Shown: positions 1 to 64,000 of the stretch, one piece after another
Layout: the number at the start of each line of letters is the position of its first letter
How positions within the stretch are numbered: the stretch's first letter is position 1
Notes under the pieces: generated by a model
The model's input: the letters and a program-made list of their open reading frames with translations, nothing else
Told to the model about the DNA's origin: nothing
Databases searched by the model: none
DNA from: Flavobacteriales bacterium
Lineage (GTDB): Bacteria; Bacteroidota; Bacteroidia; Flavobacteriales; UBA7312
Assembly (NCBI GenBank): GCA_016779935.1
Contig: JADHMQ010000001.1
Span: 128,369-192,368 of the forward strand
DNA: 64,000 nucleotides
Reading direction: 5' to 3'
Position numbers and translations under genes: made by a program

Positions 1-519
1 TCTGCCGATACAGTAGTGATAAATGATAGCACCTATACTTTTAGTGTTGCGGCATCAAATTACGATAATCTGGAGTGGGATTTTGGCGATAGCACTACGG
101 CTACTACTTCAACAGCAAACCATACGTTTAGCGAAGGTCAGCATACTGTCAATCTAAATGTATTCTCAAATGGAGAAGGCTGTCTAGAAAAGACCATTAC
201 CTTTGAAATTAATATTACCACAGGAACAGATACTACGACTACTGACACTACTACAACAGATTCGACAGTATATATATCGGACTTTGATAATAACTTTAAA
301 CTCTATCCAAACCCTGCTAATAATTTCATCAGTATAGAAGGCGTAGAGGCGAACAGCCATTTGAAAATTTACAATCTATTGGGTAAAGTGGTTCTAGAAC
401 AATACATCCGTGAAGACGAACACATCAACCTATCTGCTTTAACACAAGGCGGTCAGTATATCGTAGAAATACGTACAGACGACAATGTCAGTACCTTAAA
501 GCTAATTAAAAACAAGTAA
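1..519 (+). CDS. Secreted PKD-domain protein with T9SS C-terminal sorting domain (5' partial, continues upstream of window)
   Basis: The frame is open from base 1. It has a PKD-like 'WDFGDS...HTF..G.H.V' segment, a Thr/Asp-rich linker (TTGTDTTTTDTTTTDS) and a C-terminal 'KLYPNPANNFISIEG...YIVEI' Por_Secre_tail-type motif. Confidence 0.8.
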   Translation, partial: SADTVVINDSTYTFSVAASNYDNLEWDFGDSTTATTSTANHTFSEGQHTVNLNVFSNGEGCLEKTITFEINITTGTDTTTTDTTTTDSTVYISDFDNNFKLYPNPANNFISIEGVEANSHLKIYNLLGKVVLEQYIREDEHINLSALTQGGQYIVEIRTDDNVSTLKLIKNK

Positions 520-662
520 AATAAAGATTTAAAAAAAACCTTAAGAAGGTGTAAAAATCAGCTTTCTTTTAGCCGCTTTTTTTCGTTGATAATTTGTAAA
601 AAACTTTACATTTATTATTGTCGCTTGTAAAACCACTATTCCTATATTTAAAAAAAAATAGA

Positions 663-1760
663 ATGAAACATTACTTGATGCTATTGACCCTGTTTTTCTT
701 AGTGCAAACAACCTTTGCACAAGAACAAGTCGATTCCACTCTTACCGCTGAAGAAATTCAATTTAGAGACTCTATTGCTGCCATAAATACCTCAAACGAA
801 CGTATGCAGCTTATACAAGAAACCTATAATGAAGCCTCTACGGCTTTTGCAGCATCAAATTTCAGTAAATCCATTAGTTTGTTTGATGAGGTTATTGCCT
901 TAGACTCTAGCAATGCCGATGCCTATTACAATAAAGGCTTGGCGCAAAAAGAAAATAAGCAATACACTGAAGCTATTGCAACGCTAGAACAAGCCTTTGC
1001 CTTGAACGATACTAATTATGATGCACTCTTTCAACAAGCCAAATGTTATGACGAAAGCAAAGAGAATGAGAAAGCCATTGCTGCCTATGACCGTCTATTA
1101 TCTGTAGATGCTACATGGTCCGAAGCCGCCTACAATAAGGGCGTTATTTACTATTTGGATAAAGACTATCAGCAAGCCATAACCGCTTATACAGAAGCCA
1201 TTAGCATTAATCCAAACTATGCCTATGCACTAAACGATAGAGGAAGCTGCCACAGAGCCTTAGAAGACTATGACAATGCCATTGCCGATTATCTAAAGGC
1301 AGCACAAAGCGATGCTCAAGCCTTTATTTACAACAATTTGGCAAGTGCTTACCGCAAGTCTGGAAATACCGATAAAGCCATTGAGTTTTATACCAAAGCC
1401 ATTTCTGCCGACGCCAACTATGAGATGGCGTACAACAACAGAGGAACGGTTTATTTTGAAACGGAGAATTTTGATTTGGCACTCAAGGACTTCAAGAAGG
1501 CCATAGAGATAAATAAAGACTACGCCATGGCATTGTGCAATAGAGCTGCTATCTACCATATGCAAGAAAACTACACTGGTGCCCTTGCAGATTTAGAATC
1601 AGCCGTAAAGCTACAACCCAACAATGCCACCGCTTTGCTGAACAGAGGCATTACACGAGAGATGCTCAGAAATGTAGACGGTGCCTGTGAAGACTGGCAA
1701 AAAGCCTACGATTTAGGCATGGAAAAAGGAAAAGAATATTACATCAATAATTGCGAATAA
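663..1760 (+). CDS. Tetratricopeptide (TPR) repeat protein with signal peptide
   Basis: Repeated 'A..Y..A....P....A..N.G' TPR units run throughout. I chose the ATG at 663 (MKHYLMLLTLFFLVQTTFAQ signal peptide) rather than the TTG at 618. Confidence 0.8.
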   Translation: MKHYLMLLTLFFLVQTTFAQEQVDSTLTAEEIQFRDSIAAINTSNERMQLIQETYNEASTAFAASNFSKSISLFDEVIALDSSNADAYYNKGLAQKENKQYTEAIATLEQAFALNDTNYDALFQQAKCYDESKENEKAIAAYDRLLSVDATWSEAAYNKGVIYYLDKDYQQAITAYTEAISINPNYAYALNDRGSCHRALEDYDNAIADYLKAAQSDAQAFIYNNLASAYRKSGNTDKAIEFYTKAISADANYEMAYNNRGTVYFETENFDLALKDFKKAIEINKDYAMALCNRAAIYHMQENYTGALADLESAVKLQPNNATALLNRGITREMLRNVDGACEDWQKAYDLGMEKGKEYYINNCE

Positions 1761-1761
1761 G

Positions 1762-3813
1762 ATGAAACAGATAACAACACTAATAGCATTAGCACTAAGT
1801 CTGGGGGTATTCGCACAAGATGTTGCCTTCAAGAAAGGAAATTTCAAAGACGATAAAGACGGTCTAGAAAAGGCTAAAATAAATATCGCAGAGGGCGATG
1901 TTTTCCTCGAGAAAGGCGAGCAAAAAGTATTGGCAATGGTCAATGCCTTTGAGGAATTTGGAGAAGCCTTAACGTTTTATTTACAAGCACAAGACTTTAA
2001 CCCTAGTAATTCGGACTTGAACAGAAAGATAGGACATGCTTACCTCTACACTAATACCCCTTATTTGGCGATGCCTTTCTTGAAAAAGTCCTTAGAGTTG
2101 GGAGGAGACGATTCAGAACCTTTTGTTCATTTCTTATTGGGAAAAGCCTATCAGCTAGAAAGGGATTTTGAAGCGGCAGAACGTGCCTTTAAGAAATATG
2201 GCACTTTGGAAAACCCTAAAAAGCTAGAAGTTTATAAAAAACTAAATAGGAAGCAAATCAAGGAATGTAAGAATGGGGCTGAAATATTTGGTATTAAAAC
2301 GAGGGTATGGGTCGATAATGTGAAAGAGCTAAACTCTCAACAAGACGAGATTGCACCTAGTATTACTGCCGATGGAACAGAGATTATCTTTAACAGTAAC
2401 AAGACGGGCAACTTTGACATTTACACTGCCGAGCGTAAAAAAAGAAAATGGGTGCGTTTATCTTCCGTTAACAGCTTGAATACTGAGGGAGACGATGTTT
2501 CTTCCAGTTTAGCCTATGACGGACAGCGATTGCTACTATTCAAAGATACTGACGGTCAGAGCGATATTTACGAATCCAAACTAAACGGAACGACTTGGGG
2601 AGAGCCTAAACTCAAGATGTCCAAAGTGGTGAATGTGGAAGGTAACGAAACCTTCGCTTCTTATGATCCACAGGATATAAAAGTCTATTTCGTAAGTGAC
2701 GGTGGCTTTGGTGGTGACCAAAACATTAACTTCAGTGGAAAGAAAGATATGGAGGAGAAGTTTTGGGGGCAATCCCAAAGTGCAGGACAAGAGGTTAATA
2801 CCGGTTTCCAAGAAGGCTCGGTTTATATGGCACCAGATGGCAACACCATGTATTTTTGTTCCCAAGGGCATTCTTCCATTGGAGGCTATGACGTCTTTGT
2901 AACGTATAGGAATGAAGAACTTGGCTTGTGGGGTAAACCCATCAATATGGGATATCCCATTAACACTCCATTTGACGAATTATACTTTAGCATTTCTGCT
3001 AATGGTAAGAAAGCCTATTTCGCTTCCAACAGAGACGGTGGAACAGGAGGAATGGATATTTACTGTGCTACCTTTTGGGGAGAACCTAAGAAACCAACTG
3101 TAGCTTCTGAAGATAACCTCATTGCCAGTATTGCTTCACCCATAGAAGATACCTACACACCAGAAACGGTTGAGGTCACGGTAGCCAATAGCCTTACCGT
3201 ATTCAAAGGACGTATTTTGGACGGTCTATTGCAAGAGCCGGTAGAGGCAGAGATTAAGATTTTTGACAATTCAACCGGAGAAGTTTATGCCGTGATGCGT
3301 TCCAACAGTGCAACAGGTAAGTTCCTCTTGTCTTTACCTTCTGGACTTAACTACGGTATTTCGGTAGAAGCAGAAGGCTATTTGTTCCATTCGGAAAACT
3401 TCAATTTGCCTAAAGGTTCGGCATACAATATGATTAACAAAGACATAGAGCTGAAAAACATTGACATAGGCAGTAAGATTGCTCTTAGAAACGTTTTCTT
3501 TGACACTGGCAGGGCTGAGGTAAAAATAGATTCTTACCCAGAGTTAGACCGACTCATTCAGTTGATGACCGATGTACCTAGCCTTAAGATAGAGCTATCC
3601 GGACACACCGATAATGTAGGAGGCAAAGTCGCCAATGAAAGCCTTTCACAGCGAAGAGCCGATGCCGTAAGGCAGTATTTGGTATCGCGTTCTGTAGATG
3701 CTAATCGCGTTACCGCAAAGGGCTATGGCTCTAGCCGACCAGTAGATAGTAACGACACCAAAGAGGGCAGAGCCAACAACAGGCGAACGGAGTTTGAGAT
3801 TACCGCCAATTAA
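1762..3813 (+). CDS. OmpA-family outer-membrane/peptidoglycan-associated protein (TPR, TolB-like repeats and a C-terminal OmpA domain)
   Basis: Signal peptide; repeated '...FaSnR.GG.G..DIY' TolB/WD40-like units; C-terminal 'LRNVFFDTGRAEV...GHTDNVG....N..LSQRRA..V..YL...G' OmpA_C motif. Confidence 0.85.
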   Translation: MKQITTLIALALSLGVFAQDVAFKKGNFKDDKDGLEKAKINIAEGDVFLEKGEQKVLAMVNAFEEFGEALTFYLQAQDFNPSNSDLNRKIGHAYLYTNTPYLAMPFLKKSLELGGDDSEPFVHFLLGKAYQLERDFEAAERAFKKYGTLENPKKLEVYKKLNRKQIKECKNGAEIFGIKTRVWVDNVKELNSQQDEIAPSITADGTEIIFNSNKTGNFDIYTAERKKRKWVRLSSVNSLNTEGDDVSSSLAYDGQRLLLFKDTDGQSDIYESKLNGTTWGEPKLKMSKVVNVEGNETFASYDPQDIKVYFVSDGGFGGDQNINFSGKKDMEEKFWGQSQSAGQEVNTGFQEGSVYMAPDGNTMYFCSQGHSSIGGYDVFVTYRNEELGLWGKPINMGYPINTPFDELYFSISANGKKAYFASNRDGGTGGMDIYCATFWGEPKKPTVASEDNLIASIASPIEDTYTPETVEVTVANSLTVFKGRILDGLLQEPVEAEIKIFDNSTGEVYAVMRSNSATGKFLLSLPSGLNYGISVEAEGYLFHSENFNLPKGSAYNMINKDIELKNIDIGSKIALRNVFFDTGRAEVKIDSYPELDRLIQLMTDVPSLKIELSGHTDNVGGKVANESLSQRRADAVRQYLVSRSVDANRVTAKGYGSSRPVDSNDTKEGRANNRRTEFEITAN

Positions 3814-3855
3814 TACTGTACGACTTAACCTCTCGTTAAAAGCTAAGGCTTAATT

Positions 3856-4503
3856 ATGAAGAACCTCTTATTTGATTTGGACGGTACTATTATAGAACCT
3901 AAGGAAGGCATTTTGAATTCCATACGCCATACTGCCCAGAAAATGGGGGTGGTGGCACCCTCCGATGAAACGCTTCATCAGTTTATAGGACCGCCCATTA
4001 TGGAATCCTTTCAGCATAAGTTAGGACTGACTTATGAGCAAGCCTTAGAAGCGGTGGGTTACTTCAGAAGCTATTACGCCCATACAGGCATACACCAAAA
4101 CGCTCTTTTCCCTTATGTAGACGAATTGCTAAAGGCACTGAAAGTAGAAGGCTATACCTTATTCGTGGCGACTTCTAAACCCACACTTTTTGCCAAAGAA
4201 ATACTCAAAGACCATCAGCTGGACACCCTCTTTGTAGAGATAGTGGGCTGCAATATGGACAATAGCCGCAGCGATAAGGCTGAAATCATAGCTTATATTG
4301 TGGAAAAGTACGGACTAGATGTATCCGAATGCCTGATGATAGGCGATACCAAATACGATATTATTGGGGCTAAGAAACACGCTATGCTATCGGTAGGGGT
4401 GAACTACGGACACGGCGATTTCAGTCAGCACATTCCACAGCATACCGTTGACAGTTGTGAGGAGCTAGAAGTATTAATAAAAAAATACTTTCCATTAGGC
4501 TAA
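3856..4503 (+). CDS. HAD-superfamily hydrolase (phosphoglycolate phosphatase-like, subfamily IA)
   Basis: N-terminal 'LFDLDGTI' HAD motif I, 'ATSK' motif II and 'GDTKYDI' motif IV. Confidence 0.8.
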   Translation: MKNLLFDLDGTIIEPKEGILNSIRHTAQKMGVVAPSDETLHQFIGPPIMESFQHKLGLTYEQALEAVGYFRSYYAHTGIHQNALFPYVDELLKALKVEGYTLFVATSKPTLFAKEILKDHQLDTLFVEIVGCNMDNSRSDKAEIIAYIVEKYGLDVSECLMIGDTKYDIIGAKKHAMLSVGVNYGHGDFSQHIPQHTVDSCEELEVLIKKYFPLG

Positions 4504-4623
4504 AAACCCTATATTTGAGGAAAGCCGAAACCCCTCCTTTACCTTACCATTTTATGCAAGTTTTTTATTGAAGATTGACCCTCGCTAATTTTGGCTTGAG
4601 AAATTATTTTTATTTGAAAAAGC

Positions 4624-5319
4624 ATGAAAAAACTGTACACTCTGCTCTTTATGAGCCTGTGCTTTTTGGCATTTAGCCAAGAGCAATTTCCATCCTTTAT
4701 TGATGTTACCGGCACGGCCGAAATGGAAGTTATACCCGATGAAATTTACATTGCCATAACCCTACGTGAGCGTAGCGGAAACAGAGGCACACAGACGGTG
4801 CAAGAGCAAGAAAACGACCTTAAAGATGCCTTACGTTCCTTAGGCTTAGACCTCAAGCGTTTGGAGCTATCCGATGCCAATGCCGATTACATTTCTATAC
4901 GTTGGTTGAACAAAAAGACCATTAGCCAAAGCAGTTACCGTTTTAAAGCCGAAGACGCCTATATGGTGAGCAAGGTCTTTGAGCAATTGGACAAGCTGAA
5001 CATACAAGACGCCTACATTTCAGAGGTTAGCCATTCCAAGATAAAAGAGTACGAAAAAGAGGTGCGAATAAATGCCATAAAAGACGCTAAAGACCGTGCC
5101 GATTACCTCTTGACTGCCATAGACGAAAGAAGAGGAAAAGCTATGGAAGTGTATGAAAACAGAAGTAGCATACAGGCGGTAAGAAGAAAAAACGCTAGGC
5201 ATCAGGTAGAGAGTAGTATTCACCAAATGGTAGATTTATTCAGTGGGGAAGATAACGGCCTACAATTCCAAAAGATTAAACTCCAAGCTTCGGTATTTGT
5301 GAAGTTTGGGATTGAATAA
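4624..5319 (+). CDS. SIMPL (DUF541) domain periplasmic protein
   Basis: Signal peptide, then an 'I.V.G.AE.EV.PD...I.I.L' start typical of SIMPL/DUF541. Family assignment is from memory. Confidence 0.6.
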   Translation: MKKLYTLLFMSLCFLAFSQEQFPSFIDVTGTAEMEVIPDEIYIAITLRERSGNRGTQTVQEQENDLKDALRSLGLDLKRLELSDANADYISIRWLNKKTISQSSYRFKAEDAYMVSKVFEQLDKLNIQDAYISEVSHSKIKEYEKEVRINAIKDAKDRADYLLTAIDERRGKAMEVYENRSSIQAVRRKNARHQVESSIHQMVDLFSGEDNGLQFQKIKLQASVFVKFGIE

Positions 5320-5380
5320 ACACAGCAACCTTAACAATTCATTTCTGATAGCCCTCGAATAGGAATATTAAAGATGAGAC

Positions 5381-6361
5381 ATGACAAAAACATTAAACAA
5401 AAACTTGCACCTAGCAAAGAAAGGAAAGAAAGATGAGTTTTATACTCAACTGGCGGATATAGAAAATGAGCTTAAACATTACAAAGCACACTTTAAAGGT
5501 AAGGTGGTCTATTGCAATTGTGATGATCCACGCATGAGTAACTTTTTCCATTATTTCTCCTATAATTTTGAAGATTTAGGATTAAAAAAACTCATTTCTA
5601 CCTGCTACCAAAACCAAAACCGAGATTTGTTTAGTTCACATGACTCTGAACGTGCTATATACTTGGAATACCATGGTGACCAAAACAACAATCGTGTTCC
5701 TGATATAGACGAAATTGGCGTACAATACCTTAAAGGCGATGGCGATTTTAGAAGTGCCGAGAGTATAGCACTTTTACAACAAGCCGACATAGTAGTAACC
5801 AATCCGCCCTTTTCATTATTTAGAGAGTACGTGGCACAACTCATACAACACAATAAAAAGTTTTTGATTGTTGGAAACCATAATGCCATAACTTATAAAG
5901 AAATTTTTCCTCATATAAAAGAAGATAGAATTTGGTTAGGTTACAAATATGGTGACATGTCTTTCAAAGTGCCTGTAAATTATGAACCTAGAGAAACTAG
6001 ATTTTGGAAAGATGAAAACGGACAAAAGTGGAGAAGTTTTGGAAATATGTGTTGGTTTACCAACCTAGATATCGCTAAACGCCACGAAGACCTGATTTTA
6101 TACAAAACGTATTCTCCTGAAGAATATCCTAAATACGACAATTACGATGCCATAAACATAAACAAAACCAAAGAAATACCTATGGATTATCCTGGTGCCA
6201 TGGGCGTGCCCATTACCTTTTTGGATAAATACAACCCAGAACAGTTTGAGTTAATAGGTAGAATGACAACAACTAAAAAAGATGAATTCAATTATGGATA
6301 TCCTTACATAAATGGAAAAAGAATTTATGCGAGAATTCTAATCAAAAACAAACGCTTATGA
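5381..6361 (+). CDS. N6-adenine DNA methyltransferase, EcoRI-methylase family
   Basis: N-terminal 'KKGKKDEFYTQ...GKVVYCNCDDP' and catalytic 'VVTNPPFSLFREY' (NPPF motif IV). Its stop overlaps the next gene's start (ATGA at 6358-6361). Confidence 0.75.
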   Translation: MTKTLNKNLHLAKKGKKDEFYTQLADIENELKHYKAHFKGKVVYCNCDDPRMSNFFHYFSYNFEDLGLKKLISTCYQNQNRDLFSSHDSERAIYLEYHGDQNNNRVPDIDEIGVQYLKGDGDFRSAESIALLQQADIVVTNPPFSLFREYVAQLIQHNKKFLIVGNHNAITYKEIFPHIKEDRIWLGYKYGDMSFKVPVNYEPRETRFWKDENGQKWRSFGNMCWFTNLDIAKRHEDLILYKTYSPEEYPKYDNYDAININKTKEIPMDYPGAMGVPITFLDKYNPEQFELIGRMTTTKKDEFNYGYPYINGKRIYARILIKNKRL

Positions 6362-7454
6362 ATATAGAACTGAAAGAAATTACCATTCGGGAACTTACCG
6401 AAGGTTATGTAGATAATCAAGAACAAGGTGTAGTGGGCTATGGTGGAAAATTGGATATTCGCCCTCCATACCAAAGGGAGTTTATCTATAATGAGAAGCA
6501 AAGAGATGCTGTCATTCATACCGTTAGTAAAAACTTTCCTTTGAATGTCATGTATTGGGCAGTTAATAAGGATGGTAATTTTGAGGTGATTGATGGGCAA
6601 CAGCGCACTATTTCCATTTGTCAGTTTGTCAATAAAGAGTTTTCAGTGGTTTATGGCGATATTCCACAACATAGGATGTTCAATAATCTTCAAGATGATG
6701 AACAAGAACAAATCTTGAACTATAAATTAATGGTCTATTTCTGTGAAGGTACAGATAGCGAAAAATTAGATTGGTTTAAGGTTATCAATATTGCTGGAGC
6801 AAAGTTAACTGAACAAGAGTTGAGAAATGCTGTTTATTCTGGCTCTTGGCTTAGTGATGAAAACGCTATTTCAGTAAAGTCGGTTGTCCGGCTCAATCAA
6901 TTGGTAGTAACTACTTAAACGGTTCAGCAATACGACAAGACTATTTAGAAACAGCTATTGATTGGTTGTCTGAAGGAAATATTGAGGTGTATATGGCAAA
7001 TCACCAAAACGACCCCAACGCTAACGAATTGTGGTTGTATTTTCAGTCGGTTATTAATTGGGTGCAAGTGGTGTTTCCAAACTATAGAAGAGAGATGAAA
7101 GGCCTAGAATGGGGTGTGTTGTATAACAAATACAAAGACCACGATTTTAATTCTGCCGAATTGGAAAAAGAGGTGTCTCGTCTCATGCTAGACGATGATA
7201 TTAGCAAAAGAGGTATTTATCCATATCTCATTACGGGCAAAGAAAAGCACTTGAGTATTCGAGCATTTTCAGAGGGGCAAAAGCGTAAAAGCTACGAAAG
7301 ACAAAAAGGAATTTGCCCTATCTGTAAGGAACACTTTGAAATTGGTCAAATGGAAGCCGACCATATTACACCATGGCACGAAGGGGGTAAAACCATTGAT
7401 GAAAATTGTCAAATGCTCTGCAAAGAAGATAACCGAAGAAAAGGAGGGAGGTAG
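6358..7454 (+). pseudogene. DUF262 (ParB-like, DGQQR motif) + C-terminal HNH nuclease protein, split by a -1 frameshift in an A-run near 6860-6863
   Basis: ORF 6358-6918 carries 'VIDGQQRT'. ORF 6966-7454 carries the HNH 'EADHITPWHEGGKTIDENCQMLCKEDNRRKG'. Shifting frame at GATGAAAACGC gives a continuous '...SGSWLSD(E)KRYFSKVGCPAQSIGSNYLNGSAIRQDYLETAIDWLSEGN...'. Confidence 0.8.
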
Positions 7455-7458
7455 GAAA

Positions 7459-8700
7459 ATGAATAATATAATTTATAATGAGGACGCAAGAGAACTCTTA
7501 TCTATAGTTGATGAAAAGATAAAAGTAAAGACAACAATTACATCACCTCCCTACTATGATATGAAAGATTACGGCTCAAGTAATCAGGTTGGATATGGAC
7601 AAAGTTATGAGGAGTATCTAAATGATCTTAGTTTAATTTTTGAAAGTGTGTTTAAGATAACAGAGGAAAATGGCACACTTTGGATAATTATAGACACATT
7701 TAAGCGAAATAATCAAGTTGTCACTTTACCATTTGACCTCGCAAATAAATTAAAAGAAATTGGATGGTTGCTTCAGGATATCATAATATGGAAAAAAGAT
7801 AAAACAGTTCCTTGGTCTAACAATGGTTTTATGCAAAGAAAATTTGAATACATACTTTTTTTTTCAAAATCAAAAAAAATTAAAATTAATAAAGACAGAG
7901 TTAGAGTTTTTGATATGACTAAATTAAAAAAATGGTGGATTAAATTTCCTGAAAGGTATAACCCAAATGGGAAAGCCTTAGATGAAGTATGGGAGTTTCC
8001 AATACCAACTCAAGGCTCTTGGGGAAAGGAATACATAAGACATTTTTGTCCTTTACCGCAAAGTATGGTAGCAACAATGATTCAAATAAGCTCAGATGAA
8101 AATGACACTATTTTAGATCCTTTTGCAGGGACAGGCACAGTACTTTCACAATCTGCATATATGAAACGGAATTATATCGGTTTTGAATTAAATAAAAAAT
8201 ACATTTCAATGTTCGAGGAGTATTTAGAAAAAACTTTTTCTAAATATAGAAATGAATATGAGATATTATCTGAAAGCAAAGATCAAAGAAATTTTGAAAA
8301 GCAAATTCTCAATTTAAGATCTTTAAAATTTGCCAGAGTACTAATAAAATGTATTGAAAGTAAAACAGAGTTAAATAATTTCAAAATTTTTGTTACTCCC
8401 AAAAAAGTAAGTAAGCTAAAACACAAACTACTTAAAGTAGAATATCAAATTATTGGACAAATAGATGAAGCTGTTTTTATGAAAGAAATAAAAGAGTTAA
8501 TCGACAAAACACCATTATCGAAATTTGGTATTGAACCAGTGTTCAAATTTATAGAGTTTAAAAAATTCAACAAAAAGCATCATTATGGCTACACCAAATC
8601 TAATACTTATTCATTTGTAAAAAACTCCAATCTTAATTCCCAGAAAATAAGAGTTGTAAGCAAAATTTGTGTTGACTTAAATGAAAATGACTACCTATAA
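7459..8700 (+). CDS. Beta-class (N4-C or N6-A) DNA methyltransferase with uncharacterised C-terminal extension
   Basis: Motif IV 'TITSPPYYD' precedes motif I 'LDPFAGTGTV', which is the beta order. I chose the ATG at 7459, 4 nt after the HNH stop and preceded by a GGAGG-like sequence. The longer ORF from 7336 overlaps the HNH gene. Confidence 0.8.
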   Translation: MNNIIYNEDARELLSIVDEKIKVKTTITSPPYYDMKDYGSSNQVGYGQSYEEYLNDLSLIFESVFKITEENGTLWIIIDTFKRNNQVVTLPFDLANKLKEIGWLLQDIIIWKKDKTVPWSNNGFMQRKFEYILFFSKSKKIKINKDRVRVFDMTKLKKWWIKFPERYNPNGKALDEVWEFPIPTQGSWGKEYIRHFCPLPQSMVATMIQISSDENDTILDPFAGTGTVLSQSAYMKRNYIGFELNKKYISMFEEYLEKTFSKYRNEYEILSESKDQRNFEKQILNLRSLKFARVLIKCIESKTELNNFKIFVTPKKVSKLKHKLLKVEYQIIGQIDEAVFMKEIKELIDKTPLSKFGIEPVFKFIEFKKFNKKHHYGYTKSNTYSFVKNSNLNSQKIRVVSKICVDLNENDYL

Positions 8701-8709
8701 ATTTTTCGT

Positions 8710-10500
8710 ATGGTAAAAAGAAAAACTAGAAAAAAGACTACTAGAAATAAACTTTCTCCACAAGAAAAAGCTTTAAGGAAAGAAAAGAGAGACCAAAGAA
8801 ATGAAATATCAACTATTTTAAAAAATATTGGATTTCAAAGATTGCCATACATAGATGGAAAACACTTTGAGTATGATAATCGAAAAACGGAAATGGATGA
8901 TATTTTTATAAATGAAAATATCATCCTACTTGTGGAGTATACTATTGGCAATCCAAAATATCATTTATTTACAAAGAAAATATTCTATGATAAAGTAAAT
9001 TCTAACAAAAGAGCTTTTATTGCTTTTTTATTAAAAGAAGAAAAATTAAAAAGCTTCAAAAAATATTATGATGAGAATATTGAAGGAATATATTCACAAA
9101 ATGAATTAAGATTACAAATCTTATACTGTTCAAAAAAAACCATCTCAGAGGAGCATAAAAATACCGTGTCAAATGTATATTTTTTTGATTATCACATTGT
9201 ACAATATTTTAAGAGCTTAACTAAAGCTATTAAAAAATCTAGTAAATATGAATTTATGGAATTCCTTGAAATTCCATTCGAAGATTTTGGTTCAAATATT
9301 AAAAATTCTTCTTCAAGGAATTCACAAACCTTTAAAGGCAATATTTTGCCCGAAGAAAAAAGTAAATTTGACGAAGGATATAAGATTGTTTCATTTTATA
9401 TAGATGCAGAATCTCTATTGAGAAGATCTTATGTTTTAAGACAAAATGGTTGGAGAGACATAGAAAATGTTGGACATTATCAGCGCATGCTAGAAAAAAG
9501 TAAAATATCTAGTATGCGAAGGTATTTATCTGAAAGAAATAGAGTTTTTATTAATAATATAATAGCTACAATATCTACAGATAAAATCAAACTTTATGAT
9601 AAAGACAATAATCACTTGATAATTGGTAATAATGGTCAGTTTATAGGAGATAATTCAACAGAAATATCACCTACGAGAATAGAAATTAACGATTCATGCA
9701 ATATAATTGGTTTAATTGATGGTCAGCATAGAACATATGCCTACCATGAAGGGGATGATCAATTTGAAGATAAAATTTCAGAACTAAGAACCGTTCAAAA
9801 TTTATTAGTTACGGGAATATTATTCCCTAAGAATGAGACCAAAGTAAATAGATTGAAGTTCGAGGCTAAACTTTTTTTAGAAATTAATACTAATCAGAAA
9901 AATGTTCCATCTCAAATTACTCAAGAAATTGAACTAATGACAAGTCCTTTTTCTACTATTGCTATTGGAAAAAGAATAATGTTAGGTTTAAATAAAAGTG
10001 GTCCTCTCGGAAATATGATTGAACAATACTGGTATGAAAAAGGGAAAGTTAAAACTGCTTCAATTGTTAGTTTTGGTTTAAGACCACTAGTAAAAATTGA
10101 GGACTTAAAAGCAAGGGATAGTCTTTTTGTCATTTGGAATAATCCCGATAAATATAAATTGAAGCAAAAAGATAATAATGAGTCTGAACTACTTAATGAA
10201 TACATAAAATTTTGTGTTGAGAAAATCAGAGATTTATTAATCGCTTTAAAAATTAATTTAGACGATGATCAATGGGAAACATATAGTCACGGAAATCCCA
10301 GAGGATTACTTTCAGTGATATTTGTAAATGGCGTATTGAATGTTTTAAGATTATTAATTAAACATAACAAAGTTTCAACATTAGAAAATTATAAAATAAA
10401 ATTAGAAAACATTAATAAATTTGATTTCAAACAATTTAAATCAAGTCAATATAGAAAACTAGGAGAAGCTATTTTTAATCAATACTTCCAACTTGAATGA
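8710..10500 (+). CDS. DGQHR-domain (DndB-like, ParB/Srx superfamily) protein with a basic tail and an unknown N-terminal domain
   Basis: 'IIGLIDGQHRTYAYHEG' followed by 'FLEINTNQKNV' resembles the DGQHR/DndB signature. The N-terminus is highly basic (KRKTRKKTTRNK). The gene is very AT-rich and starts 9 nt after the methylase stop. Confidence 0.7.
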   Translation: MVKRKTRKKTTRNKLSPQEKALRKEKRDQRNEISTILKNIGFQRLPYIDGKHFEYDNRKTEMDDIFINENIILLVEYTIGNPKYHLFTKKIFYDKVNSNKRAFIAFLLKEEKLKSFKKYYDENIEGIYSQNELRLQILYCSKKTISEEHKNTVSNVYFFDYHIVQYFKSLTKAIKKSSKYEFMEFLEIPFEDFGSNIKNSSSRNSQTFKGNILPEEKSKFDEGYKIVSFYIDAESLLRRSYVLRQNGWRDIENVGHYQRMLEKSKISSMRRYLSERNRVFINNIIATISTDKIKLYDKDNNHLIIGNNGQFIGDNSTEISPTRIEINDSCNIIGLIDGQHRTYAYHEGDDQFEDKISELRTVQNLLVTGILFPKNETKVNRLKFEAKLFLEINTNQKNVPSQITQEIELMTSPFSTIAIGKRIMLGLNKSGPLGNMIEQYWYEKGKVKTASIVSFGLRPLVKIEDLKARDSLFVIWNNPDKYKLKQKDNNESELLNEYIKFCVEKIRDLLIALKINLDDDQWETYSHGNPRGLLSVIFVNGVLNVLRLLIKHNKVSTLENYKIKLENINKFDFKQFKSSQYRKLGEAIFNQYFQLE

Positions 10501-10522
10501 TAAATATTGCTATCCCCACTAA

Positions 10523-10541
10523 CACGAGCATCTTGCTCGTG
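10523..10541. terminator. Hairpin between convergent genes (possible bidirectional terminator)
   Basis: CACGAGCA-TCT-TGCTCGTG is a perfect 8-bp stem, but there is no clear U-tract on either side. Confidence 0.35.
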
Positions 10542-10555
10542 CTACATAAAATTCC

Positions 10556-11224
10556 TTAAAGCAGACTCTCCCCATCCGCGTTAGTGGTCAGCACGGCACT
10601 CATAAAATCCACAAAGGGGCGTACGGCTTGTAGGGCACTATCTATTTGGTCTATAAAGTTTGGGCTGCTAACATCTTTCTCTGTATAGCGTTTCATAAAA
10701 ATATGCTGCTTATGGCGCAATAAATCAATATTGGGGTGGTCTTTGGCAAAGCCCTTGGGGGTTGTTTTTACGGCGTCGCCTTGGAGTTCGCCCCACACGC
10801 TTTTAAAGTTAGGGTCGTTTATAATGTTGCGGTATTCATCGCCATCCACGGCCAGTTCTTGGCGAATACGTTTTAGGTCGTCTGGGTTGGGGTCCCAAAA
10901 GCCACAGGCCAAAAAAATATCATTGGGTTTTAGGTGCAAATAATAGCCGCCGCGCAGCTCGGGTTTGCTGCGTTGCCACGCCATACCAAAATGGGTTTTG
11001 TAAGGCGTTTTGTCTTTGGAAAAACGCACATCTCGGTAAATGCGAAAGACCTTAAAACGGTCTATGCTATCGTGCTTATTGAGTTTTTCTTCTAAAGCAA
11101 CACCAAACTGCTTTACAGTGGCTTCTAGGGCTTTAAACTCAGCTTTATGCGCCTCAAACCACTCTCGGTTGTTGTTTTGTTCCAGTTGTCTAAAAAAAGA
11201 AAAAATGTCAGGGGTCAGTTGCAT
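10556..11224 (-). CDS. DUF2461 (TIGR02453) family protein
   Basis: 'F..L..NN.REWF...K..F' N-terminus and 'FRIYRDVRFSKDKTPYKTH' core, as I recall for this family. Confidence 0.75.
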   Translation of the reverse strand: MQLTPDIFSFFRQLEQNNNREWFEAHKAEFKALEATVKQFGVALEEKLNKHDSIDRFKVFRIYRDVRFSKDKTPYKTHFGMAWQRSKPELRGGYYLHLKPNDIFLACGFWDPNPDDLKRIRQELAVDGDEYRNIINDPNFKSVWGELQGDAVKTTPKGFAKDHPNIDLLRHKQHIFMKRYTEKDVSSPNFIDQIDSALQAVRPFVDFMSAVLTTNADGESLL

Positions 11225-11290
11225 GCCTTAAAGATAAGTATTTTCAATCAATCATTAAAAAACGAGTCCTTACTATCGCTAGTGCCTTGT

Positions 11291-12130
11291 TCATCTCTGG
11301 TTAACTCTCTTTTTCCAAAGGTTCAGTACTACTCCGGCAATTACCATAGCAATACCGATAAGGCTCATGAGTCCGTAGCTTTCTCCAAACACCAAGTAGC
11401 CAATGGCTAGAGCGTAAATGGTACCTACATATTTCAAGCTAATCATCTTATTGGCTATGCCACTTTGTATGCCTTTGGTCATGAGCAGTTGAGCCACTTG
11501 GGTAAACAGTCCCATAAGTAGGAGGTAGAGCCAGTCTGTGCCTTGGGGAGTTACCCAATTAAAATAGCTCAGCACCGACATAATGGGAATGGCCACCAAA
11601 GGAAAGTACAAGACCACCACTAGGGGGTGTTCGCTGTCTTTGAGTCGGCGTATGCAGGTATAGGCCATACCCGAGAACATGGCAGAGCAAATGCCTATCA
11701 GCATAAAGGTTAGCGAAATACGTTCGTCAAAGCCCTTTATCATGGCTACCCCAGCAAAGGAAATACCAAAAAATAACCACTGTTTGAGGTGCATTTTTTC
11801 TTTTAAAAAAATAGCAGCAAAGAGGGCTGTAAAGATGGGTGAGAGGTATTGTAAAGTTACCGCACTAGCCAAAGGGATGTTCTGCAAGGTGTAGAAAAAC
11901 ATCAGTAGGGCGGATGTGCCAAAGATGCCACGCATGAGGAGTACCTTACGGTTATTCCCTAAAAGGGGAATATTTAGATGGCGTAGCATAGCCACACTCA
12001 ACACTATGGAAATGAGGGAACGGAATAAAATCAGTTCGTGTGCCGGAATATGGGGCAAAAATTTCACGCAAATTTGCATGAGGGCAAAGGCTGCCGTAGA
12101 GCCTAGCATGTAGAGAACGCCCTTTTTCAC
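11291..12130 (-). CDS. EamA/DMT-family transporter
   Basis: About ten hydrophobic helices, a duplicated EamA-like organisation and a length of 279 aa. Confidence 0.75.
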
Positions 12131-13074
12131 TTAAAGAGCTGATCTAAGGCTTGTGAGGGCGTCCATTTTCCTTGACTGACCTCTTCTTCCAATTGCTTAA
12201 TGCGGCTTTGGTGTTGGTGGTAAAAATCGCTTTCTAGGCGTTCCTTTATCATATGGTGTAGCCAGTAGCGGTTTTGCTCTTGGCGTTTACGTTCAAAATA
12301 GCCTCTGTCTTTTGTCCACTTTTGGTAGTCGCACAGGATGTTCCAAGTCGTGTCTATGCCTGATTTTTCCAGAGCTGAGCAAATACCCACTTGAGGTATC
12401 CATCCGCTATCGCTAGGCGGAAAGAGGTGTAAAGCCGTTTTGTATTGGGCTTGGGCTTTTTTGGCAGGAAGGAGGTTGTCCCCATCCGCTTTGTTGATGA
12501 GTAAGACGTCTGCCATTTCCATAATGCCACGCTTAATGCCTTGCAGTTCGTCACCAGCACCCGCAAGCATAAGTAGGAGGAAGATGTCCACCATAGAATG
12601 CACAGCCGTTTCGGACTGTCCTACGCCAACAGTTTCTATCAGTATCACTTCGTAACCGGCGGCTTCGCAAAGGAGTATGCTTTCTCTCGTTTTTCGAGCT
12701 ACACCACCTAAAGAACCAGCCGTAGGCGAAGGACGAATAAATGCCAACTCATCTACCGAGAGTTCGTTCATGCGGGTTTTATCGCCTAGGATACTACCGC
12801 CTGATTTTTCACTAGAAGGGTCAATGGCCAAAACAGCCACTTTCTTGCCTTGAGCAGTGAGGTGCTTGCCTAAGGCTTCTATAAAAGTGCTTTTTCCAAC
12901 ACCAGGAACGCCTGTAATGCCAATACGCAAGGATTTACCACTGTGGGGCAGAAGGTCTTGCAAAATGCTCTGAGCCTCTTGCTGATGAGCCTCTAGGGTG
13001 CTTTCCACTAGAGTAATGGCTTGTGCCAATGCCGAACGTTTGGTTTGGACTATGTCTTGGCTGAGCTTATGCAT
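12127..13074 (-). CDS. meaB: Methylmalonyl-CoA mutase-associated GTPase MeaB/ArgK
   Basis: P-loop 'GVPGVGKST', '[16 protein letters not shown]' and 'NKAD'. I chose the start at MHKLSQD (13074), which overlaps the mutase stop by 8 nt. Confidence 0.9.
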
Positions 13075-16063
13075 CGAGCAGTTGTTCAATAATGTTAATG
13101 GCCGCTTCGGCAATAACGGTGCCAGGGCCAAATACGCCACTGACGCCAGCCTCAAATAAATAGTCGTAATCTTGCTGAGGAATGACTCCGCCAGCCACGA
13201 CTAAAATATCGTTTCTTCCCAAATCTTTTAAAGCCTTAATTACTTTAGGGACAAGGGTTTTGTGTCCGGCAGCTAAAGAAGATATACCGAGTATATGCAC
13301 ATCGTTTTCTATGGCCTGTTTGGCAGCTTCTTGTGGGGTTTGAAACAAAGGACCCATGTCCACATCAAAGCCTAAGTCGGCAAAAGAAGTGGCTACGACT
13401 TTAGCCCCTCTGTCGTGTCCGTCTTGTCCCATTTTAGCTACCATAATACGTGGTCGTCTGCCTTTTTGTTGGGCAAAAGTTGCGGTGAGGTCTTGGGCTT
13501 TTTTGAAATGGGGGTTGTTGTCTATTTCCATCTTGTACACTCCTGATATCGAATTATTTTGAGCTTGATAGCGTCCAAAAACGCTTTCACAAGCATACGA
13601 AATTTCTCCTAAAGTAGCCTTGTGTCGTGCGGCTTTCACGGCTAAATCTAAAAGGTTGTCCTCGCCACTTTCACAGGCTTGAGTAAGGGCTTTTAGGCTT
13701 TGCTGAACAGCCGCTTCATTCCTTTCGGATTTGAGAGCTTCTAGCCGTTCTATCTGGGATAGTCTTACGGTAGTATTGTCCACTTCGAGGATATCCAGTG
13801 TTTGGTCTTCCTCTTCAATGGTGTATTTGTTAACGCCTACTATGGTGTCTTTGCAACTATCGATACGGGCTTGTTTTCTTGCGGCAGCTTCCTCAATACG
13901 CATTTTAGGTAAACCTGTTTCTATGGCTTTTGCCATACCGCCTAATTCTTCTATTTCTTGAATGTGTTGCCATGCCTTTTGGGCAATGTCGTGGGTCAGT
14001 TTTTCTACATAGTAGGAACCACCCCAAGGGTCAACGCTTTGGCACAAACCAATATCGTTTTGAAGGTATAGCTGTGTATCTCTAGCAATCTTAGCCGAAA
14101 AGTCGGTTGGTAAGGCAATGGCCTCATCCAAAGCGTTGGTGTGTAAGGATTGGGTGCCACCCATTACAGCCGCCATGGCTTCAATACAGGTACGGCTTAC
14201 ATTATTGAAAGGGTCTTGCTCGGTCAGGCTCCATCCACTGGTTTGGCAATGCGTTCTGAGTGCTAAGGATTTTGGATTCTGTGGGTTGAATTGCTTAACG
14301 ATTTTTGCCCACAACATCCGTGCGGCCCTCATCTTGGCAATTTCCATAAAGTGGTTCATGCCAATGCCCCAAAAGAATGACAGGCGAGGAGCGAAGGTGT
14401 CAATATCCAGTCCGGCAGCAATGCCTTTACGGATGTATTCTAAGCCATCGGCTAGGGTGTAAGCCAGTTCAATATCGGCAGTAGCACCGGCTTCTTGCAT
14501 GTGGTAGCCAGAAATACTAATACTGTTGAACTTGGGCATTTCTTTAGAAGTGTATTCAAAGATATCTGAGATAATACGCATAGAATGTTTGGGCGGATAG
14601 ATGTAGGTATTTCGCACCATAAACTCTTTGAGGATATCGTTTTGTATGGTTCCTGCCAAATCCTTTTTATCGACACCTTGTTGCTCGGCAGCCACAATGT
14701 AAAAGGCCATAATGGGCAATACCGCACCATTCATGGTCATAGAGACCGACATTTTATCGAGGGGAATACCATCGAATAGGATGTTCATATCTTTAATGGA
14801 GTCAATGGCAACACCGGCTTTGCCAACATCGCCTTCTACGCGTTCGTGATCGGAATCGTAACCACGGTGTGTGGCGAGGTCAAAGGCTACCGAAAGTCCT
14901 TTTTGTCCGGCTTCTAAATTTCTTCTGTAAAAAGCGTTGGAGGCTTCTGCAGTAGAGAAACCTGCGTATTGGCGAATCGTCCAGGGTCGGCTTACGTACA
15001 TGCTTGAGTAAGGTCCTCTGAGGTTGGGGGCAAGCCCAGCACCAAAGCCTAAGTGTTCTAAATCTTTGAGGTCTTCATAGGTGTAGCGTGCTTTGACGTC
15101 TATCTGTTCAGCCGTTTTCCAAGGTGGATTGATGTCAATTTCTATCAAGGTGTCCTCTCTATGGCCTTTTAAGAATTCTTTGGTCAGTGCTTCTATGTAG
15201 TAACTTCCTGCACTAGGGTCTTGCACCTTTCCTAAAAAGCTTTCTTCCAAAAGGATGTGGTGCTGATTTCGTGCCAATCGGTTGGAAAAGTCGTTAGGTG
15301 CTTCAAAGGATTGATTGTAAGGGCGAATCATTAGAGCGTTACAGCCACCAAAAATAGCGGACATACTTTCGGTAGTGGTACGTAATAAATTCGTGTAAGG
15401 CTCTTCGCTTTCTTTGTTGGAAAGGCTCGTCTGCGCGAAGATATTCGGTATGCTTTTAAAGTGCGTTTCAAATAGAGAAATAAAGGCCCTCATTTTAGCT
15501 ATTTCCTTGAAGTAGTTACTACCAATGGTAAAGATGTATTGGGAATTAAAAAGCCCTTCTTTTACGGCTTGATGAATATCTTCAACAACTACTGAATGGT
15601 AAGCGAATTGAGGGAGGTTACCTTCTTCTTGTCCAAAAAAGCTGCCGTTTATATCTTCAGGGTCTAAGCCTCTTTCAGTGACCAATTCTTCCCATAATTT
15701 AGGGATGTCACTGGAGTAATTTTCAAAGTGAACTTCTATGTGCTGTATCAAAATATCTTTGAACAGATTGGGCAAATCGGTGGGATTGGAAAAGCATAGG
15801 GCATTCATGCCGTTGTTCAGTGCTTCCAAAGCCTGTCGGTTGCCTTCTTTGGCATTGCTGCCATCAACCCATTGTACATTCATCCATTTGTGTGGAGAGG
15901 ATAGAGGCTTAAAATGCTGGTGTGTATCGCAATGGTAAAAAGGAAGTGTGCCATCATTACTTGTGAGGTCTTCAAAGGTTTTTCCCTTTAAGTCAGTTGT
16001 TAATTTATCTTTCCATTCTTGAGTACTAAGGGAGTCGAATTCTGAAAATAGTTTATTCATCAT
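13067..16063 (-). CDS. Methylmalonyl-CoA mutase, a single 998-aa polypeptide: MutA-like N-terminal region fused to a MutB catalytic barrel and a B12-binding domain
   Basis: '[29 protein letters not shown]', '[15 protein letters not shown]' and the C-terminal '[22 protein letters not shown]' B12 motif. The first ~300 aa resemble the small (beta) subunit. Confidence 0.9.
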
Positions 16064-16361
16064 CTTTAATGATTACAATTATATCTTCGTTTTCTTTTTT
16101 CATGAGGTATTTTTCACGGGCAAACTTTTCTTGGGTCTCGGTATTATTGGTGAGGTCAAAAAGAGCAATGCTGTCTTTTTCAATTTCCTTGAGGTAGTAT
16201 TCTTTTTGCTCTTCCAAATCATCAATTTCAGATTGAAGTCGGGCTTGTTTTATCCAGTTGTTGGAATCAAAAAAAGCCATCCATATCAATAAAGCTAGGG
16301 TCACCAGAACAAATTTGTTCTTAAGGATAGGTGGTAATTTATCGTAGTACTCCTTTAGCAT
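16053..16361 (-). CDS. Septum formation initiator (FtsB/DivIC-like) family protein
   Basis: A single TM helix followed by a coiled coil ('[22 protein letters not shown]'). I chose the start at MLKEYY. Confidence 0.6.
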
Positions 16362-16411
16362 GTTACCAAAAGTAAAAAAAAACCTTGGGTCAACGCCCAA
16401 GGTTTAAAAGA

Positions 16412-18037
16412 TTATCCCAAAAATGGGTACCTGTAGTCTTTTGCCGGAACGAAAGTTTCTTTGATTGTTCTCGGAGAAACCCATCGTAAAAGGTTCAAAA
16501 TAGAACCGGCTTTATCGTTTGTTCCTGAGCCTCTTGCTCCGCCAAATGGCTGTTGACCTACTACTGCTCCTGTAGGCTTGTCGTTGATGTAGAAGTTTCC
16601 TGCGGCATTTTCTAATGCTTTTGAGGCTTCTTCAATAGCGTATCGATCGGTAGAGAAAACAGCCCCTGTAAGAGCGTATTCGCTAGTGCCATCTACTAAT
16701 TCTAAAGTGGCTTTCCAGTCTTTTGGCTCGTATACATAAATAGTGATGACTGGCCCAAATATTTCTTCGCAGAGTGTTCTGAATTTTGGGTTGGTTGTAA
16801 CTATTACGGTAGGCTCTATGAAGTAACCTTTAGATTTATCGTATCCACCACCAGCAATAATCTCAGCATCAGATTGCTCTTTAGCGAAGTCTATGTAGCT
16901 TGATATTTTGTCAAAAGCCTTTTCGTCAATGACTGCATTGATGAAGTTTGATGGGTCTTCAGGACTTCCCATTTTGAAGGATTTTACATCCGCTATTACT
17001 TGAGATTTTACGTCATCCCAAATGTTTGATGGAACATATGCTCTGGATGCTGCTGAGCATTTTTGACCTTGGTATTCAAAAGCACCTCTTGATATACCTG
17101 TTGCTACTTCTGCTGCTACTGCAGACTCGTGCGCTACAATGAAGTCTTTTCCACCAGTTTCCCCTACAATTCTAGGGTAGCTTCTGTATTTTTCGATGTT
17201 GTTGCCAATGGTTCTCCAAAGGTGTCTGAAAACGCCTGTAGAGCCTGTAAAGTGAAGGCCTGCAAAATCTTTGTGCTCAAAGACTACATCGCCAAGAGTA
17301 GGGCCGTCAACGGCTACCATATTGATAACGCCATCAGGCAAACCGGCTGCTTTGAATAAGTCCATAATTATTTTGGCAGAATACACTTGCGTATCAGCCG
17401 GTTTCCATACCACAACATTACCCATCATGGCGGGTGCTGCACAAAGGTTAGCACAGATAGAGGTAAAGTTAAAAGGTGTAATGGCTAGAACAAAACCTTC
17501 TAATGGGCGGTGTTCTAGTCTGTTCCACATTCCTGGCGCAGACTCAGGCTGTTCGCCGTACAATTGTGTTACGTATTCGGCATTGAACTTAAAGAAGTCA
17601 ATAAGCTCACAAGCGGCGTCTATTTCAGCTTGAAATACATTTTTTGATTGTGCCAACATGGTGGCTGCATTAATCTTTGCTCTGAAAGGTCCTGCTAAAA
17701 GCTCGGCTGCTTTTAAGAAAATAGCTACCCTTTGGTGCCAAGGCATAGCTGCCCATTCTTCTCTTGCGGCTAGGGCAGAGTCTATGGCCTCATTGACGTG
17801 CGAAGCATCGCCAACACTGAATTGTCCTAATATGTGTTTATGGTCGTGAGGAGGACACATGTCTTTTTGTGTAGAGGTGGTAATTTCTTTGCCACCAATA
17901 TAGAGGGGTACATTTATTTTTGAAGCGTACATTTCTTTGTACGTCTTTAATACTTCTTCTCTTTCGCTACTGCCTTCTTCATAGCTTAAAACTGGCTCGT
18001 TGGTAGCAATGGGTACGTTAAAAACACCTTTAGACAT
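16412..18037 (-). CDS. pruA: L-glutamate gamma-semialdehyde (1-pyrroline-5-carboxylate) dehydrogenase
   Basis: 541-aa ALDH-superfamily protein with 'ETGGKDF', 'EYQGQKCSAASR' (catalytic Cys) and a 'KETF' C-terminus. Confidence 0.85.
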   Translation of the reverse strand: MSKGVFNVPIATNEPVLSYEEGSSEREEVLKTYKEMYASKINVPLYIGGKEITTSTQKDMCPPHDHKHILGQFSVGDASHVNEAIDSALAAREEWAAMPWHQRVAIFLKAAELLAGPFRAKINAATMLAQSKNVFQAEIDAACELIDFFKFNAEYVTQLYGEQPESAPGMWNRLEHRPLEGFVLAITPFNFTSICANLCAAPAMMGNVVVWKPADTQVYSAKIIMDLFKAAGLPDGVINMVAVDGPTLGDVVFEHKDFAGLHFTGSTGVFRHLWRTIGNNIEKYRSYPRIVGETGGKDFIVAHESAVAAEVATGISRGAFEYQGQKCSAASRAYVPSNIWDDVKSQVIADVKSFKMGSPEDPSNFINAVIDEKAFDKISSYIDFAKEQSDAEIIAGGGYDKSKGYFIEPTVIVTTNPKFRTLCEEIFGPVITIYVYEPKDWKATLELVDGTSEYALTGAVFSTDRYAIEEASKALENAAGNFYINDKPTGAVVGQQPFGGARGSGTNDKAGSILNLLRWVSPRTIKETFVPAKDYRYPFLG

Positions 18038-18087
18038 ATTCTTTATTGTTTGTTAATTAATGACTGCAAATTTAGAGGAATAAAACA

Positions 18088-19464
18088 TCATAACAAGTCT
18101 TTTGAAGTCAGTTTTTGTATTCCTATTAAATGGTCGTATTGTTCACCTGTTGGTCGGTGGTAGATGTATATTTTATAATCGTTTACTGTTTGGTAATGCG
18201 TGCCTTCAATGAATCGACTTAGGCTACCGCCTTCATTTTTCTTAAAAACGTATTCATAGTTGTAGTAGCCTTGTTTGAGGTAAATGTTGGCTTCATATAT
18301 TCCTTTCTCTTCATTGAAGTGCATTTTGTGAGTTTCGGGGAAACCGTAATCGCTAATCTGTCCATGAACATAAAGTTCGCCATGAGTAATTTCATGTTGA
18401 TAGGGCAGTGAGAATTTCACTAAAGCATAGTCGGCTTCTATATTGTCTCTGCTGCCTTCTTGCACACGAATTAGGCGTTTGCCGTTTATGTCTTGAACTA
18501 GATTGGAATAACGCTGAAAACGTCTTTCGTTGTCTGTTCGTAACGTAATTTTATTGGTGTCGTTTTCGAAGCTAATATTGGCTAGGCGTTCGGACAAATA
18601 ACGTAGACTTTGACAGTCGAAAAAACGGTATTCGTTACCGCCATCAAAACAGTTTTCCTCTTCGTAATCGTAGGTTATTTCGTTGTCTTTAACGAAAACA
18701 GCTTCAAGACCACTCACTGCATTATCCCAACGGTCGTTTTGTGTAATTACGACTTTAATATCGCCAAAAGGATTGTCAATGGTATAGCCAGTATGCAGTA
18801 TGCTAAAGTCAATTTCATGCTGATAATTGCGTTGTTCCAAATCAGTGGCACGTTGGACCGTTCCTTCTACACTGACTTTTTTGTCTAATACCATCAAGCG
18901 TTTACTTAAAATGGGCTTGTTTTTTTCGCCTTCAGGGTATACAATCAATAGGTAATTTCCTGATAGTATAGGACGCATATTATTGGATGGAATGACGGCT
19001 TGGTAATGTATGTAAGGCTGAATAGTATTGAAGGAAAAGTTGTAGTTGATGAGTGGTTCTTCGTAAAAACCTTCTAGGTATTCGTTTTGTAAGAGGTCTG
19101 AGGGAGTCCAATCGGCACTGCAATGAATGAGAGAATACATATAGTTTTTGGGGCTGTTAGTGAGATCGTCAAAAGACAATAAAAGGCTGTCTTTATCATT
19201 GAGATGAATCAACGGGCTGCCCATTTCAAAACCAACTGGGTGAAGTAAAACTGTTTTGATATCGCTATTATAAATGGCATTTTCATAGCTTAATATTTGC
19301 GCTGTTTTTTCTAACTCAAGCCCATTTTCTTCCAATGTTTCTATAATTACATCGTCAGTATCGTCATCGTATAAAGAGTCAGTGTTTGTGCTTACTTTCT
19401 TAGAGCCGCCACATGACACCAATAATATACTAGAAAAAAACAGGAGAATAGAGGTGTATTTCAA
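18088..19464 (-). CDS. Bacteroidota lipoprotein, DUF5103-like (possibly the T9SS plug-protein family)
   Basis: Lipobox 'LLVSCGG'. The 'IHCSADWTPSDLLQNEYLEGF' segment resembles DUF5103 as I recall it. The function call is tentative. Confidence 0.5.
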   Translation of the reverse strand: MKYTSILLFFSSILLVSCGGSKKVSTNTDSLYDDDTDDVIIETLEENGLELEKTAQILSYENAIYNSDIKTVLLHPVGFEMGSPLIHLNDKDSLLLSFDDLTNSPKNYMYSLIHCSADWTPSDLLQNEYLEGFYEEPLINYNFSFNTIQPYIHYQAVIPSNNMRPILSGNYLLIVYPEGEKNKPILSKRLMVLDKKVSVEGTVQRATDLEQRNYQHEIDFSILHTGYTIDNPFGDIKVVITQNDRWDNAVSGLEAVFVKDNEITYDYEEENCFDGGNEYRFFDCQSLRYLSERLANISFENDTNKITLRTDNERRFQRYSNLVQDINGKRLIRVQEGSRDNIEADYALVKFSLPYQHEITHGELYVHGQISDYGFPETHKMHFNEEKGIYEANIYLKQGYYNYEYVFKKNEGGSLSRFIEGTHYQTVNDYKIYIYHRPTGEQYDHLIGIQKLTSKDLL

Positions 19465-19623
19465 GGTAATTTTGAGTTAAAATTTAACGTTCATTTTATT
19501 GTGTTAACGACTCTCTTATTTAGAATCATTATAAATTAAAAATTCTTATTCAGCCTTGGGCTATATAGTTTCTTACAAATGTATATTTTTGCGACCGAAA
19601 ATCACAATTTTTTAGAAAAAGAG

Positions 19624-20976
19624 ATGTCAAAAGATATCAGATTAAAAAAAGGCCTTAATATTAACCTCAAAGGAGAGGCCGACAAAGTTTACGCCAGTAT
19701 ACCACAATCCGATTTATTTAGTTTAAAGCCCACCGACTTTCATGGACTTACACCTAAACTGACCGTTAAAGCAGGGGATAAAGTGAAGGCTGGTTCATGC
19801 TTATTTTTCGATAAGTACAACGATCGTGTTCGTTTTTCTTCGCCAGTTAGTGGTGAGGTTACGGATATTGTTCGTGGAGCAAAGCGAAGAATTTTAGAAG
19901 TAAAACTGAAGGCGGATGCTGAAACAAAGTATGAATCTTTTTCAACTTTGGATGCTGGTGCAAGTAGAGAACAAATCATTGAAGGTTTATTAGAAAGTGG
20001 TGTTTGGCCTTTTATTCGCCAAAAGCCATTTGATATCATTGCCAACCCAATAGATACACCAAAGGCTATATTTATTTCAACTTTTAACACAGCTCCTTTA
20101 GCTCCGGATAACGATTTCGTTCTTCATGGTCTTGATAGTGAGTTTCAGACTGGTGTCAACTTTTTGAAGAAGTTAACGGATGGTGTAGTACACTTGAATG
20201 TTGATGGCAATACTAATCCTTCAAAAGTTTTTACGTCTTGTAAAGGCGTTCAAATCAACAAAGTATCGGGAATGCACCCTGCTGGAAATGTAGGGGTTCA
20301 AATTCACCATATAGACCCTATCAACAAAGGCGATGTGGTGTGGTATTTATACCCACAAGATGTATTGACCATTGCACGTTTATTTAGCGAAGGCAAATAC
20401 GATGTATCTAGAATTGTTGCTTTAACAGGTCCACAGGTTGAAAAGCCACGTTATTACAGAACTATAGCAGGTGCTACTATCAAAAACCTATTGGATGAAA
20501 ATACGTTGATAGGTGATAACAACCGTTTTATAAGTGGTGATGTATTGACTGGAGAAAAGATTGAAAAAGATGGAAATATCGGATTTTACGATTCTCAAGT
20601 GACCGTTATCGAAGAAGGAAATAAACAAGAATTTTTAGGGTGGATAGCACCTAATTTAGATAAGTTCTCTTTGTCTAAATCGTATTTTTCATGGTTAACG
20701 CCATCGAAAAAGTATTCTCTAAACACCAATTACAATGGTGAAGGGAGGGCTTATGTAGTTACTGGTCAGTACGAGAAGGTATTACCAATGGATATTTATC
20801 CAATGCAACTTATAAAAGCCTGTTTGATTGATGATATTGATTCAATGGAACAATTGGGGATTTATGAAATATCTCCTGAAGATGTTGCACTTTGCGAATT
20901 TATATGTACTTCTAAAATGGAAGTGCAGTCCATTATTCGTAAAGGCTTAGATTTAATTAAAAAAGAATGTAGTTAG
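19624..20976 (+). CDS. nqrA: Na+-translocating NADH-quinone reductase subunit A
   Basis: 'IRLKKGLNINLKGEA' N-terminus. It is the first gene of a contiguous nqrA-F set. I chose the start at MSKDIRL. Confidence 0.9.
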   Translation: MSKDIRLKKGLNINLKGEADKVYASIPQSDLFSLKPTDFHGLTPKLTVKAGDKVKAGSCLFFDKYNDRVRFSSPVSGEVTDIVRGAKRRILEVKLKADAETKYESFSTLDAGASREQIIEGLLESGVWPFIRQKPFDIIANPIDTPKAIFISTFNTAPLAPDNDFVLHGLDSEFQTGVNFLKKLTDGVVHLNVDGNTNPSKVFTSCKGVQINKVSGMHPAGNVGVQIHHIDPINKGDVVWYLYPQDVLTIARLFSEGKYDVSRIVALTGPQVEKPRYYRTIAGATIKNLLDENTLIGDNNRFISGDVLTGEKIEKDGNIGFYDSQVTVIEEGNKQEFLGWIAPNLDKFSLSKSYFSWLTPSKKYSLNTNYNGEGRAYVVTGQYEKVLPMDIYPMQLIKACLIDDIDSMEQLGIYEISPEDVALCEFICTSKMEVQSIIRKGLDLIKKECS

Positions 20977-22122
20977 ATGAAACTATTTAAGAATTTATTA
21001 GGCTCTGTAAAGCCACATTTTGAGAAGGGAGGAAAATTGGAGAAGTTATATCCGGCATATGACGCTTTTGAAACTTTTCTATTTGTTCCTGACCACACTA
21101 CACATAAAGGTGCTCACGTTCGTGATGCTATTGATTTGAAGCGTACTATGTTTATGGTAATTATTGCCCTAGTACCGTGTTTACTTTTCGGTATGTGGAA
21201 TGTAGGGTATCAATACCATTTAGCAATAGGAGAGACAGCAACTTTAGTTGAAAACTTCGTCTTCGGATTTTGGAAGTTTTTACCTCTAATCATTGTTTCT
21301 TATGTAGTAGGATTAGCAGTAGAGTTTGCTTTTGCGATCTACAGAGGACACTCAGTAAATGAGGGTTACCTTGTTACAGGTTTATTAATTCCATTGACTA
21401 TGCCTATTGATGTGCCACTATGGATGTTGGCTATTTCGGTAATCTTTGCAGTTGTTATTGGTAAAGAAGTATTTGGAGGTACAGGAATGAATATTTTGAA
21501 TCCTGCACTTACAGCAAGAGCCTTTTTGTTCTTTGCTTATCCTATATATATGTCTGGTGACAAAGTATGGGTATACAACGCTATGGTTGATGGTCATTCA
21601 GGTTCTACCATTTTAGGAGAGTTGGCAGCTTCAACCAATTGGCAATCCCTTTCGTGGAATCCATTTGATATGATGACGGGTATTATTCCAGGCTCTGTAG
21701 GAGAGACCTCTTTTATTGCAATTATGATAGGCGCTGTTATTCTAATTGCTTCTGGAATCGGAAGTTGGAGAATTATCTTATCCACTTTTGTTGGTGGTTT
21801 CGTGATGGCTACACTATTTAACATGTGGGGTGCTAATGAGCTTATGTCTACACCAGCAGAGATACACCTTATAATAGGTAGTTTTGCTTTTGGTGCGGTC
21901 TTCATGGCAACTGACCCTGTAACTGGCTCACAAACGAATAAAGGAAAATACATATACGGCTTTTTGATTGGTGTTTTTGCCATTCTAATTCGTGTGTTTA
22001 ACCCAGCTTATCCGGAAGGAATGATGTTGGCAATACTCTTGATGAACATATTTGCTCCACTAGTAGACCATTATGTGATTCAAGGAAATATTAAAAGAAG
22101 ATTAAAACGAGCAAACGCTTAA
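20977..22122 (+). CDS. nqrB: Na+-NQR subunit B
   Basis: Polytopic membrane protein with the 'MATDPVTGSQT' FMN-attachment region. It starts immediately after the nqrA stop. Confidence 0.9.
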   Translation: MKLFKNLLGSVKPHFEKGGKLEKLYPAYDAFETFLFVPDHTTHKGAHVRDAIDLKRTMFMVIIALVPCLLFGMWNVGYQYHLAIGETATLVENFVFGFWKFLPLIIVSYVVGLAVEFAFAIYRGHSVNEGYLVTGLLIPLTMPIDVPLWMLAISVIFAVVIGKEVFGGTGMNILNPALTARAFLFFAYPIYMSGDKVWVYNAMVDGHSGSTILGELAASTNWQSLSWNPFDMMTGIIPGSVGETSFIAIMIGAVILIASGIGSWRIILSTFVGGFVMATLFNMWGANELMSTPAEIHLIIGSFAFGAVFMATDPVTGSQTNKGKYIYGFLIGVFAILIRVFNPAYPEGMMLAILLMNIFAPLVDHYVIQGNIKRRLKRANA

Positions 22123-22127
22123 TAATT

Positions 22128-22895
22128 ATGGATGCAAATAAAAATTCGTACACATTTAGTTTTGCTGCTGTCATGGTTGTTTTGGTGGCTACCTTATTGT
22201 CTGTTGCAGCAATTAGCCTAAAGCCATTTCAAGATAAGAATGTGGAAGCAGAAAAAAAACAAAATATTCTTTCTACTCTAGGTATTGAAGTAAGTAGAGA
22301 AGATGCTGCTAAAGTGTATAAAGAGAGAATTACAACGTCTTACGTTTTGAACAATAAAGGTGAAGTTGTTGAGGGTGATGCCTTTACCGTTGATTTGGGT
22401 GTTGAGTTAAAAAAGCCTGTTGATCAGCAAGTATTCCCTGTATTCGAAGGAGAAAAAAACGGTCAAAAATCATATATACTTCCAATGAGAGGTAAAGGAT
22501 TATGGGGACCAATCTGGGGCTATTTAGCACTTCAAGATGATATGAGTACTGTTTCTGGTGCTGTATTTGATCACAAAAGTGAAACACCTGGTCTTGGAGC
22601 AGAGATTTCTTTAGGATGGTTTCAAGAGCCATTTATTGGTAAAACCATTTTTGACGGAACAGAATTTAAATCAATTAAAGTTGTTAAAGGCGGTGCAAAA
22701 GAAGACGATATGCACGGCGTGGACGGTATTTCTGGAGGAACAATTACTTCAGACGGTGTTTCGGAAATGTTGGACGAGCGTTTGTCCAAATACCTTCCAT
22801 TCTTTAACCAAAAATTAAGTGAAATGATAGAGGTAGAGGCTGACACTCTTTTAGTGGATAGCCTTCAAGCTCTTACCCTAAATACTATCGACTAA
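22128..22895 (+). CDS. nqrC: Na+-NQR subunit C
   Basis: N-terminal TM helix, 'ETPGLGAEI' and the 'GISGGTITS' flavinylation motif. Confidence 0.9.
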   Translation: MDANKNSYTFSFAAVMVVLVATLLSVAAISLKPFQDKNVEAEKKQNILSTLGIEVSREDAAKVYKERITTSYVLNNKGEVVEGDAFTVDLGVELKKPVDQQVFPVFEGEKNGQKSYILPMRGKGLWGPIWGYLALQDDMSTVSGAVFDHKSETPGLGAEISLGWFQEPFIGKTIFDGTEFKSIKVVKGGAKEDDMHGVDGISGGTITSDGVSEMLDERLSKYLPFFNQKLSEMIEVEADTLLVDSLQALTLNTID

Positions 22896-23542
22896 TGAGT
22901 GAAAAGAAAGAACCTTTATTTTCAAAGAAAAATAGAAAGCTCCTCAAAGACCCGCTAAACGATAATAACCCGGTAACTACTCAGGTACTCGGTATTTGTT
23001 CGGCTTTAGCAATTACAGTACAATTGAAGCCAGCCATTGTTATGGCATTATCTGTTCTCGTGGTCTTATCAGTAGCGAATGTGGTGGTTTCATTAATGAG
23101 GAATTTAATCCCTTCAAGAATTAGAATTATCGTTCAGCTTGTAGTTATTGCAACTTTAGTAATTCTGGTAGACCAAGTATTAAAGGCCTTTGTATATGAT
23201 GTGAGTAAGGAATTATCCGTATTTGTCGGTTTAATCATTACGAACTGTATCATCATGGGTCGATTAGAAGCTTTTGCTTTAGGCAACAAGCCTTGGAAAT
23301 CCTTTTTGGACGGTTTAGGTAATGCCTTTGGTTACGGTTGGATTTTGATAGCAGTAGCTTTCTTTAGAGAATTACTAGGTGCTGGAACCTTATTCGGTTA
23401 CCCTGTCTTAGAAAAACTCGGACTTTATGAGATGGGTTACGAAAACAATGGTATGATGATTTTGCCTCCAATGGCTTTGGTAACAGTAGGTATTATCATC
23501 TGGATACAACGAATGAAAAACAGAGATTTAATAGAGTCTTAA
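22895..23542 (+). CDS. nqrD: Na+-NQR subunit D
   Basis: '[13 protein letters not shown]' motif, six TM helices, operon position. Confidence 0.9.
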
Positions 23543-23552
23543 TCGATATATT

Positions 23553-24170
23553 ATGCAAGAATTAGTAAACATATTTATAAAGTCAATTTTTATTGACAAC
23601 ATGATATTCGCCTATTTTTTAGGAATGTGTTCCTATTTGGCAGTATCCAAAACAGTAAAGACTTCTGTTGGTATGGGCTTTGCGGTAATTTTCGTACTAG
23701 GAATTACTATACCAATCAACTATTTACTAGAGAATTATGTGCTTAAGCAAGGGGCTTTAATTTGGCTCGGTGATTCTTTCGCTGATGTAGATTTAAGTTT
23801 CTTGAGCTTCATCATGTTTATCGCTGTCATTGCATCTATGGTGCAGTTGGTAGAAATGATTGTTGAGAAAATATCTCCAGCACTTTACGGTTCACTAGGA
23901 ATCTTTTTACCGCTTATCGCAGTAAACTGTGCCATCTTGGGTGGCTCACTATTTATGCAAGAAAGAGCATACAATTCTATAGTAGAGGCAACCGTCTTTG
24001 GTTTAGGCTCTGGAATTGGATGGTTTTTAGCTATTGTAGCTATTGCAGCCATTCGTGAAAAAATTAGATATTCTCATGTGCCAGGACCTCTAAGAGGATT
24101 AGGTATCACCTTTATCATCACAGGTCTTATGGGGATAGCTTTTATGAGCTTTATGGGAATAAAATTATAA
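23553..24170 (+). CDS. nqrE: Na+-NQR subunit E
   Basis: '[11 protein letters not shown]' and '[10 protein letters not shown]' motifs, operon position. Confidence 0.9.
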
Positions 24171-24188
24171 TTCGTACAAGAACAGACA

Positions 24189-25496
24189 ATGATAATATTA
24201 AGTACAACAGTAATAGTTTCAAGTATAGCCATCTTTTTGGTTATGATTTTGGCATTGGTAAGCATTCTTTTGTTTGCAAAATCCAAGTTAATGCCAGCTG
24301 GAAAAGTAAAAATCACTATCAATGGTGAGAAGGAAATAGAAGTAGACGGTGGCTCTACACTTCTCAATACCCTAAGTAATGAAGGTATCTTTTTACCATC
24401 GGCTTGTGGTGGTGGTGGAACGTGTATTCAGTGTACCTGCCAAGTGCATGATGGTGGTGGAAGTATTCTACCAACTGAAGAGCCTCACTTCTCCAAGAAA
24501 GAAATTGCTGATGACTTTCGTTTAGGTTGTCAAGTAAAGGTAAAGGAAGATATGAAAATCTCTATTCCAGAGGAAGTCTTTGGAGTAAAGAAATGGGAAG
24601 CAACAGTAGTATCTAACTACAATGTAGCCTCTTTTATTAAAGAATTTATTGTAGAGGTTCCTGAAGATATGCCATACGAAGCGGGTGGATATATTCAAAT
24701 TGAAATTCCTGATTGTGAGATAAACTACTCTGATATTGATATTACTGCTCACCCTACTGAGCATCCAGGAGAAGAAGATAAATTTAAAATGGAGTGGGAT
24801 AACTTCGGTTTATGGCCACTAAAAATGAAGAATGACGAAGAAGTGGTAAGAGCATATTCCATGGCTTCATATCCTGCTGAAGGAAGAAAAATTATGCTTA
24901 ACGTTCGTGTGGCTACGCCACCATGGGACAGAGCAAAGAATGCTTGGGCGGATGTAAATCCTGGTGTAGCATCTTCTTATATTTTCAGTAGAAAAGCGGG
25001 TGATAAAGTAACTATTTCAGGACCTTATGGTGAGTTCTTTATAAATAACTCAGAAGCAGAAATGCTTTATATCGGTGGTGGTGCTGGTATGGCACCAATG
25101 CGTTCTCACCTTTATGAATTATTTAAGACCCTAAAGACTGGTCGTAAAGTAAGTTACTGGTATGGTGGACGTTCTAAAAGAGAATTATTCTACCTAGACC
25201 ATTTTTACAGTCTAGAAAAAGAATTCCCTAACTTCAATTTTGAACTCGTTCTATCAGAGCCTCTTGAAGAAGATAATTGGACTGAGAAGAAAGACTTAAG
25301 TGATAAAGATGGAGACGGTTTTGTAGGTTTTGTTCACCAAGCAGTGATTGATCAATACCTTAGTAAACACGAAGCTCCAGAAGATATTGAACTGTATTTC
25401 TGTGGACCCCCACTGATGAATCAGGCTGTTCTAAAAATGGCTGATGATTGGGGTATTCCAGATGAAAATGTTCGTTTTGACGACTTTGGTGGCTAA
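24189..25496 (+). CDS. nqrF: Na+-NQR subunit F (2Fe-2S ferredoxin and FAD/NADH-binding domains)
   Basis: '[10 protein letters not shown]' 2Fe-2S motif, 'RAYSMAS' FAD motif and '[11 protein letters not shown]' NAD motif. Confidence 0.95.
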
Positions 25497-25520
25497 GCCA
25501 ATTAAGCAGTCTAAACTCAA

Positions 25521-25550
25521 AAAAGCTCTACTTCTTGTAGGGCTTTTTTT
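25521..25550 (+). terminator. Rho-independent terminator after nqrF
   Basis: AAAAGCTCTAC-TTCTT-GTAGGGCTTTT gives a 7-bp stem with one G-U pair, followed by T7. Confidence 0.7.
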
Positions 25551-25598
25551 ATGATATATATCATATTATACTTCTACTTTGCCTCTTAACTTGCTCTA

Positions 25599-26963
25599 AT
25601 GAGTTTAGTGAAGAAATACAATGTAGCAGGACCAAGATATACTAGCTATCCTACAGTACCCTATTGGGATACTGAAAAATTTAGAGTGAAGGCTTGGAAA
25701 AAGAGCCTTATAAAGTCAATTGACGAAAGTAATGAAGAACAAGGAATCAGTTTATACATTCACCTACCATTCTGTGAGCAGATGTGTACATTTTGCGGAT
25801 GTCATAAGCACATAACCCAGCGGCACGATGATGTAGAAACACCTTATATACATGCTTTATTGAAAGAGTGGAAAATTTATCTTTCTTTTTTTAAGGAAAC
25901 GCCCCAATTAAAAGAATTACATATCGGCGGTGGTACTCCAACATTCTTTGCTCCAGAACGATTATCTTTTTTTATTGATCAATTGCTATCTACTGTACGA
26001 ATTGCCGACAAACCTTCTTTTAGTATTGAAGGACATCCTAACAACACCTCTTATGAACACATGGAGGTATTGTACAATAGGGGCTTTAAACGTATTAGTT
26101 TTGGCGTTCAAGACTACGATGAATATGTTCAGCAAAAGATTAATAGAGTACAATCCTTTGAAGAAGTGAAATCAGTAACAGATGATGCTCGAAAAATTGG
26201 TTATACATCAATATGTCATGATTTAGTATATGGCTTGCCATTTCAAAATTTAGATGGCTTTACAGATAGTATTAAAAAGACCATACTGCTAAAACCCGAT
26301 AGAATAGCCTTGTACAGTTATGCTCATGTACCTTGGATAAAAGGTTTAGGACAACGTGGTTTTTCTGAAGAGGATCTTCCTTCACCAAAGGAAAAATTAA
26401 TGATGTCTGAGAAAGCAAAAGAAATGTTATTAGAAATTGGCTACCATTCCATAGGCATGGATCATTACGCTCAAGAAACAGATTCTCTTTATAAATCGTA
26501 TCAATCAAACAGCATTCATAGAAACTTTATGGGTTATAATTCCTCCAAAACTCAGCTCATGATTGGTCTTGGAGTGTCGTCAATAATTGATTCGTGGTAT
26601 TCTTTTGCCCAAAACACTAAAAATTTAAATGAATATTATTCTTTAATTACCAAAGGAGAAATACCCGTAGTTAAAGGTCATCACCTCAGTCCTGAAGATT
26701 TAATTAGGCGTAAACACATACTAAACCTCATGTGTCAGTTTGAAACTTCTTGGAGCCATAAGGGTTCGTTTTCATCAATAATTAACGAAATTATTGTAAA
26801 ATTAGATGAAATGCGTAAAGATGGTCTAATAAAATTAACTAACAATTCTATTCATATTACTGCTAAAGGAAGACCTTTTGTTAGAAATGTATGTATGGCA
26901 TTTGACTATTATCTCAATCAATTTTATAAGAAGAACGATAAGATTTTTTCAAAGACGATTTAA
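25599..26963 (+). CDS. hemN: Oxygen-independent coproporphyrinogen III oxidase (radical SAM)
   Basis: 'YIHLPFCEQMCTFCGC' CxxxCxxC radical-SAM motif. It is 454 aa with a HemN-like N-terminus 'KYNVAGPRYTSYPT'. Confidence 0.9.
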   Translation: MSLVKKYNVAGPRYTSYPTVPYWDTEKFRVKAWKKSLIKSIDESNEEQGISLYIHLPFCEQMCTFCGCHKHITQRHDDVETPYIHALLKEWKIYLSFFKETPQLKELHIGGGTPTFFAPERLSFFIDQLLSTVRIADKPSFSIEGHPNNTSYEHMEVLYNRGFKRISFGVQDYDEYVQQKINRVQSFEEVKSVTDDARKIGYTSICHDLVYGLPFQNLDGFTDSIKKTILLKPDRIALYSYAHVPWIKGLGQRGFSEEDLPSPKEKLMMSEKAKEMLLEIGYHSIGMDHYAQETDSLYKSYQSNSIHRNFMGYNSSKTQLMIGLGVSSIIDSWYSFAQNTKNLNEYYSLITKGEIPVVKGHHLSPEDLIRRKHILNLMCQFETSWSHKGSFSSIINEIIVKLDEMRKDGLIKLTNNSIHITAKGRPFVRNVCMAFDYYLNQFYKKNDKIFSKTI

Positions 26964-26979
26964 TTTTTTTATTTAAATT

Positions 26980-27009
26980 TTGATAAAATAGTTTTAGGTT
27001 ATATATTTA
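26980..27009 (+). promoter_or_regulatory. Bacteroidota-type promoter (TTG-N19-TATATTTA) directly upstream of the structured RNA
   Basis: TTG at 26980-26982, a 19-nt spacer, then TATATTTA at 27002-27009. That box matches 7 of 8 positions of TAnnTTTG. Confidence 0.45.
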
Positions 27010-27012
27010 CGT

Positions 27013-27143
27013 CGTCTAAACACAATTCCAACCAATTATTATTTAAAATTCTTAACCTGACTACCCATACAGGGGGGTGGGTTAAGAGCCATATTTGGTT
27101 GTTATTTAGTGTTTAGACGCATTAAGCCCCCCTATTTTTTTTT
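27013..27143 (+). ncRNA. Candidate structured RNA (long three-helix hairpin, G6/C6 tertiary or terminator pairing, U9 tract). It could be an sRNA (6S-like shape) or a cis-regulatory leader.
   Basis: P1 is 27013-27023/27109-27119 (11 perfect bp). P2 is 27029-27035/27095-27101 (7 bp). P3 is 27049-27057/27080-27088 (8 Watson-Crick pairs and one G-U). The apical loop contains GGGGGG (27072-27077), which is complementary to CCCCCC (27127-27132) just before T9 (27135-27143). Confidence 0.45.
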
Positions 27144-27151
27144 CGGATTTG

Positions 27152-27331
27152 ATGAAATTAAAAAGAATAAGAGGAAAGTGCAAATGCGGGGATTCTAGAG
27201 TCATTATCAAAGAAAAACATTTAGATAGAATTAGATTTTTCTATGAAAGAGAATGGCATTCTATACTACTTCTATGCAGGCGTTGCAATTCTAAAATTCA
27301 TGATAACTTTCAACAGATTAAAAACGATTAA
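27152..27331 (+). CDS. Hypothetical small Cys-pair (CxC...CxxC) protein
   Basis: A 59-aa ORF with 'CKCGDS' and 'CRRCNS' pairs and no family I recognise. It may not be expressed. Confidence 0.3.
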   Translation: MKLKRIRGKCKCGDSRVIIKEKHLDRIRFFYEREWHSILLLCRRCNSKIHDNFQQIKND

Positions 27332-27360
27332 ATACCGTAGATTTGTGAAAAATTAGATGT

Positions 27361-27570
27361 ATGGAAACTAAAGATTGCAATGGTAATGTTTTAAAAAATG
27401 GCGATGTCGTAATTGTTAACAAAACTCTTGATGTTAAAGGCTCACCTATTGTGATAAAGAAAGGCACAAAAGTCAAAAACATTCGACTTACTGATGACCC
27501 TAAGGAAGTAGACTGCAAAGTAAACGGTACACGTTTAGTTCTAAAGACCATGTTTTTAAAGCGAAACTAA
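27361..27570 (+). CDS. PhnA/YjdM C-terminal-domain protein (short form)
   Basis: 'KDCNGNVLKNGDVVIVNKTLDVKGS...IKKGTKVKNIRL....EVDCKV.G....LKT.FLK' closely parallels the C-terminal half of E. coli YjdM. Confidence 0.8.
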   Translation: METKDCNGNVLKNGDVVIVNKTLDVKGSPIVIKKGTKVKNIRLTDDPKEVDCKVNGTRLVLKTMFLKRN

Positions 27571-27571
27571 C

Positions 27572-28027
27572 TTACCTCTTTATGCTTTCTTCATAGACTT
27601 TTATCCATTCTTCGGGAGTAATTTTTGTGCACAATTCCGTAACGAGACTGTATGGAATATCGTCTATGTATTTGAATCGAATACAGCTTTTTCCAATATC
27701 TAATTTTCGCTTACACTGTTGAGCAAATTCTTTCTCCCACCATTTTAATAAAGTATTGTCGGCATAGATACCCATATGGTATAAAGCAATAAAGTTTTTT
27801 TGTGAAGCTAAGCTCATAAAAGGCAATGGGAGATGTGGTGTAGTGTGGTAACCGCTAGGGTATAGGCTGTGAGGAACAACCCAGCTTGGCATACCATAAC
27901 CTAAGCATTCCTCAAAACCTTTGGGTAAATTGGCATTAATGATAGCCCTTAATTTATTCATACTTTCTTGCCGTTCAAAAGGTATATTTTTGAAATAATC
28001 ATTGACAGAATTGGCCTCAATTTTCAT
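27572..28027 (-). CDS. DUF1801 domain protein (YdhG-like)
   Basis: 'VNDYF.NIP..RQE.M.KLR..I...LP.GFEE...YGMP' pattern and small size. Confidence 0.65.
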   Translation of the reverse strand: MKIEANSVNDYFKNIPFERQESMNKLRAIINANLPKGFEECLGYGMPSWVVPHSLYPSGYHTTPHLPLPFMSLASQKNFIALYHMGIYADNTLLKWWEKEFAQQCKRKLDIGKSCIRFKYIDDIPYSLVTELCTKITPEEWIKVYEESIKR

Positions 28028-28069
28028 AATATAATAGTGTTTTAGTCTACAAAAGTATAATTTTGTAGC

Positions 28070-29071
28070 ATGAAAAATATATTTTCACTTTTTTTAATCC
28101 TTTTAATGTCTTGTTCATCAAATGAAAGTACCCGCAAAATGGTAAGTAACTTTGGATATGCACAAGGAACTTCTTACAGCATTAAGTATATGATGAGTAA
28201 AGATAAGGATTATCACCATCAGATTGATAGTTTGTTCACTGCTATAGACGCATCGCTTTCAACCTATTTGCCAACTTCATTAATCAGTCAGCTCAATGAA
28301 GGCGATACAACTTTACTGTTGGATAAACATTTCGTTAAGGTATTCAATGCCTCTAAAGAAGTTTCTGAAAAAACAGAGGGGTTATTTGACTGTACTGTTG
28401 CACCATTAGTCAGTATTTGGGGTTTTGGCACTGAAGCTGCAGCGGATGAAGTTGATACGCTTAAAATTCTAAAAATTGTTGAGCAAATAGGCTATGAAAA
28501 GCTGTCTATGAAAGGCGATAGTTTATTGTCCAATCCTGAGGGAATTACTCTAGACTTTAACGCTTTAGCACAGGGTTATACCGTTGACCTTATTGCTGCT
28601 TTTTTGGAGAGTAAAAATATATCTGACTATCTAATAGAAGTGGGTGGAGAAATTCGTGTAGGTGGCTTGAATTCTAGAGAAAAGAAATGGGTTATAGGCA
28701 TTGACAAACCGAGTAAAGACATTGACCAAAGCGACCGCTTTCAGTTAAAATTGAATTTGACCAATAAGTCCTTAGCGACCTCTGGAAATTACAGGAAATT
28801 CTATGAGAAGAACAATCAAATATACTCACATACAATACACCCTAAAACAGGCTTTCCGGTACAACATGCTTTATTAAGCGCAACGGTTATTGCCGATGAT
28901 TGCATGTCTGCAGATGCCTATGCTACCGCATTTATGGTAATGGGAGTGAATGAAACAAAAAAGTTTTTAAAGTCGGACTCGACTTTAGAGGCTTTTTTAA
29001 TCTATACCAACGATGACAAACAGTGGGAAATGTGGTCAACAGAGGGGTTTGAGGAGATGGTAGTAAAATAA
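28070..29071 (+). CDS. apbE: FAD:protein FMN transferase (ApbE family lipoprotein)
   Basis: Lipobox 'LLMSCS', 'LD.NA.AQGYTVD', 'EVGGEI', 'LATSGNYRKF' and 'SHTIHPKTG' motifs. It is functionally linked to NqrB/NqrC flavinylation. Confidence 0.85.
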   Translation: MKNIFSLFLILLMSCSSNESTRKMVSNFGYAQGTSYSIKYMMSKDKDYHHQIDSLFTAIDASLSTYLPTSLISQLNEGDTTLLLDKHFVKVFNASKEVSEKTEGLFDCTVAPLVSIWGFGTEAAADEVDTLKILKIVEQIGYEKLSMKGDSLLSNPEGITLDFNALAQGYTVDLIAAFLESKNISDYLIEVGGEIRVGGLNSREKKWVIGIDKPSKDIDQSDRFQLKLNLTNKSLATSGNYRKFYEKNNQIYSHTIHPKTGFPVQHALLSATVIADDCMSADAYATAFMVMGVNETKKFLKSDSTLEAFLIYTNDDKQWEMWSTEGFEEMVVK

Positions 29072-29073
29072 AC

Positions 29074-29457
29074 TTATTTAAGTTTATTGATAATTTTTAG
29101 TAGTTCACTAATCTGATTATCTTTAATATCTAATTGTTTCTTAAGAATTGTTGTAGCTAACTGATATTCAGTTTTTCCCTCTTCAACTTCGGATGTGAAT
29201 GAATCGGAATTCAATTTATATTTATTCGACTCTTTTTTCACCCCTCTTATTAGCCAATTTAAGTCAGTATCTGGAAAAAAGTCAAGAAACTTTATCAGAG
29301 TATTAATCGTAATATTACCGCTTTTAGTGAGTGAACCATTAGAAACTTTTGTGGTTTTGTAAAACTTATTCATAGTAATTTTACTATCCATTATTTTTTC
29401 AACCATTCTTTTCTTTATATCTGATGGAGACTTATATTCTCGAGTTTTGTCTTTCAT
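29074..29457 (-). CDS. Small HTH (XRE/Cro-like) DNA-binding protein with C-terminal coiled coil
   Basis: 'SNGSLTKSGNITINTLIKFLDFFPDTDLNWLIRG' resembles Bacteroidota HTH_3-type regulators. AT-rich. Confidence 0.5.
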   Translation of the reverse strand: MKDKTREYKSPSDIKKRMVEKIMDSKITMNKFYKTTKVSNGSLTKSGNITINTLIKFLDFFPDTDLNWLIRGVKKESNKYKLNSDSFTSEVEEGKTEYQLATTILKKQLDIKDNQISELLKIINKLK

Positions 29458-29474
29458 TTTAACTTTAGAAATTA

Positions 29475-29540
29475 TATTAAAATAACTTTTTACTTTAGTT
29501 AAAAAGCTATATATTAGCCGATATATGTATTAAAATAACT
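29475..29540. promoter_or_regulatory. Two 13-bp direct repeats (TATTAAAATAACT) in the divergent HTH intergenic region, candidate operators
   Basis: Exact copies lie at 29475-29487 and 29528-29540, 53 bp apart, between divergently transcribed HTH genes. Confidence 0.35.
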
Positions 29541-29582
29541 AACATATTAACGCTACTTAAAGCAACATAACGCAACAAATAT

Positions 29583-29789
29583 ATGCAATTAGAAGAAAGA
29601 AAAAACTTGTTAAAATTTCTTAAAAGGGGAGATATCAATAAAATTTCAAAATTATCTGGATATAATAGAGTCACTATAAACAGATGGGTAAATGGTAAAT
29701 CCAATAATTTAATAATTGAAAAGTATTTAATAGCTCTTGCAGACAAACGTCAAAAGGAGATTGAAGAAGTGATTAATAATTTTAGATAA
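29583..29789 (+). CDS. Small HTH DNA-binding protein (68 aa)
   Basis: 'INKISKLSGYNRVTINRWVNGKS' is an HTH-like segment. The gene sits immediately upstream of the fibre-like gene. Confidence 0.5.
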   Translation: MQLEERKNLLKFLKRGDINKISKLSGYNRVTINRWVNGKSNNLIIEKYLIALADKRQKEIEEVINNFR

Positions 29790-29801
29790 ATTAATTGAAC
29801 C

Positions 29802-31388
29802 ATGAAAAAAATCACATTTTTTATTTTATGTATTTTATTTTCTGATATTTCTTTTAGTCAAACGCCTTCAGGAGATATGTTGGTTAAGGTTTATAATATT
29901 AATGGTACACCTGGTAGTGGTTCAGTAAATAATCCGCTTATGGGTAATATACTGTATTCGATTTCAGAAGATAGAATGTACCATTATAATGGGTCGTCAT
30001 GGGTATCGATTGATGATCAAATGTTAAGCCTGAGTAATAATACCTTATCTATTTCAGGTGGTAATTCGGTTGTACTTCCATCATTGTCGGACGGTGATGC
30101 TTGGGGGGTCAATGGCGAGGATGTTAGTGGTAGTATTGGTAGAACAGGAAATGTTGGTATTGGTACGACTTCACCAACACAGAAGCTACATGTAGCAGGA
30201 GGGGCTCGAATTACGTCAATGGCTGGTGGTAGTACTTCAGATAATGTTGTAGTGGTTGATGGCAGTGGTAATTTGAAGAAGGTCACACAAGCCTCATTGG
30301 GTGATGGAACGGGTACAGACGATCAGAAGATTACTAACTTACAACTTTCAACGGCCAATGTATTGTCCTTTAATTTAGAGGCTGATGGTACTCATACGGT
30401 AAATTTGAGTGGGTTAAAGGATGGTGATGCTTGGGGCGTAAATGGTGAAGATGGTTCGTCCGATATTAAAAGAAAAGGAAAAGTGGGAATAGGCACAACA
30501 AATTCCCCAATTGGTGCTTTGGATATAACCTATCCTTCAGAATCAGAAATAGAAACACCTTCCGTAATAGGTCCTTTTTCAACTTTTTCAGCAAGTTCCA
30601 GTATTGGTACAGCCTGGCGTGCTTTTGATTATACTTCAACTGAATTCTGGCAATCAACAGGAACAACTAACCAATGGCTTAGAGTGGATATAGGTCAAGG
30701 TAATACAGCTGCCATTTCTTCAATAAGACTAAATTTATCTAGCACAACCTCGCTTAGTTCATGGTCACTACAAGGATCTAATGACGGAAGTAATTGGAGT
30801 ACCATATCAACCTTCGGTTATACTGCCCCTTTCTTGTCCACACATAATGTTAACTCTACTACTCAATATCGTTATTTTAGATTATTTTTCAATGGATTGG
30901 GTGCCGGTGCAAGTAACCTTTCGGTTGTTGGAATAGCACTATATGAAAAAAAGATAAGAAGGGTAATGGTATCAGATGATACTAAACTCATAATAAATGA
31001 TATTGAAAATGAATCAGGTGAATACAATCAAAATGATATTCAAACAGCTCTAGAAGTTAACGGTAACATTCTTTTGAAGGGTGGGGACTTAGTCACTTCC
31101 CCTCATGGTAGAGTAGGAATAGGGACAGCCAATCCAGGAGCAAAGTTACATGTTATTGGAAATATTTTTGCGACAGCTGTAAATACACCAGATTATGTAT
31201 TCGAGCAGTACTATGAGGGTGAAAGTATGTTAAATGAAGAATATAAATTCTTTAAACTCGAAGAAGTAGAAAAATTCATAAAAAAACATAAGCATTTACC
31301 AGGAATTCCATCTGCTAGAGATATTAAAGAACAAGGAGGTATATTTGTGAACCAAGCAACAGAACAGAACAGAACCTTGAAAAAATAG
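29802..31388 (+). CDS. Tail-fibre-like surface protein with an F5/8 type C (discoidin)-like domain. The conserved C-terminal helix (to 31471) is out of frame.
   Basis: Signal peptide; repeated 'DGDAWGVNGED...G.VGIGTT.P..KLHV' modules; a 'WRAFD....FWQS....NQWLRVDIG....I..I.L......WSLQGSNDGSNW' discoidin-like region; C-terminal 'TPDYVFEQYY...LEEVEKFIKKHKHLPGIPSA' module. The '...LEKIEELYLHLIEMSKEIKSLKQQL' continuation lies in the -1 frame after an (AGAAC)3 repeat. Confidence 0.7.
   Translation: MKKITFFILCILFSDISFSQTPSGDMLVKVYNINGTPGSGSVNNPLMGNILYSISEDRMYHYNGSSWVSIDDQMLSLSNNTLSISGGNSVVLPSLSDGDAWGVNGEDVSGSIGRTGNVGIGTTSPTQKLHVAGGARITSMAGGSTSDNVVVVDGSGNLKKVTQASLGDGTGTDDQKITNLQLSTANVLSFNLEADGTHTVNLSGLKDGDAWGVNGEDGSSDIKRKGKVGIGTTNSPIGALDITYPSESEIETPSVIGPFSTFSASSSIGTAWRAFDYTSTEFWQSTGTTNQWLRVDIGQGNTAAISSIRLNLSSTTSLSSWSLQGSNDGSNWSTISTFGYTAPFLSTHNVNSTTQYRYFRLFFNGLGAGASNLSVVGIALYEKKIRRVMVSDDTKLIINDIENESGEYNQNDIQTALEVNGNILLKGGDLVTSPHGRVGIGTANPGAKLHVIGNIFATAVNTPDYVFEQYYEGESMLNEEYKFFKLEEVEKFIKKHKHLPGIPSARDIKEQGGIFVNQATEQNRTLKK
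31361..31375 (+). repeat. Pentanucleotide tandem repeat (AGAAC)x3 inside the fibre-like gene
   Basis: The sequence is gcaac-AGAAC-AGAAC-AGAAC-c. Removing one unit restores the frame to the stop at 31469-31471. Confidence 0.9.
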
Positions 31389-31495
31389 AAGAACTCTATT
31401 TACACCTCATAGAGATGTCAAAGGAAATAAAATCTTTGAAACAACAATTAGGAAAGGCAACAATGAAGTGATACGTTGTGGTTATAATATAAGTG

Positions 31496-31696
31496 CTAAG
31501 CAGTAACTTCTTCCTTTTTACACTTTTCTTCAGGACTGGCACCGCAGAAACCACAGTTTTCGCCCTCTTTGTTTAGGAAAGGACTGTTACTCGCACAAGT
31601 GCCAGAAAATTCACCGTCTTTTTTGACAAGGATTTTGATGGCAATACCAGCAAATCCTAAACCCAATAACACAACAGCCAGAATAAATACTTCCAT
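31496..31696 (-). CDS. nqrM: (Na+)-NQR maturation protein NqrM (DUF539-like small Cys-rich membrane protein)
   Basis: One N-terminal TM helix, then 'GEFSGTCASNSPFLNKEGENCGFCG'. The size (66 aa) and proximity to apbE and nqr fit NqrM as I recall the family. Confidence 0.6.
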   Translation of the reverse strand: MEVFILAVVLLGLGFAGIAIKILVKKDGEFSGTCASNSPFLNKEGENCGFCGASPEEKCKKEEVTA

Positions 31697-31712
31697 AGGT
31701 ATATCAATTATG

Positions 31713-31745
31713 TTGCAAAGGTATGAATTTGTTATGCTACTTTTG
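31713..31745 (+). promoter_or_regulatory. Bacteroidota-type promoter upstream of mazG (TTG-N22-TACTTTTG)
   Basis: TTG at 31713-31715 and a TAnnTTTG match at 31738-31745, 16 nt before the ATG at 31762. Confidence 0.4.
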
Positions 31746-31761
31746 TGAAAAATAACAGAAT

Positions 31762-32526
31762 ATGGATGCCCGATTAGTTGCCTTTGAACGATTACTGAAT
31801 ATTATGGATGACCTAAGGGAAAAGTGCCCTTGGGATATGAAGCAGACCATAGAGAGTTTGCGCTACCTAACCATTGAGGAAGTATACGAATTATCTGACG
31901 CTATTGTTGAGGGCGATATGAATGAGATTAAGAAAGAGCTTGGTGATATCATGCTGCATTTGGTATTCTATTCAAGGATAGCTTCGGAGACTAAGGATTT
32001 TGATATTACGGATGTACTCAATAGCGTATGCGAAAAGCTCATTCACCGTCATCCGCATATTTATGGCGATGTAGAAGTCAAAGACGAGGCAGAAGTAAAG
32101 GCTAATTGGGAGAAACTAAAACTCAAAGAAGGCAAGAAATCGGTTTTAGAAGGTGTACCAAAATCCTTACCCGCTATGGTCAAATCTATACGCATGCAGG
32201 AGAAAGCTAGAGGCGTAGGTTTTGATTGGGATACTAGTGATCAGGTATGGGATAAAGTCCAAGAGGAATTGTCCGAATTAAAGGTAGAAGTAGAGAAAGG
32301 CGATGACCAAAAGATTACCGATGAGTTTGGCGATTTACTCTTTTCCTTGATTAATTATGCCCGTTTTGTAAATGTAAACCCCGAAGATGCTTTAGAGAAA
32401 ACCAATAAGAAATTCCTTCATCGTTTTCAGTATATGGAAAATGAAATTGAAAAAAAAGGACTGAAACTTTCCGAGATGTCATTAGAAGAAATGGACGTCT
32501 ATTGGAATAAGGCAAAGACTATTTAG
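31762..32526 (+). CDS. mazG: Nucleoside triphosphate pyrophosphohydrolase MazG
   Basis: Tandem MazG domains: 'LREKCPWD..QT..SL....IEE.YE', 'HRHPHIYGD' and 'EE.GDLLFS..N.AR'. Confidence 0.9.
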   Translation: MDARLVAFERLLNIMDDLREKCPWDMKQTIESLRYLTIEEVYELSDAIVEGDMNEIKKELGDIMLHLVFYSRIASETKDFDITDVLNSVCEKLIHRHPHIYGDVEVKDEAEVKANWEKLKLKEGKKSVLEGVPKSLPAMVKSIRMQEKARGVGFDWDTSDQVWDKVQEELSELKVEVEKGDDQKITDEFGDLLFSLINYARFVNVNPEDALEKTNKKFLHRFQYMENEIEKKGLKLSEMSLEEMDVYWNKAKTI

Positions 32527-33595
32527 GAGCTTTTTTAAGTAGATAAATGCCTAATGCTGCAAAGAGTAAATTTGGAATCCATACCGCAAGAATAGGAGAA
32601 AGGTCACCATTGGTAGCAAAGGTGGTAGAGATTTGCATAAAAAGTATATAGGCAAAGCTAATCAGCAGTCCAGCACCAAGGTGTAAGCCAATTCCTCCAC
32701 GAATTTTTCGAGAAGCCATAGCTACAGCTACCAGAGTAAGGATAATGGTAGCAAAGGGGAAGGCAATGCGTTTTTGTTGCTCAATAATGTGAAAAACAAG
32801 GTTTTTAGAGCCTTTCATCCGTTCTACTTTGATGTAGTCATTGAGTTGAAATAGGTTCATGGTTTCTACCGTACTTCGTCTAACGTTAAAATCATCAGGG
32901 TGAAGGTTAATTTTAAGCTCCATTACGTCTCCCTCATCAATACGCTCGCTTAGGCGATTTATTCGTCGTTTAAAGAAGTTATGTGCTTCCCAGTGGTTTA
33001 GCTCTTCTACCCACTGAATATAATCGGCAAATAGCTTTTCACTGAGTTGTCCATATTCGAATTGCTCCATAGAAAAACGGTAACCAATATTTCGTTTAGT
33101 ATTATAAGACTGTACATAAATGAATTGCCCAGGGGTAATCTGCATATGAATGTCTTTGTCGCGGTTTTTGTAGGGGTTTTTGATGTAAGTATTTTCAAAA
33201 TCCAGACGTTCGCTATTAGCTGGTGGTATAATGAAATTACCGAGTACAAATGACAATACTGCTAAAAAACCAGCAGATAGTAAAAAAGGACGTAGAAAAC
33301 GGTTGAAGCTAACACCACTGCTGAGAATGGAAATTACCTCAGTATTATTTGCCATTTTGGAAGTGAAAAAGATAACCGCTACGAAAGTAAATAGGGGGCT
33401 AAACAGATTTCCAAAATAGGGGATGAAATTGAGGTAATAGCTAAATAATATCTCTTTTAGAGGGGCAGACTTTTCAATGAAATCATCAATTTTTTCGGAA
33501 ACATCAAAGACCACCACAATCAATAAAATCAAAGAAATGGAGAAGAAGAAGGTCCCCAAAAACTTTTTAATGATATACCAGTCTAATTTTTGCAT
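32519..33595 (-). CDS. LptF/LptG-family permease
   Basis: 'LDWYIIKKFLGTFFFSI.L' N-terminus, six TM helices with a large periplasmic loop, 358 aa. Confidence 0.8.
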   Translation of the reverse strand: MQKLDWYIIKKFLGTFFFSISLILLIVVVFDVSEKIDDFIEKSAPLKEILFSYYLNFIPYFGNLFSPLFTFVAVIFFTSKMANNTEVISILSSGVSFNRFLRPFLLSAGFLAVLSFVLGNFIIPPANSERLDFENTYIKNPYKNRDKDIHMQITPGQFIYVQSYNTKRNIGYRFSMEQFEYGQLSEKLFADYIQWVEELNHWEAHNFFKRRINRLSERIDEGDVMELKINLHPDDFNVRRSTVETMNLFQLNDYIKVERMKGSKNLVFHIIEQQKRIAFPFATIILTLVAVAMASRKIRGGIGLHLGAGLLISFAYILFMQISTTFATNGDLSPILAVWIPNLLFAALGIYLLKKAPK

Positions 33596-34726
33596 TTATA
33601 AGCGTCTGTCCAATTTCTTTACCATCTCATTTTTCCATGAGGTAAATGTTCCTTCAGCTATATGTCGCCTAGCCTCTTCCATTAACCACAGATAAAATCG
33701 AATATTGTGCAAGCTAGTAATTTGCTTTCCTAACAATTCATTAACTGTAAAGAGGTGACGGACATAGGCTTTGCTATAGCTAGAATCTACGAAAGAAGTA
33801 CCCTTAGGGTCAAGGACTGAAAAGTCATCCGCCCATTTTTTGTTTTTGATATTTATGGTGCCTTCACTCGTAAATATCATACCGTTTCGGGCGTTTCTAG
33901 TTGGCATTACACAGTCGAACATATCCACGCCCAAAGCTATATTTTCCAATAAATTGCATGGAGTACCCACACCCATAAGGTAGCGCGGTTTGTCTTCTGG
34001 CAATACACTGCATACAATATCGGTCATTTCATACATGAGGTCGTGCGGTTCACCTACGGATAATCCGCCGATGGCATTTCCTTCACGTTCAAAAGATGCT
34101 ATTTTTTCTGCCGACTGTTTTCTTAAATCTTTGTAAACACTTCCTTGTACGATAGGAAATAGCGTTTGATCAAAACCGTATTTGGCCTCAGTAGTGTCAA
34201 AGCGATCACAACAGCGTTTTAGCCAACGGTGGGTCATGTGCATGGACTTCTTAGCGTAGTTGTAATCGCAGGGGTAGGGCGTACACTCGTCAAAAGCCAT
34301 AATGATATCTGCTCCAATAGTTCGCTGTATATCCATTACATTTTCAGGAGTAAATAGGTGATAAGAGCCATCAATATGGGATTGAAATTTCACACCCTCT
34401 TCTTTAATCTTTCGTTTACCAGAAAGAGAATAAACTTGATAGCCACCACTATCGGTCAGTATGGGTTTGTCCCATCCCATAAAGGCATGTAGTCCACCCG
34501 CTTTTTCCATAACCTCTAAGCCAGGACGAAGGTAAAGGTGGTAGGTATTTCCCAATATAATTTGTGCTTGAGTATCCTTCTCAATTTCGTGCTGATGCAA
34601 ACCCTTTACGGTAGCTGCCGTACCGACTGGCATAAAGATAGGGGTTTGTATTTTTCCGTGAGCAGTGGTCACTTCACCCAATCGAGCTTTTGAACCGCTA
34701 TCTTTTTTAATCAGTTTGAAATCCAT
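33596..34726 (-). CDS. tgt: tRNA-guanine transglycosylase (queuine tRNA-ribosyltransferase)
   Basis: 'TPIFMPVGT', 'ILGNTYHL', 'LTDSGGYQV', 'AFDEC' and 'GLSVGE' motifs. Confidence 0.95.
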   Translation of the reverse strand: MDFKLIKKDSGSKARLGEVTTAHGKIQTPIFMPVGTAATVKGLHQHEIEKDTQAQIILGNTYHLYLRPGLEVMEKAGGLHAFMGWDKPILTDSGGYQVYSLSGKRKIKEEGVKFQSHIDGSYHLFTPENVMDIQRTIGADIIMAFDECTPYPCDYNYAKKSMHMTHRWLKRCCDRFDTTEAKYGFDQTLFPIVQGSVYKDLRKQSAEKIASFEREGNAIGGLSVGEPHDLMYEMTDIVCSVLPEDKPRYLMGVGTPCNLLENIALGVDMFDCVMPTRNARNGMIFTSEGTINIKNKKWADDFSVLDPKGTSFVDSSYSKAYVRHLFTVNELLGKQITSLHNIRFYLWLMEEARRHIAEGTFTSWKNEMVKKLDRRL

Positions 34727-34812
34727 ACATCAAATTTCGCCAAAGATAGTTAAGTCTTATGAACATTAAATTTTAGTTCTTAAAAAATTAAATATCCGTA
34801 TCATTGCAAACT

Positions 34813-35910
34813 ATGAATGTGGACTATATTTTATTTCTAATTTTTGTTCTATCAGTAGTCGTTCAGCTCTATTTTTACCTTTTTGTGTATTACAGATGGA
34901 CAGAAGATGAAGAGAAAACAGAAACATTCACTAAAGCCGTTTCGGTGATTATATGCGGTTATAATGAAGAAAAACACTGGGAATCTTTAGTTGAGAAACT
35001 GTTACAACAAGACTACCTCAATTACGAGATAGTACTGGTTAACGACCAATCCACCGACAACACCAAATTTATATTCAAGCAATGGGAAAATCATCCCAAA
35101 ATAAAATTGGTAGACATCCCTGAAAGCATAAAAAAAGGATTAGGTAAAAAGTTTGCTCTTACTCTAGGAATAAAAGCCGCAAAGTACGATTGCCTTTTAC
35201 TTACTGATGCCGATTGCTACCCTAAAGACGCCTCATGGATTAGCTCTATGGTACAGCATTTTGCTACAAAAGATATTGTTCTTGGCTATGGAGCTTATGA
35301 GAAAAGACCTGGTTTTTTAAATAAACTCATACGCTTTGATACCTTTCAAGTGGCTATTCAGTATTTCTCCTATGCCCTTATGGGTAAAGCCTATATGGGA
35401 GTAGGTAGAAATTTGGCTTACAAAAAGAATTTATTTTTTGATAACAAAGGCTTTGCCTCACACTTACATTTACCTTCTGGTGATGACGATTTATTTATAA
35501 AAGAAGTCAGTACTCCAACTAATACTGCCATTTCAACCTCTATATCGGCTCATAGTTTTTCAGAACCGAAGACTACTTGGTCATCATGGATACGTCAAAA
35601 ATCCAGGCACTTGAGTACAGGTTTGTACTATAAGCCTTTTCACAAGCAAATGTTGGGCTTGTGGACAGCTAGTCAATTACTGTTTTGGATAGTCTTTATA
35701 GTCTTATTGCTAAAACAGTTTTTCATTCCTTACCTCATTCTAATAGTTGCTATTCGATTGACAGTACAATTAATAGTAAGTTATCCCTTGTTAAAAAAGA
35801 CAGAAGAAGAGGATTTACTTGTTTTTTATCCCTTTCTAGAACTAACATATATTGTTTTTTACCTTATCTTTATGCTTAAGAGTATGCTAAACAAAAAACG
35901 ATTTTGGTAG
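34813..35910 (+). CDS. Family 2 glycosyltransferase (membrane-anchored)
   Basis: 'VSVIICGYNEE', 'VNDQSTD' and 'LLTDADC' GT2 motifs, plus C-terminal TM helices. I chose the ATG at 34813. Confidence 0.8.
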   Translation: MNVDYILFLIFVLSVVVQLYFYLFVYYRWTEDEEKTETFTKAVSVIICGYNEEKHWESLVEKLLQQDYLNYEIVLVNDQSTDNTKFIFKQWENHPKIKLVDIPESIKKGLGKKFALTLGIKAAKYDCLLLTDADCYPKDASWISSMVQHFATKDIVLGYGAYEKRPGFLNKLIRFDTFQVAIQYFSYALMGKAYMGVGRNLAYKKNLFFDNKGFASHLHLPSGDDDLFIKEVSTPTNTAISTSISAHSFSEPKTTWSSWIRQKSRHLSTGLYYKPFHKQMLGLWTASQLLFWIVFIVLLLKQFFIPYLILIVAIRLTVQLIVSYPLLKKTEEEDLLVFYPFLELTYIVFYLIFMLKSMLNKKRFW

Positions 35911-36509
35911 AAAGAGAGTTAACAGAAAAAGCCAAAGAGGATTTAAAACTTATAAAGAAGGCACTGTCCAATGGTGACCCTCGTGCGTACAATGCACTCA
36001 TGTCAAAGTACAGAGACGCTATATTTTTTATGCTTTACGAAAAGGTTAGCGACAAAGAACTTGCCAAAGAATTAACTATTGAAGCCTTTGGTAAAGCCTT
36101 TAATAAATTGAATACCTATACCTCTAATTTCGCTTTTAGTACTTGGTTGTTTACCATTGCTAAAAACAACTGCATTGACTATTTAAGAAAGAAGAAGTTA
36201 CCGACTATTTCCATAGATTCTACCATAGAACACGATGAGGGTACGACTTCTTCTATTGATATTACTGACCAACAACTAACGCCTGATAATAGCTTGATAA
36301 GAAGTCAGCGAATTCAAATTTTAAGAAGTATTGTTGAACAACTCCAACCCAATTACAGACAATTGGTGAAGTTGCGTTACTTTAAGGAATACAGCTACGA
36401 AGAAATTTCTGAAGAATTGAGTATTCCGCTTGGAACAGTGAAAGCACAATTGCACCGTTCTAGAGAGAAATTATTTAAAATTTTATCTGGTAAAAAAGAC
36501 ATGATGTAA
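35904..36509 (+). CDS. RNA polymerase sigma-70 family factor, ECF-type
   Basis: Region 2 ('F.TWLFTIAKNNCIDYLRK') and region 4 ('SYEEISEELSIPLGTVKAQLHRSREKL'). The TTG start at 35904 is uncertain. Confidence 0.8.
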   Translation: MVERELTEKAKEDLKLIKKALSNGDPRAYNALMSKYRDAIFFMLYEKVSDKELAKELTIEAFGKAFNKLNTYTSNFAFSTWLFTIAKNNCIDYLRKKKLPTISIDSTIEHDEGTTSSIDITDQQLTPDNSLIRSQRIQILRSIVEQLQPNYRQLVKLRYFKEYSYEEISEELSIPLGTVKAQLHRSREKLFKILSGKKDMM

Positions 36510-37132
36510 TGGATGTTATTTTAAAATACTTTCCACATTTAACCACTAAACAAATTCAACAGTTCGAAGCATTACACGAATTGTATTCGACATGGAATGC
36601 TAAAATAAATGTCATTTCTAGAAAAGATATAGATAGCTTTTACGAACGTCATGTTCTTCATTCCTTAGGCATTGCTAAAGTGATCGACTTTCATGACGGC
36701 ACTACTGTTTTGGATGTAGGTACAGGTGGAGGTTTTCCGGGAATTCCTTTGGCTATCTTTTTTCCAAACAGCCATTTTCTTCTCATCGATAGCATTGGTA
36801 AGAAAATAAAAGTAGTAAAAGACGTTGCCGAACAACTGGGGCTTACTAACGTTAGTACTGCTCACCAAAGAGCAGAAAACATCAGAAAGTCCTTCGATTT
36901 TGTAATAAGTCGAGCCGTAACGCGCATGCCCGCTTTTATAGATTGGGTAGAACAGCGATTTTCTAAAGAGTGCCACAGCGATTTCCCAAATGGAATACTT
37001 TACCTCAAAGGAGGGGATTTGACAGAAGAACTAAGCGGTATTGACTATCACCACAACAGTTTTGATTTAGCCGACTACTTTGAAGAGGACTTTTTTGAGA
37101 CTAAAAAAGTGGTCTATGTCCAGATGGTTTAA
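36509..37132 (+). CDS. rsmG: 16S rRNA (guanine527-N7)-methyltransferase
   Basis: 'W N.KINVIS', 'HVLHSL' and 'LDVGTGGGFPGIPLAI' motifs, 207 aa. Confidence 0.9.
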   Translation: MDVILKYFPHLTTKQIQQFEALHELYSTWNAKINVISRKDIDSFYERHVLHSLGIAKVIDFHDGTTVLDVGTGGGFPGIPLAIFFPNSHFLLIDSIGKKIKVVKDVAEQLGLTNVSTAHQRAENIRKSFDFVISRAVTRMPAFIDWVEQRFSKECHSDFPNGILYLKGGDLTEELSGIDYHHNSFDLADYFEEDFFETKKVVYVQMV

Positions 37133-37899
37133 GCAGGTTTTTTGCAGAGGTAAATGATCTCATCTTTTGGTAAAGCATAGCGCTCTACGAGCTTAGCATC
37201 CAATTCTTTTACAAAAGCATCTTCTACAACGTCGAAACCGGCTTCAGTAAGTATGCTGCCATAATCTAGTCCGTACAACCTAAGGTGGTCGTCTTGCCAA
37301 TAGTGTTTTTCCCTTTCTCTTGGGTCAGTAATGCTTGGGTCATCAAAGGTGTCTTTTCTAGTGTAGTCAATAGGTACTTGAAAGATACCCCAGCCGCCTT
37401 TATTCATTACTCTAAAGAATTCCGACATTACCTTTCTATCGTCTTTCACATGTTCTAGCACGTGGTTGCACATTATAACGTCAAAACAATTGTCATCAAA
37501 AGGAATATCGTGTACGTCCATTTTTACATCTGCCCAAGGTGAATTCAAATCGGCAGTGGTGTAGTCTAGGTTTTTCTGCTTTTTGAATAAGCTGATGAAA
37601 CAGTATTCAGGAGCAATATGTAAGAACTTTATATCGTCAGTAAAGAAATTGGTTTTCTCTTTGAGGTACAACCAAATGAGTCGGTGTCTTTCTAAGGACA
37701 TACTATCAGGAGCAAGAGCGTTTTCTCTAGGGTTTAACCTTCCGTAGGGCAATAATTTGCGGTAGCTTTTACCATTGATAGGGTCTTCGAAGGTATTGCC
37801 TCTCATGAATAGAGAAAAGATTTGAAGAAAGAAGTGACTAACATGGTGTAGGTAGTGTCTTGGGATAAGTCGAGTAACTATGCTAATAATATATTTCAT
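37129..37899 (-). CDS. Class I SAM-dependent methyltransferase (Methyltransf_11-like)
   Basis: 'FDVIMCNHVLEHV', with the conserved acidic loop upstream. Confidence 0.7.
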   Translation of the reverse strand: MKYIISIVTRLIPRHYLHHVSHFFLQIFSLFMRGNTFEDPINGKSYRKLLPYGRLNPRENALAPDSMSLERHRLIWLYLKEKTNFFTDDIKFLHIAPEYCFISLFKKQKNLDYTTADLNSPWADVKMDVHDIPFDDNCFDVIMCNHVLEHVKDDRKVMSEFFRVMNKGGWGIFQVPIDYTRKDTFDDPSITDPREREKHYWQDDHLRLYGLDYGSILTEAGFDVVEDAFVKELDAKLVERYALPKDEIIYLCKKPA

Positions 37900-37914
37900 G
37901 GGGAAATGGGTGTT

Positions 37915-39657
37915 TTAAGCATTGAATTGCATCTCACTGAGTTGGCTGTATAAACCGCCGCTTTTATCCAGTTCTTGATGCGTTCCTTTTTCAATTATTT
38001 GACCGTTTTCGACTACTAATATACAATCTGAATTTTTAATGGTCGATAATCGGTGAGCTATCACTAGTGATGTTCTACCTTTCATCAGCACATCCATAGC
38101 CTCTTGTACTAACTTTTCGGATTCGGAATCTAAGGAACTAGTAGCTTCGTCTAGGATTAATATTCTAGGATTTTTAAGCAATGCTCTGGCAATGGCAATG
38201 CGTTGTCGTTGTCCGCCAGAAAGTTGAATGCCTCGCTCTCCAACAAGGGTTTCCATCTTTTCAGGAAATTCATTTATGAAATCGAGAGCATTGGCTTTAC
38301 GTGCTGCTTCTTCAATCTCTTGTTCACTAGCACCTAGTTTACCATAGGCTATATTTTCTCTAATCGTTCCACCAAATAAGAGAATATCTTGAGGTACAAT
38401 AGCGATTTGTTTTCTTAGGAAATGAAGATCGTAATCTTCAATACTCTTTTGGTCGATTAGTATTTTACCTTCACTGATTTTGTAAAATCCAAAAAGGATA
38501 GAGGCTAGGGTAGTTTTTCCAGCACCACTAGGCCCTACTAAAGCAATGTTCTGACCTTCTTTAATTTCTAAGTTCAAGTTTTTCAGCACCTTAATATCAG
38601 GTCGGCTTGGGTAGGCAAAACTTAAGTCTTGGAAAAGGATGTGTCCTTTTACACTGTCTTGACTAAAGGCATCTTCGATTCGTTCTGTAGGTTCATCCAA
38701 AATATCCAGTAAGTGTTCAGTAGCTCCAACGGCTTTTTGAATTTTAGCATAGATATCTGCCATACCACCCACTGAAGCACCTATAAATACGGAATATAAT
38801 ATGAAAGTGAATAACTGACCTATACTTAGTTCACCCGCATTAATCATGAGTACTCCATACCATATTACGGCTACAATAGAACCAAACAAACAGAAGATGA
38901 TGAAGGAAGCAAAAGCACCTCTGTATTTACCGCCTTTTTTGGCAATTTTCATTACCTCATTAGTTTTTTGAGTGTATCTGCCTATTTCAAAAAATTCATT
39001 GGTAAAGGCTTTTACGTTTTGAATACCTTGAAGGGTTTCTTCAATAATGGTGTTGGACTCTGCAATAGATTCTTGTACTTGCTTTGAGAATCGTTTGATG
39101 TATCTTCCGAAAAATACAGCAGCAAGCATCATAGCGGGTATGATGGCAAGCATAAATAAGGTCAATTTTACAGAGGTAAGCGATAAAAATACTATCCCGC
39201 CAATGATAATTATAACTTGTCTAAAAAATTCGGCTAAATCTGTTGTGAAGGTTTCCTGAAGCATGCTTATGTCTGAAGCAATCCTACTATTGAGTTCTCC
39301 AACCCGTCTTTTGGAAAAAAAATTCATAGGTAGTTTGATGAGGTGAGCATAGGTTTCTTGACGTAAAACAGCCAAGAATTTTTCAGTAACATTTACAAAC
39401 AACACAATTCTGAAGTAAGAGAAAACAGCTTGTAAGGCAAACAATGCCAATAGCCAGAGCGCAATTTCGTTTATGTTGCTAATCATCTTTTCACTAGCTG
39501 AATCCACTAAGTCACCCATAAGTGCTGGGAAAATTAGAGAGGCAGCAGTAGATAGTAAAAGAAAGAGTATCCCTAGAGAAAATTCTAATCTGTAGGGTTT
39601 TAGATACACAAATAAACGTGAGGCTCTTTTAAGTGATGTTTTACTTTTTTTACTCAT
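37915..39657 (-). CDS. ABC transporter, fused permease/ATP-binding (MsbA/MdlB-like exporter)
   Basis: Six N-terminal TM helices, Walker A 'GPSGAGKTT', signature 'LSGGQRQR' and Walker B 'ILILDEATS'. I chose the start at MSKKSK. Confidence 0.9.
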   Translation of the reverse strand: MSKKSKTSLKRASRLFVYLKPYRLEFSLGILFLLLSTAASLIFPALMGDLVDSASEKMISNINEIALWLLALFALQAVFSYFRIVLFVNVTEKFLAVLRQETYAHLIKLPMNFFSKRRVGELNSRIASDISMLQETFTTDLAEFFRQVIIIIGGIVFLSLTSVKLTLFMLAIIPAMMLAAVFFGRYIKRFSKQVQESIAESNTIIEETLQGIQNVKAFTNEFFEIGRYTQKTNEVMKIAKKGGKYRGAFASFIIFCLFGSIVAVIWYGVLMINAGELSIGQLFTFILYSVFIGASVGGMADIYAKIQKAVGATEHLLDILDEPTERIEDAFSQDSVKGHILFQDLSFAYPSRPDIKVLKNLNLEIKEGQNIALVGPSGAGKTTLASILFGFYKISEGKILIDQKSIEDYDLHFLRKQIAIVPQDILLFGGTIRENIAYGKLGASEQEIEEAARKANALDFINEFPEKMETLVGERGIQLSGGQRQRIAIARALLKNPRILILDEATSSLDSESEKLVQEAMDVLMKGRTSLVIAHRLSTIKNSDCILVVENGQIIEKGTHQELDKSGGLYSQLSEMQFNA

Positions 39658-39789
39658 AATTTGAATTGGCAAATATAGTGCTTACCGATGAGAAAATGAT
39701 AGGATGAAGAATTAGATTAAATTGGAATTCATTATTTTTGTACTAGTACCAAACAATTCAGTTAATTTTTAACTAACCTTATCACAATT

Positions 39790-41991
39790 ATGAAAACGTT
39801 TTCACTCATTTTTATTTTACTTCCTTTATTTGCATTAAGCCAGATGGTATCCACTGTAAATTCAGAAGTTCCTTTATTGACTTTTGATAAACCATCCGAT
39901 ATTGAACAGCTTATTCTAGAAGACGATACCAAAGATGGCACTTATTTCAGATTTGCCAAAATGGTATATTGCGATTTATCACCAAAAAATAGTGGTGTTT
40001 GGACAGAGGTAGAAGGGGGCAAAGTATGGTCTCTTGCCATCTCTGCGACTGATGCTAAAGCCATCTCTTTATATTACGATAAATTTTGGATTCCTTCACA
40101 AGGTAGATTGTATATTTATAAGCCAGACAAAAGTCAAAAAATAGGTCCTTTTACATCTCAACACAATCATGAATCTGGCGTATTTGCTACAGAACTTATT
40201 TATGGTGACATATTAATTCTTGAATATTTTCAGCCACATTCTGAAACGGCCGACTTAGAGCTTCATATCAACCGTTTTGCCTATGCTTACAAAGATATTT
40301 CTGGTGGACAGTTAGGAGGCTATAATTCATCTGACGATTGTCAAGTTAACGCCAATTGTGATGAAGGTAATGCTTGGGAAAACCAAAAGAAATCGGTATG
40401 TAGAATACAAATTGCAGATGGCTTCTTTTCTGGCTTGTGTTCTGGTGCATTGGTAAATAATACCCTTAACGATTGTACGCCTTACGTTCTTTCAGCAGAC
40501 CATTGTTTTGATGGAGGAGATATCAGTGCTAATAATTTAAATCAGTCTATTTTTTATTTTAACTACCGTTCTTCTGGCTGTAATAATTCTGTACCTAATA
40601 ACACTTATTCTATAACCGGTTGTCAAAAGCTTTCGAATAGTGGGGGCGAAGGGGATAATGGCGATTCTGATTTCTTCTTAGTAGAGCTTAATAGTGAGCC
40701 CGATTTTGACCCTTATTTTGCCGGTTGGAACAGAACTAATTCTGCTGCATCTAGTGGGGTGAGTATTCATCACCCAAGTGGAGATATCATGAAGATTTCG
40801 ACTTTTACAAATTCTCTATACACTACTGGTGGCTTAGGTTTTGGAAACGATAACTCAACACATTGGGGAGTGGTTTGGAATGGAACTGCGAATGGTCATG
40901 GCGTTACTGAAGGCGGTTCTTCAGGCTCTTCAATTTTCAATCAAAATGGATTGGTTGTTGGAGTCCTAACAGGTGGAGCCTCTTATTGTGATGCTACTAA
41001 CCAAAGCGATGTTTATGGTAAAATATGGCATGCTTGGGATCAGATGGGTAATACCAGCGACAAACAACTGAAACCATGGCTAGATCCAGTCAATTCTAAT
41101 GTAACTACTTTAAATGGAATCTATTGTAATCAATCGGCTCAAGTTATTTCGGCATTTACAAGTTCTGAAACTGTTGTATGTAAAAGCACTCCAGTAACAT
41201 TTACTTCAATTTCAACAGGAAATATCAACTCTTATGAATGGACATTTAATGGTGGTGAACCTTCATCAGCTAGTGGTCCTGGTCCTCATACGGTCAGCTA
41301 TAATTTCACTGGAGATTATGATGTGAGCTTAGTAGTGAATGGCGATGAAAATTCCGATACTTATACCCAAACGGATTATATTAGTGTTGCACCTAATGTA
41401 GTGGAGCTTGACTTTTTACCTGATTGCTATGGAGAAGAAATATCATGGTTCTTAGAAAATGAGAATGGTCAACAATTGTATGCTGTCTCTAGTGGGTATT
41501 ACCCAGGTGGTAGTTCATCAACTGATTTGGAAGCTAACCCAGTAGCTGTTGTTGAAAATTGGTGCTTGCCCAACGGTTGTTATGAATTTACTGTTGAAGA
41601 TGAGTATGGCGATGGCTTATACGGTTCTCAACATTCCTGTAAGTTTGATGGAGATTTTACCATTTACGATGGAACTGGTGCTGTTTTGGCAGAATTAAAC
41701 TCTCCAAATTCGGACTTTGGCGATGATATTACTCTTGATTTTTGTGTGGATAGTCCTTTGGGAGTAAATGAGCAGACTATGGAGTTTGATGTTTTTCCAA
41801 ACCCTTCTACTGGAAAATTTTCTCTAGTTGGCAAACAAAGAGGAGAAGTAAAAATATATAATACCCTTTCTCAAGAGGTATTTTCCACTTTAAAGAATTC
41901 TGAACAATTGTATATCGATTTAAGTCAGTTGGAAAAAGGCTTGTATTTCATTCACTTTGATAGGTCAGTGAGAAAACTAATTCTCCACTAG
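39790..41991 (+). CDS. Secreted S1-family (trypsin-like) serine endopeptidase with a PKD domain and a T9SS C-terminal sorting domain
   Basis: Triad contexts 'LSADHCF', 'DSDFFLVEL' and 'TEGGSSGSSIF'; PKD-like 'YEWTFNGGEP...GPH.V.Y...G.Y.V.L.V'; C-terminal 'FDVFPNPSTGKFSL...VKIYN.LSQEV...GLYFIHF'. Confidence 0.85.
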   Translation: MKTFSLIFILLPLFALSQMVSTVNSEVPLLTFDKPSDIEQLILEDDTKDGTYFRFAKMVYCDLSPKNSGVWTEVEGGKVWSLAISATDAKAISLYYDKFWIPSQGRLYIYKPDKSQKIGPFTSQHNHESGVFATELIYGDILILEYFQPHSETADLELHINRFAYAYKDISGGQLGGYNSSDDCQVNANCDEGNAWENQKKSVCRIQIADGFFSGLCSGALVNNTLNDCTPYVLSADHCFDGGDISANNLNQSIFYFNYRSSGCNNSVPNNTYSITGCQKLSNSGGEGDNGDSDFFLVELNSEPDFDPYFAGWNRTNSAASSGVSIHHPSGDIMKISTFTNSLYTTGGLGFGNDNSTHWGVVWNGTANGHGVTEGGSSGSSIFNQNGLVVGVLTGGASYCDATNQSDVYGKIWHAWDQMGNTSDKQLKPWLDPVNSNVTTLNGIYCNQSAQVISAFTSSETVVCKSTPVTFTSISTGNINSYEWTFNGGEPSSASGPGPHTVSYNFTGDYDVSLVVNGDENSDTYTQTDYISVAPNVVELDFLPDCYGEEISWFLENENGQQLYAVSSGYYPGGSSSTDLEANPVAVVENWCLPNGCYEFTVEDEYGDGLYGSQHSCKFDGDFTIYDGTGAVLAELNSPNSDFGDDITLDFCVDSPLGVNEQTMEFDVFPNPSTGKFSLVGKQRGEVKIYNTLSQEVFSTLKNSEQLYIDLSQLEKGLYFIHFDRSVRKLILH

Positions 41992-42240
41992 ATGAAAGAT
42001 TTCTCTCTAAAAGATATTGACAGAATTATAGAAATGGCATGGGAAGATAGAACGCCTTTTGATGCTATAGAACTTCAATTTAACTTAAAAGAGAATGAGG
42101 TGCGTCAACTTATGCGAAAGCATATGAAACGGTCATCTTTTGTGATGTGGCGAAAGCGTGTTAAGAAAAGACGTACAAAGCATTCTGCTCTTAGAGGGTT
42201 TTTAAAAGGGCGTTTTAAATCCTATAATCAGAAAAATTAG
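41992..42240 (+). CDS. TIGR03643 (DUF2805) family protein
   Basis: 'IIEMAWEDRTPFDAIE.QF.L.E.EV..LMR' matches my memory of this small family. Confidence 0.7.
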   Translation: MKDFSLKDIDRIIEMAWEDRTPFDAIELQFNLKENEVRQLMRKHMKRSSFVMWRKRVKKRRTKHSALRGFLKGRFKSYNQKN

Positions 42241-42755
42241 CGATTAAGCTCTTTTTCAATAACAGCTATCATTTCTTTAAATTCTTTTTCGTCAAAGAGT
42301 CTGGTGAGGAAGATAATTTTACCATTTCTATCGAGAACAATATTTCGTGTTACGCCGGCTTTTGGTAAGGTAAACTTTTCAAAGACAGAACCGTCTGTGT
42401 CAATAGCAATAGGGTAAGTTACGGCTGTTTCTTCAATAAACTTCTGCACTTTTTCAGGAGTTTCTTTTAAGTCTACCCCTATTAAAAGGAAGTCAGAATC
42501 TTTAAATTTTTGCCAAACGTCTTTTTCGAGGTGAGGCATTTCTTTTCGGCATACGCCTCACCAAGAGGCAGTAAACTGAATGACACTTACTTTTCCTAAA
42601 AGTGAATCGTTATTAATTGTTGTACCATCCATGAGTTTCATGGAAAATTCGGGTGTTTGTTCACCCACATTAACTTTGTAGCCTCTATTATCTTCATTAG
42701 TTCCACAAGCAACGGTAAAAGCAAAAATAGACAGTATCAAAAGGATTTTTTTCAT
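42237..42755 (-). CDS. TlpA/ResA-like thioredoxin-fold lipoprotein with an in-frame TGA at the first CxxC cysteine (selenocysteine candidate, otherwise a nonsense pseudogene)
   Basis: Lipobox 'FTVACG'. Readthrough of the TGA at 42558-42560 gives 'VIQFTASW-U-GVCRKEMPHLEKD', and the downstream 100 codons stay in the same frame with no other lesion. Confidence 0.55.
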
Positions 42756-42757
42756 GA

Positions 42758-43963
42758 TTAGGATAGTTCAGTTAATAGAGTATTGATTTTCTGACAAGCA
42801 TCAATGATTTCTTCTTCAGTGATAATGAGTGGAGGAGAAAGGCGAACAGCTGTATTAGTGAATAAAAAGAAAAATGTAATTATTCCTAAATCGTAGCATT
42901 TCTCAACGACTTTTTGGCATAATTCGGCATCGCCCAATTCTATACCTAACATAAGTCCCTTTCCTCTGATTTCTTTAATTTTTGGATGATTTAAGTGGGT
43001 CCTGAATAGTTGTTCTTTTTTGGAAACGGACTCAATAATGCTTTTGTTTTCGGTGAGTTCTGTAAGCGTTGCTAGAGAGGCTGCACAGCAAACAGGGTGA
43101 CCACCAAAGGTAGTGATGTGTCCTAATTTTGGATTTTCTTTTAGCTTATCCATATGTGGCTTTGAGCTGATAAAGCAACCTATTGGCATACCACCACCCA
43201 TTCCCTTGGCGATGCATATTATATCCGGTACGATTGAAAATGTATCAATGGCAAAGAGCTTTCCTGTACGTCCAAATCCAGTTTGTATTTCGTCAAAAAT
43301 CAATAAGACTCCACTTTCAGTACACTGTTTTCTTAACTGATTTAGCCACTCTTGTGATGGTACAGAAAATCCTGTAGCCCCTTGTATTGGCTCTACAACT
43401 ACTGCGGCAACAGTTTCATCAATGGCTGTTAGTTGGTCGATACTGTTGTAGTCTATTAAATGGCAATCGTCAAGTAAAGGACGGTATTTTGTTTTATAAG
43501 TTTCATTACCCATAATACTTAGTGCACCATGAGTACTACCGTGGTAGCTTTTGTTGAATGAAATAATTTTCTTTCTACCACTTACTCTTTTAGCCAATTT
43601 CAAAGCCCCTTCAATGGCTTCTGTTCCTGAGTTGACAAGGTAAGTACAGTTTAAAGAGTCAGGGAGATTGTCAACCAAAAGTTTTGACAGACGGTATTGA
43701 GGGGATTGAACGTATTCTCCATAAACCATCACATGAGCATATTTTTCAATTTGCTGTTGAACGCTCTCAATAATTTTAGGGTGTGAATGACCTAATGTGC
43801 AAGCAGATACACCTGCTACAAGATCGAGGTAGGGCTTTCCATTGGTATCATAAATATACATGCCCTTAGCGTGAGAAATTTCCATTCCATTTGCGAAAGG
43901 AGTAGTTTGAGCTTGGTTATTAAAAAATATACGTTGCCCTTCGGTATGTTTATTTTCTTCCAA
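42758..43963 (-). CDS. Class III (acetylornithine/ornithine-type) pyridoxal-phosphate aminotransferase
   Basis: 'SGTEA.E.ALKLA', 'DEIQTGFGRTG' and the 'IAKGMGGG' PLP-lysine context. Confidence 0.85.
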   Translation of the reverse strand: MEENKHTEGQRIFFNNQAQTTPFANGMEISHAKGMYIYDTNGKPYLDLVAGVSACTLGHSHPKIIESVQQQIEKYAHVMVYGEYVQSPQYRLSKLLVDNLPDSLNCTYLVNSGTEAIEGALKLAKRVSGRKKIISFNKSYHGSTHGALSIMGNETYKTKYRPLLDDCHLIDYNSIDQLTAIDETVAAVVVEPIQGATGFSVPSQEWLNQLRKQCTESGVLLIFDEIQTGFGRTGKLFAIDTFSIVPDIICIAKGMGGGMPIGCFISSKPHMDKLKENPKLGHITTFGGHPVCCAASLATLTELTENKSIIESVSKKEQLFRTHLNHPKIKEIRGKGLMLGIELGDAELCQKVVEKCYDLGIITFFFLFTNTAVRLSPPLIITEEEIIDACQKINTLLTELS

Positions 43964-44885
43964 TTACTTTTTCTGCAGCAGCTACAATACTTTTTGAGTC
44001 TAATCCGTACTTTACCATTAAATCTTTTGGTTTACCACTTTCGCCAAAGGTGTCGTTTACACCTATCATTTCTAGTGGTGAGGGTAAATTTCTTGAAAGG
44101 CATTGTGCAATGCTTTCTCCTAATCCACCATTAAGCATATGCTCTTCAGCAGTAACAGCACATTTGGTCTTTTTTACAGATTCTAAAATAGCTGTCTCAT
44201 CCAATGGTTTAATGGTATGAATGTTTATGATTTCGGCACTTATGCCTTTTTCATTCAATTCTTTTTGTGCTTCTAATGCTTCCCATACGAGGTGTCCGGT
44301 GGCAAAAATACTCACGTCAGAACCTTCTACAAGATGTAATGCTTTACCAATTTCAAACTCTTGATTGTCTGGCGTAAAGTTTGGTACTTTCGGACGTCCA
44401 AATCTTAGGTATACCGGACCATGATGTTCAGCAATAGCAATGGTTGCTGCTTTAGTCTGGTTGTAGTCACACGGATTAATGACAGTCATTCCAGGAAGCA
44501 TTTTCATCATTCCAATATCTTCCAATACCTGATGGGTTGCACCATCTTCACCTAGCGTTAGACCAGCGTGAGAGGCACAGATTTTCACATTTTTTTCAGA
44601 GTAGGCTATAGATTGTCTTATTTGGTCATATACTCTTGAAGTAGAGAAGTTTGCAAATGTTCCAGTAAACGGAATATGACCTCCGATAGTTAATCCAGCA
44701 GCAATGCCCATCATATTGGCTTCGGCAATACCAACTTGGAAAAAACGATCTGGATGATTTTTAGCAAAATCATTCATCTTTAATGAACCGGTTAAATCCG
44801 CACACAAAGCCACGACTTTATCGTTGGTTTTTCCTAGTTCGCTTAGTCCTGCTCCAAAACCTGAGCGTGTATCTTTCATTTCCAT
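43950..44885 (-). CDS. Transketolase, C-terminal (pyrimidine-binding) subunit of a split enzyme
   Basis: 'FQVGIAEANMMGIAAGL', 'THQ..EDI' and 'RFGRP' motifs, 311 aa. Confidence 0.9.
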   Translation of the reverse strand: MEMKDTRSGFGAGLSELGKTNDKVVALCADLTGSLKMNDFAKNHPDRFFQVGIAEANMMGIAAGLTIGGHIPFTGTFANFSTSRVYDQIRQSIAYSEKNVKICASHAGLTLGEDGATHQVLEDIGMMKMLPGMTVINPCDYNQTKAATIAIAEHHGPVYLRFGRPKVPNFTPDNQEFEIGKALHLVEGSDVSIFATGHLVWEALEAQKELNEKGISAEIINIHTIKPLDETAILESVKKTKCAVTAEEHMLNGGLGESIAQCLSRNLPSPLEMIGVNDTFGESGKPKDLMVKYGLDSKSIVAAAEKVIGRK

Positions 44886-44888
44886 TTA

Positions 44889-46268
44889 TTATAATTTTAC
44901 TGAAACCGTTTTTATTGAACTTACTCTAAATATTTTTTCTTTGGTATAGGCACTTTGTAGGGCATTTTTAGCTCTGTACACTATCTTGTATTTCCCAGGT
45001 AAAAGGTAAACGTTTTGTCTGCCTTTTTTGGGCTTTAAATCGCATATCCACTTTAGCTCATTACCCATTTCGAAGATGCTTCCATAGCCCTGTGAGGAAA
45101 AGGATAGTACTACCAAGCCTGACTCAGGAATTTTCACTTCTGTTGTTTGGCTTTGTACGATATCTACTGTTTGGTGAATTCGTGGCAAAGTCAGTATTTC
45201 TAGGTCATAACTTCCTGTAATATATTTTTGGCTAGTGTTTAAATCCTGAATATTTAGGGTTTCCATTTCTCCTGATTTTCTAACGATGCAGCTCAAATTC
45301 GATTTATTATTTGAGGTTGAAATGGTGAGTTCTCCTTGTGGCGATTTAATGGGTATTATAGTATGCTTTCCTGGTGTTAATTTCCAATCGCCTTTAGCTT
45401 CAGTCTGCGGTATGGTATGGGCAACAACTCTATAACTAAGTACTGGGTCAATCGTTAAAGTATCAGGGTTTCCTTTACTGTTAATGGTGTGAATGAAATT
45501 GTATTGTAAAATACCTGAATAGGCATCGTAAAAACTTAAAGGTACATTCGTTTCAGTTGGTTTATCGTATTCATCCAATAAATTGACTTGAACTGTGGTG
45601 GAGTTAAGCACTTGAGAAATTACGACATCCAAAATGTTTTTAAACTGTTCAGGGTTTCTAGCATCGTAGAATGTTCCTACACACTCAAAATTCTTTTTGT
45701 ATTCCTCACTTAATCCAATTCCAATGACAAAAGGTTTAAGAATAATCTTTTTTTCTTGGTATAATCTTGAAACTGCACATGGGTCGCCGCCACATTCTTC
45801 AATACCATCGGTGATGAGTATAACAACATTCCTACTGTCATCTGTATTGGCAGGGAAGTCAAGTGCTCCAGATTCTAACGCTTTTGCGATAGGGGTGGTG
45901 CCTCTTGGTCGTAAACTCTCTAGCCTTTTTTTTATAGCAGGAATATTATTTTTCCCAAACTTAACTTCCAGTCTTGTATCTCTACAGTCTTGTGGAGGCG
46001 AGGGCTTTTGGTGACCATAACACCTTAATCCTACTTCTATATTATCTCTATTGTCGAGACTGTCAAGCATATTAGAAAGTAGTTCTTTAGCAATCTCCAT
46101 TCTGCTGTTTCCTTCCCACTGGGCATACATGCTTTGTGAGGCATCGAATATAAATAACACACTAGTAAGTGATGGAGATGCGTTTTGAGCAGTAGTAGGG
46201 ATACAAGTAAAAACAGACAGAAAAGCAATTAATAAAGATGTAGCGATATGTCTGTGAAGTAAGCCCAT
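44889..46268 (-). CDS. von Willebrand factor A (VWA) domain protein with signal peptide
   Basis: MIDAS 'FIFDASQSM', 'ILITDGIEECGG', and a long beta-rich C-terminal region. Confidence 0.8.
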   Translation of the reverse strand: MGLLHRHIATSLLIAFLSVFTCIPTTAQNASPSLTSVLFIFDASQSMYAQWEGNSRMEIAKELLSNMLDSLDNRDNIEVGLRCYGHQKPSPPQDCRDTRLEVKFGKNNIPAIKKRLESLRPRGTTPIAKALESGALDFPANTDDSRNVVILITDGIEECGGDPCAVSRLYQEKKIILKPFVIGIGLSEEYKKNFECVGTFYDARNPEQFKNILDVVISQVLNSTTVQVNLLDEYDKPTETNVPLSFYDAYSGILQYNFIHTINSKGNPDTLTIDPVLSYRVVAHTIPQTEAKGDWKLTPGKHTIIPIKSPQGELTISTSNNKSNLSCIVRKSGEMETLNIQDLNTSQKYITGSYDLEILTLPRIHQTVDIVQSQTTEVKIPESGLVVLSFSSQGYGSIFEMGNELKWICDLKPKKGRQNVYLLPGKYKIVYRAKNALQSAYTKEKIFRVSSIKTVSVKL

Positions 46269-46273
46269 TAAAT

Positions 46274-47113
46274 TTAGTAATCTCCTAAGGTTTCGGCGTT
46301 TTGTGATAAAGCAATTTCTAATTCTTCATCGTTTGGAGCAACTCCATGCCATTTGTGTGACCCCATCATGTAATCAACTCCATTGCCCATTTCTGTGTGC
46401 ATAATGATGCAGATAGGTTTGCCATTTCCGCTTAGGCGTTGTGCTTCAGTTATAACGTTAATAACTGCTTCGATGTTATTCCCTTCTTTTACTTCCAATA
46501 CCTCCCAGCCAAAAGCAGTGAACTTTTCATTTAAATTGCCAAGAGAAAGCACTTCGTCTAAAGAACCATCAATTTGTTTTTGATTGTAGTCAATAGTAGC
46601 AATTACATTATCAATTTTGTTGGCAGCAGCATACATTACAGCTTCCCAAATTTGACCTTCTTGAAGTTCTCCATCACCATGAAGGCTGAAGACGAAAGAA
46701 TCATCATTATTAAGCTTTTTGCTTTCAGCAGCACCAATGGCTACAGATAGTCCTTGACCTAATGAGCCTGAAGCTATACGTACACCAGGTAAATTATCAT
46801 GTGTTGTGGGATGGCCTTGCAGTCTTGAGTTAATTGTTCTGAAAGTGGATAGCTCACTTACCTCGAAATAACCGCTTCGAGCAAGAACACTATACAGTAC
46901 AGGTGAAATATGACCGTTGGAAAGGAAGAACACATCTTCGCCAATAGCATCCATTTTGAAGTTTTTGTCGTGATTCATAATTTTGAAGTACAGTGCTACT
47001 AAAAATTCAACACAACCCAAAGACCCACCAGGATGACCTGAACTTTGAGCATGAACCATACGAACAATGTCTCTTCTTATCTGAGAACAAATTGCATTTA
47101 AGTCGTTTTCCAT
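46274..47113 (-). CDS. Transketolase, N-terminal (TPP-binding) subunit of a split enzyme
   Basis: 'SGHPGGSLG', 'LSNGH' and 'GDGELQEGQIWEA' TPP motifs. I chose the start at MENDLN. Confidence 0.9.
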   Translation of the reverse strand: MENDLNAICSQIRRDIVRMVHAQSSGHPGGSLGCVEFLVALYFKIMNHDKNFKMDAIGEDVFFLSNGHISPVLYSVLARSGYFEVSELSTFRTINSRLQGHPTTHDNLPGVRIASGSLGQGLSVAIGAAESKKLNNDDSFVFSLHGDGELQEGQIWEAVMYAAANKIDNVIATIDYNQKQIDGSLDEVLSLGNLNEKFTAFGWEVLEVKEGNNIEAVINVITEAQRLSGNGKPICIIMHTEMGNGVDYMMGSHKWHGVAPNDEELEIALSQNAETLGDY

Positions 47114-47201
47114 CTGTAAAATATTATGTTTCAAATGTAAGTTTTTACAATAGGCAAAAAACAATTGTTAATATTTTTTCAAAAATGTTTAATTAGCTGA
47201 T

Positions 47202-47209
47202 TATATTTG
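47202..47209 (+). promoter_or_regulatory. Exact TAnnTTTG -7 box (TATATTTG) upstream of ychF
   Basis: TATATTTG lies 17 nt before the ATG at 47226. I found no convincing -33 TTG at the canonical spacing. Confidence 0.35.
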
Positions 47210-47225
47210 CCAAAAATCTAGAGAT

Positions 47226-48323
47226 ATGGCATTGAAATGTGGAATTGTAGGATTACCTAATGTTGGAAAGTCAACCCTGTTTAATTGTTTGTCTAATGCT
47301 AAGGCACAATCGGCTAATTTCCCCTTTTGTACTATAGAACCAAATGTAGGAGTGATTACCGTTCCTGATGATAGACTTACTCATTTAGAAAATTTGGTGA
47401 AGCCACAACGAGTAATGCCCACTACAGTGGAAATTGTGGATATTGCTGGACTGGTAAAAGGTGCTAGTAAAGGTGAGGGTTTGGGAAATAAATTCTTAGC
47501 TAATATTAGAGAAACAGATGCCATTATTCACGTTTTACGATGCTTTGAAAATGATAATATCGTTCATGTAGACGGTTCAGTTGACCCTATTAGAGATAAA
47601 GAAACCATTGATATTGAATTGCAATTGAAGGATTTAGAGGCTGTTGAAAAGAAACTTCAGAAGTATGAAAAACTGTCGAGAACGGGTGACAAAAACGCTA
47701 ATGTTGTGGTTGATGTGCTGAAAAAGTATGTGAAGCATTTAGAGCAGGGTAAATCAGTAAGAAGTATTGAATTAGAGGAGAAAGAGAAAGAACATATTTC
47801 AGATTTAATGCTATTGACTGATAAGCCTATCATGTACGTCTGTAATGTTGATGAAGCGTCTATCAAAAATGGCAATGCCTATGTTGATAAAGTTAAGGAG
47901 ATAGTAAAAAATGAAAATGCTGCCGTATTAATGATTGCAGCCTCTACTGAGGCAGATATTGCCGAACTGGAAAGCTACGAAGAAAGGCAAATGTTTTTAG
48001 AAGATATGGGACTAGATGAGCCAGGTGTTAGTAAACTAATCCGTTCGGCCTATGAGTTACTAGACTTGTCAACCTATTTTACGGCAGGAGAAAAAGAAGT
48101 AAGAGCTTGGACTATTAAGGACGGTATGAAGGCACCACAAGCCGCTGGCGTTATTCATACTGACTTTGAAAAAGGATTTATTAGAGCGGAAGTTATCAAG
48201 TATGCCGACTTTTTAGAGCTTGGCTCTGAATTAGCATGTAAAGAAAATGGTAAGATGTCCGTTGAAGGGAAAGACTATGTAGTTTCTGACGGAGACATTA
48301 TGCACTTCAGATTCAATACCTGA
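47226..48323 (+). CDS. ychF: Redox-regulated ATPase YchF
   Basis: 'CGIVGLPNVGKSTLFN', 'DIAGLV.GAS.GEGLGN.FL' and the C-terminal 'TDFEKGFIRAEV' TGS domain. Confidence 0.95.
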   Translation: MALKCGIVGLPNVGKSTLFNCLSNAKAQSANFPFCTIEPNVGVITVPDDRLTHLENLVKPQRVMPTTVEIVDIAGLVKGASKGEGLGNKFLANIRETDAIIHVLRCFENDNIVHVDGSVDPIRDKETIDIELQLKDLEAVEKKLQKYEKLSRTGDKNANVVVDVLKKYVKHLEQGKSVRSIELEEKEKEHISDLMLLTDKPIMYVCNVDEASIKNGNAYVDKVKEIVKNENAAVLMIAASTEADIAELESYEERQMFLEDMGLDEPGVSKLIRSAYELLDLSTYFTAGEKEVRAWTIKDGMKAPQAAGVIHTDFEKGFIRAEVIKYADFLELGSELACKENGKMSVEGKDYVVSDGDIMHFRFNT

Positions 48324-48359
48324 TAGAGTCATTGCCATCCTAATTGTTATATTTGTTTT

Positions 48360-49517
48360 ATGAATTACATTCTATTTGATGATAATAGGCAACATTTATT
48401 GCCTTTGACATATACTCGACCAGTTGCTGAAATTCGTATAGGAATTCTCACGATTTCAGAAAAATGGCAAATTGCATTATCGTCAACAGTATCCCATTCA
48501 ACCGAGGAGTATTTAAGCACTAAGTTTCCTTTGTCAATTAGTGATGATAATACATGGATAAATGGTAGTATTTGTCCAAATGAAAGCTTACTTAAAGCGA
48601 TACATTCTTTAAAAAGTAATCAATCCTTAAAAAAGGATGATTTAATTCTAGCATATAGGTCAACAGACAACACTATTCCTCAAAACAATATTGATTATAA
48701 AGAAGATATTTTTCAATTAAGTAGATTGTGGCAAATATTCCAGTTTAATGCTGCTTGTATACATTCTGATTTTGAAATGCTAACAAAAGGAAGACAATCG
48801 CAAGCTATTAGTTCAACCAATTCTACAATATGTCCGGAAAAAATATTTATTGAAGAAGGTGCAGTAGTTGAACACGCTGTATTAAATGCTTCATCAGGCC
48901 CAATATATATTGGTAAAGAAGCTGAAATAATGGAGGGCAGTTTAGTTCGAGGACCTTTGGCAATGTGTGAACATTCTGTACTGAAAATGGGTGCAAAAAT
49001 TTATGGCGCTACAACCTTAGGCCCTTATTGTAAAGTAGGAGGTGAGGTCAATAATTCTGTTCTTCTAGGTTATTCCAATAAAGGACATGACGGCTTCTTA
49101 GGTAATTCAGTAATAGGTGAGTGGTGCAACCTTGGAGCCGATACCAACAACTCTAACCTCAAGAATAATTATGCTGAGGTAAAACTATGGAACTATTCCA
49201 TCAACAGATTTGAAAATTCCGGTCTTCAATTTTGTGGTTTAATTATGGGTGACCATTCTAAATGTGGAATAAATACCATGTTTAATACAGGGACTGTAAT
49301 TGGTGTAAGTGCTAACATATTCGGAGCAGGTTTCCCTAGAAACTTTGTGCCTTCTTTTTCTTGGGGAGGATCTTCTGGTTACTCTACCTATCAATTAAGA
49401 AAAGTATACGACGTTGCTGAAAAAGTTATGGAGAGGCGATCAAAAGTATTCGATGAGGTTGAAAAAGACATAATTGATTCCGTATTTGAACTGACAAAGT
49501 CGTACCGAAAAGACTAG
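48360..49517 (+). CDS. GlmU-family / putative sugar nucleotidyltransferase with a left-handed beta-helix domain
   Basis: 'ILFDD.....L.PLT.TRPV.E.R.GI.T' N-terminus and hexapeptide repeats in the C-terminal half. Confidence 0.7.
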   Translation: MNYILFDDNRQHLLPLTYTRPVAEIRIGILTISEKWQIALSSTVSHSTEEYLSTKFPLSISDDNTWINGSICPNESLLKAIHSLKSNQSLKKDDLILAYRSTDNTIPQNNIDYKEDIFQLSRLWQIFQFNAACIHSDFEMLTKGRQSQAISSTNSTICPEKIFIEEGAVVEHAVLNASSGPIYIGKEAEIMEGSLVRGPLAMCEHSVLKMGAKIYGATTLGPYCKVGGEVNNSVLLGYSNKGHDGFLGNSVIGEWCNLGADTNNSNLKNNYAEVKLWNYSINRFENSGLQFCGLIMGDHSKCGINTMFNTGTVIGVSANIFGAGFPRNFVPSFSWGGSSGYSTYQLRKVYDVAEKVMERRSKVFDEVEKDIIDSVFELTKSYRKD

Positions 49518-49548
49518 TATTGTCATACTATTACGCCAAAACCATTTG

Positions 49549-49564
49549 TGGCACGTTTCTTGCA
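49549..49564 (+). promoter_or_regulatory. Sigma-54 (RpoN) -24/-12 promoter element upstream of lon
   Basis: TGGCAC-GTTTC-TTGCA is a perfect match to TGGCAC-N5-TTGCW. It lies 72 nt before the lon ATG. Confidence 0.55.
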
Positions 49565-49635
49565 ACAGTTACCAATGAATATATACAACAAATAATCTGT
49601 CATATTGGCACAACATTTTTCAATGAAAAAAAAAT

Positions 49636-52032
49636 ATGTTTTTAGATTCTTATGTAGCAACTAACTTTGAAGACGAATCGGATTTTTTTCCTCTTCTTAG
49701 CAGTGTAGATGAAGACAAAATTAATAAAGAACAAATTCCTGATGTTTTACCTATTCTACCTTTAAGAAATACCGTCTTATTTCCTGGAGTAATCATTCCA
49801 ATCACAGTAGGGAGAGATAAGTCTGTAAAGCTCATAAAAGATGCCAATAAAGGGACTAAAACTATTGGTGTTGTTTCACAAAAAAATCGAGATATAGAAA
49901 ACCCTTCTTTCAACGATTTAAATAAAGTTGGAACAGTAGCTCACATTATGAAAATGTTGAGAATGCCTGATGGTAATGTTACTGTTATTATTCAGGGTAG
50001 AAAATTAATGCAAGTCAATGAGTTTGTTCAGCAAGAACCATATATCAAATCTACTGTTCAAGAACTGACGGAAAATAAGCCAGCCAAAGACGATGAACAA
50101 TTTGTTGCTTTGGTAGATTCTATTAAAGATATTGCTTTGCAGATAGTAAAAGAATCGCCAAATATCCCTTCAGAAGCTCAATTGGCTATTCAAAATATTG
50201 AATCACCTTCCTATCTAGTTAATTTTGTTTGTTCCAATATGGATGTTGGCGTTGATAAAAAGCAAGAACTCTTAGAAGTTTTTGATTTGAAATTACGTTC
50301 TGAAAATACGCTTGAAATCATTAGTAAAGAGTTGCAACGCCTAGAGATGAAGAATGAAATTCAGCATAAGGTAAAGCACGATTTAGACCAGCAGCAAAGA
50401 GAATATTTCTTAAACCAACAGCTAAAGGCCATTCAAGAAGAATTAGGTGGCTCTGCAGACCAAGAAATTGAAGAGATGAGGTCTAGATCCAAAAATAAAA
50501 AATGGGCTAAAGAAATTTCTGAAAATTTTGAAAAAGAATTGAAGAAATTACAGCGTATGAACCCGGCCATGGCTGACTATTCTGTTCAACGTGCATATTT
50601 AGAATTGGTGTTGGATTTACCTTGGGGTGAATACACAAAAGATAAGTTTGACTTAAAACGTGCCAAAAAGATTTTAGACAGAGATCATTTTGGTCTTGAA
50701 AAAGTAAAGGAACGTATTCTTGAACATCTTGCAGTACTTAAGATAAAAGGAGATATGAAAGCACCTATCCTATGTCTATATGGACCTCCTGGAGTTGGTA
50801 AAACTTCTTTGGGTAAAACCATTGCAGAGGCTTTAGGAAGAAAATACGAGCGTGTTTCTTTAGGTGGGCTTAGAGATGAATCTGAAATTAGAGGTCACAG
50901 AAAGACCTACATTGGAGCTATGCCAGGTCGTATTATCAAATCGATTAAGAAAGCAAATTCCTCTAACCCTGTCTTTGTTCTAGATGAAATTGATAAGGTT
51001 AGTCGAGATTCACATGCAGACCCTTCTTCAGCCATGCTCGAAGTACTTGACCCTGAACAGAATAACTCCTTTCACGATAATTATTTAGAAATGGGTTACG
51101 ATTTATCTAAAGTGATGTTTGTAGCTACGGCGAACTCTCTAAACACTATTCAGCCGGCTTTAAGGGATAGGATGGAAATTATCGAAATTACGGGATACAC
51201 TCTTGAAGAAAAGGTTCAAATTGCAAAAAAGCATTTATTACCAAAACAGCTGAAAGAACACGGTTTAAGCAGTAAAGACCTTAATTTATCCACTAAAGTA
51301 TTACGTGCGTTAGTTGAGGGTTACACTAGAGAGTCAGGAGTAAGAGGATTGGACAAAATGGTAGCGAAATTAGTGCGTTATGTTGCCAAATCCATTGCTA
51401 TGGAAGAAGAGTACAAAATTGTTGTTGAGCCAATAGATTTGAAATCCATTATTGGTGCACCAACATTTGATAAATCAAAACAGCTCAATAATGATATTCC
51501 TGGAGTAGTTACAGGTCTTGCCTGGACACCTGTAGGAGGCGATATACTCTTTATTGAATGCAGTAAGAGTCCTGGTAAAGGAAATTTAACAATTACCGGT
51601 AATCTCGGAAAAGTAATGAAAGAATCATCAACCATTGCTATGCATTACATTAAGTCCCATGCCAAACAATTTGGGATAAAAAAAGAAGACTTAGATACTT
51701 ATGACATACATATCCACGTTCCTGAAGGTGCTACTCCTAAAGATGGACCTTCAGCTGGTGTAACTATGTTGACAGCATTGGTTTCATTATTTACCAATAA
51801 AAAAGTCAAAGCAAAAATTGCAATGACTGGTGAAATAACTTTGAGAGGTAAGGTATTACCAGTAGGTGGTATCAAAGAAAAGATACTTGCAGCAAAACGT
51901 GCTGGTATCAAAGAAATTATTCTTTGCGAACAAAATTTAAAAGATATCGAAGAGATAAACGAACACTATTTAAAAGGCTTGAAATTTCACTATGTTTCAA
52001 AAATGAATGATGTGATAAACATAGCTTTGTAG
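49636..52032 (+). CDS. lon: ATP-dependent Lon protease (endopeptidase La)
   Basis: LON N-domain 'LPILPLRNTVLFPG', Walker A 'GPPGVGKTS' and the catalytic 'PKDGPSAG' and 'GGIKEK' motifs. Confidence 0.95.
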   Translation: MFLDSYVATNFEDESDFFPLLSSVDEDKINKEQIPDVLPILPLRNTVLFPGVIIPITVGRDKSVKLIKDANKGTKTIGVVSQKNRDIENPSFNDLNKVGTVAHIMKMLRMPDGNVTVIIQGRKLMQVNEFVQQEPYIKSTVQELTENKPAKDDEQFVALVDSIKDIALQIVKESPNIPSEAQLAIQNIESPSYLVNFVCSNMDVGVDKKQELLEVFDLKLRSENTLEIISKELQRLEMKNEIQHKVKHDLDQQQREYFLNQQLKAIQEELGGSADQEIEEMRSRSKNKKWAKEISENFEKELKKLQRMNPAMADYSVQRAYLELVLDLPWGEYTKDKFDLKRAKKILDRDHFGLEKVKERILEHLAVLKIKGDMKAPILCLYGPPGVGKTSLGKTIAEALGRKYERVSLGGLRDESEIRGHRKTYIGAMPGRIIKSIKKANSSNPVFVLDEIDKVSRDSHADPSSAMLEVLDPEQNNSFHDNYLEMGYDLSKVMFVATANSLNTIQPALRDRMEIIEITGYTLEEKVQIAKKHLLPKQLKEHGLSSKDLNLSTKVLRALVEGYTRESGVRGLDKMVAKLVRYVAKSIAMEEEYKIVVEPIDLKSIIGAPTFDKSKQLNNDIPGVVTGLAWTPVGGDILFIECSKSPGKGNLTITGNLGKVMKESSTIAMHYIKSHAKQFGIKKEDLDTYDIHIHVPEGATPKDGPSAGVTMLTALVSLFTNKKVKAKIAMTGEITLRGKVLPVGGIKEKILAAKRAGIKEIILCEQNLKDIEEINEHYLKGLKFHYVSKMNDVINIAL

Positions 52033-52078
52033 TAGAACAAAATTTTTATACATTTGCTAACCAAAATAAATTAAAATT

Positions 52079-52735
52079 ATGAAAAAAAATCTTTTGCTTA
52101 CTTCAGCGCTATTTATAGCTTTTGCTTCTTTTTCACAAGATGCATTAGTAAAGATTAGCCCTTTCCATTTTGTTGATGGAACATTTCACACGACTTATGA
52201 GCGTGCTTTATCAAATAACAATTCTTTTGCTTTGTCAGGAGGTTACAACCTTACTGAAAATGGTGATGAATACGGATGGATGGGTGAACTCCAATTGAGA
52301 AAATATGTTTTTAAACCAGCTATAAACAGTTCTAGTGATTCACCTCTTTCAGGTATTTATGCAGGACTTTACGGAAACGGTAAGTACTTTGTGCAGCAAT
52401 ACGATCGTTACGTTTCTTCATGGGTAGTTGAGCCATATTATGAGTCAAATTACGATAGTAATGGAGACTACATAGGTTCTACTTATCATCCTGGTTCAGG
52501 GTATTCTAGCGATAGAAAAATCGATGAGTATGAGGTAAAACAGATTGAAGGTGGTGTCGTTATGGGTTTCCAATTAATTTTTGCTAAAAATCTTTCTCTT
52601 GATTTATTCGTTGGGGGTGGCTTACGTTCTTCTGTAATTGAAAATAAACCAGAAGGAATTGAGTTTTATGCACCAGAAAGAGGGTATACAGGTATAGTTC
52701 CAAAAATTGGATTTGATATAGGTATCTCATTCTAA
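52079..52735 (+). CDS. Outer-membrane beta-barrel protein (hypothetical)
   Basis: Signal peptide 'FIAFASFSQ', alternating aromatic and Gly-rich strands, and a terminal 'GISF'. Confidence 0.55.
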   Translation: MKKNLLLTSALFIAFASFSQDALVKISPFHFVDGTFHTTYERALSNNNSFALSGGYNLTENGDEYGWMGELQLRKYVFKPAINSSSDSPLSGIYAGLYGNGKYFVQQYDRYVSSWVVEPYYESNYDSNGDYIGSTYHPGSGYSSDRKIDEYEVKQIEGGVVMGFQLIFAKNLSLDLFVGGGLRSSVIENKPEGIEFYAPERGYTGIVPKIGFDIGISF

Positions 52736-52762
52736 ATTAGTTATAATCTTCAACATCAAAAG

Positions 52763-52790
52763 AAAAGCACGGATTATCCGTGCTTTTTTT
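52763..52790 (+). terminator. Rho-independent terminator
   Basis: AAAA-GCACGGA-TTA-TCCGTGC-TTTTTTT is a perfect 7-bp stem followed by T7. Confidence 0.8.
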
Positions 52791-52845
52791 ATATAATAAG
52801 TTCAAAAAGGTTCGTTATATCTAATAACATTTGTTTCTTTGTGTA

Positions 52846-53880
52846 ATGAGAATTTTGGCTCTTTTTGTATGTGTGTTTTTGCTTAATGTTTCTACATTAG
52901 CTCAGTACGAAAATAACGCTTTCCAATCACTAGATTTATCATTGTCATCTAGACAAGCAGTACTCAATCAGCCTTTATCTATTTATGATGGAGATATAGA
53001 GAACGGTATAAACAATCCATCTATGCTGAATGACGGGATGTACAATAAATTATCCTTGAATTTTGTCGATTACTTTTCAGACATAAATTTTATTTCTGCC
53101 TCATACGCATTTCCTTTAAAACAATTCGGAACAATTGGTGTTTCAGTAAAGTCCTTGGGTTACGGAGAATTTACTCAGACAGATTATACGTCTCAAAACC
53201 TGGGAACATTTAACGCAAGCGAACAAATAGTTTCATTTGGAATTAGCAAAAGAGTTTCTGAAAAATGGGTTTTAGGTGCCAACTTAAAGACATTATTCTC
53301 AACTTTTGAAACTTACCAATCTTCTGCAATAGCTTCTGATTTAGCCTTAGCTTATACAGATGTAAAAAAGAATCTTTTCATGTCTTTAATAGCTAAAAAT
53401 TATGGAAGACAATTGAGTACGTATTCAAGTTTAAAAGAAGAACTACCATTTCATCTTGATTTTGGTATGTCCAAACAATTAGAACATCTTCCGTTTCGCT
53501 TCTCTCTTGGCTATAAAAATATTGAACGTTGGGACTTAACTAATTCTTACGAAGAAAGTTCAAATGTCAGTGAAACTGCTTCTGAGAAAGGTTTTGGCGC
53601 TAAATTATTCAGACATGTTGACTTAGGTGGTGAATTGAGTATTGGAAAACGTATTCAATTACGAATGGGATATAATCCAAGGAGAAGGCAAGAGCTTAAA
53701 GTAAATTCTTATTTAGGTATGGTTGGTTTTTCATGGGGTGTAGGTATAAAATTATCACATTTTACAATAAATTACGGAAGATCAACATATCACTTGCACG
53801 GCTCACCAAATTACTTTTCCTTTATAACCGATTTTTCCAAGTTCTATAAAAAAGATGAAAAAAATAAACATAGCAATTGA
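52846..53880 (+). CDS. porQ: Type IX secretion system protein PorQ (PorP/SprF-like beta-barrel)
   Basis: Signal peptide, beta-barrel-like sequence and conserved Bacteroidota synteny directly upstream of (and overlapping) cmk. Family assignment is from memory. Confidence 0.55.
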   Translation: MRILALFVCVFLLNVSTLAQYENNAFQSLDLSLSSRQAVLNQPLSIYDGDIENGINNPSMLNDGMYNKLSLNFVDYFSDINFISASYAFPLKQFGTIGVSVKSLGYGEFTQTDYTSQNLGTFNASEQIVSFGISKRVSEKWVLGANLKTLFSTFETYQSSAIASDLALAYTDVKKNLFMSLIAKNYGRQLSTYSSLKEELPFHLDFGMSKQLEHLPFRFSLGYKNIERWDLTNSYEESSNVSETASEKGFGAKLFRHVDLGGELSIGKRIQLRMGYNPRRRQELKVNSYLGMVGFSWGVGIKLSHFTINYGRSTYHLHGSPNYFSFITDFSKFYKKDEKNKHSN

Positions 53881-54532
53881 CGGACATTCCTCTTGTGGTA
53901 AGAGTACTATTGCCAAACAACTCTCCAATCACTTAGGTTACATATACATTGATACAGGAGCTATGTATAGAGCGATTTGTTTGTATGCTCTACGAAATAA
54001 TATTATTGGTGATGGCATTATTAATGAAGAACTTTTATTGGAAAAGCTAGACGATGTTAGCGTCTCTTTTGAATACGATAAAGTAAATAACCTATGCCAA
54101 ACCTATTTAGATGGTCAAAATGTAGAAAGTGAGATTCGTGGCTTATGGGTTTCTGAAAACGTTAGTAAAATCAGTAAAATAAAGGCTGTAAGGCAAAAGA
54201 TGATTTCAATTCAAAGAGAAATTGGACGAAACAAAGGCGTAGTAATGGACGGAAGAGATATCGGTTCTGTAGTATTTCCTAAAGCTGAATTAAAGCTATT
54301 TATAACTGCTTCAGCAGAAGAACGTGCCAGAAGACGGTCATTGGAGTTAAAAGGTGTTAGTTTTGAGGATGTGCTCATGAATTTGAAAGAACGTGATGAG
54401 GATGATAGTACTAGAAAAGAAAATCCACTCATAATTTCTGAAAATGCTATTGTTATTGACAATACCAATATGACCAAAGAGGAACAGTTTGAAAAAGTTC
54501 TAGAATCTTATGAAAAGGCTATTTTGAACTAA
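53855..54532 (+). CDS. cmk: (d)CMP kinase
   Basis: 'IAIDGHSSCGKST', 'YIDTGAMYR' and 'GRDIGSVVFP'. Confidence 0.95.
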   Translation: MKKINIAIDGHSSCGKSTIAKQLSNHLGYIYIDTGAMYRAICLYALRNNIIGDGIINEELLLEKLDDVSVSFEYDKVNNLCQTYLDGQNVESEIRGLWVSENVSKISKIKAVRQKMISIQREIGRNKGVVMDGRDIGSVVFPKAELKLFITASAEERARRRSLELKGVSFEDVLMNLKERDEDDSTRKENPLIISENAIVIDNTNMTKEEQFEKVLESYEKAILN

Positions 54533-55745
54533 AATCGTTCAATACTTCCTCAATAGGGTTTGCATCATCAAAAAACGTTAATAGTTTATTAAGGACTTTA
54601 TCCACTTCTGAATCAGGGCAGGATGCACCTGAGGTTAAAATAATTTTTACATTCTTTTTATTAGGTAAAAAGTTAGTCGTTTCAATGATTTCTTTATTAT
54701 CGTATTTGAAATGTCTAATGGTATCTTTTGATAATATTTCTTTGTATGATTTAATGAAGAATGTTGGAAGTTTATGTTCACACAACTCAACCAGGTGAGA
54801 GGTGTTAGAACTATTATATCCACCAACAACAATAGCAATATCTGCTGGTACATTTAGAAGTCCGTAAGTTGCTTTCTGATTTTCATTAGTAGCATAGCAA
54901 AGAGTATCTCTAGTATCAGCAAAATAGTCTTTATAATTTTCTTCACCGTGTTTATTGATGATGAAATCTTTCAAAAAATTAGAAATTTCTTCCGTTTCAC
55001 TAGCCAGCATGGTAGTTTGGTTGACAACACCAATTTTTTGCAAGTCCCTTTGTAAATCAAAACCTTCAGAGTACTTATCTTTAAAGACGGTATAAAACTC
55101 CTCTTCAGGAAGTTTACCTTCAATAAATTCAACTAATTGTTTCGCTTCGTTCAAATCCTTAATGATTAGAGACGGAGCGTTTTGCATTGAATGTGAAAAA
55201 GTTGCTTTCGTTTCTTCATGCCTGTGTTTACCATGAATAATAATCGAATAATCATTTGTACCTATACTACTGGCTTTTTTCCATACTCTAGTTACAAAGG
55301 GGCAGGTGGTGTCGTATTTTTCGAGCTTAATATTTTTTTCTTCAAGCAATTGTTTGATTTCAATTGTGGTTCCAAATGCAGGCGTAATTACAACATCATC
55401 AGAATTAATTTCGTCCCAGTCTATTAGTTGATTTCCTTCAGTGTCCATTATAAATCGCAAGCCTCTGGAAATCAAATCCTCATTTACAATGGGGTTGTGA
55501 ATCATCTGACTCAACAGGTAAATGTTTTTATCTGGATTTTCCTCAATAGCTTTATACGATATTTCAATTGCATTTTCAACGCCATAGCAAAAGCCAAAGT
55601 GTCTTGCAAGGTGAAATTTTACCGATCCAAAATCGACAATAGAAGGTGTGAAATCTTTCTTTTTAGGGTCAAGATTTCGTCGTTTTTCTTTAATTGAAGC
55701 AATTATAGAAGAACGGTAAAATTCTGGTACATCGAATTTTTTCAT
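54519..55745 (-). CDS. ispH: 4-hydroxy-3-methylbut-2-enyl diphosphate reductase (long form)
   Basis: 'GFCYGVE.AI', 'TCPFV..VW', 'GK..HEE' and 'VVGG.NSSNT..L' LytB motifs. Confidence 0.85.
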   Translation of the reverse strand: MKKFDVPEFYRSSIIASIKEKRRNLDPKKKDFTPSIVDFGSVKFHLARHFGFCYGVENAIEISYKAIEENPDKNIYLLSQMIHNPIVNEDLISRGLRFIMDTEGNQLIDWDEINSDDVVITPAFGTTIEIKQLLEEKNIKLEKYDTTCPFVTRVWKKASSIGTNDYSIIIHGKHRHEETKATFSHSMQNAPSLIIKDLNEAKQLVEFIEGKLPEEEFYTVFKDKYSEGFDLQRDLQKIGVVNQTTMLASETEEISNFLKDFIINKHGEENYKDYFADTRDTLCYATNENQKATYGLLNVPADIAIVVGGYNSSNTSHLVELCEHKLPTFFIKSYKEILSKDTIRHFKYDNKEIIETTNFLPNKKNVKIILTSGASCPDSEVDKVLNKLLTFFDDANPIEEVLNDFSSK

Positions 55746-55805
55746 TTTGAGTAAAAACTAATGAATTAGTTAATTAAGCTCAACAAAAATAGGTAATTTT
55801 GATAT

Positions 55806-56438
55806 ATGAAAAGTATTAAAAATATCAGAACCGATTACGTCAAAAATGAGTTGAATTTTGACGATTTGACTACCCATCCTTTTGAACTTTTTAAATTATG
55901 GATGACTGATGCTCTTAAACAGGTTTCTGAACCAAATGCTTTTGTTTTTTCGACAGTAAATCCTGAAGGTAGGCCTAGTTCAAGAGTGCTTTTATTAAGG
56001 GATTTAGATGATAAAGGATTCAACTTTTTTACTAACTACAATAGTCAGAAATCACAAGATATTGAAAGTAATCCTTTTGTTTGTATGAACTTCTTTTGGT
56101 ATGAATCAGAAAGACAAGTAAGAGTTAGTGGGCGTATTGAAAAGTTGCCAGTTGAGGCTTCTGATGACTACTTTCAAAGCCGTCCTTATGATAGTAAAAT
56201 TGGTGCTTGGTCATCTCCTCAAAGCTCTGTAATCGAGTCAAGAGAGATTTTAGTTAAAAATGTAAAAGATTTCTCTTCTCAATACTCTGATGATGTACCT
56301 CGCCCTCCTCATTGGGGTGGATACTGTATTGTTCCTGATAAAATTGAATTTTGGCAAGGTAGGTCTAGCCGTTTGCACGATAGATTTGTATACAGTCTTG
56401 AGGGTGAAGAATGGAAAATAGAACGGTTAGCTCCTTAA
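55806..56438 (+). CDS. pdxH: Pyridoxamine 5'-phosphate oxidase
   Basis: 'P..F..W', 'RPSSRVLLLRDLDDKGFNFFTNY.S.K' and 'WGGY...P..IEFWQGR.SRLHDR'. Confidence 0.95.
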   Translation: MKSIKNIRTDYVKNELNFDDLTTHPFELFKLWMTDALKQVSEPNAFVFSTVNPEGRPSSRVLLLRDLDDKGFNFFTNYNSQKSQDIESNPFVCMNFFWYESERQVRVSGRIEKLPVEASDDYFQSRPYDSKIGAWSSPQSSVIESREILVKNVKDFSSQYSDDVPRPPHWGGYCIVPDKIEFWQGRSSRLHDRFVYSLEGEEWKIERLAP

Positions 56439-57100
56439 TCGATTTCTTATAAAATCTTTTTCTACAATTTCAGATTGGTCAATACTATAACGCAACCAGT
56501 TGAGAAGAATATGGTCTTTTTCTTCTTCATTTAGTTTCCAGTCAATTGTTTTTTGTTCTAATTTCATTCGCATTTGATATAGGTAAATGGCTGCCGATAC
56601 GGATAAATTAAAGCTTTCAGTAAAGCCATACATGGGAGTGGTAATGCATTCATCGGCTGATTCCAGTACAGTATTGCTTAGTCCATCAACTTCGGCACCA
56701 AAAAATAGGGCTGTTTTACCTTCTGATAAATCAAACTTTTCAATTGGTTTTTTAGTGCTATCTGGACAGGCGGCTACAATTCTATAGCCTTATTTTTTAA
56801 GCAATGCAATACATTCTTCTGTGTTATTTTTTTCTTATTGTACCGATTAATGCTTAACCAGTTTGACGCTCCCATACCTACTTCTGTATCCGGCGAGAAT
56901 TCGTTGTAATTTTCAATAACATGTACATCTTGAATGCCAAAGCAATCGCAAGATCGCAATACTGCACTAGCATTTAACGGTTGGTAAATATTTTCTAGAA
57001 CTACCGTTATGTATTTAGTTCTCTTTTCTAAGTTTGAAAGAAACAGCTCTTTTCTTCTGTCAGTAACAAGATTTAATAAATGATGTGTTAAGGCTTTCAT
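56427..57100 (-). pseudogene. trmH: tRNA (Gm18) 2'-O-methyltransferase (SpoU/TrmH family) disrupted by a homopolymer frameshift and an in-frame TAA
   Basis: The N-terminal frame (57100 to about 56830) has 'VVLENIYQPLNASAVLRSCDCFGIQ'. After the A7 run (56827-56833) the protein continues in another frame as 'NNTEECIALLKK*GYRIVAACPDS...LFFGAEVDGLS...PMYGFTESFNLSVSAAI', with the TAA at 56790-56792. Confidence 0.75.
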
Positions 57101-58044
57101 TATTTTAAAATTAAATCCTCGTCAAACCGATAACCTCTTAAAAAGTCATGGGTTTTCATTTTTTTCTTTCCAGAAAGCTGTATTTCATGAAGGTGAATAT
57201 AACCACCATTTACTGCTACTTTTAATTCATTTTTTCCATCCGTAAAGATTTTTCCCACACGTTCAGAATGGCTTACTTTTTCGATAGAAGATTTGAAAAC
57301 TTTTATGTTTTTTTTCTGCTCTTCATCAATAAATGTCCAAGCAGTTGGGTAGGGAGAAAGCCCTCTAATAAAATTATGAATGTCTTCTAAGCTATCTGTC
57401 CAATTAATTTTACAGTCTTTTTTAAATATTTTTGGTGCTTGTGTTGCCTTCCCTTTTTGGCTAGTTCCATCGGTAGTGCCTTTACTTATTTTGTCAATAG
57501 TTTTACAAACTAATTTACCACCAACGTCCATTAGTTTATCGTGAAGTTGCCCAGCATTGTCATCTTTCTCAATACTTACTTTTTCTTGTAAGATGATGTT
57601 TCCAGTGTCTATTTCTTTTTCAATGAAAAAAGTAGTTACACCACTTTCATTTTCGCCGTTTATGATTGCCCAATTAATGGGTGCAGCACCTCTGTATTTT
57701 GGTAATAATGAAGTGTGTAAATTAAGTGTGCCTATGGATGGCATATTCCAGATTATTTCAGGTAACATTCTGAATGCCACAACGACTTGAATGTCTGCCT
57801 TCAAGGTTTTTAATTCTTCTATAAAATCTGAATCTTTTAGGTTTGTGGGTTGCATAAGGTATAAACCCTTTTCAACAGCATATTCTTTCACTGAGGAATA
57901 GTTGATTTTCTGTCCTCTACCAGATGGTCTGTCTGGAGCAGTTATCACACCAACCACATTATATCCAGATTCTATGAGCAATCTCAAGGAATGGGTAGCA
58001 AATTCTGGAGTACCCATGAACACAATTCTAAGGTTTGATTTCAT
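57100..58044 (-). CDS. fmt: Methionyl-tRNA formyltransferase
   Basis: 'IVFMGTPEFA', 'NLHTSLLPKYRGAAPINWAI' and a C-terminal formyltransferase domain. Confidence 0.95.
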   Translation of the reverse strand: MKSNLRIVFMGTPEFATHSLRLLIESGYNVVGVITAPDRPSGRGQKINYSSVKEYAVEKGLYLMQPTNLKDSDFIEELKTLKADIQVVVAFRMLPEIIWNMPSIGTLNLHTSLLPKYRGAAPINWAIINGENESGVTTFFIEKEIDTGNIILQEKVSIEKDDNAGQLHDKLMDVGGKLVCKTIDKISKGTTDGTSQKGKATQAPKIFKKDCKINWTDSLEDIHNFIRGLSPYPTAWTFIDEEQKKNIKVFKSSIEKVSHSERVGKIFTDGKNELKVAVNGGYIHLHEIQLSGKKKMKTHDFLRGYRFDEDLILK

Positions 58045-58065
58045 ATGTTGACGAAATTACACTTT

Positions 58066-59970
58066 TTATGATACCCAATACAGTTTCTTTTCCTCGTTAA
58101 ATGCGATTTGCCCGTTATCACTTAAAAACTGTAATACTTCTATCATTTTATCTTCTCTAAATTCTACAATTTTTAAGATGATTTGATCAACCGACATAGG
58201 CTCTTTTTCAATCAATTCCTTTATGGCATTCATAATGATATCAAATTCTTGGTTACTGATTTTCAACTTGTTTTTTTCAAGGCAAACATCGCACTTTCCA
58301 CATTTCTCCAAAGTGTCATCTCCAAAATAATCTTGAAGAAAGCTACTTCTACAATAGTGTTGATTGCTGACATACTCTATAACCGAATTTGCTTTATATT
58401 CTTCGTTATTTTTTCTCTTTACTAAAGACTCTTTAGAAATGCTAAGGTTTTTTGCTTCAACTCTTTGTTTTAGGAATAGTATTTTGGGGTTGCTGTTTTG
58501 TGGTATATAATCCAAAATATCCATTTCCTTTAATTTCTTCAAAAGGCTTTTTACTTCTTGGGTAGTGAGTTGTGCTCGTTTGGCAATAATGCTCTCTTGT
58601 ATTTTTGTGAAGGCTTCAAATAGCGTTCCATATGAACGAAGCAATATTTTAAGCATTAAATCATACGCTTTGTTAGCAATTTGAAATTGGTATAGTTCAG
58701 AATGAGAAACTTTAAAATGTATTCGTGAAGGTTGATTTATTGCTTCACTTAACTTAATATATTCTTCCCTTTCTAATAGTTTGAGCGTATTAAACGTTTT
58801 GAGATAATTTAAAGAATATTTTTCGCAGAACTCACTAATGTGGAAGGGGTGTTCAGAGTACTGTCCGCTACCACTTGCAATTCCATAGTAGTTTGCTAAT
58901 TGTTGATAGACATTCCTTATTTCTTCAATATCAGGATAATGATTTTCAATGTCTTTTTTTAATTCGTGTACATCTAGTTTATTGCATATTACGATAGCAT
59001 AGGAAAGTTTTTTATCTCTTCCAGCTCTTCCAGCCTCTTGGTAATATGCTTCCAAAGAAGAAGGGATGAAGTTATGTATAACGAGTCTGACGTCAGGCTT
59101 ATCAATTCCCATTCCAAAAGCATTGGTAGCTACCATAACTCTGACATGATTAAGTAGCCATTGTTTTTGTTTTGACTCTCTATCAACGATGTCTAAGCCT
59201 CCATGATAGAAATGGGATGAAATCCCATGTTCTGATAAAAGAGTGTGAACTCTCTTAGTTTCCTTTCTAGTTCTACAGTAAATTATTGCTGACCCCTTTA
59301 CTCTGTTCAAAACCTGAATAATCTTACTATCTTTCTCTTCTTGATCAAGTACTACATATGAAAGTTCTTTCCTGTAAAAACTACTTTTAACAACTTTTTT
59401 AGTTCTAAACTCTAGTTTCTCTTGTATATCTTCTACAACAGTTTTTGTTGCTGAAGCCGTTAAAGCCACTATTGGAGCGTCGCTTATCTTTCTAATGTTT
59501 GAAATTTTGAGGTACGATGGTCTAAAATTATAGCCCCATTCTGAAATACAATGGGATTCGTCTACAGCTATGAGGTTAATATTCATTTTTTCAAGCCTCA
59601 CTTTCACCATTTCATTTTCCAGACGTTCTGGAGAGAGGTATAAAAACTTATAGTTTCCATAAATGCAGTTATCTAGAGTGATATCTAATTCAGAATGAGA
59701 CATTCCAGATGTAATAGCAACAGCTCTAATGTTTTTAGATTTAAGTGTATTAACTTGATCATTCATAAGGGCTATAAGAGGTGATACAACTATACAAATA
59801 CCTTCCATCATCATAGTAGGGACTTGAAAGCATATGGACTTTCCTCCTCCAGTAGGTAATAGCACAAGAGTGTCATTACCTTCAAGAATTGAATGAATAA
59901 CATCAAGTTGAGAACTTCTAAAAGAATCAAAGCCCCAATATTGTTTCAATATTTTTTCTGGACTTAACAT
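58066..59970 (-). CDS. recQ: RecQ-family ATP-dependent DNA helicase
   Basis: 'WGFDSFR..Q', 'LPTGGGKS', 'AVDESHCISEWGYNFRPSY' and 'ATNAFGMGIDKPDVR'. Confidence 0.9.
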   Translation of the reverse strand: MLSPEKILKQYWGFDSFRSSQLDVIHSILEGNDTLVLLPTGGGKSICFQVPTMMMEGICIVVSPLIALMNDQVNTLKSKNIRAVAITSGMSHSELDITLDNCIYGNYKFLYLSPERLENEMVKVRLEKMNINLIAVDESHCISEWGYNFRPSYLKISNIRKISDAPIVALTASATKTVVEDIQEKLEFRTKKVVKSSFYRKELSYVVLDQEEKDSKIIQVLNRVKGSAIIYCRTRKETKRVHTLLSEHGISSHFYHGGLDIVDRESKQKQWLLNHVRVMVATNAFGMGIDKPDVRLVIHNFIPSSLEAYYQEAGRAGRDKKLSYAIVICNKLDVHELKKDIENHYPDIEEIRNVYQQLANYYGIASGSGQYSEHPFHISEFCEKYSLNYLKTFNTLKLLEREEYIKLSEAINQPSRIHFKVSHSELYQFQIANKAYDLMLKILLRSYGTLFEAFTKIQESIIAKRAQLTTQEVKSLLKKLKEMDILDYIPQNSNPKILFLKQRVEAKNLSISKESLVKRKNNEEYKANSVIEYVSNQHYCRSSFLQDYFGDDTLEKCGKCDVCLEKNKLKISNQEFDIIMNAIKELIEKEPMSVDQIILKIVEFREDKMIEVLQFLSDNGQIAFNEEKKLYWVS

Positions 59971-59987
59971 CTTTACGAAGATATGAA

Positions 59988-60494
59988 TTAGATTCTATTT
60001 AGAATGAAATCAATTCGTTCTTCTAGTGTAGTTTTTGGAACCTCTATTAAAGAATAGTCGTATTTGGTGTAAGCTTCTATCAGATAACTATGAATATCAA
60101 CGGCTTCCTTATAATCTTCAACCCTTTCATTGTCGGTTTCATAAATATCATGCCAAGGGGGTAAAATGAAAATTTTTGTAAAGTATTTGTGTTGTTTACA
60201 ATCTTTGTGCATGTTTTCAGAAATGGTAAGCTTGTTTTTAGTCAAATAAGCTAAGTTATCAATCATACTTCTATCGTAGAATTGAAGTTCTTTTGATGCA
60301 TCTAAAAAATCTTTTTTTCTATGGTTAAAGACTTCATCTTCAAAGTTAAAATCTTTGAAAGATGTTGATATTTCCATTCGTTTAATAAGCTGTCTTGAAA
60401 CTTCTTCATAGCAAGGGTAACCTTTTTGTTTTAACTCGTCTATAAGACTAGTTTTACCACTACCAGGACATCCTGTGATAACTACCCTTTTCAT
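59988..60494 (-). CDS. AAA_28-type small P-loop ATPase
   Basis: 'VVITGCPGSGKTSL' Walker A, 168 aa. Confidence 0.65.
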   Translation of the reverse strand: MKRVVITGCPGSGKTSLIDELKQKGYPCYEEVSRQLIKRMEISTSFKDFNFEDEVFNHRKKDFLDASKELQFYDRSMIDNLAYLTKNKLTISENMHKDCKQHKYFTKIFILPPWHDIYETDNERVEDYKEAVDIHSYLIEAYTKYDYSLIEVPKTTLEERIDFILNRI

Positions 60495-61204
60495 TATAGG
60501 AATGTACTTAATAGGGCAATGCTTGTTCCTAATATAATAGCTAATATTTTTTGACTATTGAAGTGATGTCCTTCACTGCTTTCAAAAAGAATTGTAGTAG
60601 AAATATGAAGAAAAATTCCAATTACGATTGCCATTATTTCATGGTAATAACCTGAAATATTACTAATGTATTGACTAAAAAAAGAACCAAGAGGTGTTGT
60701 TAAAGCAAATATTACTACGAAAAGAAATATTCTAGCTTTACTCATTTTACTTTGTATGAGCATATGGGTTAGGACAATGCCTACAGGTATTTTATGTAAT
60801 ACAATTGCAGAAAGTAGAGAGTCGTGAGTGTGGGCATTTACATGGTTGTGGTGTGGTGTTCCTAAAGGCATTCCTTCAATAAATGAGTGAATACACAAGC
60901 CTATCATTATACTAATTGGTATACTTCCATGGATGTGTCCATGTCCGTGTTCAACACCTTGAGAAAAGTGTTCTAGTATTATTTGAATGAAAAAACCAAT
61001 TAAAACGAAAAGACCAATGACATGGTTATTCTCATTATTAAATGTCTCAGGCATAAGATGAAGAACAGTTATAGAAAACAAATATGCTCCACTGAACGAA
61101 ATCAACAATTTTGTTGTTTTATTTGAGATGTTTTTAAAATAGAAAGCAATAAATGCTCCTATAAAAACTGAGAGAAAAAGAACTATATAGTTGGTTAAAC
61201 TCAT
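60494..61204 (-). CDS. ZIP-family metal cation transporter
   Basis: Multiple TM helices, a His-rich loop 'GVEHGHGHIHG' and the 'HSFIEGMPLG' ZIP signature. Confidence 0.8.
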   Translation of the reverse strand: MSLTNYIVLFLSVFIGAFIAFYFKNISNKTTKLLISFSGAYLFSITVLHLMPETFNNENNHVIGLFVLIGFFIQIILEHFSQGVEHGHGHIHGSIPISIMIGLCIHSFIEGMPLGTPHHNHVNAHTHDSLLSAIVLHKIPVGIVLTHMLIQSKMSKARIFLFVVIFALTTPLGSFFSQYISNISGYYHEIMAIVIGIFLHISTTILFESSEGHHFNSQKILAIILGTSIALLSTFL

Positions 61205-61926
61205 TTCTGTAAAAGTAATATTAGTCGTTGTGAATTAATTGCGTCAAAGTCATTAAAATCATAATCACCCCACAAATTTATAAATTTTAATCCGGCTTTA
61301 TCTACTAAATCTTTGAAATCGTTCAGTGTCAGAGCTCTAACCTTTTCCTCAAAGTGATACGATTGATTATTATCGACGAATTTTATGTCTTTTATGATGT
61401 AGCCCTTTTCCACTTTTCTGTTAATTTTAAACAGAAGATGTTCGACTTTTTTATCTTCTTTTTCAACTAAATTGGAAATGACTTTTTTTGCATTCATAAA
61501 GTCAATGACTATTCGGCCTCCCTTTTTAAGGTTCTCTGACATGGCTTTTATAGCATCTTCATTCTCTTTATCACTCTTGAAATAGCCAAAACTTGTGAAT
61601 AGATTTAGGATAAAGTCAAACTCTTCTTTTTTGTAGACTTTTCTCATGTCATGAACATTAAAATGAAGGCGTTCATTAGAGAATGAGTTGGCGTAATCTA
61701 TACTTTCCTTTGATAAATCTATTCCTTCTACTTTAAATCCTTTTTCATTAATAGATACAGAGTGTCTGCCTTTACCGCATGCAATATCTAAGAAAGAATG
61801 ATTAGGAGAGGGGTTTAATTGCTCTATTAGATTAGAGATAAATTTATCAGCTTCACTAAAGTCGCGGTCTTTATAAAGAAGGTGATAGTATGGGCTGTTA
61901 AACCAAGTGTCGAACCAATTTTTCAT
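61201..61926 (-). CDS. Class I SAM-dependent methyltransferase
   Basis: 'FLDIACGKGRHS' motif I and the 'FDFILNLFTSFGYF' post-I region. Confidence 0.75.
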   Translation of the reverse strand: MKNWFDTWFNSPYYHLLYKDRDFSEADKFISNLIEQLNPSPNHSFLDIACGKGRHSVSINEKGFKVEGIDLSKESIDYANSFSNERLHFNVHDMRKVYKKEEFDFILNLFTSFGYFKSDKENEDAIKAMSENLKKGGRIVIDFMNAKKVISNLVEKEDKKVEHLLFKINRKVEKGYIIKDIKFVDNNQSYHFEEKVRALTLNDFKDLVDKAGLKFINLWGDYDFNDFDAINSQRLILLLQK

Positions 61927-61973
61927 TCCTCAAATATAAATTTATTAACGTATTATTTGACTAACTTCGCCCA

Positions 61974-63155
61974 ATGATAAATATTACAAGAAATAACTTT
62001 CGGATGATTGCTAAAACTCAACTCGGTTTAGAGGAGGTTTTAGCAGATGAGCTTAAGCAGTTAGGGGCAATGGATGTTGAAGTTTTAAATAGAGCCGTTA
62101 GTTTTGTTGGTGATATTGGCTTTATGTACAAAGCAAATCTTAATCTAAGAACTGCTATTCGAATTCTTAAGCCAGTTTTTAACTTTACTGCTCGAAAGGA
62201 TGTGGAGTTGTATGAAAAAGCTCTAGAACTTGATTGGCAAAAATATATAAGTGTTGATAATACTATAGCTGTAAGTGCTGTGGTTCACTCTGATTTTTTC
62301 AATCATAGTCATTATGTAGCTCTTAAAGTAAAAGACGCTATCGTTGATTATTTTAGAAATTTAACTAAGGGGAGAAGACCTGATGTTGATACTAAAAATC
62401 CTGATATCAGAATTAATATTCACGTGTCTAACGACAAATGCACATTGTCTCTTGATAGTTCGGGAGAATCTCTTCATAAAAGAGGGTATAGGCATGCAAC
62501 TAATGAGGCTCCTATTAGTGAAGTGTTAGCAGCAGGATTGATTTTACTTAGTGATTGGGATAGACAAAGTGACTTTTTAGATCCAATGTGTGGTTCTGGA
62601 ACGATTTTAATTGAAGCAGCTATGATTGCTTGTAACATTCCTCCAGCACTTCATAGAAAGAAATTCTGTTTTATGAATTGGAATGATTTTGATGAACCTT
62701 TATGGGAAAAGATTAAAGAAGTTTCCATGAAAAAGGTCTCTGATTTCGAGGGTAGGATTATTGGTTGTGATAGAGCCTTTGCTTCAGTTAGAAAAGCACA
62801 GGAAAACATTAAAGATGCTATGCTTGATGATATTATTGAGATTAAGCGATCTAATTTTGTGAGAAAGCCTGAGTTGCTTCCTAATGGTGGAACTATATTA
62901 TTTAACCCACCATATGGCGAACGACTAAATGTGGACACTCATGAGCTTTATGCGAGTATTGGGGATACCTTTAAAAAGAATTATGCCGGTTGCTCAGCAT
63001 GGTTAATTACATCCGATTTGGAAGCCGTTAATAGTATACATCTAAAGCATACTAGACGAATTAAAATATTCAATGGCAATTTAGAGTGTCGTTTCTTAAA
63101 ATACGAAATGTATGATGGCTCTAAAAAACTAAGCAAACAAAAAGCGACTGAATAG
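61974..63155 (+). CDS. THUMP-domain class I SAM-dependent RNA methyltransferase (UPF0020/RlmL-like)
   Basis: N-terminal THUMP-like region, 'DPMCGSGTILIEAA' motif I and 'NPPYGERL' motif IV. Confidence 0.8.
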   Translation: MINITRNNFRMIAKTQLGLEEVLADELKQLGAMDVEVLNRAVSFVGDIGFMYKANLNLRTAIRILKPVFNFTARKDVELYEKALELDWQKYISVDNTIAVSAVVHSDFFNHSHYVALKVKDAIVDYFRNLTKGRRPDVDTKNPDIRINIHVSNDKCTLSLDSSGESLHKRGYRHATNEAPISEVLAAGLILLSDWDRQSDFLDPMCGSGTILIEAAMIACNIPPALHRKKFCFMNWNDFDEPLWEKIKEVSMKKVSDFEGRIIGCDRAFASVRKAQENIKDAMLDDIIEIKRSNFVRKPELLPNGGTILFNPPYGERLNVDTHELYASIGDTFKKNYAGCSAWLITSDLEAVNSIHLKHTRRIKIFNGNLECRFLKYEMYDGSKKLSKQKATE

Positions 63156-63166
63156 TCGCTTTTTTA
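63141..63166. terminator. Bidirectional hairpin terminator between convergent genes
   Basis: AAAGCGACT-GAAT-AGTCGCTTT is a 9-bp stem flanked by A/T runs. It overlaps the stop of the THUMP gene. Confidence 0.65.
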
Positions 63167-63190
63167 TTTGCTTATAATTTTGATATAGGA

Positions 63191-64000
63191 TTATAAACCA
63201 ATTAATTCTTTAGCTTTTTTGATAGATATTTGCTCATTATTGTAGAATGCAATTGGGTAACATCCGTCATAGCCCATTTTAGTTACTTTCTCAAGTCTTA
63301 GCATAGCTGCCTGAATGTTTGTAAATGTGCCTGTAGTATATCTGAAAATACCATCTGATATTTCTGTTTTCTCAACACCTTCCAGTTCATTTATTTTGGC
63401 AATTTCTACAACTTCTTTATTACTGTAAATCCCAAGTTGTACCTTAAAGATTACATCACCATATACTGATGCGTTTTCTTCAGTATAACCGATATCCATA
63501 TATTCTTTAGCATCTACTAATTCACCTTCTTTGATAGCTACAACTTTAGCGTTTTCATAGCTCATGAAGTAAAGCTCATTTCTTCTTTCTAGGGCTTCTT
63601 CATACGATGAGTAACCTTCAGTAAATACATGCTTGAATCCTTCATTATCTTCAAAGATGACTAATTCATCTAAATCATAGAAATCAAGGTCAACTTCTTT
63701 TAATACATCCAATTGAACTCGGAATACGATATCCTGAAGTGGAGGTAAGTCTTCAAGTTTAGCTGATGCTCTTAAGTTTTTCTCTCTTTTAATCTCTTCA
63801 GAGGTTACTTTTCTCAAATCACCTTGTCTGTCTTCAACAATATAGGTATTTGAATAACCACTATTGATTAGTTGTTTTTGACGTTGATAAGCCTTCATTA
63901 AATCCTCGAATTCACCAGAGTAGTAAGAAGTATGATCGCCTTCGATAGTACTCTTAATGTTGCTGATACTCATTAATCTATTTATCTCTGAAGCATCCAT
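63191..64000 (-). CDS. Hypothetical protein with repeated SPOR-like modules (5' end may lie beyond the window)
   Basis: Repeated 'F(R/K)VQL....' modules and a C-terminal 'FRYTTGTF.N...A...L..V...GY..' SPOR-like segment. The ATG at 63998-64000 coincides with the window edge. Confidence 0.5.
   Translation of the reverse strand: MDASEINRLMSISNIKSTIEGDHTSYYSGEFEDLMKAYQRQKQLINSGYSNTYIVEDRQGDLRKVTSEEIKREKNLRASAKLEDLPPLQDIVFRVQLDVLKEVDLDFYDLDELVIFEDNEGFKHVFTEGYSSYEEALERRNELYFMSYENAKVVAIKEGELVDAKEYMDIGYTEENASVYGDVIFKVQLGIYSNKEVVEIAKINELEGVEKTEISDGIFRYTTGTFTNIQAAMLRLEKVTKMGYDGCYPIAFYNNEQISIKKAKELIGL

Follow-up and report, generated by a model that had tools for sequence, protein, structure and literature searches.

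The window analysed is a 64,000-nucleotide stretch of a Flavobacteriales bacterium contig, in which a SIMPL gene and a DUF2461 gene, both as named in an earlier sequence-only reading, delimit a variable slot. The slot holds four same-strand genes, designated here module 1 (M1 and R1) and module 2 (M2 and P4). The ORF listing returns M1, M2 and P4 as given in Table 1, and the sequence contains the tight junctions described earlier: an ATGA overlap at 6358-6361, a 4-nt gap at 7455-7458 and a 9-nt gap at 8701-8709. The NPPF, DGQQR, SPPY and DGQHR motifs lie at the positions first reported, and HMM searches against Pfam and NCBIfam back the assignments EcoRI_methylase, DUF262 plus HNH, N6_N4_Mtase and DGQHR. 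Two modules, each made of a methylase and a ParB/Srx-domain protein, are thus present as proposed.

Table 1. Features of the SIMPL/DUF2461 slot (positions within the window)
Feature	Coordinates	Strand	Description
Variable slot	5320..10555	.	Between the SIMPL and DUF2461 genes
SIMPL gene	4624-5319		Left flank of the slot
M1	5381..6361	+	326-aa EcoRI-family N6-adenine-type DNA methylase; ORF intact; NPPF 5801-5812
R1 pseudogene	6358..7454	+	DUF262 + HNH type II restriction endonuclease; DGQQR 6592-6606
M2	7459..8700	+	413-aa beta-class DNA methylase; SPPY 7543-7554; unassigned C-terminal extension of ~150 aa
P4	8710..10500	+	596-aa DGQHR protein; proposed restriction endonuclease of module 2
P4 N-terminal domain, residues 1-195	8710..9294	+	Predicted PD-(D/E)xK-like nuclease
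P4 DGQHR (ParB/Srx-like) domain, residues 228-416	9391..9957	+	QR 9481-9486; DGQHR 9718-9732; FLEIN 9874-9888
P4 C-terminal helical domain, residues 417-596	9958..10497	+	KxKxKT 10039-10056; SSQY 10441-10452
Hairpin	10523..10541	.	8-bp, GC-rich, CACGAGCA-TCT-TGCTCGTG; between convergent P4 and DUF2461 genes
DUF2461 gene	10556-11224	-	Right flank of the slot; convergent with P4

The SIMPL/DUF2461 slot is a hot spot common to both modules, with other low-GC cargo in a syntenic metagenome contig (L049). There the order is ArgK-EamA-DUF2461 ... SIMPL-HAD-OmpA and the flanking proteins are 60-92% identical to those of the window, while the slot measures only 1.6 kb, has a GC content of 0.21-0.28 and carries different cargo. 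No integrase or transposase was found in the island and no meaningful direct repeats flank it, as had been noted; a tRNA gene was also absent. The hairpin marks the right edge of the island (RNAfold, -11.9 kcal/mol) and may be a bidirectional terminator, left uncalled by the terminator scan because it lacks a T run. The same scan called no terminator between the four genes. The foreign composition once suggested for the whole island, from hand counts of 16, 27 and 36 G+C per 60 bases that proved exact, is clear only for module 2, whose GC content (0.271, with GC3 of 0.18-0.23) falls below the lowest value among 529 other 3-kb windows (0.316). Module 1, at 0.361, is close to the mean of the window (0.367), and the immediate flanks are higher (0.41-0.47).

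M1 matches the EcoRI_methylase family (PF13651, 1e-141) over profile positions 1-345 of 345, and the PADLOC type II methylase profile MTase_II PDLC03297 (6e-137). Its neighbour R1 had been read as an intact gene. Frame 1 actually ends at a stop codon (6916-6918) after 186 aa, leaving an ORF at 6358-6918, and the HNH half (6966-7454) lies in another frame. The lesion is a 1-nt deletion near 6859/6860, where the window has GAT G-A AAA CGC and intact homologs have SDAKRYFSK, and R1 is therefore a pseudogene. An identical frameshift occurs in a separate Logan assembly (L044) that is 100% identical over 6333-10736; it could be a read-level error if the same reads underlie both assemblies. Repaired in silico, R1 is a 365-aa protein that matches GmrSD_N/DUF262 (2.7e-19) and HNH (6.8e-12) models of Pfam/NCBIfam, as well as the REBASE-derived PADLOC profile REase_II PDLC03418 (3e-141 over protein residues 1-363). 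It has more than 8000 homologs, and the 120 listed are all intact and 359-367 aa long. M1 homologs (63-66% identity) lie immediately 5' of R1 homologs in all three other genomes checked (L039, L040, L041), and M2 and P4 homologs are missing from these loci. Judging from its sequence, the M1-R1 pair (5381-7454) makes up a type II R-M cassette of an ordinary, already known kind: each protein matches a REBASE-derived type II profile from end to end. This copy is, moreover, pseudogenised. With R1 broken and M1 intact, M1 is now effectively a solitary (orphan) methylase.

M2 matches N6_N4_Mtase (PF01555, 2.3e-43) over residues 23-253; its closest solved structures are M.MboIIA, 2zie and the N4C methylases 8s9m/8s9n, and its homologs bear generic names only. 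The SPPY motif suggests N4-methylcytosine as its product. An alternative in-frame ATG at 7399, weighed in a start-codon comparison, would yield 433 aa and overlap R1.

P4 has 965 homologs in a 90%-cluster database, the best 120 being mostly about 585-605 aa long and 63-100% identical. The family comprises 514 clusters at 50% identity and retains, down to 29% identity, an unchanged architecture in three parts: an N-terminal PD-(D/E)xK-like fold, the DGQHR ParB-like domain and a helical C-terminus. The N-terminal domain, for which no Pfam family was matched, was modelled with AF2 (pLDDT 85.9, pTM 0.81). Its top Foldseek matches in the PDB are all PD-(D/E)xK nucleases (R2 RLE at 1.2e-3, Bax1, Cdn1, the small subunit of R.BspD6I, and Can2; probability 0.94-0.99), with borderline E-values (1e-3 to 1e-1) and low TM-scores (0.33-0.40). 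The top BFVD matches are PD-(D/E)xK nucleases as well. Among 15 sequences compared, down to 36% identity, D63 (8896-8898), N70, E76 (8935-8937), T78, H85 and K89 (8974-8976) are invariant. D63 and E76 are spaced as D-x12-E and T78 occupies the position of the canonical (D/E)xK lysine, for which K89 or H85 would be the candidate substitutes.

The central domain of P4 scores 67.9 bits against TIGR03187 DGQHR (1.2e-18; cut-off 58.85). The QR, DGQHR and FxxxN motifs, defined as in PMC4619093, are invariant in the 15-sequence comparison, and the AF2 model is weak in this core (pLDDT below 50 at residues 242-282 and 337-362). We presume the domain to be an NTP-binding switch; DndB-like proteins bind ATP and GTP (bioRxiv 10.1101/2025.10.10.680097). 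The two modules had been described as having a related DGQ(Q/H)R motif; the DUF262 domain of R1 and the DGQHR domain of P4 can be aligned at this DGQxR motif only (hhalign probability 5%). In the C-terminal part, residues 460-596 are predicted to be helical (pLDDT 80-93) and the KxKxKT and SSQY motifs are conserved across the same 15 sequences; no match was found in Pfam or the PDB. For P4 as a whole, no solved structure was matched by sequence and no known restriction enzyme or defence effector profile was matched, PADLOC giving a weak DpdB match only. The ParB-like proteins do not replace an endonuclease, as had been supposed: each has a nuclease domain of its own, HNH in R1 and PD-(D/E)xK-like in P4. 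The DUF262-HNH protein is the endonuclease of module 1, and P4, judging from its model, is probably that of module 2.

Both proposed pairs are conserved in other genomes: M1 and R1 as described above, and a DNA methylase beside the P4 homolog in 36 of 39 full-length loci, drawn from genomes of many phyla, from two plasmids and from a temperate phage. An N6_N4 methylase gene occupies the position immediately upstream, on the same strand, in about 31 of the 36 genome loci, mostly at a distance of -20 to +14 nt, and in about 25 loci the upstream gene is a full-length M2 homolog. The linkage occurs in three orientations: tandem, as on two rhizobial plasmids; divergent, in L026, with an HTH-methylase; and convergent, in the Akkermansia temperate phage Chantilly, beside the phage integrase. 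Where the methylase N-terminus was readable, SPPY was found in 27 of 27 genome-locus partners and in 3 of 3 plasmid or phage partners, L026 (DPPF) being the sole exception. Measured against the window proteins, the identities of M2 and P4 homologs vary together (r = 0.97 for 30 loci, r = 0.93 for 24 close loci). Around these loci neither a conserved third gene nor flank synteny was found, which is the behaviour of a mobile two-gene cassette; most of the adjoining genes are of the housekeeping kind. In L027 the methylase and P4 are separated by two additional genes, and in L023 an intact P4 adjoins a methylase whose N-terminal part, SPPY included, has been swapped for an AAA_14 ATPase. P4 is dead and M2 intact in three loci, by a nonsense codon (L006), an IS4/5 insertion (L035) or two frameshifts (L036). 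Toxic R genes usually decay in this manner, the methylase being left intact.

Taken together, it is likely that the slot holds two independent, horizontally acquired R-M cassettes arranged head to tail, a known type II system with a dead nuclease and an intact, undescribed M2-P4 pair. The two modules are, as far as their sequences tell, unrelated to and independent of each other, and cassette 2 (7459-10500) is probably a self-contained R-M system with a new, NTP-gated restriction enzyme. M2 would methylate a specific site in host DNA and P4 would be its cognate restriction enzyme. From the fold and the invariant acidic residues, we infer that the N-terminal domain could cleave incoming unmethylated DNA, host DNA being protected by methylation. 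By analogy with the DUF262 domain of GmrSD, BrxU and SspE, the DGQHR domain might gate or license cleavage by binding or hydrolysing an NTP; more speculatively, the helical C-terminus may serve DNA or site recognition. The earlier impression that the methylase-DGQHR pair is undescribed holds, as no profile of a known defence or R-M effector was matched and no profile, structure or paper describing such a pair was found. The pairing of a methylase with a predicted DGQHR-domain nuclease is widespread and hitherto uncharacterised.

P4 could instead work like GmrSD, BrxU and SspE, either as a type IV-like effector that depends on modification or as one of abortive infection, the methylase having no protective role against it and serving, perhaps, for self-marking, as a decoy or as an antitoxin. 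We consider this unlikely, given a co-varying methylase that is strictly linked (36 of 39 loci, three orientations), whereas type IV enzymes characteristically have no cognate methylase, and given that P4 is lost while M2 is kept, which fits classical R-M; beside an active methylase, a type IV enzyme would risk cleaving host DNA. In its favour, those ParB-like nuclease fusions that have been studied best, DUF262 joined to His-Me, depend on DNA modification or sense PT (PMC4619093; PMC12707154). The P4 homolog of L033 also has no methylase of its own. Its neighbourhood is of the defence type, with a helicase, a NOV_C domain and an R-M pair distinct from it, and the closest methylase, partnered with a BglII-like enzyme, lies at a distance of 4.4 kb.

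It is very unlikely that P4 is a DndB/DpdB-like accessory NTPase acting on M2, by loading it, limiting it or controlling its transcription, in an epigenetic module devoted to modification, without restriction. DndB is an ATP-modulated repressor (PMC4507180), DpdB is an ATPase that assists DpdA (PMC12839542), and both share the DGQHR domain with P4. The matches of P4 to the DndB, DGQHR_dnd_1 and DpdB models are nevertheless weak and far under the family cut-offs (35.7 vs 450, 24 vs 300 and, for the gathering score of Pfam DndB, 24.2 vs 29.1 bits), and dnd or dpd genes are absent from the window and from the neighbours of P4 loci, so that a DndB- or DpdB-type role is not supported. A conserved domain resembling a nuclease, in which D63, E76 and K89 are invariant, would be purposeless in a pure regulator, and repeated pseudogenisation of P4 alone would be unexpected of a harmless helper. 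That the four genes form one integrated unit of two methylases and two effectors, as the title of the earlier reading implies, is scarcely credible despite the shared strand, close junctions and terminator-free run, since M1/R1 genes are missing from 38 of 38 genome loci fetched with P4, M2/P4 homologs from 3 of 3 R1 loci, the modules differ in GC content (0.361 vs 0.271) and R1 is already a pseudogene.

Two independent cassettes remaining the preferred reading, both can be set against known systems. Module 1 belongs to the DUF262-HNH type II R-M systems (PDLC03418 family with EcoRI-family methylases): both of its proteins match end to end at about 1e-140, and its genes are ordered and tightly coupled in the same way. 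Module 2 appears alike in logic, joining a nuclease to a ParB-like domain and pairing this fusion with a cognate methylase. It differs in that the nuclease of P4 is PD-(D/E)xK-like and N-terminal rather than HNH and C-terminal, its ParB-like domain is of the DGQHR rather than the DUF262 type, it has an additional C-terminal domain of about 180 aa, and it has no sequence match to REase profiles. GmrSD, BrxU and SspE resemble P4 in fusing a ParB/Srx-fold domain with DGQ(Q/H)R to a DNA nuclease, and their NTP-stimulated or gated cleavage is the functional model borrowed for it. These DUF262 + DUF1524 His-Me enzymes (type IV or PT-sensing), however, attack modified DNA without a cognate methylase, whereas P4 and R1 are each tightly paired with a methylase, and the nuclease domains differ: DUF1524 there, PF01844 HNH in R1, PD-(D/E)xK-like in P4.

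DndB, the regulator of dnd phosphorothioation, and DpdB, the ATPase of the 7-deazaguanine system, have the TIGR03187 domain in common with P4, but the constant partner of P4 is a methylase, without dnd or dpd neighbours, and no N-terminal nuclease-like domain was found described for either protein. The best structural matches to residues 1-195, namely R2 RLE, Bax1, Can2-Cdn1 and R.BspD6I, share 10-15% identity with that domain, which has T78 for the canonical lysine, and none of them is fused to a ParB-like domain. We take the D-x12-E spacing and the lysine on the downstream helix to resemble the R2 RLE motif (PD...D/E...K). Finally, type III, type ISP, McrBC and CglI/NgoAVII systems couple nucleotide hydrolysis to the restriction of foreign DNA, as proposed for module 2, and all except McrBC likewise have a cognate methylation function. 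Their motors are SF2 helicases or AAA+ proteins, whereas the only candidate NTPase of module 2 is the ParB/Srx-fold domain, which in ParB is a switch or clamp, not a translocase.

The four reading units between 5381 and 10500 are tightly packed on the plus strand, with their junctions exactly where the sequence-only reading had placed them (see table); the SIMPL and DUF2461 genes do flank them, and the three GC counts made by hand were exact. That reading missed one point: the reading frame of the second gene, R1, is broken, by a 1-nt deletion at about 6859/6860, where the window reads GAT G-A AAA CGC and intact homologs read ...SWV(S/T)DAKRYFSK.... The best 120 R1 homologs are all intact (359-367 aa) and align to 100% of the repaired R1, and a separate Logan assembly (run SRR12042686) is 100% identical over 6333-10736, deletion site included, its gene caller having likewise split R1 in two. 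Since the homologs are all intact and the same sequence recurs in the Logan assembly, the frameshift is probably real, though both assemblies may share the same reads. The start of M2 called on the Logan contig is an earlier in-frame ATG, at 7399, which would make the protein 433 aa long and overlap the last 56 nt of R1; the N-termini of homologs (417-421 aa) favour ATG 7459 as the predicted start.

Positions of genes, junctions and reading frames at the island, followed by the invariant residues of P4 (residue numbering)
Feature	Position	Strand	Basis
SIMPL gene	4624-5319		
M1, EcoRI-family methylase	5381-6361	+	
M1/R1 ATGA overlap	6358-6361	+	sequence
R1 frame 1, DUF262 part, 186 aa	6358 to TAA at 6916-6918	+	ORF
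R1 HNH part, other frame	6966-7454	+	ORF
R1/M2 gap, 4 nt	7455-7458	+	sequence
M2, beta-class methylase, 413 aa	7459-8700	+	
M2/P4 gap, 9 nt	8701-8709	+	sequence
P4, DGQHR protein, 596 aa	8710-10500	+	
DUF2461 gene	10556-11224	-	
P4 N-terminal block	D63, N70, E76, T78, H85, K89		invariant in 15 sequences
P4 central block	Q258-R259, R278-VF-NN, D337-G-Q-H-R341, QNLL-TG, F384-E-...-LFLEIN393-..Q396		invariant in 15 sequences
P4 C-terminal block	K444, K446, K448, T449, S578-S-x-Y581		invariant in 15 sequences

M1 matches the EcoRI_methylase family over its full length (PF13651, 1e-141; NPPF motif at residue 141) as well as the type II methylase model of PADLOC-DB (MTase_II, 6e-137). The repaired R1 matches GmrSD_N/DUF262 (2.7e-19), HNH (6.8e-12) and the PADLOC-DB model PDLC03418 REase_II (3e-141, residues 1-363, profile positions 1-370 of 372); we take the R-M models of PADLOC to be derived from REBASE reference enzymes. 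The pair is conserved outside this genome: in all three loci that make up the sample (L039, L040 and L041, from the unrelated genomes of a Winogradskyella, an Anaerolineales MAG and a Hyphomicrobiales MAG), an M1 homolog of 63-66% identity immediately precedes the R1 homolog. From the PADLOC matches of both proteins and the pairing in three genomes, a methylase-coupled ParB-like/HNH endonuclease is catalogued already as type II R-M; a search of the literature for a named prototype enzyme of the family found none. The methylase, the neighbour of an endonuclease family and the conserved pairing are all present in module 1, and an intact endonuclease frame is not. This copy has lost its R gene and kept an orphan methylase, a merely routine case of R-gene decay. 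In the Anaerolineales MAG, the M1 homolog (L040:3032-3995) consists of two tblastn pieces overlapping at 3723-3730, with no gene called over that span and an intact R1 homolog downstream, which suggests a methylase frameshift or an assembly error.

The foreign composition that had been attributed to the whole island is clear in module 2 only: its GC content is 0.271 (GC3 0.18-0.23), and none of 529 other 3-kb windows across the 64 kb goes below 0.316. Module 1, at 0.361, lies close to the window mean of 0.367. A metagenome contig (L049, Ga0209555_10000803) is syntenic on both sides (ArgK-EamA-DUF2461 and SIMPL-HAD-OmpA, flanking proteins 60-92% identical). Its slot between DUF2461 and SIMPL (10670-12275) is just 1.6 kb long and filled with other DNA of low GC (0.21-0.28), encoding a 289-aa PLD-like protein (PF13091, 1e-4, a weak match under the gathering score) and a hypothetical protein of 203 aa without family. 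Because a syntenic contig carries other low-GC cargo, we regard the slot as variable and both cassettes as horizontally transferred. This suggests a hot spot of recurrent integration without an obvious integrase. No integrase, transposase or flanking direct repeat was found at the island, as previously noted, and no tRNA gene either; a search there for promoters, terminators, direct repeats, tRNA genes and integrases gave nothing above chance. A perfect 8-bp GC-rich hairpin (10523-10541, -11.9 kcal/mol) between the convergent P4 and DUF2461 genes was missed by the terminator scan because it has no T tract. Elsewhere in the 64-kb window, nothing further looked convincingly like a defence system.

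The most likely reading of module 2 is an R-M cassette of two genes. M2 matches N6_N4_Mtase (PF01555, 2.3e-43, residues 23-253), has SPPY as its motif IV and gives many matches to PADLOC MTase_II models; no family could be assigned to its C-terminal extension of about 150 aa. By these matches it is predicted to be a site-specific DNA methylase. For P4, 965 homologs were found in a 90%-cluster database, the best 120 of which are mostly about 585-605 aa long, 63-100% identical, and distributed over Bacteroidota, Calditrichota, Patescibacteria and other phyla. A 50%-cluster library contained 514 representatives at E ≤ 1e-3, of which 187 reach E ≤ 1e-30; most are full length, down to 29% identity. 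A scan of one genome per species gave 36 loci with a full-length P4 relative, which add Acidobacteriota, Fusobacterium, Bacilli, Desulfurivibrio, Pseudomonas, Aliiglaciecola, Mesorhizobium and Thalassovita to this range. On a Phyllobacterium zundukense plasmid (NZ_CP017943.1; L127:3851-5677), the RGI layer of PLSDB calls the DGQHR gene 'lmrP, MFS antibiotic efflux pump', which looks like a false resistance-gene prediction.

A methylase adjoins the P4 homolog in 36 of 39 loci (genomes, two plasmids and one phage), in three orientations. In about 31 of the 36 genome loci, an N6_N4 methylase of the same strand is directly upstream of P4, mostly at a distance of -20 to +14 nt. Methylase and P4 homolog are in tandem on the two rhizobial plasmids, the partner in Aliiglaciecola is a divergently transcribed HTH-methylase fusion, and in the temperate Akkermansia phage Chantilly (ON453895.1; L125:1519-4625) the cassette is convergent and stands beside an integrase. 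The phage P4 homolog, 31.5% identical, is annotated as hypothetical, and the phage methylase (423 aa) shares the TTITSPPYFDMKDY motif of the M2 family. SPPY was found in every methylase partner with a readable N-terminus (27 genome loci and 3 plasmid/phage records) except that of Aliiglaciecola, whose DPPF is the sole non-SPPY motif among them. Measured against the window proteins, M2 and P4 homologs rise and fall together in identity (r = 0.97 across 30 loci, r = 0.93 among the 24 close loci). The M2-P4 cassette behaves as a mobile unit. Around some 30 cassettes there was no flanking gene common between loci, no flank synteny, no conserved third gene and no defence-island enrichment; the 97 nearest neighbour proteins are mostly housekeeping, and only 3 are integrases.

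In three genomes the P4 homolog is broken and the methylase frame open, through a nonsense codon (L006), two frameshifts (L036) or insertion of an IS4/5-family transposase (L035). Such asymmetric decay, R being lost while M is kept, points to P4 as the toxic member of the pair. The rumen Prevotellaceae MAG RUG112 (L023:116-3782) shows the one apparent reverse case, M broken and R intact, unless it is misassembled: the P4 homolog looks intact, and the methylase is without its N-terminal third, SPPY included, an AAA_14 ATPase domain being fused to that part or standing in its place. In a Sediminibacterium MAG (L033:2611-9710), a P4 homolog of 46% identity has no methylase of its own, the nearest being 4.4 kb off, of SPPY type and paired with a BglII-like endonuclease. 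Before it come this methylase/BglII-like pair, an SF2 helicase split into fragments (ResIII, Helicase_C) and a protein with a NOV_C domain, a defence-island-like setting. Bacteroidetes bacterium RIFCSPLOWO2_12_FULL_35_15 (L027:4423-10455) has a 51% identical P4 homolog within a five-gene same-strand cluster, in the order SPPY methylase, 549-aa GHKL ATPase (HATPase_c_3), 300-aa unknown, P4 and 248-aa unknown, and this may be an expanded variant of the M2-P4 system. That P4 acts as a type IV or abortive-infection effector is unlikely, given the near-constant pairing with a methylase; the Sediminibacterium homolog, devoid of a methylase of its own, speaks for such a role.

When 15 P4 sequences, as little as 36% identical, are aligned, 91 residues prove invariant, in three blocks (see table). 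The AlphaFold2 model of full-length P4 (pLDDT 72, pTM 0.48) is confident at residues 17-190 and 460-596. It gave sub-significant Foldseek matches only, owing to its poor inter-domain geometry, and the N-terminal domain was therefore refolded alone. These 204 residues form an alpha-beta4-alpha core (pLDDT 85.9, pTM 0.81) whose top Foldseek matches in the PDB are exclusively PD-(D/E)xK nucleases (probability 0.94-0.99). They comprise the RLE domains of R2 retrotransposons (E = 1.2e-3, probability 0.98), Bax1, Cdn1 (probability 0.99), the R.BspD6I small subunit, Can2, Nt.BspD6I, AF1548 and cap-snatching endonucleases; in BFVD, the matches are PDDEXK, 'restriction endonuclease', DUF2726 and endonuclease I proteins. 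As E-values are borderline (1e-3 upward) and TM-scores low (0.33-0.40), the modelled domain is likely, rather than proven, to have a PD-(D/E)xK fold. In the model, D63 opens a strand, E76-x-T78 ends the next one, and T78 occupies the place expected for the canonical lysine of (D/E)xK; K89 or H85, both invariant and located on the helix that comes next, may take over its role. The spacing D-x12-E, with a lysine further along, resembles the motif of R2 RLE. Searches of Pfam with whole P4 and its N- and C-terminal parts (E up to 10) returned nothing besides DGQHR/DndB, and a profile search of the PDB (E up to 1) gave no match. A HEPN-like R-x4-H in the C-terminus (R547...H552) was rejected, being not conserved among homologs.

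Residues 228-416 of P4 match the DGQHR model TIGR03187 (1.2e-18) over its curated cut-off, and the domain assignments made from the sequence alone (EcoRI_methylase, DUF262 with HNH, N6_N4_Mtase and DGQHR) are all borne out. P4 carries the invariant QR, DGQHR and FxxxN motifs, which are signatures of the DGQHR domain (PMC4619093), and the AF2 model has low confidence in this central region. A DndB- or DpdB-like helper or regulator is quite unlikely. Among the DGQHR, DndB and DpdB models, the generic DGQHR domain model alone passes: for DndB, PF14072 reaches 24.2 bits against a gathering score of 29.1 and TIGR04172 (DGQHR_dnd_1) 35.7 against 450, and for DpdB, NF041060 reaches 24 bits against a cut-off of 300, with no dpdA (TGT) gene adjacent. 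No Dnd match was found among the window proteins, and no dnd family among the 25 Pfam families that recur most often in the 97 P4-locus neighbour proteins scanned. The sole Dpd-type match in the window lies 48 kb away, in the helicase core of a RecQ-like gene. This 634-aa helicase (58069-59970, minus strand) matches the PADLOC DpdF and PsyrT models (up to 2.9e-131), mostly through residues 5-362 of its core, and is probably a housekeeping gene unrelated to the island. A single system of all four genes, as their close packing might suggest, is highly improbable, M1 or R1 homologs never having been seen beside an M2-P4 pair among the P4 loci fetched; these three alternatives are each less likely than the two-gene R-M reading. 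In a profile-profile comparison, the P4 and R1 families aligned at the DGQxR motif only (probability 5%), and we therefore do not claim their ParB-like domains as close relatives.

Under the two-gene R-M reading, M2 would mark and thereby protect host DNA, and P4 would restrict unmarked DNA via its PD-(D/E)xK-like domain. SPPY is characteristic of N4-cytosine beta-class methylases, and the closest solved structures to M2 include N4C methylases; the mark predicted for M2 is m4C. Gene structure, the linkage and co-variation of the pair, its mobility and the decay of its R gene are observed; cleavage, protection and dependence on NTP are inferences. The DGQHR domain would probably be an NTP-binding switch, by analogy with two precedents: in GmrSD, BrxU and SspE the behaviour of the DUF262 domain is stimulated by NTP (PMC4619093; PMC12707154), and a DndB-like protein binds ATP and GTP (bioRxiv 10.1101/2025.10.10.680097).

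A comparative genomics study of 2013 reported that ParB-like domains of the COG1479/DUF262/DGQHR group are often fused to HNH, PD-(D/E)xK or HEPN nucleases and often linked to R-M systems (PMC3632139). Given this report, and with the fusion in module 1 already accepted as a type II enzyme, a ParB-like/nuclease fusion in R-M is not new as a general idea. Module 1 is of a known kind; the earlier remark that a methylase-coupled DGQHR effector is not known to be described is supported by the searches that follow. The P4 family with its SPPY methylase was found undescribed in PADLOC-DB 2.0, NCBIfam 20, Pfam, PDB sequences and structures, and source annotations, and no full-text description of this architecture with the paired methylase was found, though REBASE may list such proteins as putative enzymes. 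The PADLOC models tested give the cassette no label, and public records name the family just 'DGQHR domain-containing protein' (most of the best 120 homologs) or 'hypothetical protein' (the remainder). As modelled, its architecture would comprise a PD-(D/E)xK-like N-terminus, DGQHR and a helical C-terminus, with a near-constant SPPY methylase partner. Module 2 is uncharacterised and widespread, and most likely works as R-M. At about 500 clusters at 50% identity, the cassette reaches gut Bacteroides, Porphyromonas, rhizobial plasmids and an Akkermansia phage. Restriction enzymes are a main source of new DNA-cutting chemistries and tools. Characterising P4 would supply a missing family to R-M and defence catalogues and a tractable two-gene model of nuclease control by ParB-fold NTP switches, and the cassette may explain barriers to genetic manipulation in Bacteroidota.

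More tentatively, P4 could possibly represent a new NTP-dependent restriction class, in which a ParB-type clamp or switch (DGQHR) couples recognition of unmethylated sites to PD-(D/E)xK cutting; P4 might, for instance, be loaded at a site, close when NTP binds, then slide and cleave upon collision or dimerisation. If so, the CTPase-clamp principle of ParB would extend to classical methylation-protected restriction. The majority of known type II enzymes do without a nucleotide cofactor. Where other NTP-dependent restriction uses a helicase or AAA+ motor, a clamp-type P4 would use its DGQHR domain instead. GmrSD and BrxU combine DUF262 with a DUF1524 His-Me nuclease and have no cognate methylase. 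R1 shares DUF262 with them, yet its nuclease is a PF01844 HNH and it has a conserved methylase partner, whereas P4 matches neither DUF262 nor DUF1524.

Follow-up and report, generated by a model that had tools for sequence, protein, structure and literature searches.

A DNA methyltransferase gene (7459–8700) and the gene that follows it on the same strand (8710–10500), which codes for a 596-aa protein with a DGQHR domain, form a conserved and mobile two-gene unit in the window, i.e., the whole stretch of 64,000 nucleotides of Flavobacteriales bacterium DNA (contig JADHMQ010000001.1) that we have analyzed. The pair looks like a restriction-modification system, and DGQHR domains have so far been known only from DNA-modification machinery. 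We prefer, with moderate confidence, to read the two genes as a mobile restriction-modification module in which a PD-(D/E)xK domain and a ParB-type NTP-binding domain are joined in one endonuclease.

The ORF at 8710–10500 (+) is real. It starts with ATG, encodes 596 aa and contains all the family-invariant residues, and we annotate its product as a putative restriction endonuclease subunit. More than 965 proteins, typically 585–607 aa long, belong to the family at E ≤ 0.001, and residue conservation was counted over 81 of them, down to 29% identity. No PADLOC Type II REase model matched the protein, neither the protein nor the family profile had a sequence match in the PDB even at E ≤ 10, and only insignificant matches were obtained in PHROGs. 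The conservation profile of the protein has no evident hypervariable target-recognition segment.

The first-pass annotation had placed an amino-methyltransferase upstream, and it is indeed found at 7459–8700 (+) as a beta-class enzyme of 413 aa (PF01555 N6_N4_Mtase, E = 2.3e-43; PADLOC MTase_II, E = 1.1e-47). Its ATG is located at 7459 (the mechanical ORF begins at a TTG at 7336) and its stop codon is separated by 9 nt from the start of the next gene. The protein carries a SPPY catalytic motif at aa 29, common to 10 of the 11 partner methylases examined, and a C-terminal extension of ca. 150 aa. Since it is of the beta class with a SPPY motif, N4-methylcytosine is its probable product; the closest proteins of solved structure are M.MboIIA and N4-cytosine methylases. 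In a scan for sigma-70 promoters and terminators, with models that do not cover Bacteroidota promoters, the sites were no commoner than in shuffled sequence.

The gene at 8710–10500 had been labeled “stand-alone,” and a normal occurrence of homologues without a methylase had been named as something that would refute the nuclease reading. The label is misleading and the situation is the reverse of that refuting case, the methylase being an almost obligatory partner. Of 41 related loci, 37 have a beta-class N6/N4 DNA methylase immediately upstream of the DGQHR gene and on its strand, and a methylase was located within 5 kb of this gene in 40 of the 41, including loci L026, L027 and L036 (the remaining one, L023, is interrupted by a contig end). 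In the 37 loci with the methylase directly upstream the gaps between both genes range from about −77 to +117 nt, and typically from −20 to +14 nt. Only two gene families, the methylase and the DGQHR protein, are conserved across the 41 loci and the window, with no third conserved gene over the 41 loci, and the percent identities of both proteins to the window copies co-vary (r = 0.915, 38 loci). Tight linkage and co-inheritance with a DNA methylase gene is a criterion of Type II restriction-modification, and it is the pattern that we found here. The partner itself is of at least three types: besides a long and a short form there is an unrelated DPPF enzyme, fused to an HTH and divergently oriented.

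This linkage bears on the possibility that the 596-aa protein is a modification-dependent (Type IV-like) nuclease acting on foreign modified DNA, the neighboring methylase being unrelated or loosely associated. The ParB-like DUF262 nucleases GmrSD, BrxU and SspE are modification-dependent (PMC4619093, PMC12065111), and a DUF262/HNH gene shares the island in the window. However, Type IV enzymes need no cognate methylase and would be endangered by one, while here the linkage is near-universal and tight, both in the typical gaps and in the correlation of identities (r = 0.92 in round figures), so that we regard this explanation as very improbable.

The DUF262/HNH gene is part of a second module, mentioned here as context only, that is located directly upstream of the pair (5381–7454, +; Pfam and PADLOC). 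It consists of an EcoRI-like methylase (5381–6361, +; PF13651, E = 1e-141) and a DUF262/HNH endonuclease that is broken by a frameshift (6358–6918 and 6966–7454, +; PF03235, E = 4.4e-20, and PF01844, E = 2.1e-12). The two halves of the latter align to positions 1–168 and 215–370 of the PADLOC model REase_II PDLC03418, and the reading frames switch near 6855–6861. The 596-aa gene is therefore located in a low-GC island of restriction-modification genes (GC 0.27–0.35 vs. 0.38–0.46 in the flanks). By profile annotation of the window, housekeeping genes flank it from ca. 8 kb upstream to ca. 12 kb downstream, in the order TPR, OmpA, HAD, SIMPL, and then DUF2461, EamA, MeaB, methylmalonyl-CoA mutase, aldehyde dehydrogenase, T9SS and NQR. 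Over the same −8 to +12 kb no dnd or dpd genes were found, in agreement with what had been noted before. The neighboring DUF262 ORF (6358–6918) matches PF03235 and also PADLOC NsnA. In a profile comparison between the DGQHR protein and this DUF262 protein only the 11-residue DGQxR motif was aligned, with a probability of 4%.

The DGQHR (ParB/Srx-fold) domain of the 596-aa protein extends over aa 225–416 (9382–9957, +) and is its most conserved part. NCBIfam TIGR03187 matches aa 228–416 at 67.9 bits (E = 1.2e-18), which exceeds its curated cutoff of 58.85. The assignment to the DGQHR branch made in the first-pass annotation thus holds, although the domain starts at ca. aa 225 and not at aa 330, and the additional N-terminal region, whose existence had also been recognized, is accordingly of ca. 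205 aa instead of 300. The two segments on which that assignment had been based, “LIDGQHRTYAYHEG” and “FLEINTNQKNV,” include D337–R341 and F389–N393, respectively. All the diagnostic motifs listed in PMC4619093 (the DGQHR pentapeptide, the QR pair and FxxxN) are present and practically invariant: Q258 and R259, D337, Q339, H340 and R341, and F389 and N393 in 81/81 members, and G338 in 79/81. The domain would be expected to bind or hydrolyze NTP; a DndB-like protein binds ATP and GTP (bioRxiv 10.1101/2025.10.10.680097). In the structural model this region has lower confidence, with residues 338–349 at pLDDT < 50, and this is probably why Foldseek gave no confident ParB-fold match for the full-length model in PDB and BFVD. 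Orthology to DndB was considered and rejected (PF14072, 24.2 vs. 29.1 and over aa 257–347 only; TIGR04172, 35.7 vs. 450; no dndCDE neighbors), and so was orthology to DpdB (NF041060, 24 bits vs. 300; PADLOC DpdB, 25 bits; no dpdA/TGT-like neighbor).

Next to it, the C-terminal domain (aa 417–596; 9958–10497, +) is all-helical in the model, with pLDDT mostly 85–96, and has no profile match. Judging from the architectures described in PMC12065111, it may be the counterpart of the helical domain found after the ParB domain in DndB, GmrSD and SspE. Its invariant or near-invariant residues are W522, S579 and R547 (66/81). A HEPN-type active site was considered because DndB has been described as ParB + HEPN (PMC3632139), and was rejected, since position 552, where the R-x4-H motif would have its histidine, varies between N, K, S and H.

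The domain that sets this family apart is the N-terminal one. The protein begins with a Lys/Arg-rich tail (aa 1–16; 8710–8757, +) that is predicted to be disordered (pLDDT < 50 for aa 1–11). The extremely basic character pointed out earlier for this tail is found in all homologues, and it is probably a non-specific DNA contact. It is followed by a family-specific domain (aa 17–205; 8758–9324, +) for which AlphaFold2 gave a model (pLDDT 85.5, pTM 0.80) with a restriction-endonuclease-like fold. The model, with helix 17–40, strands 58–61, 64–68 and 71–78, helix 82–98 and strand 134–141, has the alpha-beta-beta-beta-alpha-beta core of the PD-(D/E)xK superfamily. When compared with the PDB by Foldseek, nearly all of the top 50 matches were PD-(D/E)xK nucleases (best E = 1e-3, probability 0.97–0.98, TM ca. 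0.3–0.4), among them Bax1, the R2 restriction-like endonuclease, R.BspD6I, Can2/Cdn1, BstEII, McrC and viral cap-snatching endonucleases. The full-length model gave weak matches only in PDB and BFVD (E ≥ 0.008), to PD-(D/E)xK nucleases, a few GmrSD_N or ParB-like proteins and restriction endonucleases. The degenerate PD-(D/E)xK or Mrr-like core proposed in the first-pass annotation is therefore supported as to the fold. A specific relationship to Mrr is not, because no Pfam nuclease profile matches the domain: a scan of the N-terminal domains of 26 members at E ≤ 10 produced scattered chance matches and no nuclease family. Among 1.84 billion representative proteins the domain had 290 matches, always in N-terminal position, the full-length ones being proteins of 523–661 aa.

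The polar conservation of this domain is concentrated at the canonical catalytic positions. The putative active site (aa 61–89; 8890–8976, +) comprises [E/D]61-x-D63, N70, E76-x-T78, H85 and K89, and this region holds the 20-residue block with the highest conservation in the N-terminal half of the protein. Over the 81 members, D63 is conserved in 80, N70 in 79, E76 and H85 in all, and T78 and K89 in 78. In the model D63 precedes strand 64–68, and E76 and T78 lie within strand 71–78, the next one in the hairpin, so the aspartate and glutamate that had been singled out from the letters are at the places required by the fold. The lysine reported as missing is indeed absent, its canonical (D/E)xK position being occupied by T78. 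The nearly invariant K89 and H85 are located on the following helix, and one or both could substitute for it.

The missing lysine could also point to a sensor-effector of the GmrSD/SspE/Menshen-NsnA type, where the REase-fold domain would only bind or read DNA (for example its methylation), the DGQHR domain would be the effector, as a nickase or NTP hydrolase, and the methylase would serve for self-protection. NsnA-like proteins of Menshen have the same domain order, with N-terminal “PS-REase” domains before DUF262 that are devoid of active-site residues and are thought to be inactive DNA binders (PMC12065111), and ParB/Srx proteins are able to nick DNA and hydrolyze NTPs (PMC12839542, PMC10853773). 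It would also fit that conservation is strongest in the DGQHR domain. However, the acidic residues at the metal-binding positions, which are usually gone from dead REase domains, are kept here, together with H85 and K89, in 78–81 of 81 members. Besides, the 596-aa protein has no match to PF03235, PF07510 or HNH families at E ≤ 0.01, nor to the PADLOC models of GmrSD, BrxU, SspE and NsnA, and no ABC-ATPase or NsnB/C-like partner is conserved over the 41 loci. We consider such a sensor-effector unlikely.

The distribution of the pair is that of a mobile unit. It was found in Bacteroidota, Calditrichota, Fusobacterium, Bacilli, Desulfobacterota, alpha-, beta- and gamma-proteobacteria and Chloroflexi. 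A Rhizobium plasmid carries both genes, in Akkermansia phage Chantilly they adjoin an integrase, and the copy of Bacteroides xylanisolvens adjoins RteC and AbiE genes. The low-GC island around the pair in the window is a further sign of mobility. The family is common on mobile elements of gut Bacteroides, where a single 90% cluster contains 585 member sequences. Restriction genes typically decay with the nuclease broken and the methylase kept. In three loci (L006, L037 and L040) the DGQHR gene is broken beside an intact methylase, which fits this usual pattern of decay. At L022 the adjacent methylase has lost its first ca. 143 residues, including the SPPY motif, beside an intact DGQHR protein with all its key residues. 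This locus is either an artifact of metagenome assembly or a counter-example to toxicity.

The same loci are relevant to another explanation, namely that the 596-aa protein assists or regulates the methylase and is no restriction factor at all, in the manner of DndB repressing the dnd operon or of the DpdB ATPase aiding DpdA. All characterized DGQHR proteins belong to the modification side: DndB regulates transcription and represses the dnd operon (PMC4507180), and DpdB is described, in a passage of PMC12839542 that cites PMC10164549, as a ParB-like ATPase for preQ0 insertion. The gene is also downstream of the methylase in the same operon, and at L022 it seems to persist next to a methylase that is not intact. 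Against this, beta-class methylases of such kind act alone, and a dedicated helper should stay with a single partner and not be found with at least three types. The conserved nuclease-like active site would be left without a role, and the repeated pseudogenization of the DGQHR gene (the methylase offering one possible exception, L022) fits a toxic gene and not a helper. An accessory function seems to us quite unlikely.

In the restriction-modification module that we prefer, the methylase would mark the host DNA, probably as N4-methylcytosine, and the 596-aa protein would be the restriction subunit that probably cuts unmethylated DNA. Its N-terminal domain would be a divergent PD-(D/E)xK nuclease with D63 and E76 binding metal, and the usual lysine, replaced by T78, would probably be supplied by K89 and/or H85 from the next helix. 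The DGQHR (ParB-fold) and C-terminal helical domains would bind NTP and DNA, gating or positioning the nuclease so that unmethylated DNA is cut. Nuclease activity and its specificity, protection by methylation, dependence on NTP and the reading of the DNA sequence by one of the domains are what we would predict for this pair. The computational checks proposed with the first-pass annotation all came out in favor of its reading. Of the two functions suggested there, a classical restriction enzyme that its own methylase keeps from cutting (“modification-excluded”) agrees better with the results than a “modification-sensing” one. The absence of the canonical (D/E)xK lysine, Foldseek support that is at the level of the fold only and the lack of a match to any nuclease sequence profile, including the Type II REase models of PADLOC, count against the preferred reading, and so does the intact DGQHR protein beside a truncated methylase at L022. 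By analogy, the presumed inactivity of the REase-fold domains ahead of the ParB-like domain in Menshen NsnA (PMC12065111) and the position of the DGQHR protein on the modification side in Dnd and Dpd would also speak against it. A more specific proposal, which we advance tentatively, is that this is the first restriction-modification endonuclease driven by a ParB-fold (DGQHR) nucleotide switch and not by a helicase/AAA+ motor. Like CTP in ParB clamps, NTP bound at the DGQHR domain would make the enzyme close or dimerize on DNA and so license a non-canonical PD-(D/E)xK nuclease (D63/E76, with the lysine from K89) to cut unmethylated DNA.

The biochemical role of DGQHR proteins in Dnd and Dpd is debated, with regulator, ATPase and nuclease having been proposed, and both systems have many components. 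A minimal two-gene setting with an ordinary methylase would make an easy experimental model of a DGQHR/ParB-type switch beside a nuclease. If the 596-aa protein is an NTP-gated restriction enzyme, it would extend restriction-modification biology by a new architecture and perhaps by new specificities. If the ParB-fold switch is real, there would be a new class of NTP-gated two-gene restriction-modification systems, with DGQHR proteins having a direct role in restriction and not in modification. Given that the family is common on mobile elements of gut Bacteroides and is present in an Akkermansia prophage, it is likely a barrier to gene transfer and genetic manipulation in these bacteria.

The protein has in common with DndB and DpdB a DGQHR domain containing the QR, DGQHR and FxxxN motifs and, behind it, a C-terminal helical region. 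However, it adds the nuclease-like N-terminal domain of ca. 205 aa, and its partner is a simple DNA methylase. GmrSD, BrxU and SspE are similar in that one polypeptide unites a DNA nuclease and a helical middle domain with a ParB/Srx-fold domain that bears a DGQxR nucleotide-binding motif, and they are also horizontally mobile residents of defense islands. In GmrSD and SspE the DUF262 ParB-like domains switch on the fused nucleases through NTPase activity (PMC12065111). In contrast, the ParB-like domain is here of the DGQHR type and not DUF262, and the nuclease is N-terminal and PD-(D/E)xK-like instead of a C-terminal HNH/DUF1524. The pairing with a methylase, unlike in GmrSD, BrxU and SspE, implies an attack on unmodified rather than modified DNA. 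Menshen NsnA has the same succession of REase-fold, ParB-like and helical domains (PMC12065111), but with a DUF262 domain and with NsnB (an ABC ATPase) and NsnC as partners, whereas the 596-aa protein keeps the acidic residues and has a methylase as partner.

Type III systems (Mod + Res) have the same order of methylase and then nuclease, a Mod that is a beta-class N6/N4 methylase, and NTPase and PD-(D/E)xK in the restriction subunit. Their NTPase is an SF2 helicase while the putative one of the 596-aa protein is of ParB fold, and no helicase/ResIII family of Pfam, NCBIfam or PADLOC matched the protein. Unrelated methylases have replaced the partner, and this exchange argues that the nuclease does not need Mod to recognize DNA, so that recognition through the methylase as in Type III is unlikely. 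Classical Type II systems are alike in being tightly linked and mobile two-gene cassettes of methylase and nuclease that often lose the nuclease, and some of their enzymes have the PD-(D/E)xK fold (R.BspD6I, BstEII). They differ in that the catalytic lysine of the 596-aa protein is off the canonical position and that about two thirds of this protein are a ParB-type NTP-binding module and a helical domain, a combination that is not known from Type II enzymes. NTP independence, a Type II trait, is doubtful here because the NTP-binding motifs are conserved, and a requirement for NTP, which would put the protein outside the Type II definition, is plausible.

In 37 of 41 loci, taken from a scan with one genome per species, a methylase gene lies directly upstream of the DGQHR gene and on the same strand, typically with an overlap of 1–20 nt or a gap of 6–14 nt. 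The loci span Bacteroidota, Calditrichota, Fusobacterium, Bacilli, Desulfurivibrio, alpha-, beta- and gamma-proteobacteria, and Chloroflexi. Clustering of their ORFs gave exactly two recurrent gene families, the methylase and the DGQHR protein; a third conserved gene was sought in the same way and the next commonest cluster occurred in three loci only. A methylase, which the first-pass annotation named as the partner in the form of the upstream amino-methyltransferase, is an almost obligatory partner in these loci, and over 38 loci the identities of the two proteins to the window copies are strongly correlated (r = 0.915). The obligate methylase contradicts the reading of the 596-aa protein as a Type IV modification-dependent enzyme. 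One of the four exceptions, L023, ends at a contig end, and in another, L026, the methylase is of a different kind, an HTH-fused DPPF enzyme transcribed divergently. In the remaining two, the divergent members L027 (4423–9728) and L036 (2605–9710), a short SPPY methylase heads a longer same-strand operon that has the DGQHR gene at its end. Judged by eye, one ORF of the L027 operon looks like a GHKL-type (histidine-kinase/HSP90-like) ATPase, and a split ORF of the L036 operon like an SNF2-type helicase; the former operon also includes a 300-aa uncharacterised protein and the latter further uncharacterised ORFs. Both operons could be more complex defence systems into which the DGQHR protein was recruited.

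The partner methylases are of three types: long (about 410–440 aa), short (about 300–335 aa, with only 24–28% identity to the methylase of the window) and the L026 enzyme, which is unrelated. SPPY was found in 10 of the 11 partner methylases examined. The long forms have a conserved C-terminal extension of ~150 aa past the catalytic core (residues about 260–413 in the window methylase) that the short forms lack, and that may act as a target-recognition domain or make contact with the nuclease.

In the window, the DGQHR gene ends an array of same-strand genes (5381–10500) that looks, from its composition and position, like a horizontally acquired island, since its GC content (0.27–0.35) is much below that of the flanks (0.38–0.46) and it sits between the housekeeping genes SIMPL and DUF2461. 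Housekeeping genes are found on one side (TPR, OmpA/PD40, HAD, SIMPL) and on the other (DUF2461, EamA, MeaB, methylmalonyl-CoA mutase, aldehyde dehydrogenase, T9SS plug protein, NQR), and as the island is surrounded by such genes alone, the reported absence of dnd or dpd partners is confirmed. Next to the methylase gene (beta-class N6/N4, 7459–8700, +; PF01555, E = 2.3e-43), the DGQHR gene (8710–10500, +) starts 9 nt past the methylase stop. The methylase carries the SPPY motif and its closest solved relatives are M.MboIIA and N4-cytosine methylases. Directly upstream of the pair there is a second restriction-modification module (5381–7454), consisting of an EcoRI-like adenine methylase (5381–6361, +; PF13651, E = 1e-141), whose stop overlaps the start of a split DUF262(GmrSD_N)/HNH endonuclease gene (6358–6918 and 6966–7454, +), whose two ORFs match one half each of a single PADLOC Type II REase model. 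The frameshift that splits this gene lies near an A-run at about 6855–6861; possible explanations are a pseudogene, an error in sequencing or a phase-variable tract.

The ORF at 8710–10500 is real: it starts with ATG, encodes 596 aa and contains the two peptides on which its first assignment was based, with DGQHR at residues 337–341 and FLEIN at 389–393. That assignment was upheld by NCBIfam TIGR03187 (residues 228–416, E = 1.2e-18, 67.9 bits against a curated cutoff of 58.85). The more specific models remained below threshold on this protein: the Pfam DndB profile gave 24.2 bits (cutoff 29.1), TIGR04172 35.7 (450), the DpdB model NF041060 24 (300), and PADLOC a DpdB match of 25 bits only. DndB and DpdB, the two known DGQHR proteins, are defined by these models, and as the models clearly failed both identities were rejected. 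With TIGR03187 above its cutoff and the DndB and DpdB models well below theirs, the sequence places the protein in the DGQHR domain family as neither DndB nor DpdB. The family is well populated (>965 proteins at E ≤ 0.001) and uniform in length; the best 120 of these proteins have 533–607 aa, are 63–100% identical to the query and carry only the names "DGQHR domain-containing protein" or "hypothetical protein."

The N-terminal region begins with a basic tail (residues 1–16) predicted to be disordered, followed by a domain modelled with confidence (17–205; pLDDT 85.5, pTM 0.80). Its predicted secondary structure comprises a long helix (17–40), strands at 52–55, 58–61, 64–68 and 71–78, three helices spanning 82–124, strands at 134–141 and 156–159, and a helix from residue 161. 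Foldseek matched this model in the PDB almost exclusively to PD-(D/E)xK nucleases: Bax1 (E = 1e-3, probability 0.97), R2 restriction-like endonuclease, R.BspD6I, Cdn1, Can2, BstEII, AF1548, Card1/VC1899, McrC, XisH, and arenavirus and bunyavirus cap-snatching endonucleases. The full-length model retrieved the same set. As the TM-scores are low (0.3–0.4), the predicted structure supports assignment to the PD-(D/E)xK fold and to no subfamily within it. No Pfam family matched the domain in any of 26 members, and its profile, searched against 1.84 billion representative proteins, found only 290, always at the N-terminus; the full-length ones have 523–661 aa and the remainder look like fragments, for which reasons the domain is specific to this architecture.

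Within the N-terminal half, conservation is highest in the block of residues 61–80. Among 81 full-length members, with identities as low as 29%, the invariant polar positions of the domain are [E/D]61, D63 (80/81), N70 (79/81), E76 (81/81), T78 (78/81), H85 (81/81), K89 (78/81) and E181 (80/81). D63 directly precedes strand 64–68 and E76-x-T78 lies within the partner strand 71–78, a layout that in the model is the canonical "D ... (D/E)xK" geometry with the lysine replaced. The segment "DDIF...VEYT," proposed in the first-pass annotation as a degenerate PD-(D/E)xK core without its canonical lysine, is therefore supported by the geometry, the conservation and the fold matches, T78 occupying the lysine position. 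BglII and BamHI are known to have non-lysine residues there, and we infer that K89 and/or H85 of the next helix stand in for it. A separate observation is an inverted repeat within the coding sequence (8895–8926; 12-bp stem, GGATGATATTTT...AAAATATCATCC) that exactly covers the conserved MDDIFINENII motif and may have arisen by chance from AT-rich codons. That the REase-fold domain could be a dead DNA reader with the ParB-fold domain as effector, as proposed for Menshen NsnA-like proteins (PMC12065111), is weakened by the conservation of catalytic-type residues, by the lack of an NsnA or DUF262 profile match in the 596-aa protein and by the absence of NsnB/C partners from the 41 loci.

All three signature motifs of the DGQHR domain are invariant in the 81 members. 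In the ParB/Srx superfamily the DGxxR-type motif touches nucleotide phosphates, and the related DUF262 domain of GmrSD and SspE uses its NTPase activity to switch on a fused nuclease (PMC12065111). DpdB is a ParB-like ATPase (PMC12839542), and a DndB-like protein binds ATP and GTP (bioRxiv 10.1101/2025.10.10.680097). From the invariant motifs and this literature on related ParB-type domains, the DGQHR domain would bind NTP and probably hydrolyse it. Residues 417–596 are modelled with confidence as all-helical, and profile searches matched nothing to them. DndB has been described as ParB plus HEPN (PMC3632139); an active HEPN site in these residues is unlikely, because the histidine position of R-x4-H after R547 is not conserved in the 81 members.

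The pairing is still present at 31–37% identity, for instance on a Rhizobium plasmid and in Akkermansia phage Chantilly, with the two genes convergent and beside the integrase in the phage. The latter copy (ON453895.1, 1519–4625) is in a temperate phage, next to integrase and repressor. A gut Bacteroides xylanisolvens copy (4734–7785), representing a cluster of 585 member sequences at 90% identity, adjoins RteC/HTH_17 genes and an AbiEi/AbiEii pair, surroundings that suggest cargo of a conjugative transposon. At L006, L037 and L040 (about 7950–9750 in each of these three loci) the methylase is intact and the DGQHR gene beside it has come apart into two or three ORFs, the way in which restriction genes usually decay. 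The reverse was found in L022, where an intact DGQHR protein accompanies a methylase without its first ~143 residues, SPPY among them. In this rumen Prevotellaceae metagenome bin (116–3782) the truncated methylase is fused in frame to AAA-ATPase-like sequence; it is either an assembly chimera, possible given the metagenomic origin, or real survival of the nuclease gene without a neighbouring methylase. L022 would fit a protein that helps or regulates the methylase, as would the analogy with DndB and DpdB; however, methylase swapping, the nuclease-like site and the decay pattern all weaken this reading.

The cassette has the hallmarks of restriction-modification, with the DGQHR gene as the toxic restriction component: obligate tight methylase linkage, no third conserved gene, wide horizontal spread (plasmids, phages, cargo regions of conjugative elements) and repeated pseudogenisation of the DGQHR gene beside an intact methylase. 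The methylase would mark a specific site, probably with N4-methylcytosine given its SPPY motif, and the 596-aa protein would cut unmarked DNA with its PD-(D/E)xK-like domain, while the DGQHR and helical domains would supply DNA engagement and an NTP-dependent switch. We infer each of these biochemical steps, and as a whole this is the most likely mechanism. That unrelated enzymes have taken the place of the partner methylase argues that the nuclease itself would recognise the DNA, in a Type II-like manner, and not through the methylase as in Type III.

In the literature searched and in the Pfam, NCBIfam, PADLOC and PHROGs profile libraries, we found no account of this specific DGQHR-protein family. 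Most likely the system acts in restriction-modification; the pair would be a simple model for DGQHR-domain function and could stand for an NTP-gated class of restriction enzymes. The general theme is already known; what defines this family is a private PD-(D/E)xK-like domain N-terminal to the DGQHR domain and a two-gene cassette with no partner other than a beta-class SPPY methylase.

Follow-up and report, generated by a model that had tools for sequence, protein, structure and literature searches.

A small open reading frame (ORF) in the 64-kb window analysed here (the whole stretch of flavobacterial DNA, 64,000 nucleotides in length) is preceded by an RNA element that we propose, with moderate confidence, to be a structured and pseudoknotted 5ʹ leader that has its own promoter and controls the translation of a small four-cysteine protein. 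The component parts of this candidate leader are listed below in window coordinates, and all reside on the forward (+) strand.

26980-27009, +: promoter-like region, made up of a -33-type TTG (26980-82), an N19 spacer and the -7 box TATATTTA (27002-09); the implied (predicted) start at about 27013-27016 coincides with the first bases of P1
27013-27023, +: P1 5ʹ arm, cgtctaaacac, which pairs with gtgtttagacg at 27109-19 (11 perfect bp)
27029-27035, +: P2 5ʹ arm, caaccaa, which pairs with 27095-101 (from the sequence and RNAfold)
27049-27058, +: P3 5ʹ arm, ttcttaacc (27049-57) and, opposite G27079, U27058; the partner strand is at 27079-88
27059-27071, +: 5ʹ half of the apical loop, with a conserved CC(C) whose pairing with the 5ʹ Gs of the G-run would extend P3
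27072-27081, +: G-run, GGGGGG (27072-77) followed by U27078 and GGG; G27075, G27076 and G27077 form the core of the pseudoknot 5ʹ strand (from covariation with the C-run)
27079-27090, +: P3 3ʹ arm and two unpaired Cs, GGGTTAAGAGCC
27095-27101, +: P2 3ʹ arm, ttggttg
27109-27121, +: P1 3ʹ arm, gtgtttagacg, and an unpaired CA that does not vary; an A-rich linker (27122-26) comes next
27127-27132, +: C-run, CCCCCC; C27130, C27131 and C27132 form the core of the pseudoknot 3ʹ strand
27133-27151, +: U-rich, lineage-specific spacer between the C-run and the start codon, with T9 at 27135-43
27152-27331, +: small ORF (59 aa), the constant downstream partner of the RNA

All coordinates given for these parts in the initial annotation of the locus proved correct when the sequence was read again, and the long, irregular hairpin that it described is both real and conserved. 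RNAfold recovers P1, P2 and P3 and assigns the element a minimum free energy of -41.7 kcal/mol, as compared with -24.0 +/- 3.5 kcal/mol for 200 dinucleotide shuffles, none of which (0/200) folded as well (z = -4.99). The same rod is recovered independently for every lineage examined. Nine base pairs, one of them G-U, constitute P3 (27049-57 with 27080-88), and the 22-nt apical loop contains the GGGGGG sequence. An extension of P3 into this loop is predicted in all lineages by RNAfold and RNAalifold, and its pairs are poorly conserved.

Within one marine Flavobacteriales family, searches with a covariance model located the element in 5 of the 21 species genomes, with one copy per genome; across 400 genomes of the order there was no other match. 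BLAST likewise finds a single copy in the 1.68-Mb genome from which the window derives, and thus the element is not one of the dispersed repeats that the initial annotation had named as a possible source of error. With metagenome-assembled genomes (MAGs) and metagenome contigs included, there are about 20 distinct copies in total, all from a clade of uncultured marine Flavobacteriales with streamlined genomes of 1.3-2.1 Mb. The position of the element is syntenic across two genera (g1 and its sister genus g2). The small ORF is intact in exactly the five RNA-bearing genomes of the family, and one further genome (G003) retains a truncated remnant. Moreover, the RNA is present upstream of every protein-anchored small-ORF locus that has enough upstream DNA. 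The two therefore co-occur 1:1, with the RNA always directly upstream and never associated with another gene, and in deletion remnants the RNA and the 5ʹ half of the ORF have been lost together. The element had been described as lying between hemN and a pair formed by the small ORF and a phnA-like gene, and only the small ORF has proven to be a constant neighbour. Neither hemN nor phnA-C is considered to be a partner of the element, because most carriers have either no hemN or a decayed one and phnA-C is present without the element; the PhnA-C of genus g4 also occurs without the small ORF.

The rod is conserved to an unusual degree. Its structured positions (n = 70) are ~96% identical among 17 distinct copies, while synonymous sites are near saturation: third-codon positions of the flanking phnA and nqrF genes, when compared at identical residues, are only 43-77% identical among lineages and 45-57% identical between the two genera. 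Overall, nqrF DNA is 80-92% identical among the lineages that carry the element. The RNA is also far more conserved than its own ORF, for which amino-acid identity is 29-66%. Among the 17 distinct block sequences, the 9-bp core of P1 (GTCTAAACA/TGTTTAGAC) is identical in all but one (L070, which carries one U-to-C mismatch), and the terminal P1 pairs vary or break. Changes in P2 are exclusively one-sided (U-G or mismatches). The 3ʹ arm of P3 is invariant, and its 5ʹ arm carries G-U wobbles and a few mismatches. In L066 and L072, the internal loop between P1 and P2 is complementary (TATTTA/TAAATA), and the rod is thereby extended. The 12-mer GGGTTAAGAGCC is unchanged in all 24 copies that include this region except L093, which has a 5-nt deletion here. 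Of these copies, the eight from metagenomes were retrieved with this block as the search anchor, as was L073; the block is equally unchanged in the 15 copies retrieved via the protein or a five-sequence model. The sequence GACGCA is invariant as well, and the linker that follows it is always A-rich and 5-6 nt in length.

Compensatory changes were found in none of the 27 base pairs of the rod helices. Pairs were counted on gap-free blocks placed at fixed offsets from invariant anchors because MAFFT puts the C-run and the 3ʹ arm of P2 out of register from one lineage to another, and this structure-anchored block alignment carries a bias towards structure. Support for the proposed rod helices comes from complementarity and conservation; in related genomes the three helices predicted by the initial annotation are retained and the pseudoknot covaries, whereas P1 to P3 do not. 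Riboswitch stems normally covary. The invariance of both arms, which is unusual for riboswitches, could reflect some other kind of function.

Covariation is confined to the pseudoknot, where two of the three core pairs exhibit double-sided changes. The pair equivalent to G27076/C27131 occurs as G:C and as A:U in L005 versus L069, two sequences that differ at only three of ~280 aligned positions, two of these differences being a G-to-A change in the G-run and a C-to-U change in the C-run. At the pair equivalent to G27077/C27130, most copies have G:C; L061 and L090 carry U-G instead, and L091 and L092 carry U:A. In all there are three double-sided cells, every one in the pseudoknot, a number that 6 of 500 shuffles reach; the covariation derives from three lineage events in ~20 copies. 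None of 500 shuffles exceeded the covariation score, which falls when the register is slid. In L057, as compared with the near-identical L073, a U and one C are both missing, a difference to be viewed with caution given that homopolymer lengths are error-prone.

The initial annotation had offered two uses for the complementarity between the G-run and the C-run, namely a loop-to-tail pseudoknot or an alternative terminator helix that disrupts P3 and P1. The first is upheld by genuine covariation in the register 27075-77 with 27130-32. The second is not tenable, since in the six lineages tested the rod is more stable than a nested G-run:C-run helix by 14.5-23 kcal/mol, and the pairing would therefore be a pseudoknot formed on the rod. 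We thus regard the two runs as the likely strands of a long-range, loop-to-tail helix that is supported by covariation. Two further bases, C27127-28, can also pair with G27080 and G27079 by spanning a U27078-C27129 mismatch.

Several features point to transcription that begins at the foot of the hairpin. The promoter-like region is the best sigma-70-like match (10/12) over the 2.3 kb scanned. The Bacteroidota promoter consensus is TTTG/TAnnTTTG (PMC6847099), and a -7 box of the form TAnnTT(T), with the core TA(T/t)(A/T)TT, resides a constant 5-6 nt upstream of P1 across all lineages. Genus g2 does not retain the -33 TTG, and its -7 box lies downstream of an nqrF terminator hairpin. The fixed spacing and this location agree with the Bacteroidota-type promoter originally proposed, and the transcript very likely starts at P1, as judged from the sequence. 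The + strand was chosen because of the promoter, the orientation of the ORF and the U-G pair in the pseudoknot; counts of G-U versus C-A events in the rod (4 versus 3) leave the strand undecided. The 3ʹ boundary has fared less well. An RNA of ~130 nt that extends from promoter to U-tract is not a conserved definition because the U-tract is absent in the sister genus and no terminator was detected. Specifically, a U-run (U6-U9) follows the pseudoknot in genus g1 copies only, genus g2 instead carries CUUACUAUA... with ATG ~18 nt past the C-run, and a terminator scan called no canonical terminator at the U-tract. The distance from the C-run to the start codon is 18-25 nt in nearly all lineages and ~45 nt in L003 and L071, which have an insertion.

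The associated protein is 59-65 aa in length and basic (pI about 10), with the cysteine pattern C-x-C ... C-x2-C. Substitutions in the ORF are distributed 30/25/58 over the three codon positions, which indicates that it is conserved as a protein, and its AF2 model has a pLDDT of 89.7. One of the four cysteines has been lost in L061 (C10Y) and in L066 and L072 (C45S), all of which keep the RNA; the latter two also use a GTG start codon. No match to the protein was obtained in searches of Pfam, NCBIfam, PHROGs, PADLOC, PDB sequences or PDB folds. An exhaustive profile search of 1.84 billion representatives returned only this clade, two deletion chimeras (P0007 and P0009), P0008, P0010 and P0011, and a single-protein query found no related loci in genome contigs. 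P0008 and P0010, which are eukaryote-type repeat proteins, were judged to be spurious. P0011 is a singleton remote homolog without detected relatives, on a contig with only 61 nt of upstream sequence. Two candidate identities were considered and rejected. An HNH endonuclease is disfavoured by a sub-threshold HNH_5 score (15.5 bits versus a cut-off of 27.5) and by the absence of a conserved histidine in a 12-sequence alignment. An N-terminal zinc ribbon split off from YjdM/PhnA is disfavoured by hhalign (probability 0.3% against the 113-aa YjdM of the relative G008) and by the PhnA-C of genus g4, which has no accompanying small ORF. As far as these searches extend, the small-protein family is previously undescribed and unannotated.

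The RNA likewise finds no established family. None of the 4227 models of Rfam 15 produced a gathering-level match in the whole 64-kb window, and therefore the membership that the initial annotation had suggested checking, including that of 6S-Flavo, was not obtained. At E <= 10, four sub-threshold matches fall within 26900-27400, none of which lies over the rod. A weak match to PK-repZ (RF01087) spans the C-run and start-codon hairpin at 27128-27174 (19.7 bits versus a gathering score of 44; E = 0.05). In IncI-alpha repZ, a pseudoknot between a loop and a sequence upstream of the ribosome-binding site activates translation. The element resembles this system only below the gathering score, and it lacks both the plasmid context and the leader peptide.

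If the element is a translational leader, the RNA made from its own promoter would begin at the foot of P1 and fold into a bent rod composed of P1, P2 and P3. The 3ʹ part of the G-run would pair with the C-run, which sits 8-9 nt past P1 and ~18-25 nt ahead of the start codon, while P3 would fold back beside P1/P2 at the large asymmetric bubble. Because the pseudoknot needs P3 to be folded back, the RNA would adopt a compact tertiary fold rather than a simple hairpin. The C-run could either be held in the pseudoknot or be freed for pairing with G-rich codons early in the ORF, and the initiation region would open or close as a result. A hairpin that places the start codon within or next to its loop is predicted for every lineage from the C-run together with the pyrimidines that follow it. 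The stem sequences of these hairpins differ between lineages, those of genus g2 share just one C with the pseudoknot, and all are thermodynamically unexceptional (z from +0.1 to -3.6 with mononucleotide shuffles). Translation in Bacteroidota does not depend on Shine-Dalgarno (SD) sequences, and secondary structure around the start codon tunes it (PMC6847099). On these sequence grounds, the pseudoknot probably controls translation.

A first guess regarding the trigger is feedback: the encoded basic, zinc-ribbon-like protein may bind the leader much as S15 binds the rpsO pseudoknot, a guess prompted by the exclusive association of the RNA with this one gene. The Escherichia coli rpsO mRNA carries an autoregulatory, pseudoknotted leader that is bound by S15. 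As in that leader, the element is gene-specific, its hairpin loop pairs with a segment that adjoins the initiation region, and it occurs only before a gene for a small, basic protein of the nucleic-acid-binding type. However, the element is much larger (a three-helix rod of ~110 nt plus a pseudoknot that spans the whole rod), and the protein that would bind it is not ribosomal and belongs to no known family.

Nearly as likely a trigger is a small molecule or ion, which would make the element an orphan riboswitch. The element lies in the predicted 5ʹ untranslated region next to the initiation region, with the -7 box before P1 and 1:1 linkage to the ORF. A riboswitch-like or other cis-regulatory reading is viable, and to this extent the regulatory logic first suggested for the locus stands; its attenuator variant does not, as discussed below. 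In SAM-II, preQ1-II/III, guanidine-III and fluoride riboswitches, a loop also forms a pseudoknot with a 3ʹ tail just upstream of the start region, and pseudoknot-type translational riboswitches share with the element an A-rich linker before the 3ʹ pseudoknot strand and strongly conserved unpaired nucleotides. Judged strictly as a riboswitch, the element offers a conserved core and a pseudoknot, together with rod stems in which no pair (0/27) covaries, one associated gene and no family match. In contrast to pseudoknot-type riboswitches, its stems lack covariation and it is associated with a single gene family, which precludes inference of a ligand; moreover, Bacteroidota lack an SD sequence to sequester. 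A more tentative proposal is that the element represents a new class of RNA with a compact tertiary fold, either an orphan riboswitch that senses a ligand or metal or one member of a dedicated RNA-protein pair, the other being the four-cysteine protein. The invariance of all three helices would then reflect tertiary or protein contacts rather than simple pairing.

We consider it rather unlikely that the element is a stand-alone or dual-function small RNA (sRNA) of ~120 nt, such as a ribonucleoprotein partner, a ribozyme-like RNA or a trans-acting RNA, with the ORF merely co-transcribed or located downstream. Extreme conservation of both strands of all three helices would suit an RNA with molecular partners of its own, as would the intact RNA of L066 and L072, whose protein has lost a cysteine and starts with GTG; in genus g1, the U6-U9 run after the C-run would release a discrete sRNA. 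However, genus g2 has no such U-run and its start codon follows directly, no canonical terminator was detected, no copy of the RNA occurs apart from the ORF, and the 3ʹ strand of the pseudoknot (the C-run) is immediately adjacent to the translation initiation region.

Far less probable, and largely refuted, is a transcription attenuator or a terminator for the hemN 3ʹ untranslated region, in which a G-run:C-run helix followed by T9 would compete with the rod. In the window, T9 does follow the C-run and hemN has no other recognisable terminator, but the nested helix is disfavoured in all six lineages tested by the energies given above, and the U-tract is neither conserved nor called as a terminator. 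Furthermore, most carriers lack hemN, and the element there follows a separate nqrF terminator and promoter box.

A DNA-level function, such as an attC-like recombination or binding site, a REP/MITE sequence or a long operator palindrome, is highly improbable. Both arms are invariant in sequence, the neighbouring hemN is variably present, and the P1 arms GTCTAAAC/GTTTAGAC resemble the Rʺ/Rʹ sequences RYYYAAC/GTTRRRY of integron attC sites, which are likewise imperfect hairpins with R-like and L-like boxes set apart by an unpaired spacer and with a variable terminal structure. However, the P1 arms carry one extra A:T relative to this consensus, the element is single-copy at a fixed syntenic position across the two genera, and hemN is not on the side where an attC insertion would place it. 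No integron integrase was found, the best TIGR02249 match scoring 73.5 bits versus a cut-off of 265, and XerC/D-like matches to this model occur at the level of generic recombinases in all 14 control genomes. There are also no phage or plasmid matches to the element. The G-run:C-run pair covaries outside the palindrome, and its U-G state (L061/L090; U:A in L091/L092) is compatible with pairing only in RNA of the + strand. Least probable of all is the 6S-type RNA, an RNA-polymerase-sequestering rod with a central bubble, to which the initial annotation likened the element: the element shares with 6S-Flavo (RF01685) a length of ~110 nt, a rod shape with an internal bubble and an occurrence in Flavobacteriia, but no 6S-Flavo match occurs at the element even at E <= 10, the sole 6S-Flavo-like match of the genome lies elsewhere (G000:C20:4552-4681; 34.9 bits versus a cut-off of 85), and, unlike 6S, which is a housekeeping RNA, the element is patchily distributed (5 of 21 family genomes) and physically joined to the initiation region of an ORF.

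The wider impact of the proposed translational leader is limited by its narrow distribution (one family and one gene) and by scarce functional clues. Even so, it adds a well-defined structured RNA that is matched by no Rfam family, together with an unannotated small-protein family, both from abundant, uncultured marine Flavobacteriales. Its signature is unusual in that the RNA exceeds the neighbouring coding DNA in conservation and combines non-covarying stems with a clearly covarying, long-range pseudoknot beside a start codon. To our knowledge, few leader-based translational controls are known in Bacteroidota. Because these bacteria translate without SD pairing and few such leaders have been described, a defined example would be a useful model.

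All coordinates of the initial annotation proved correct when positions 26700-27700 were read again, and the element (27013-27132, + strand) and its surroundings are laid out as follows.

26961-26963, hemN stop codon
26980-26982, TTG, followed by 19 nt and then TATATTTA at 27002-27009; promoter-like
27013-27023/27109-27119, + strand, helix P1, 11 perfect bp
27029-27035/27095-27101, + strand, helix P2, 7 bp
27049-27057/27080-27088, + strand, helix P3, 9 bp including one G-U
27072-27077, + strand, GGGGGG (the G-run) within the 22-nt apical loop
27127-27132, + strand, CCCCCC (the C-run)
27135-27143, + strand, T9
27152-27331, + strand, small ORF of 59 aa

RNAfold returns exactly the P1-P2-P3 hairpin (the rod) at a minimum free energy of -41.7 kcal/mol, compared with -24.0 +/- 3.5 kcal/mol for dinucleotide shuffles of the element (z = -5.0). 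The opposite strand gives a weaker fold (z = -3.6).

Using BLAST and a covariance model made from the first five copies, we located the element in five of the 21 species genomes of the family, across the window's genus (g1) and its sister genus (g2), and the model found it nowhere outside those five among 400 genomes sampled from the order. A translated search recovered the small ORF intact in exactly these five genomes, and as a truncated remnant in the fragmentary genome G003. The neighbouring hemN gene, by which the element had been framed, is intact in the window (25599-26963), is reduced to a 207-aa remnant with an internal deletion in the relative G002 (L002 1681-2304), and is absent from g2 and from one genome of g1 (G004), where the order is nqrF, its terminator hairpin, a promoter box, the element and the small ORF. 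Moreover, a further genus (g4) carries a PhnA C-domain gene with DUF1801 and apbE, without element or small ORF. Only the small ORF, then, accompanies the element throughout; hemN and phnA do not.

Additional copies came from contigs encoding members of the small-protein family, from one metagenome scan with two invariant blocks as anchors, and from one scan of species genomes, which together bring the total to some 20 distinct copies, from roughly five lineages. The RNA is present at every protein-anchored locus with sufficient upstream DNA. In three remnants, deletions have taken out the RNA along with part of the ORF, or have joined the ORF to a neighbour: at locus L062 the hemN N-terminus runs into the C-terminal half of the small ORF; G003 (contig C54, L047) has lost the RNA and the 5' half of the ORF; and the 65-aa metagenomic protein P0009 is a chimera of small-protein residues 1-26 and the PhnA C-domain, a deletion product of the locus. 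The PhnA/YjdM gene of the window (27361-27570) encodes only the C-terminal domain (69 aa); the N-terminal zinc ribbon that usually precedes it is missing. The same short form is kept with DUF1801 and apbE in g1, g2 and g4, and the relative G008 has a full-length YjdM (113 aa) at a different locus. In g2, the interval between the small ORF and phnA-C contains a 74-aa ORF, convergent to the small ORF and with two hydrophobic helices predicted (L004 1055-1279, L005 1061-1285, L058 452-676); no Pfam match is recorded for it, and the window lacks it.

Third-codon positions of phnA and nqrF (identical residues) are 43-77% identical between lineages, approaching saturation for an AT-rich genome, and 45-57% identical between the two genera; nqrF DNA overall is 80-92% identical between lineages. 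Across 17 distinct copies, identity is 96% over the 70 positions that make up P1, P2, P3, the G-run and the C-run, and no copy with an intact region departs from the 12-mer GGGTTAAGAGCC or the block GACGCA. The metagenome copy at locus L093 (about 380-400) carries a 5-nt deletion within this 12-mer, at the junction of the G-run and the P3 3' arm (GGGGGGGTAAGAGCC), and its ORF is lengthened to 83 aa by the gene caller; either the copy is broken or the assembly is wrong here. Compensatory changes on both sides occur in none of the 27 rod pairs, where one-sided wobbles or mismatches are all that is seen, and the closest to covariation in the rod is the P1-P2 internal loop of L066 and L072, which has turned complementary (TATTTA/TAAATA). 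Support for the rod therefore consists of complementarity, stability and conservation, and its sequence is held base by base, beyond the needs of pairing alone.

Genuine covariation is found in the predicted pairing of G-run and C-run. Loci L005 and L069 differ at three of about 280 aligned positions, and two of these differences are a G-to-A change at the second G before UGGG and a C-to-U change at the second-last C. The pair between the last G before UGGG and the third-last C is mostly G:C; L061 and L090, the latter from an independent sample, have U-G there, and L091 and L092 have U:A. In L057 both the C-facing U and one C are missing relative to its near-identical neighbour L073, a difference that carries little weight because homopolymer lengths are error-prone. 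A single register fits all changes (G27075:C27132, G27076:C27131 and G27077:C27130, continued through a U27078-C27129 mismatch to G27079:C27128). Counted on anchored blocks (an earlier count used a smaller set), three cells show both-sided changes, all in this helix, and 6 of 500 shuffles reach three; the covariation score of the helix is exceeded by none of 500 shuffles and equalled by no slid register. In the L061 clade, P2 and P3 of the RNA carry mismatches and the pseudoknot pair is still complementary. If the helix is imposed in nested form, the rod is broken, at a cost of 14.5-23 kcal/mol in all six lineages tested, and the helix must therefore form atop the rod, as the loop-to-tail pseudoknot that had been proposed. 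Only 8-9 nt link P1 to the C-run, and the asymmetric bubble has 13-20 nt on one side and 3-6 nt on the other. P3 would thus fold back along P1/P2 at this large bubble, apparently the only way for the apical loop to reach the C-run, and such a geometry would imply a compact tertiary fold.

Every lineage has a TA(T)(A/T)TT box 5-6 nt 5' of P1, a fixed spacing that favours the suggested independent promoter. The box is the best sigma-70-like match in the region scanned and agrees at its first six positions with the Bacteroidota -7 consensus, TAnnTTTG (PMC6847099); the -33 TTG is not conserved in g2. The T-run 3' of the C-run (T5-T9) occurs in g1 only, the C-run of g2 being followed by CUUACUAUA and by an ATG about 18 nt downstream of it, and no canonical terminator was called at the U-run. 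What is conserved is therefore a promoter followed by the rod, the C-run and the start codon, and we read this unit as a predicted 5' leader. A stand-alone or dual-function sRNA would accord with the extreme conservation and with the U-run of g1; however, the g2 architecture speaks against a discrete RNA as the conserved product, and we consider this unlikely.

An attC-like site is suggested by P1 arms that resemble R''/R' boxes, but the element is single-copy and syntenic, no integron integrase or mobile-element matches were found, and the helix with covariation falls beyond the palindrome and has a U-G state that can pair only as + strand RNA; we reject this reading. The attenuator with an alternative terminator helix is likewise rejected, given the cost of the nested form, the lack of a terminator call and the restriction of the U-run to g1. 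Rfam 15 gave no family at its gathering score over the whole window, and a permissive scan (E <= 10, 26900-27400) gave only four matches, all sub-threshold, the best of which (PK-repZ, 19.7 bits vs 44) spans the C-run and start-codon region, outside the rod. The proposed 6S kinship also fails, since a whole-genome 6S-Flavo search found no match at the element, itself confined to five of 21 family genomes. The only match in the genome (G000:C20:4552-4681, L063; 34.9 bits, E = 0.001, cut-off 85) is on another contig and might represent this lineage's 6S RNA in diverged form. A dispersed repeat is dismissed because the element occurs once in its genome (1.68 Mb, 99% complete). The element is best read as a structured 5' leader without any Rfam match.

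The small ORF behaves as a real protein, judging from substitutions at codon positions 1/2/3 of 30/25/58. Among 5.8 billion proteins its family forms seven clusters, whose members all derive from MAGs or metagenomes of marine Flavobacteriales. Searching 1.84 billion representatives exhaustively with a profile yielded little more: two chimeras produced by deletion, eukaryote-type repeat proteins judged spurious, and one remote homolog, the 58-aa singleton P0011 (L088 1-238). P0011 adjoins a convergent methyltransferase, and TTCTTAAC, the same 8-mer as in the P3 5' arm, lies about 30 nt 5' of its ATG; the contig stops 61 nt upstream of the ORF, too short to judge RNA presence. Relatives are 29-66% identical to the window's protein, with a pI of 9-10, invariant R5, G8, C12, R28, Y31, L39, C42 and F53, and nearly invariant C10, K20, E34, S37, C45 and K48. 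One Cys is lost in two lineages (C45S in L066/L072, C10Y in L061/L090; ORFs at L066 2248-2436, - strand, and L061 1501-1698). The AlphaFold model is confident and mostly beta (pLDDT 89.7); Foldseek found no significant PDB neighbour (best E-value 3.8), and the model suggests a weak likeness to zinc-binding domains such as the NrdR ribbon. Searches of Pfam, NCBIfam, PHROGs and PADLOC gave no match, and the YjdM zinc ribbon was rejected as unrelated on comparison. One database names a family member 'RpoP', a label that we regard as a generic zinc-ribbon assignment.

In every lineage, the C-run and the pyrimidines 3' of it are able to pair with purine-rich codons just inside the ORF, whose start codon varies (ATG, TTG or GTG). 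The hairpin is CUUACUA(U)/(A)UAGUAAG with AUG in the loop in g2 and L065, CCCCUUACUUUUUU/GAAAGAGUAAGAGG in the G002 type, and uses a different partner, arising from an insertion, in the L003 type. That pseudoknot and start hairpin might compete is a reasonable hypothesis and not a result, because the hairpins are thermodynamically unexceptional (z +0.1 to -3.6) and those of g2 overlap the pseudoknot by one C only. Initiation in Bacteroidota is independent of SD sequences and tuned by structure near the start (PMC6847099), and structure-based control of small-ORF translation is therefore plausible. The initial observation is confirmed overall: in one marine Flavobacteriales family, a long-range pseudoknot, predicted from sequence comparison, adjoins the start codon of a gene for a novel small four-Cys protein.
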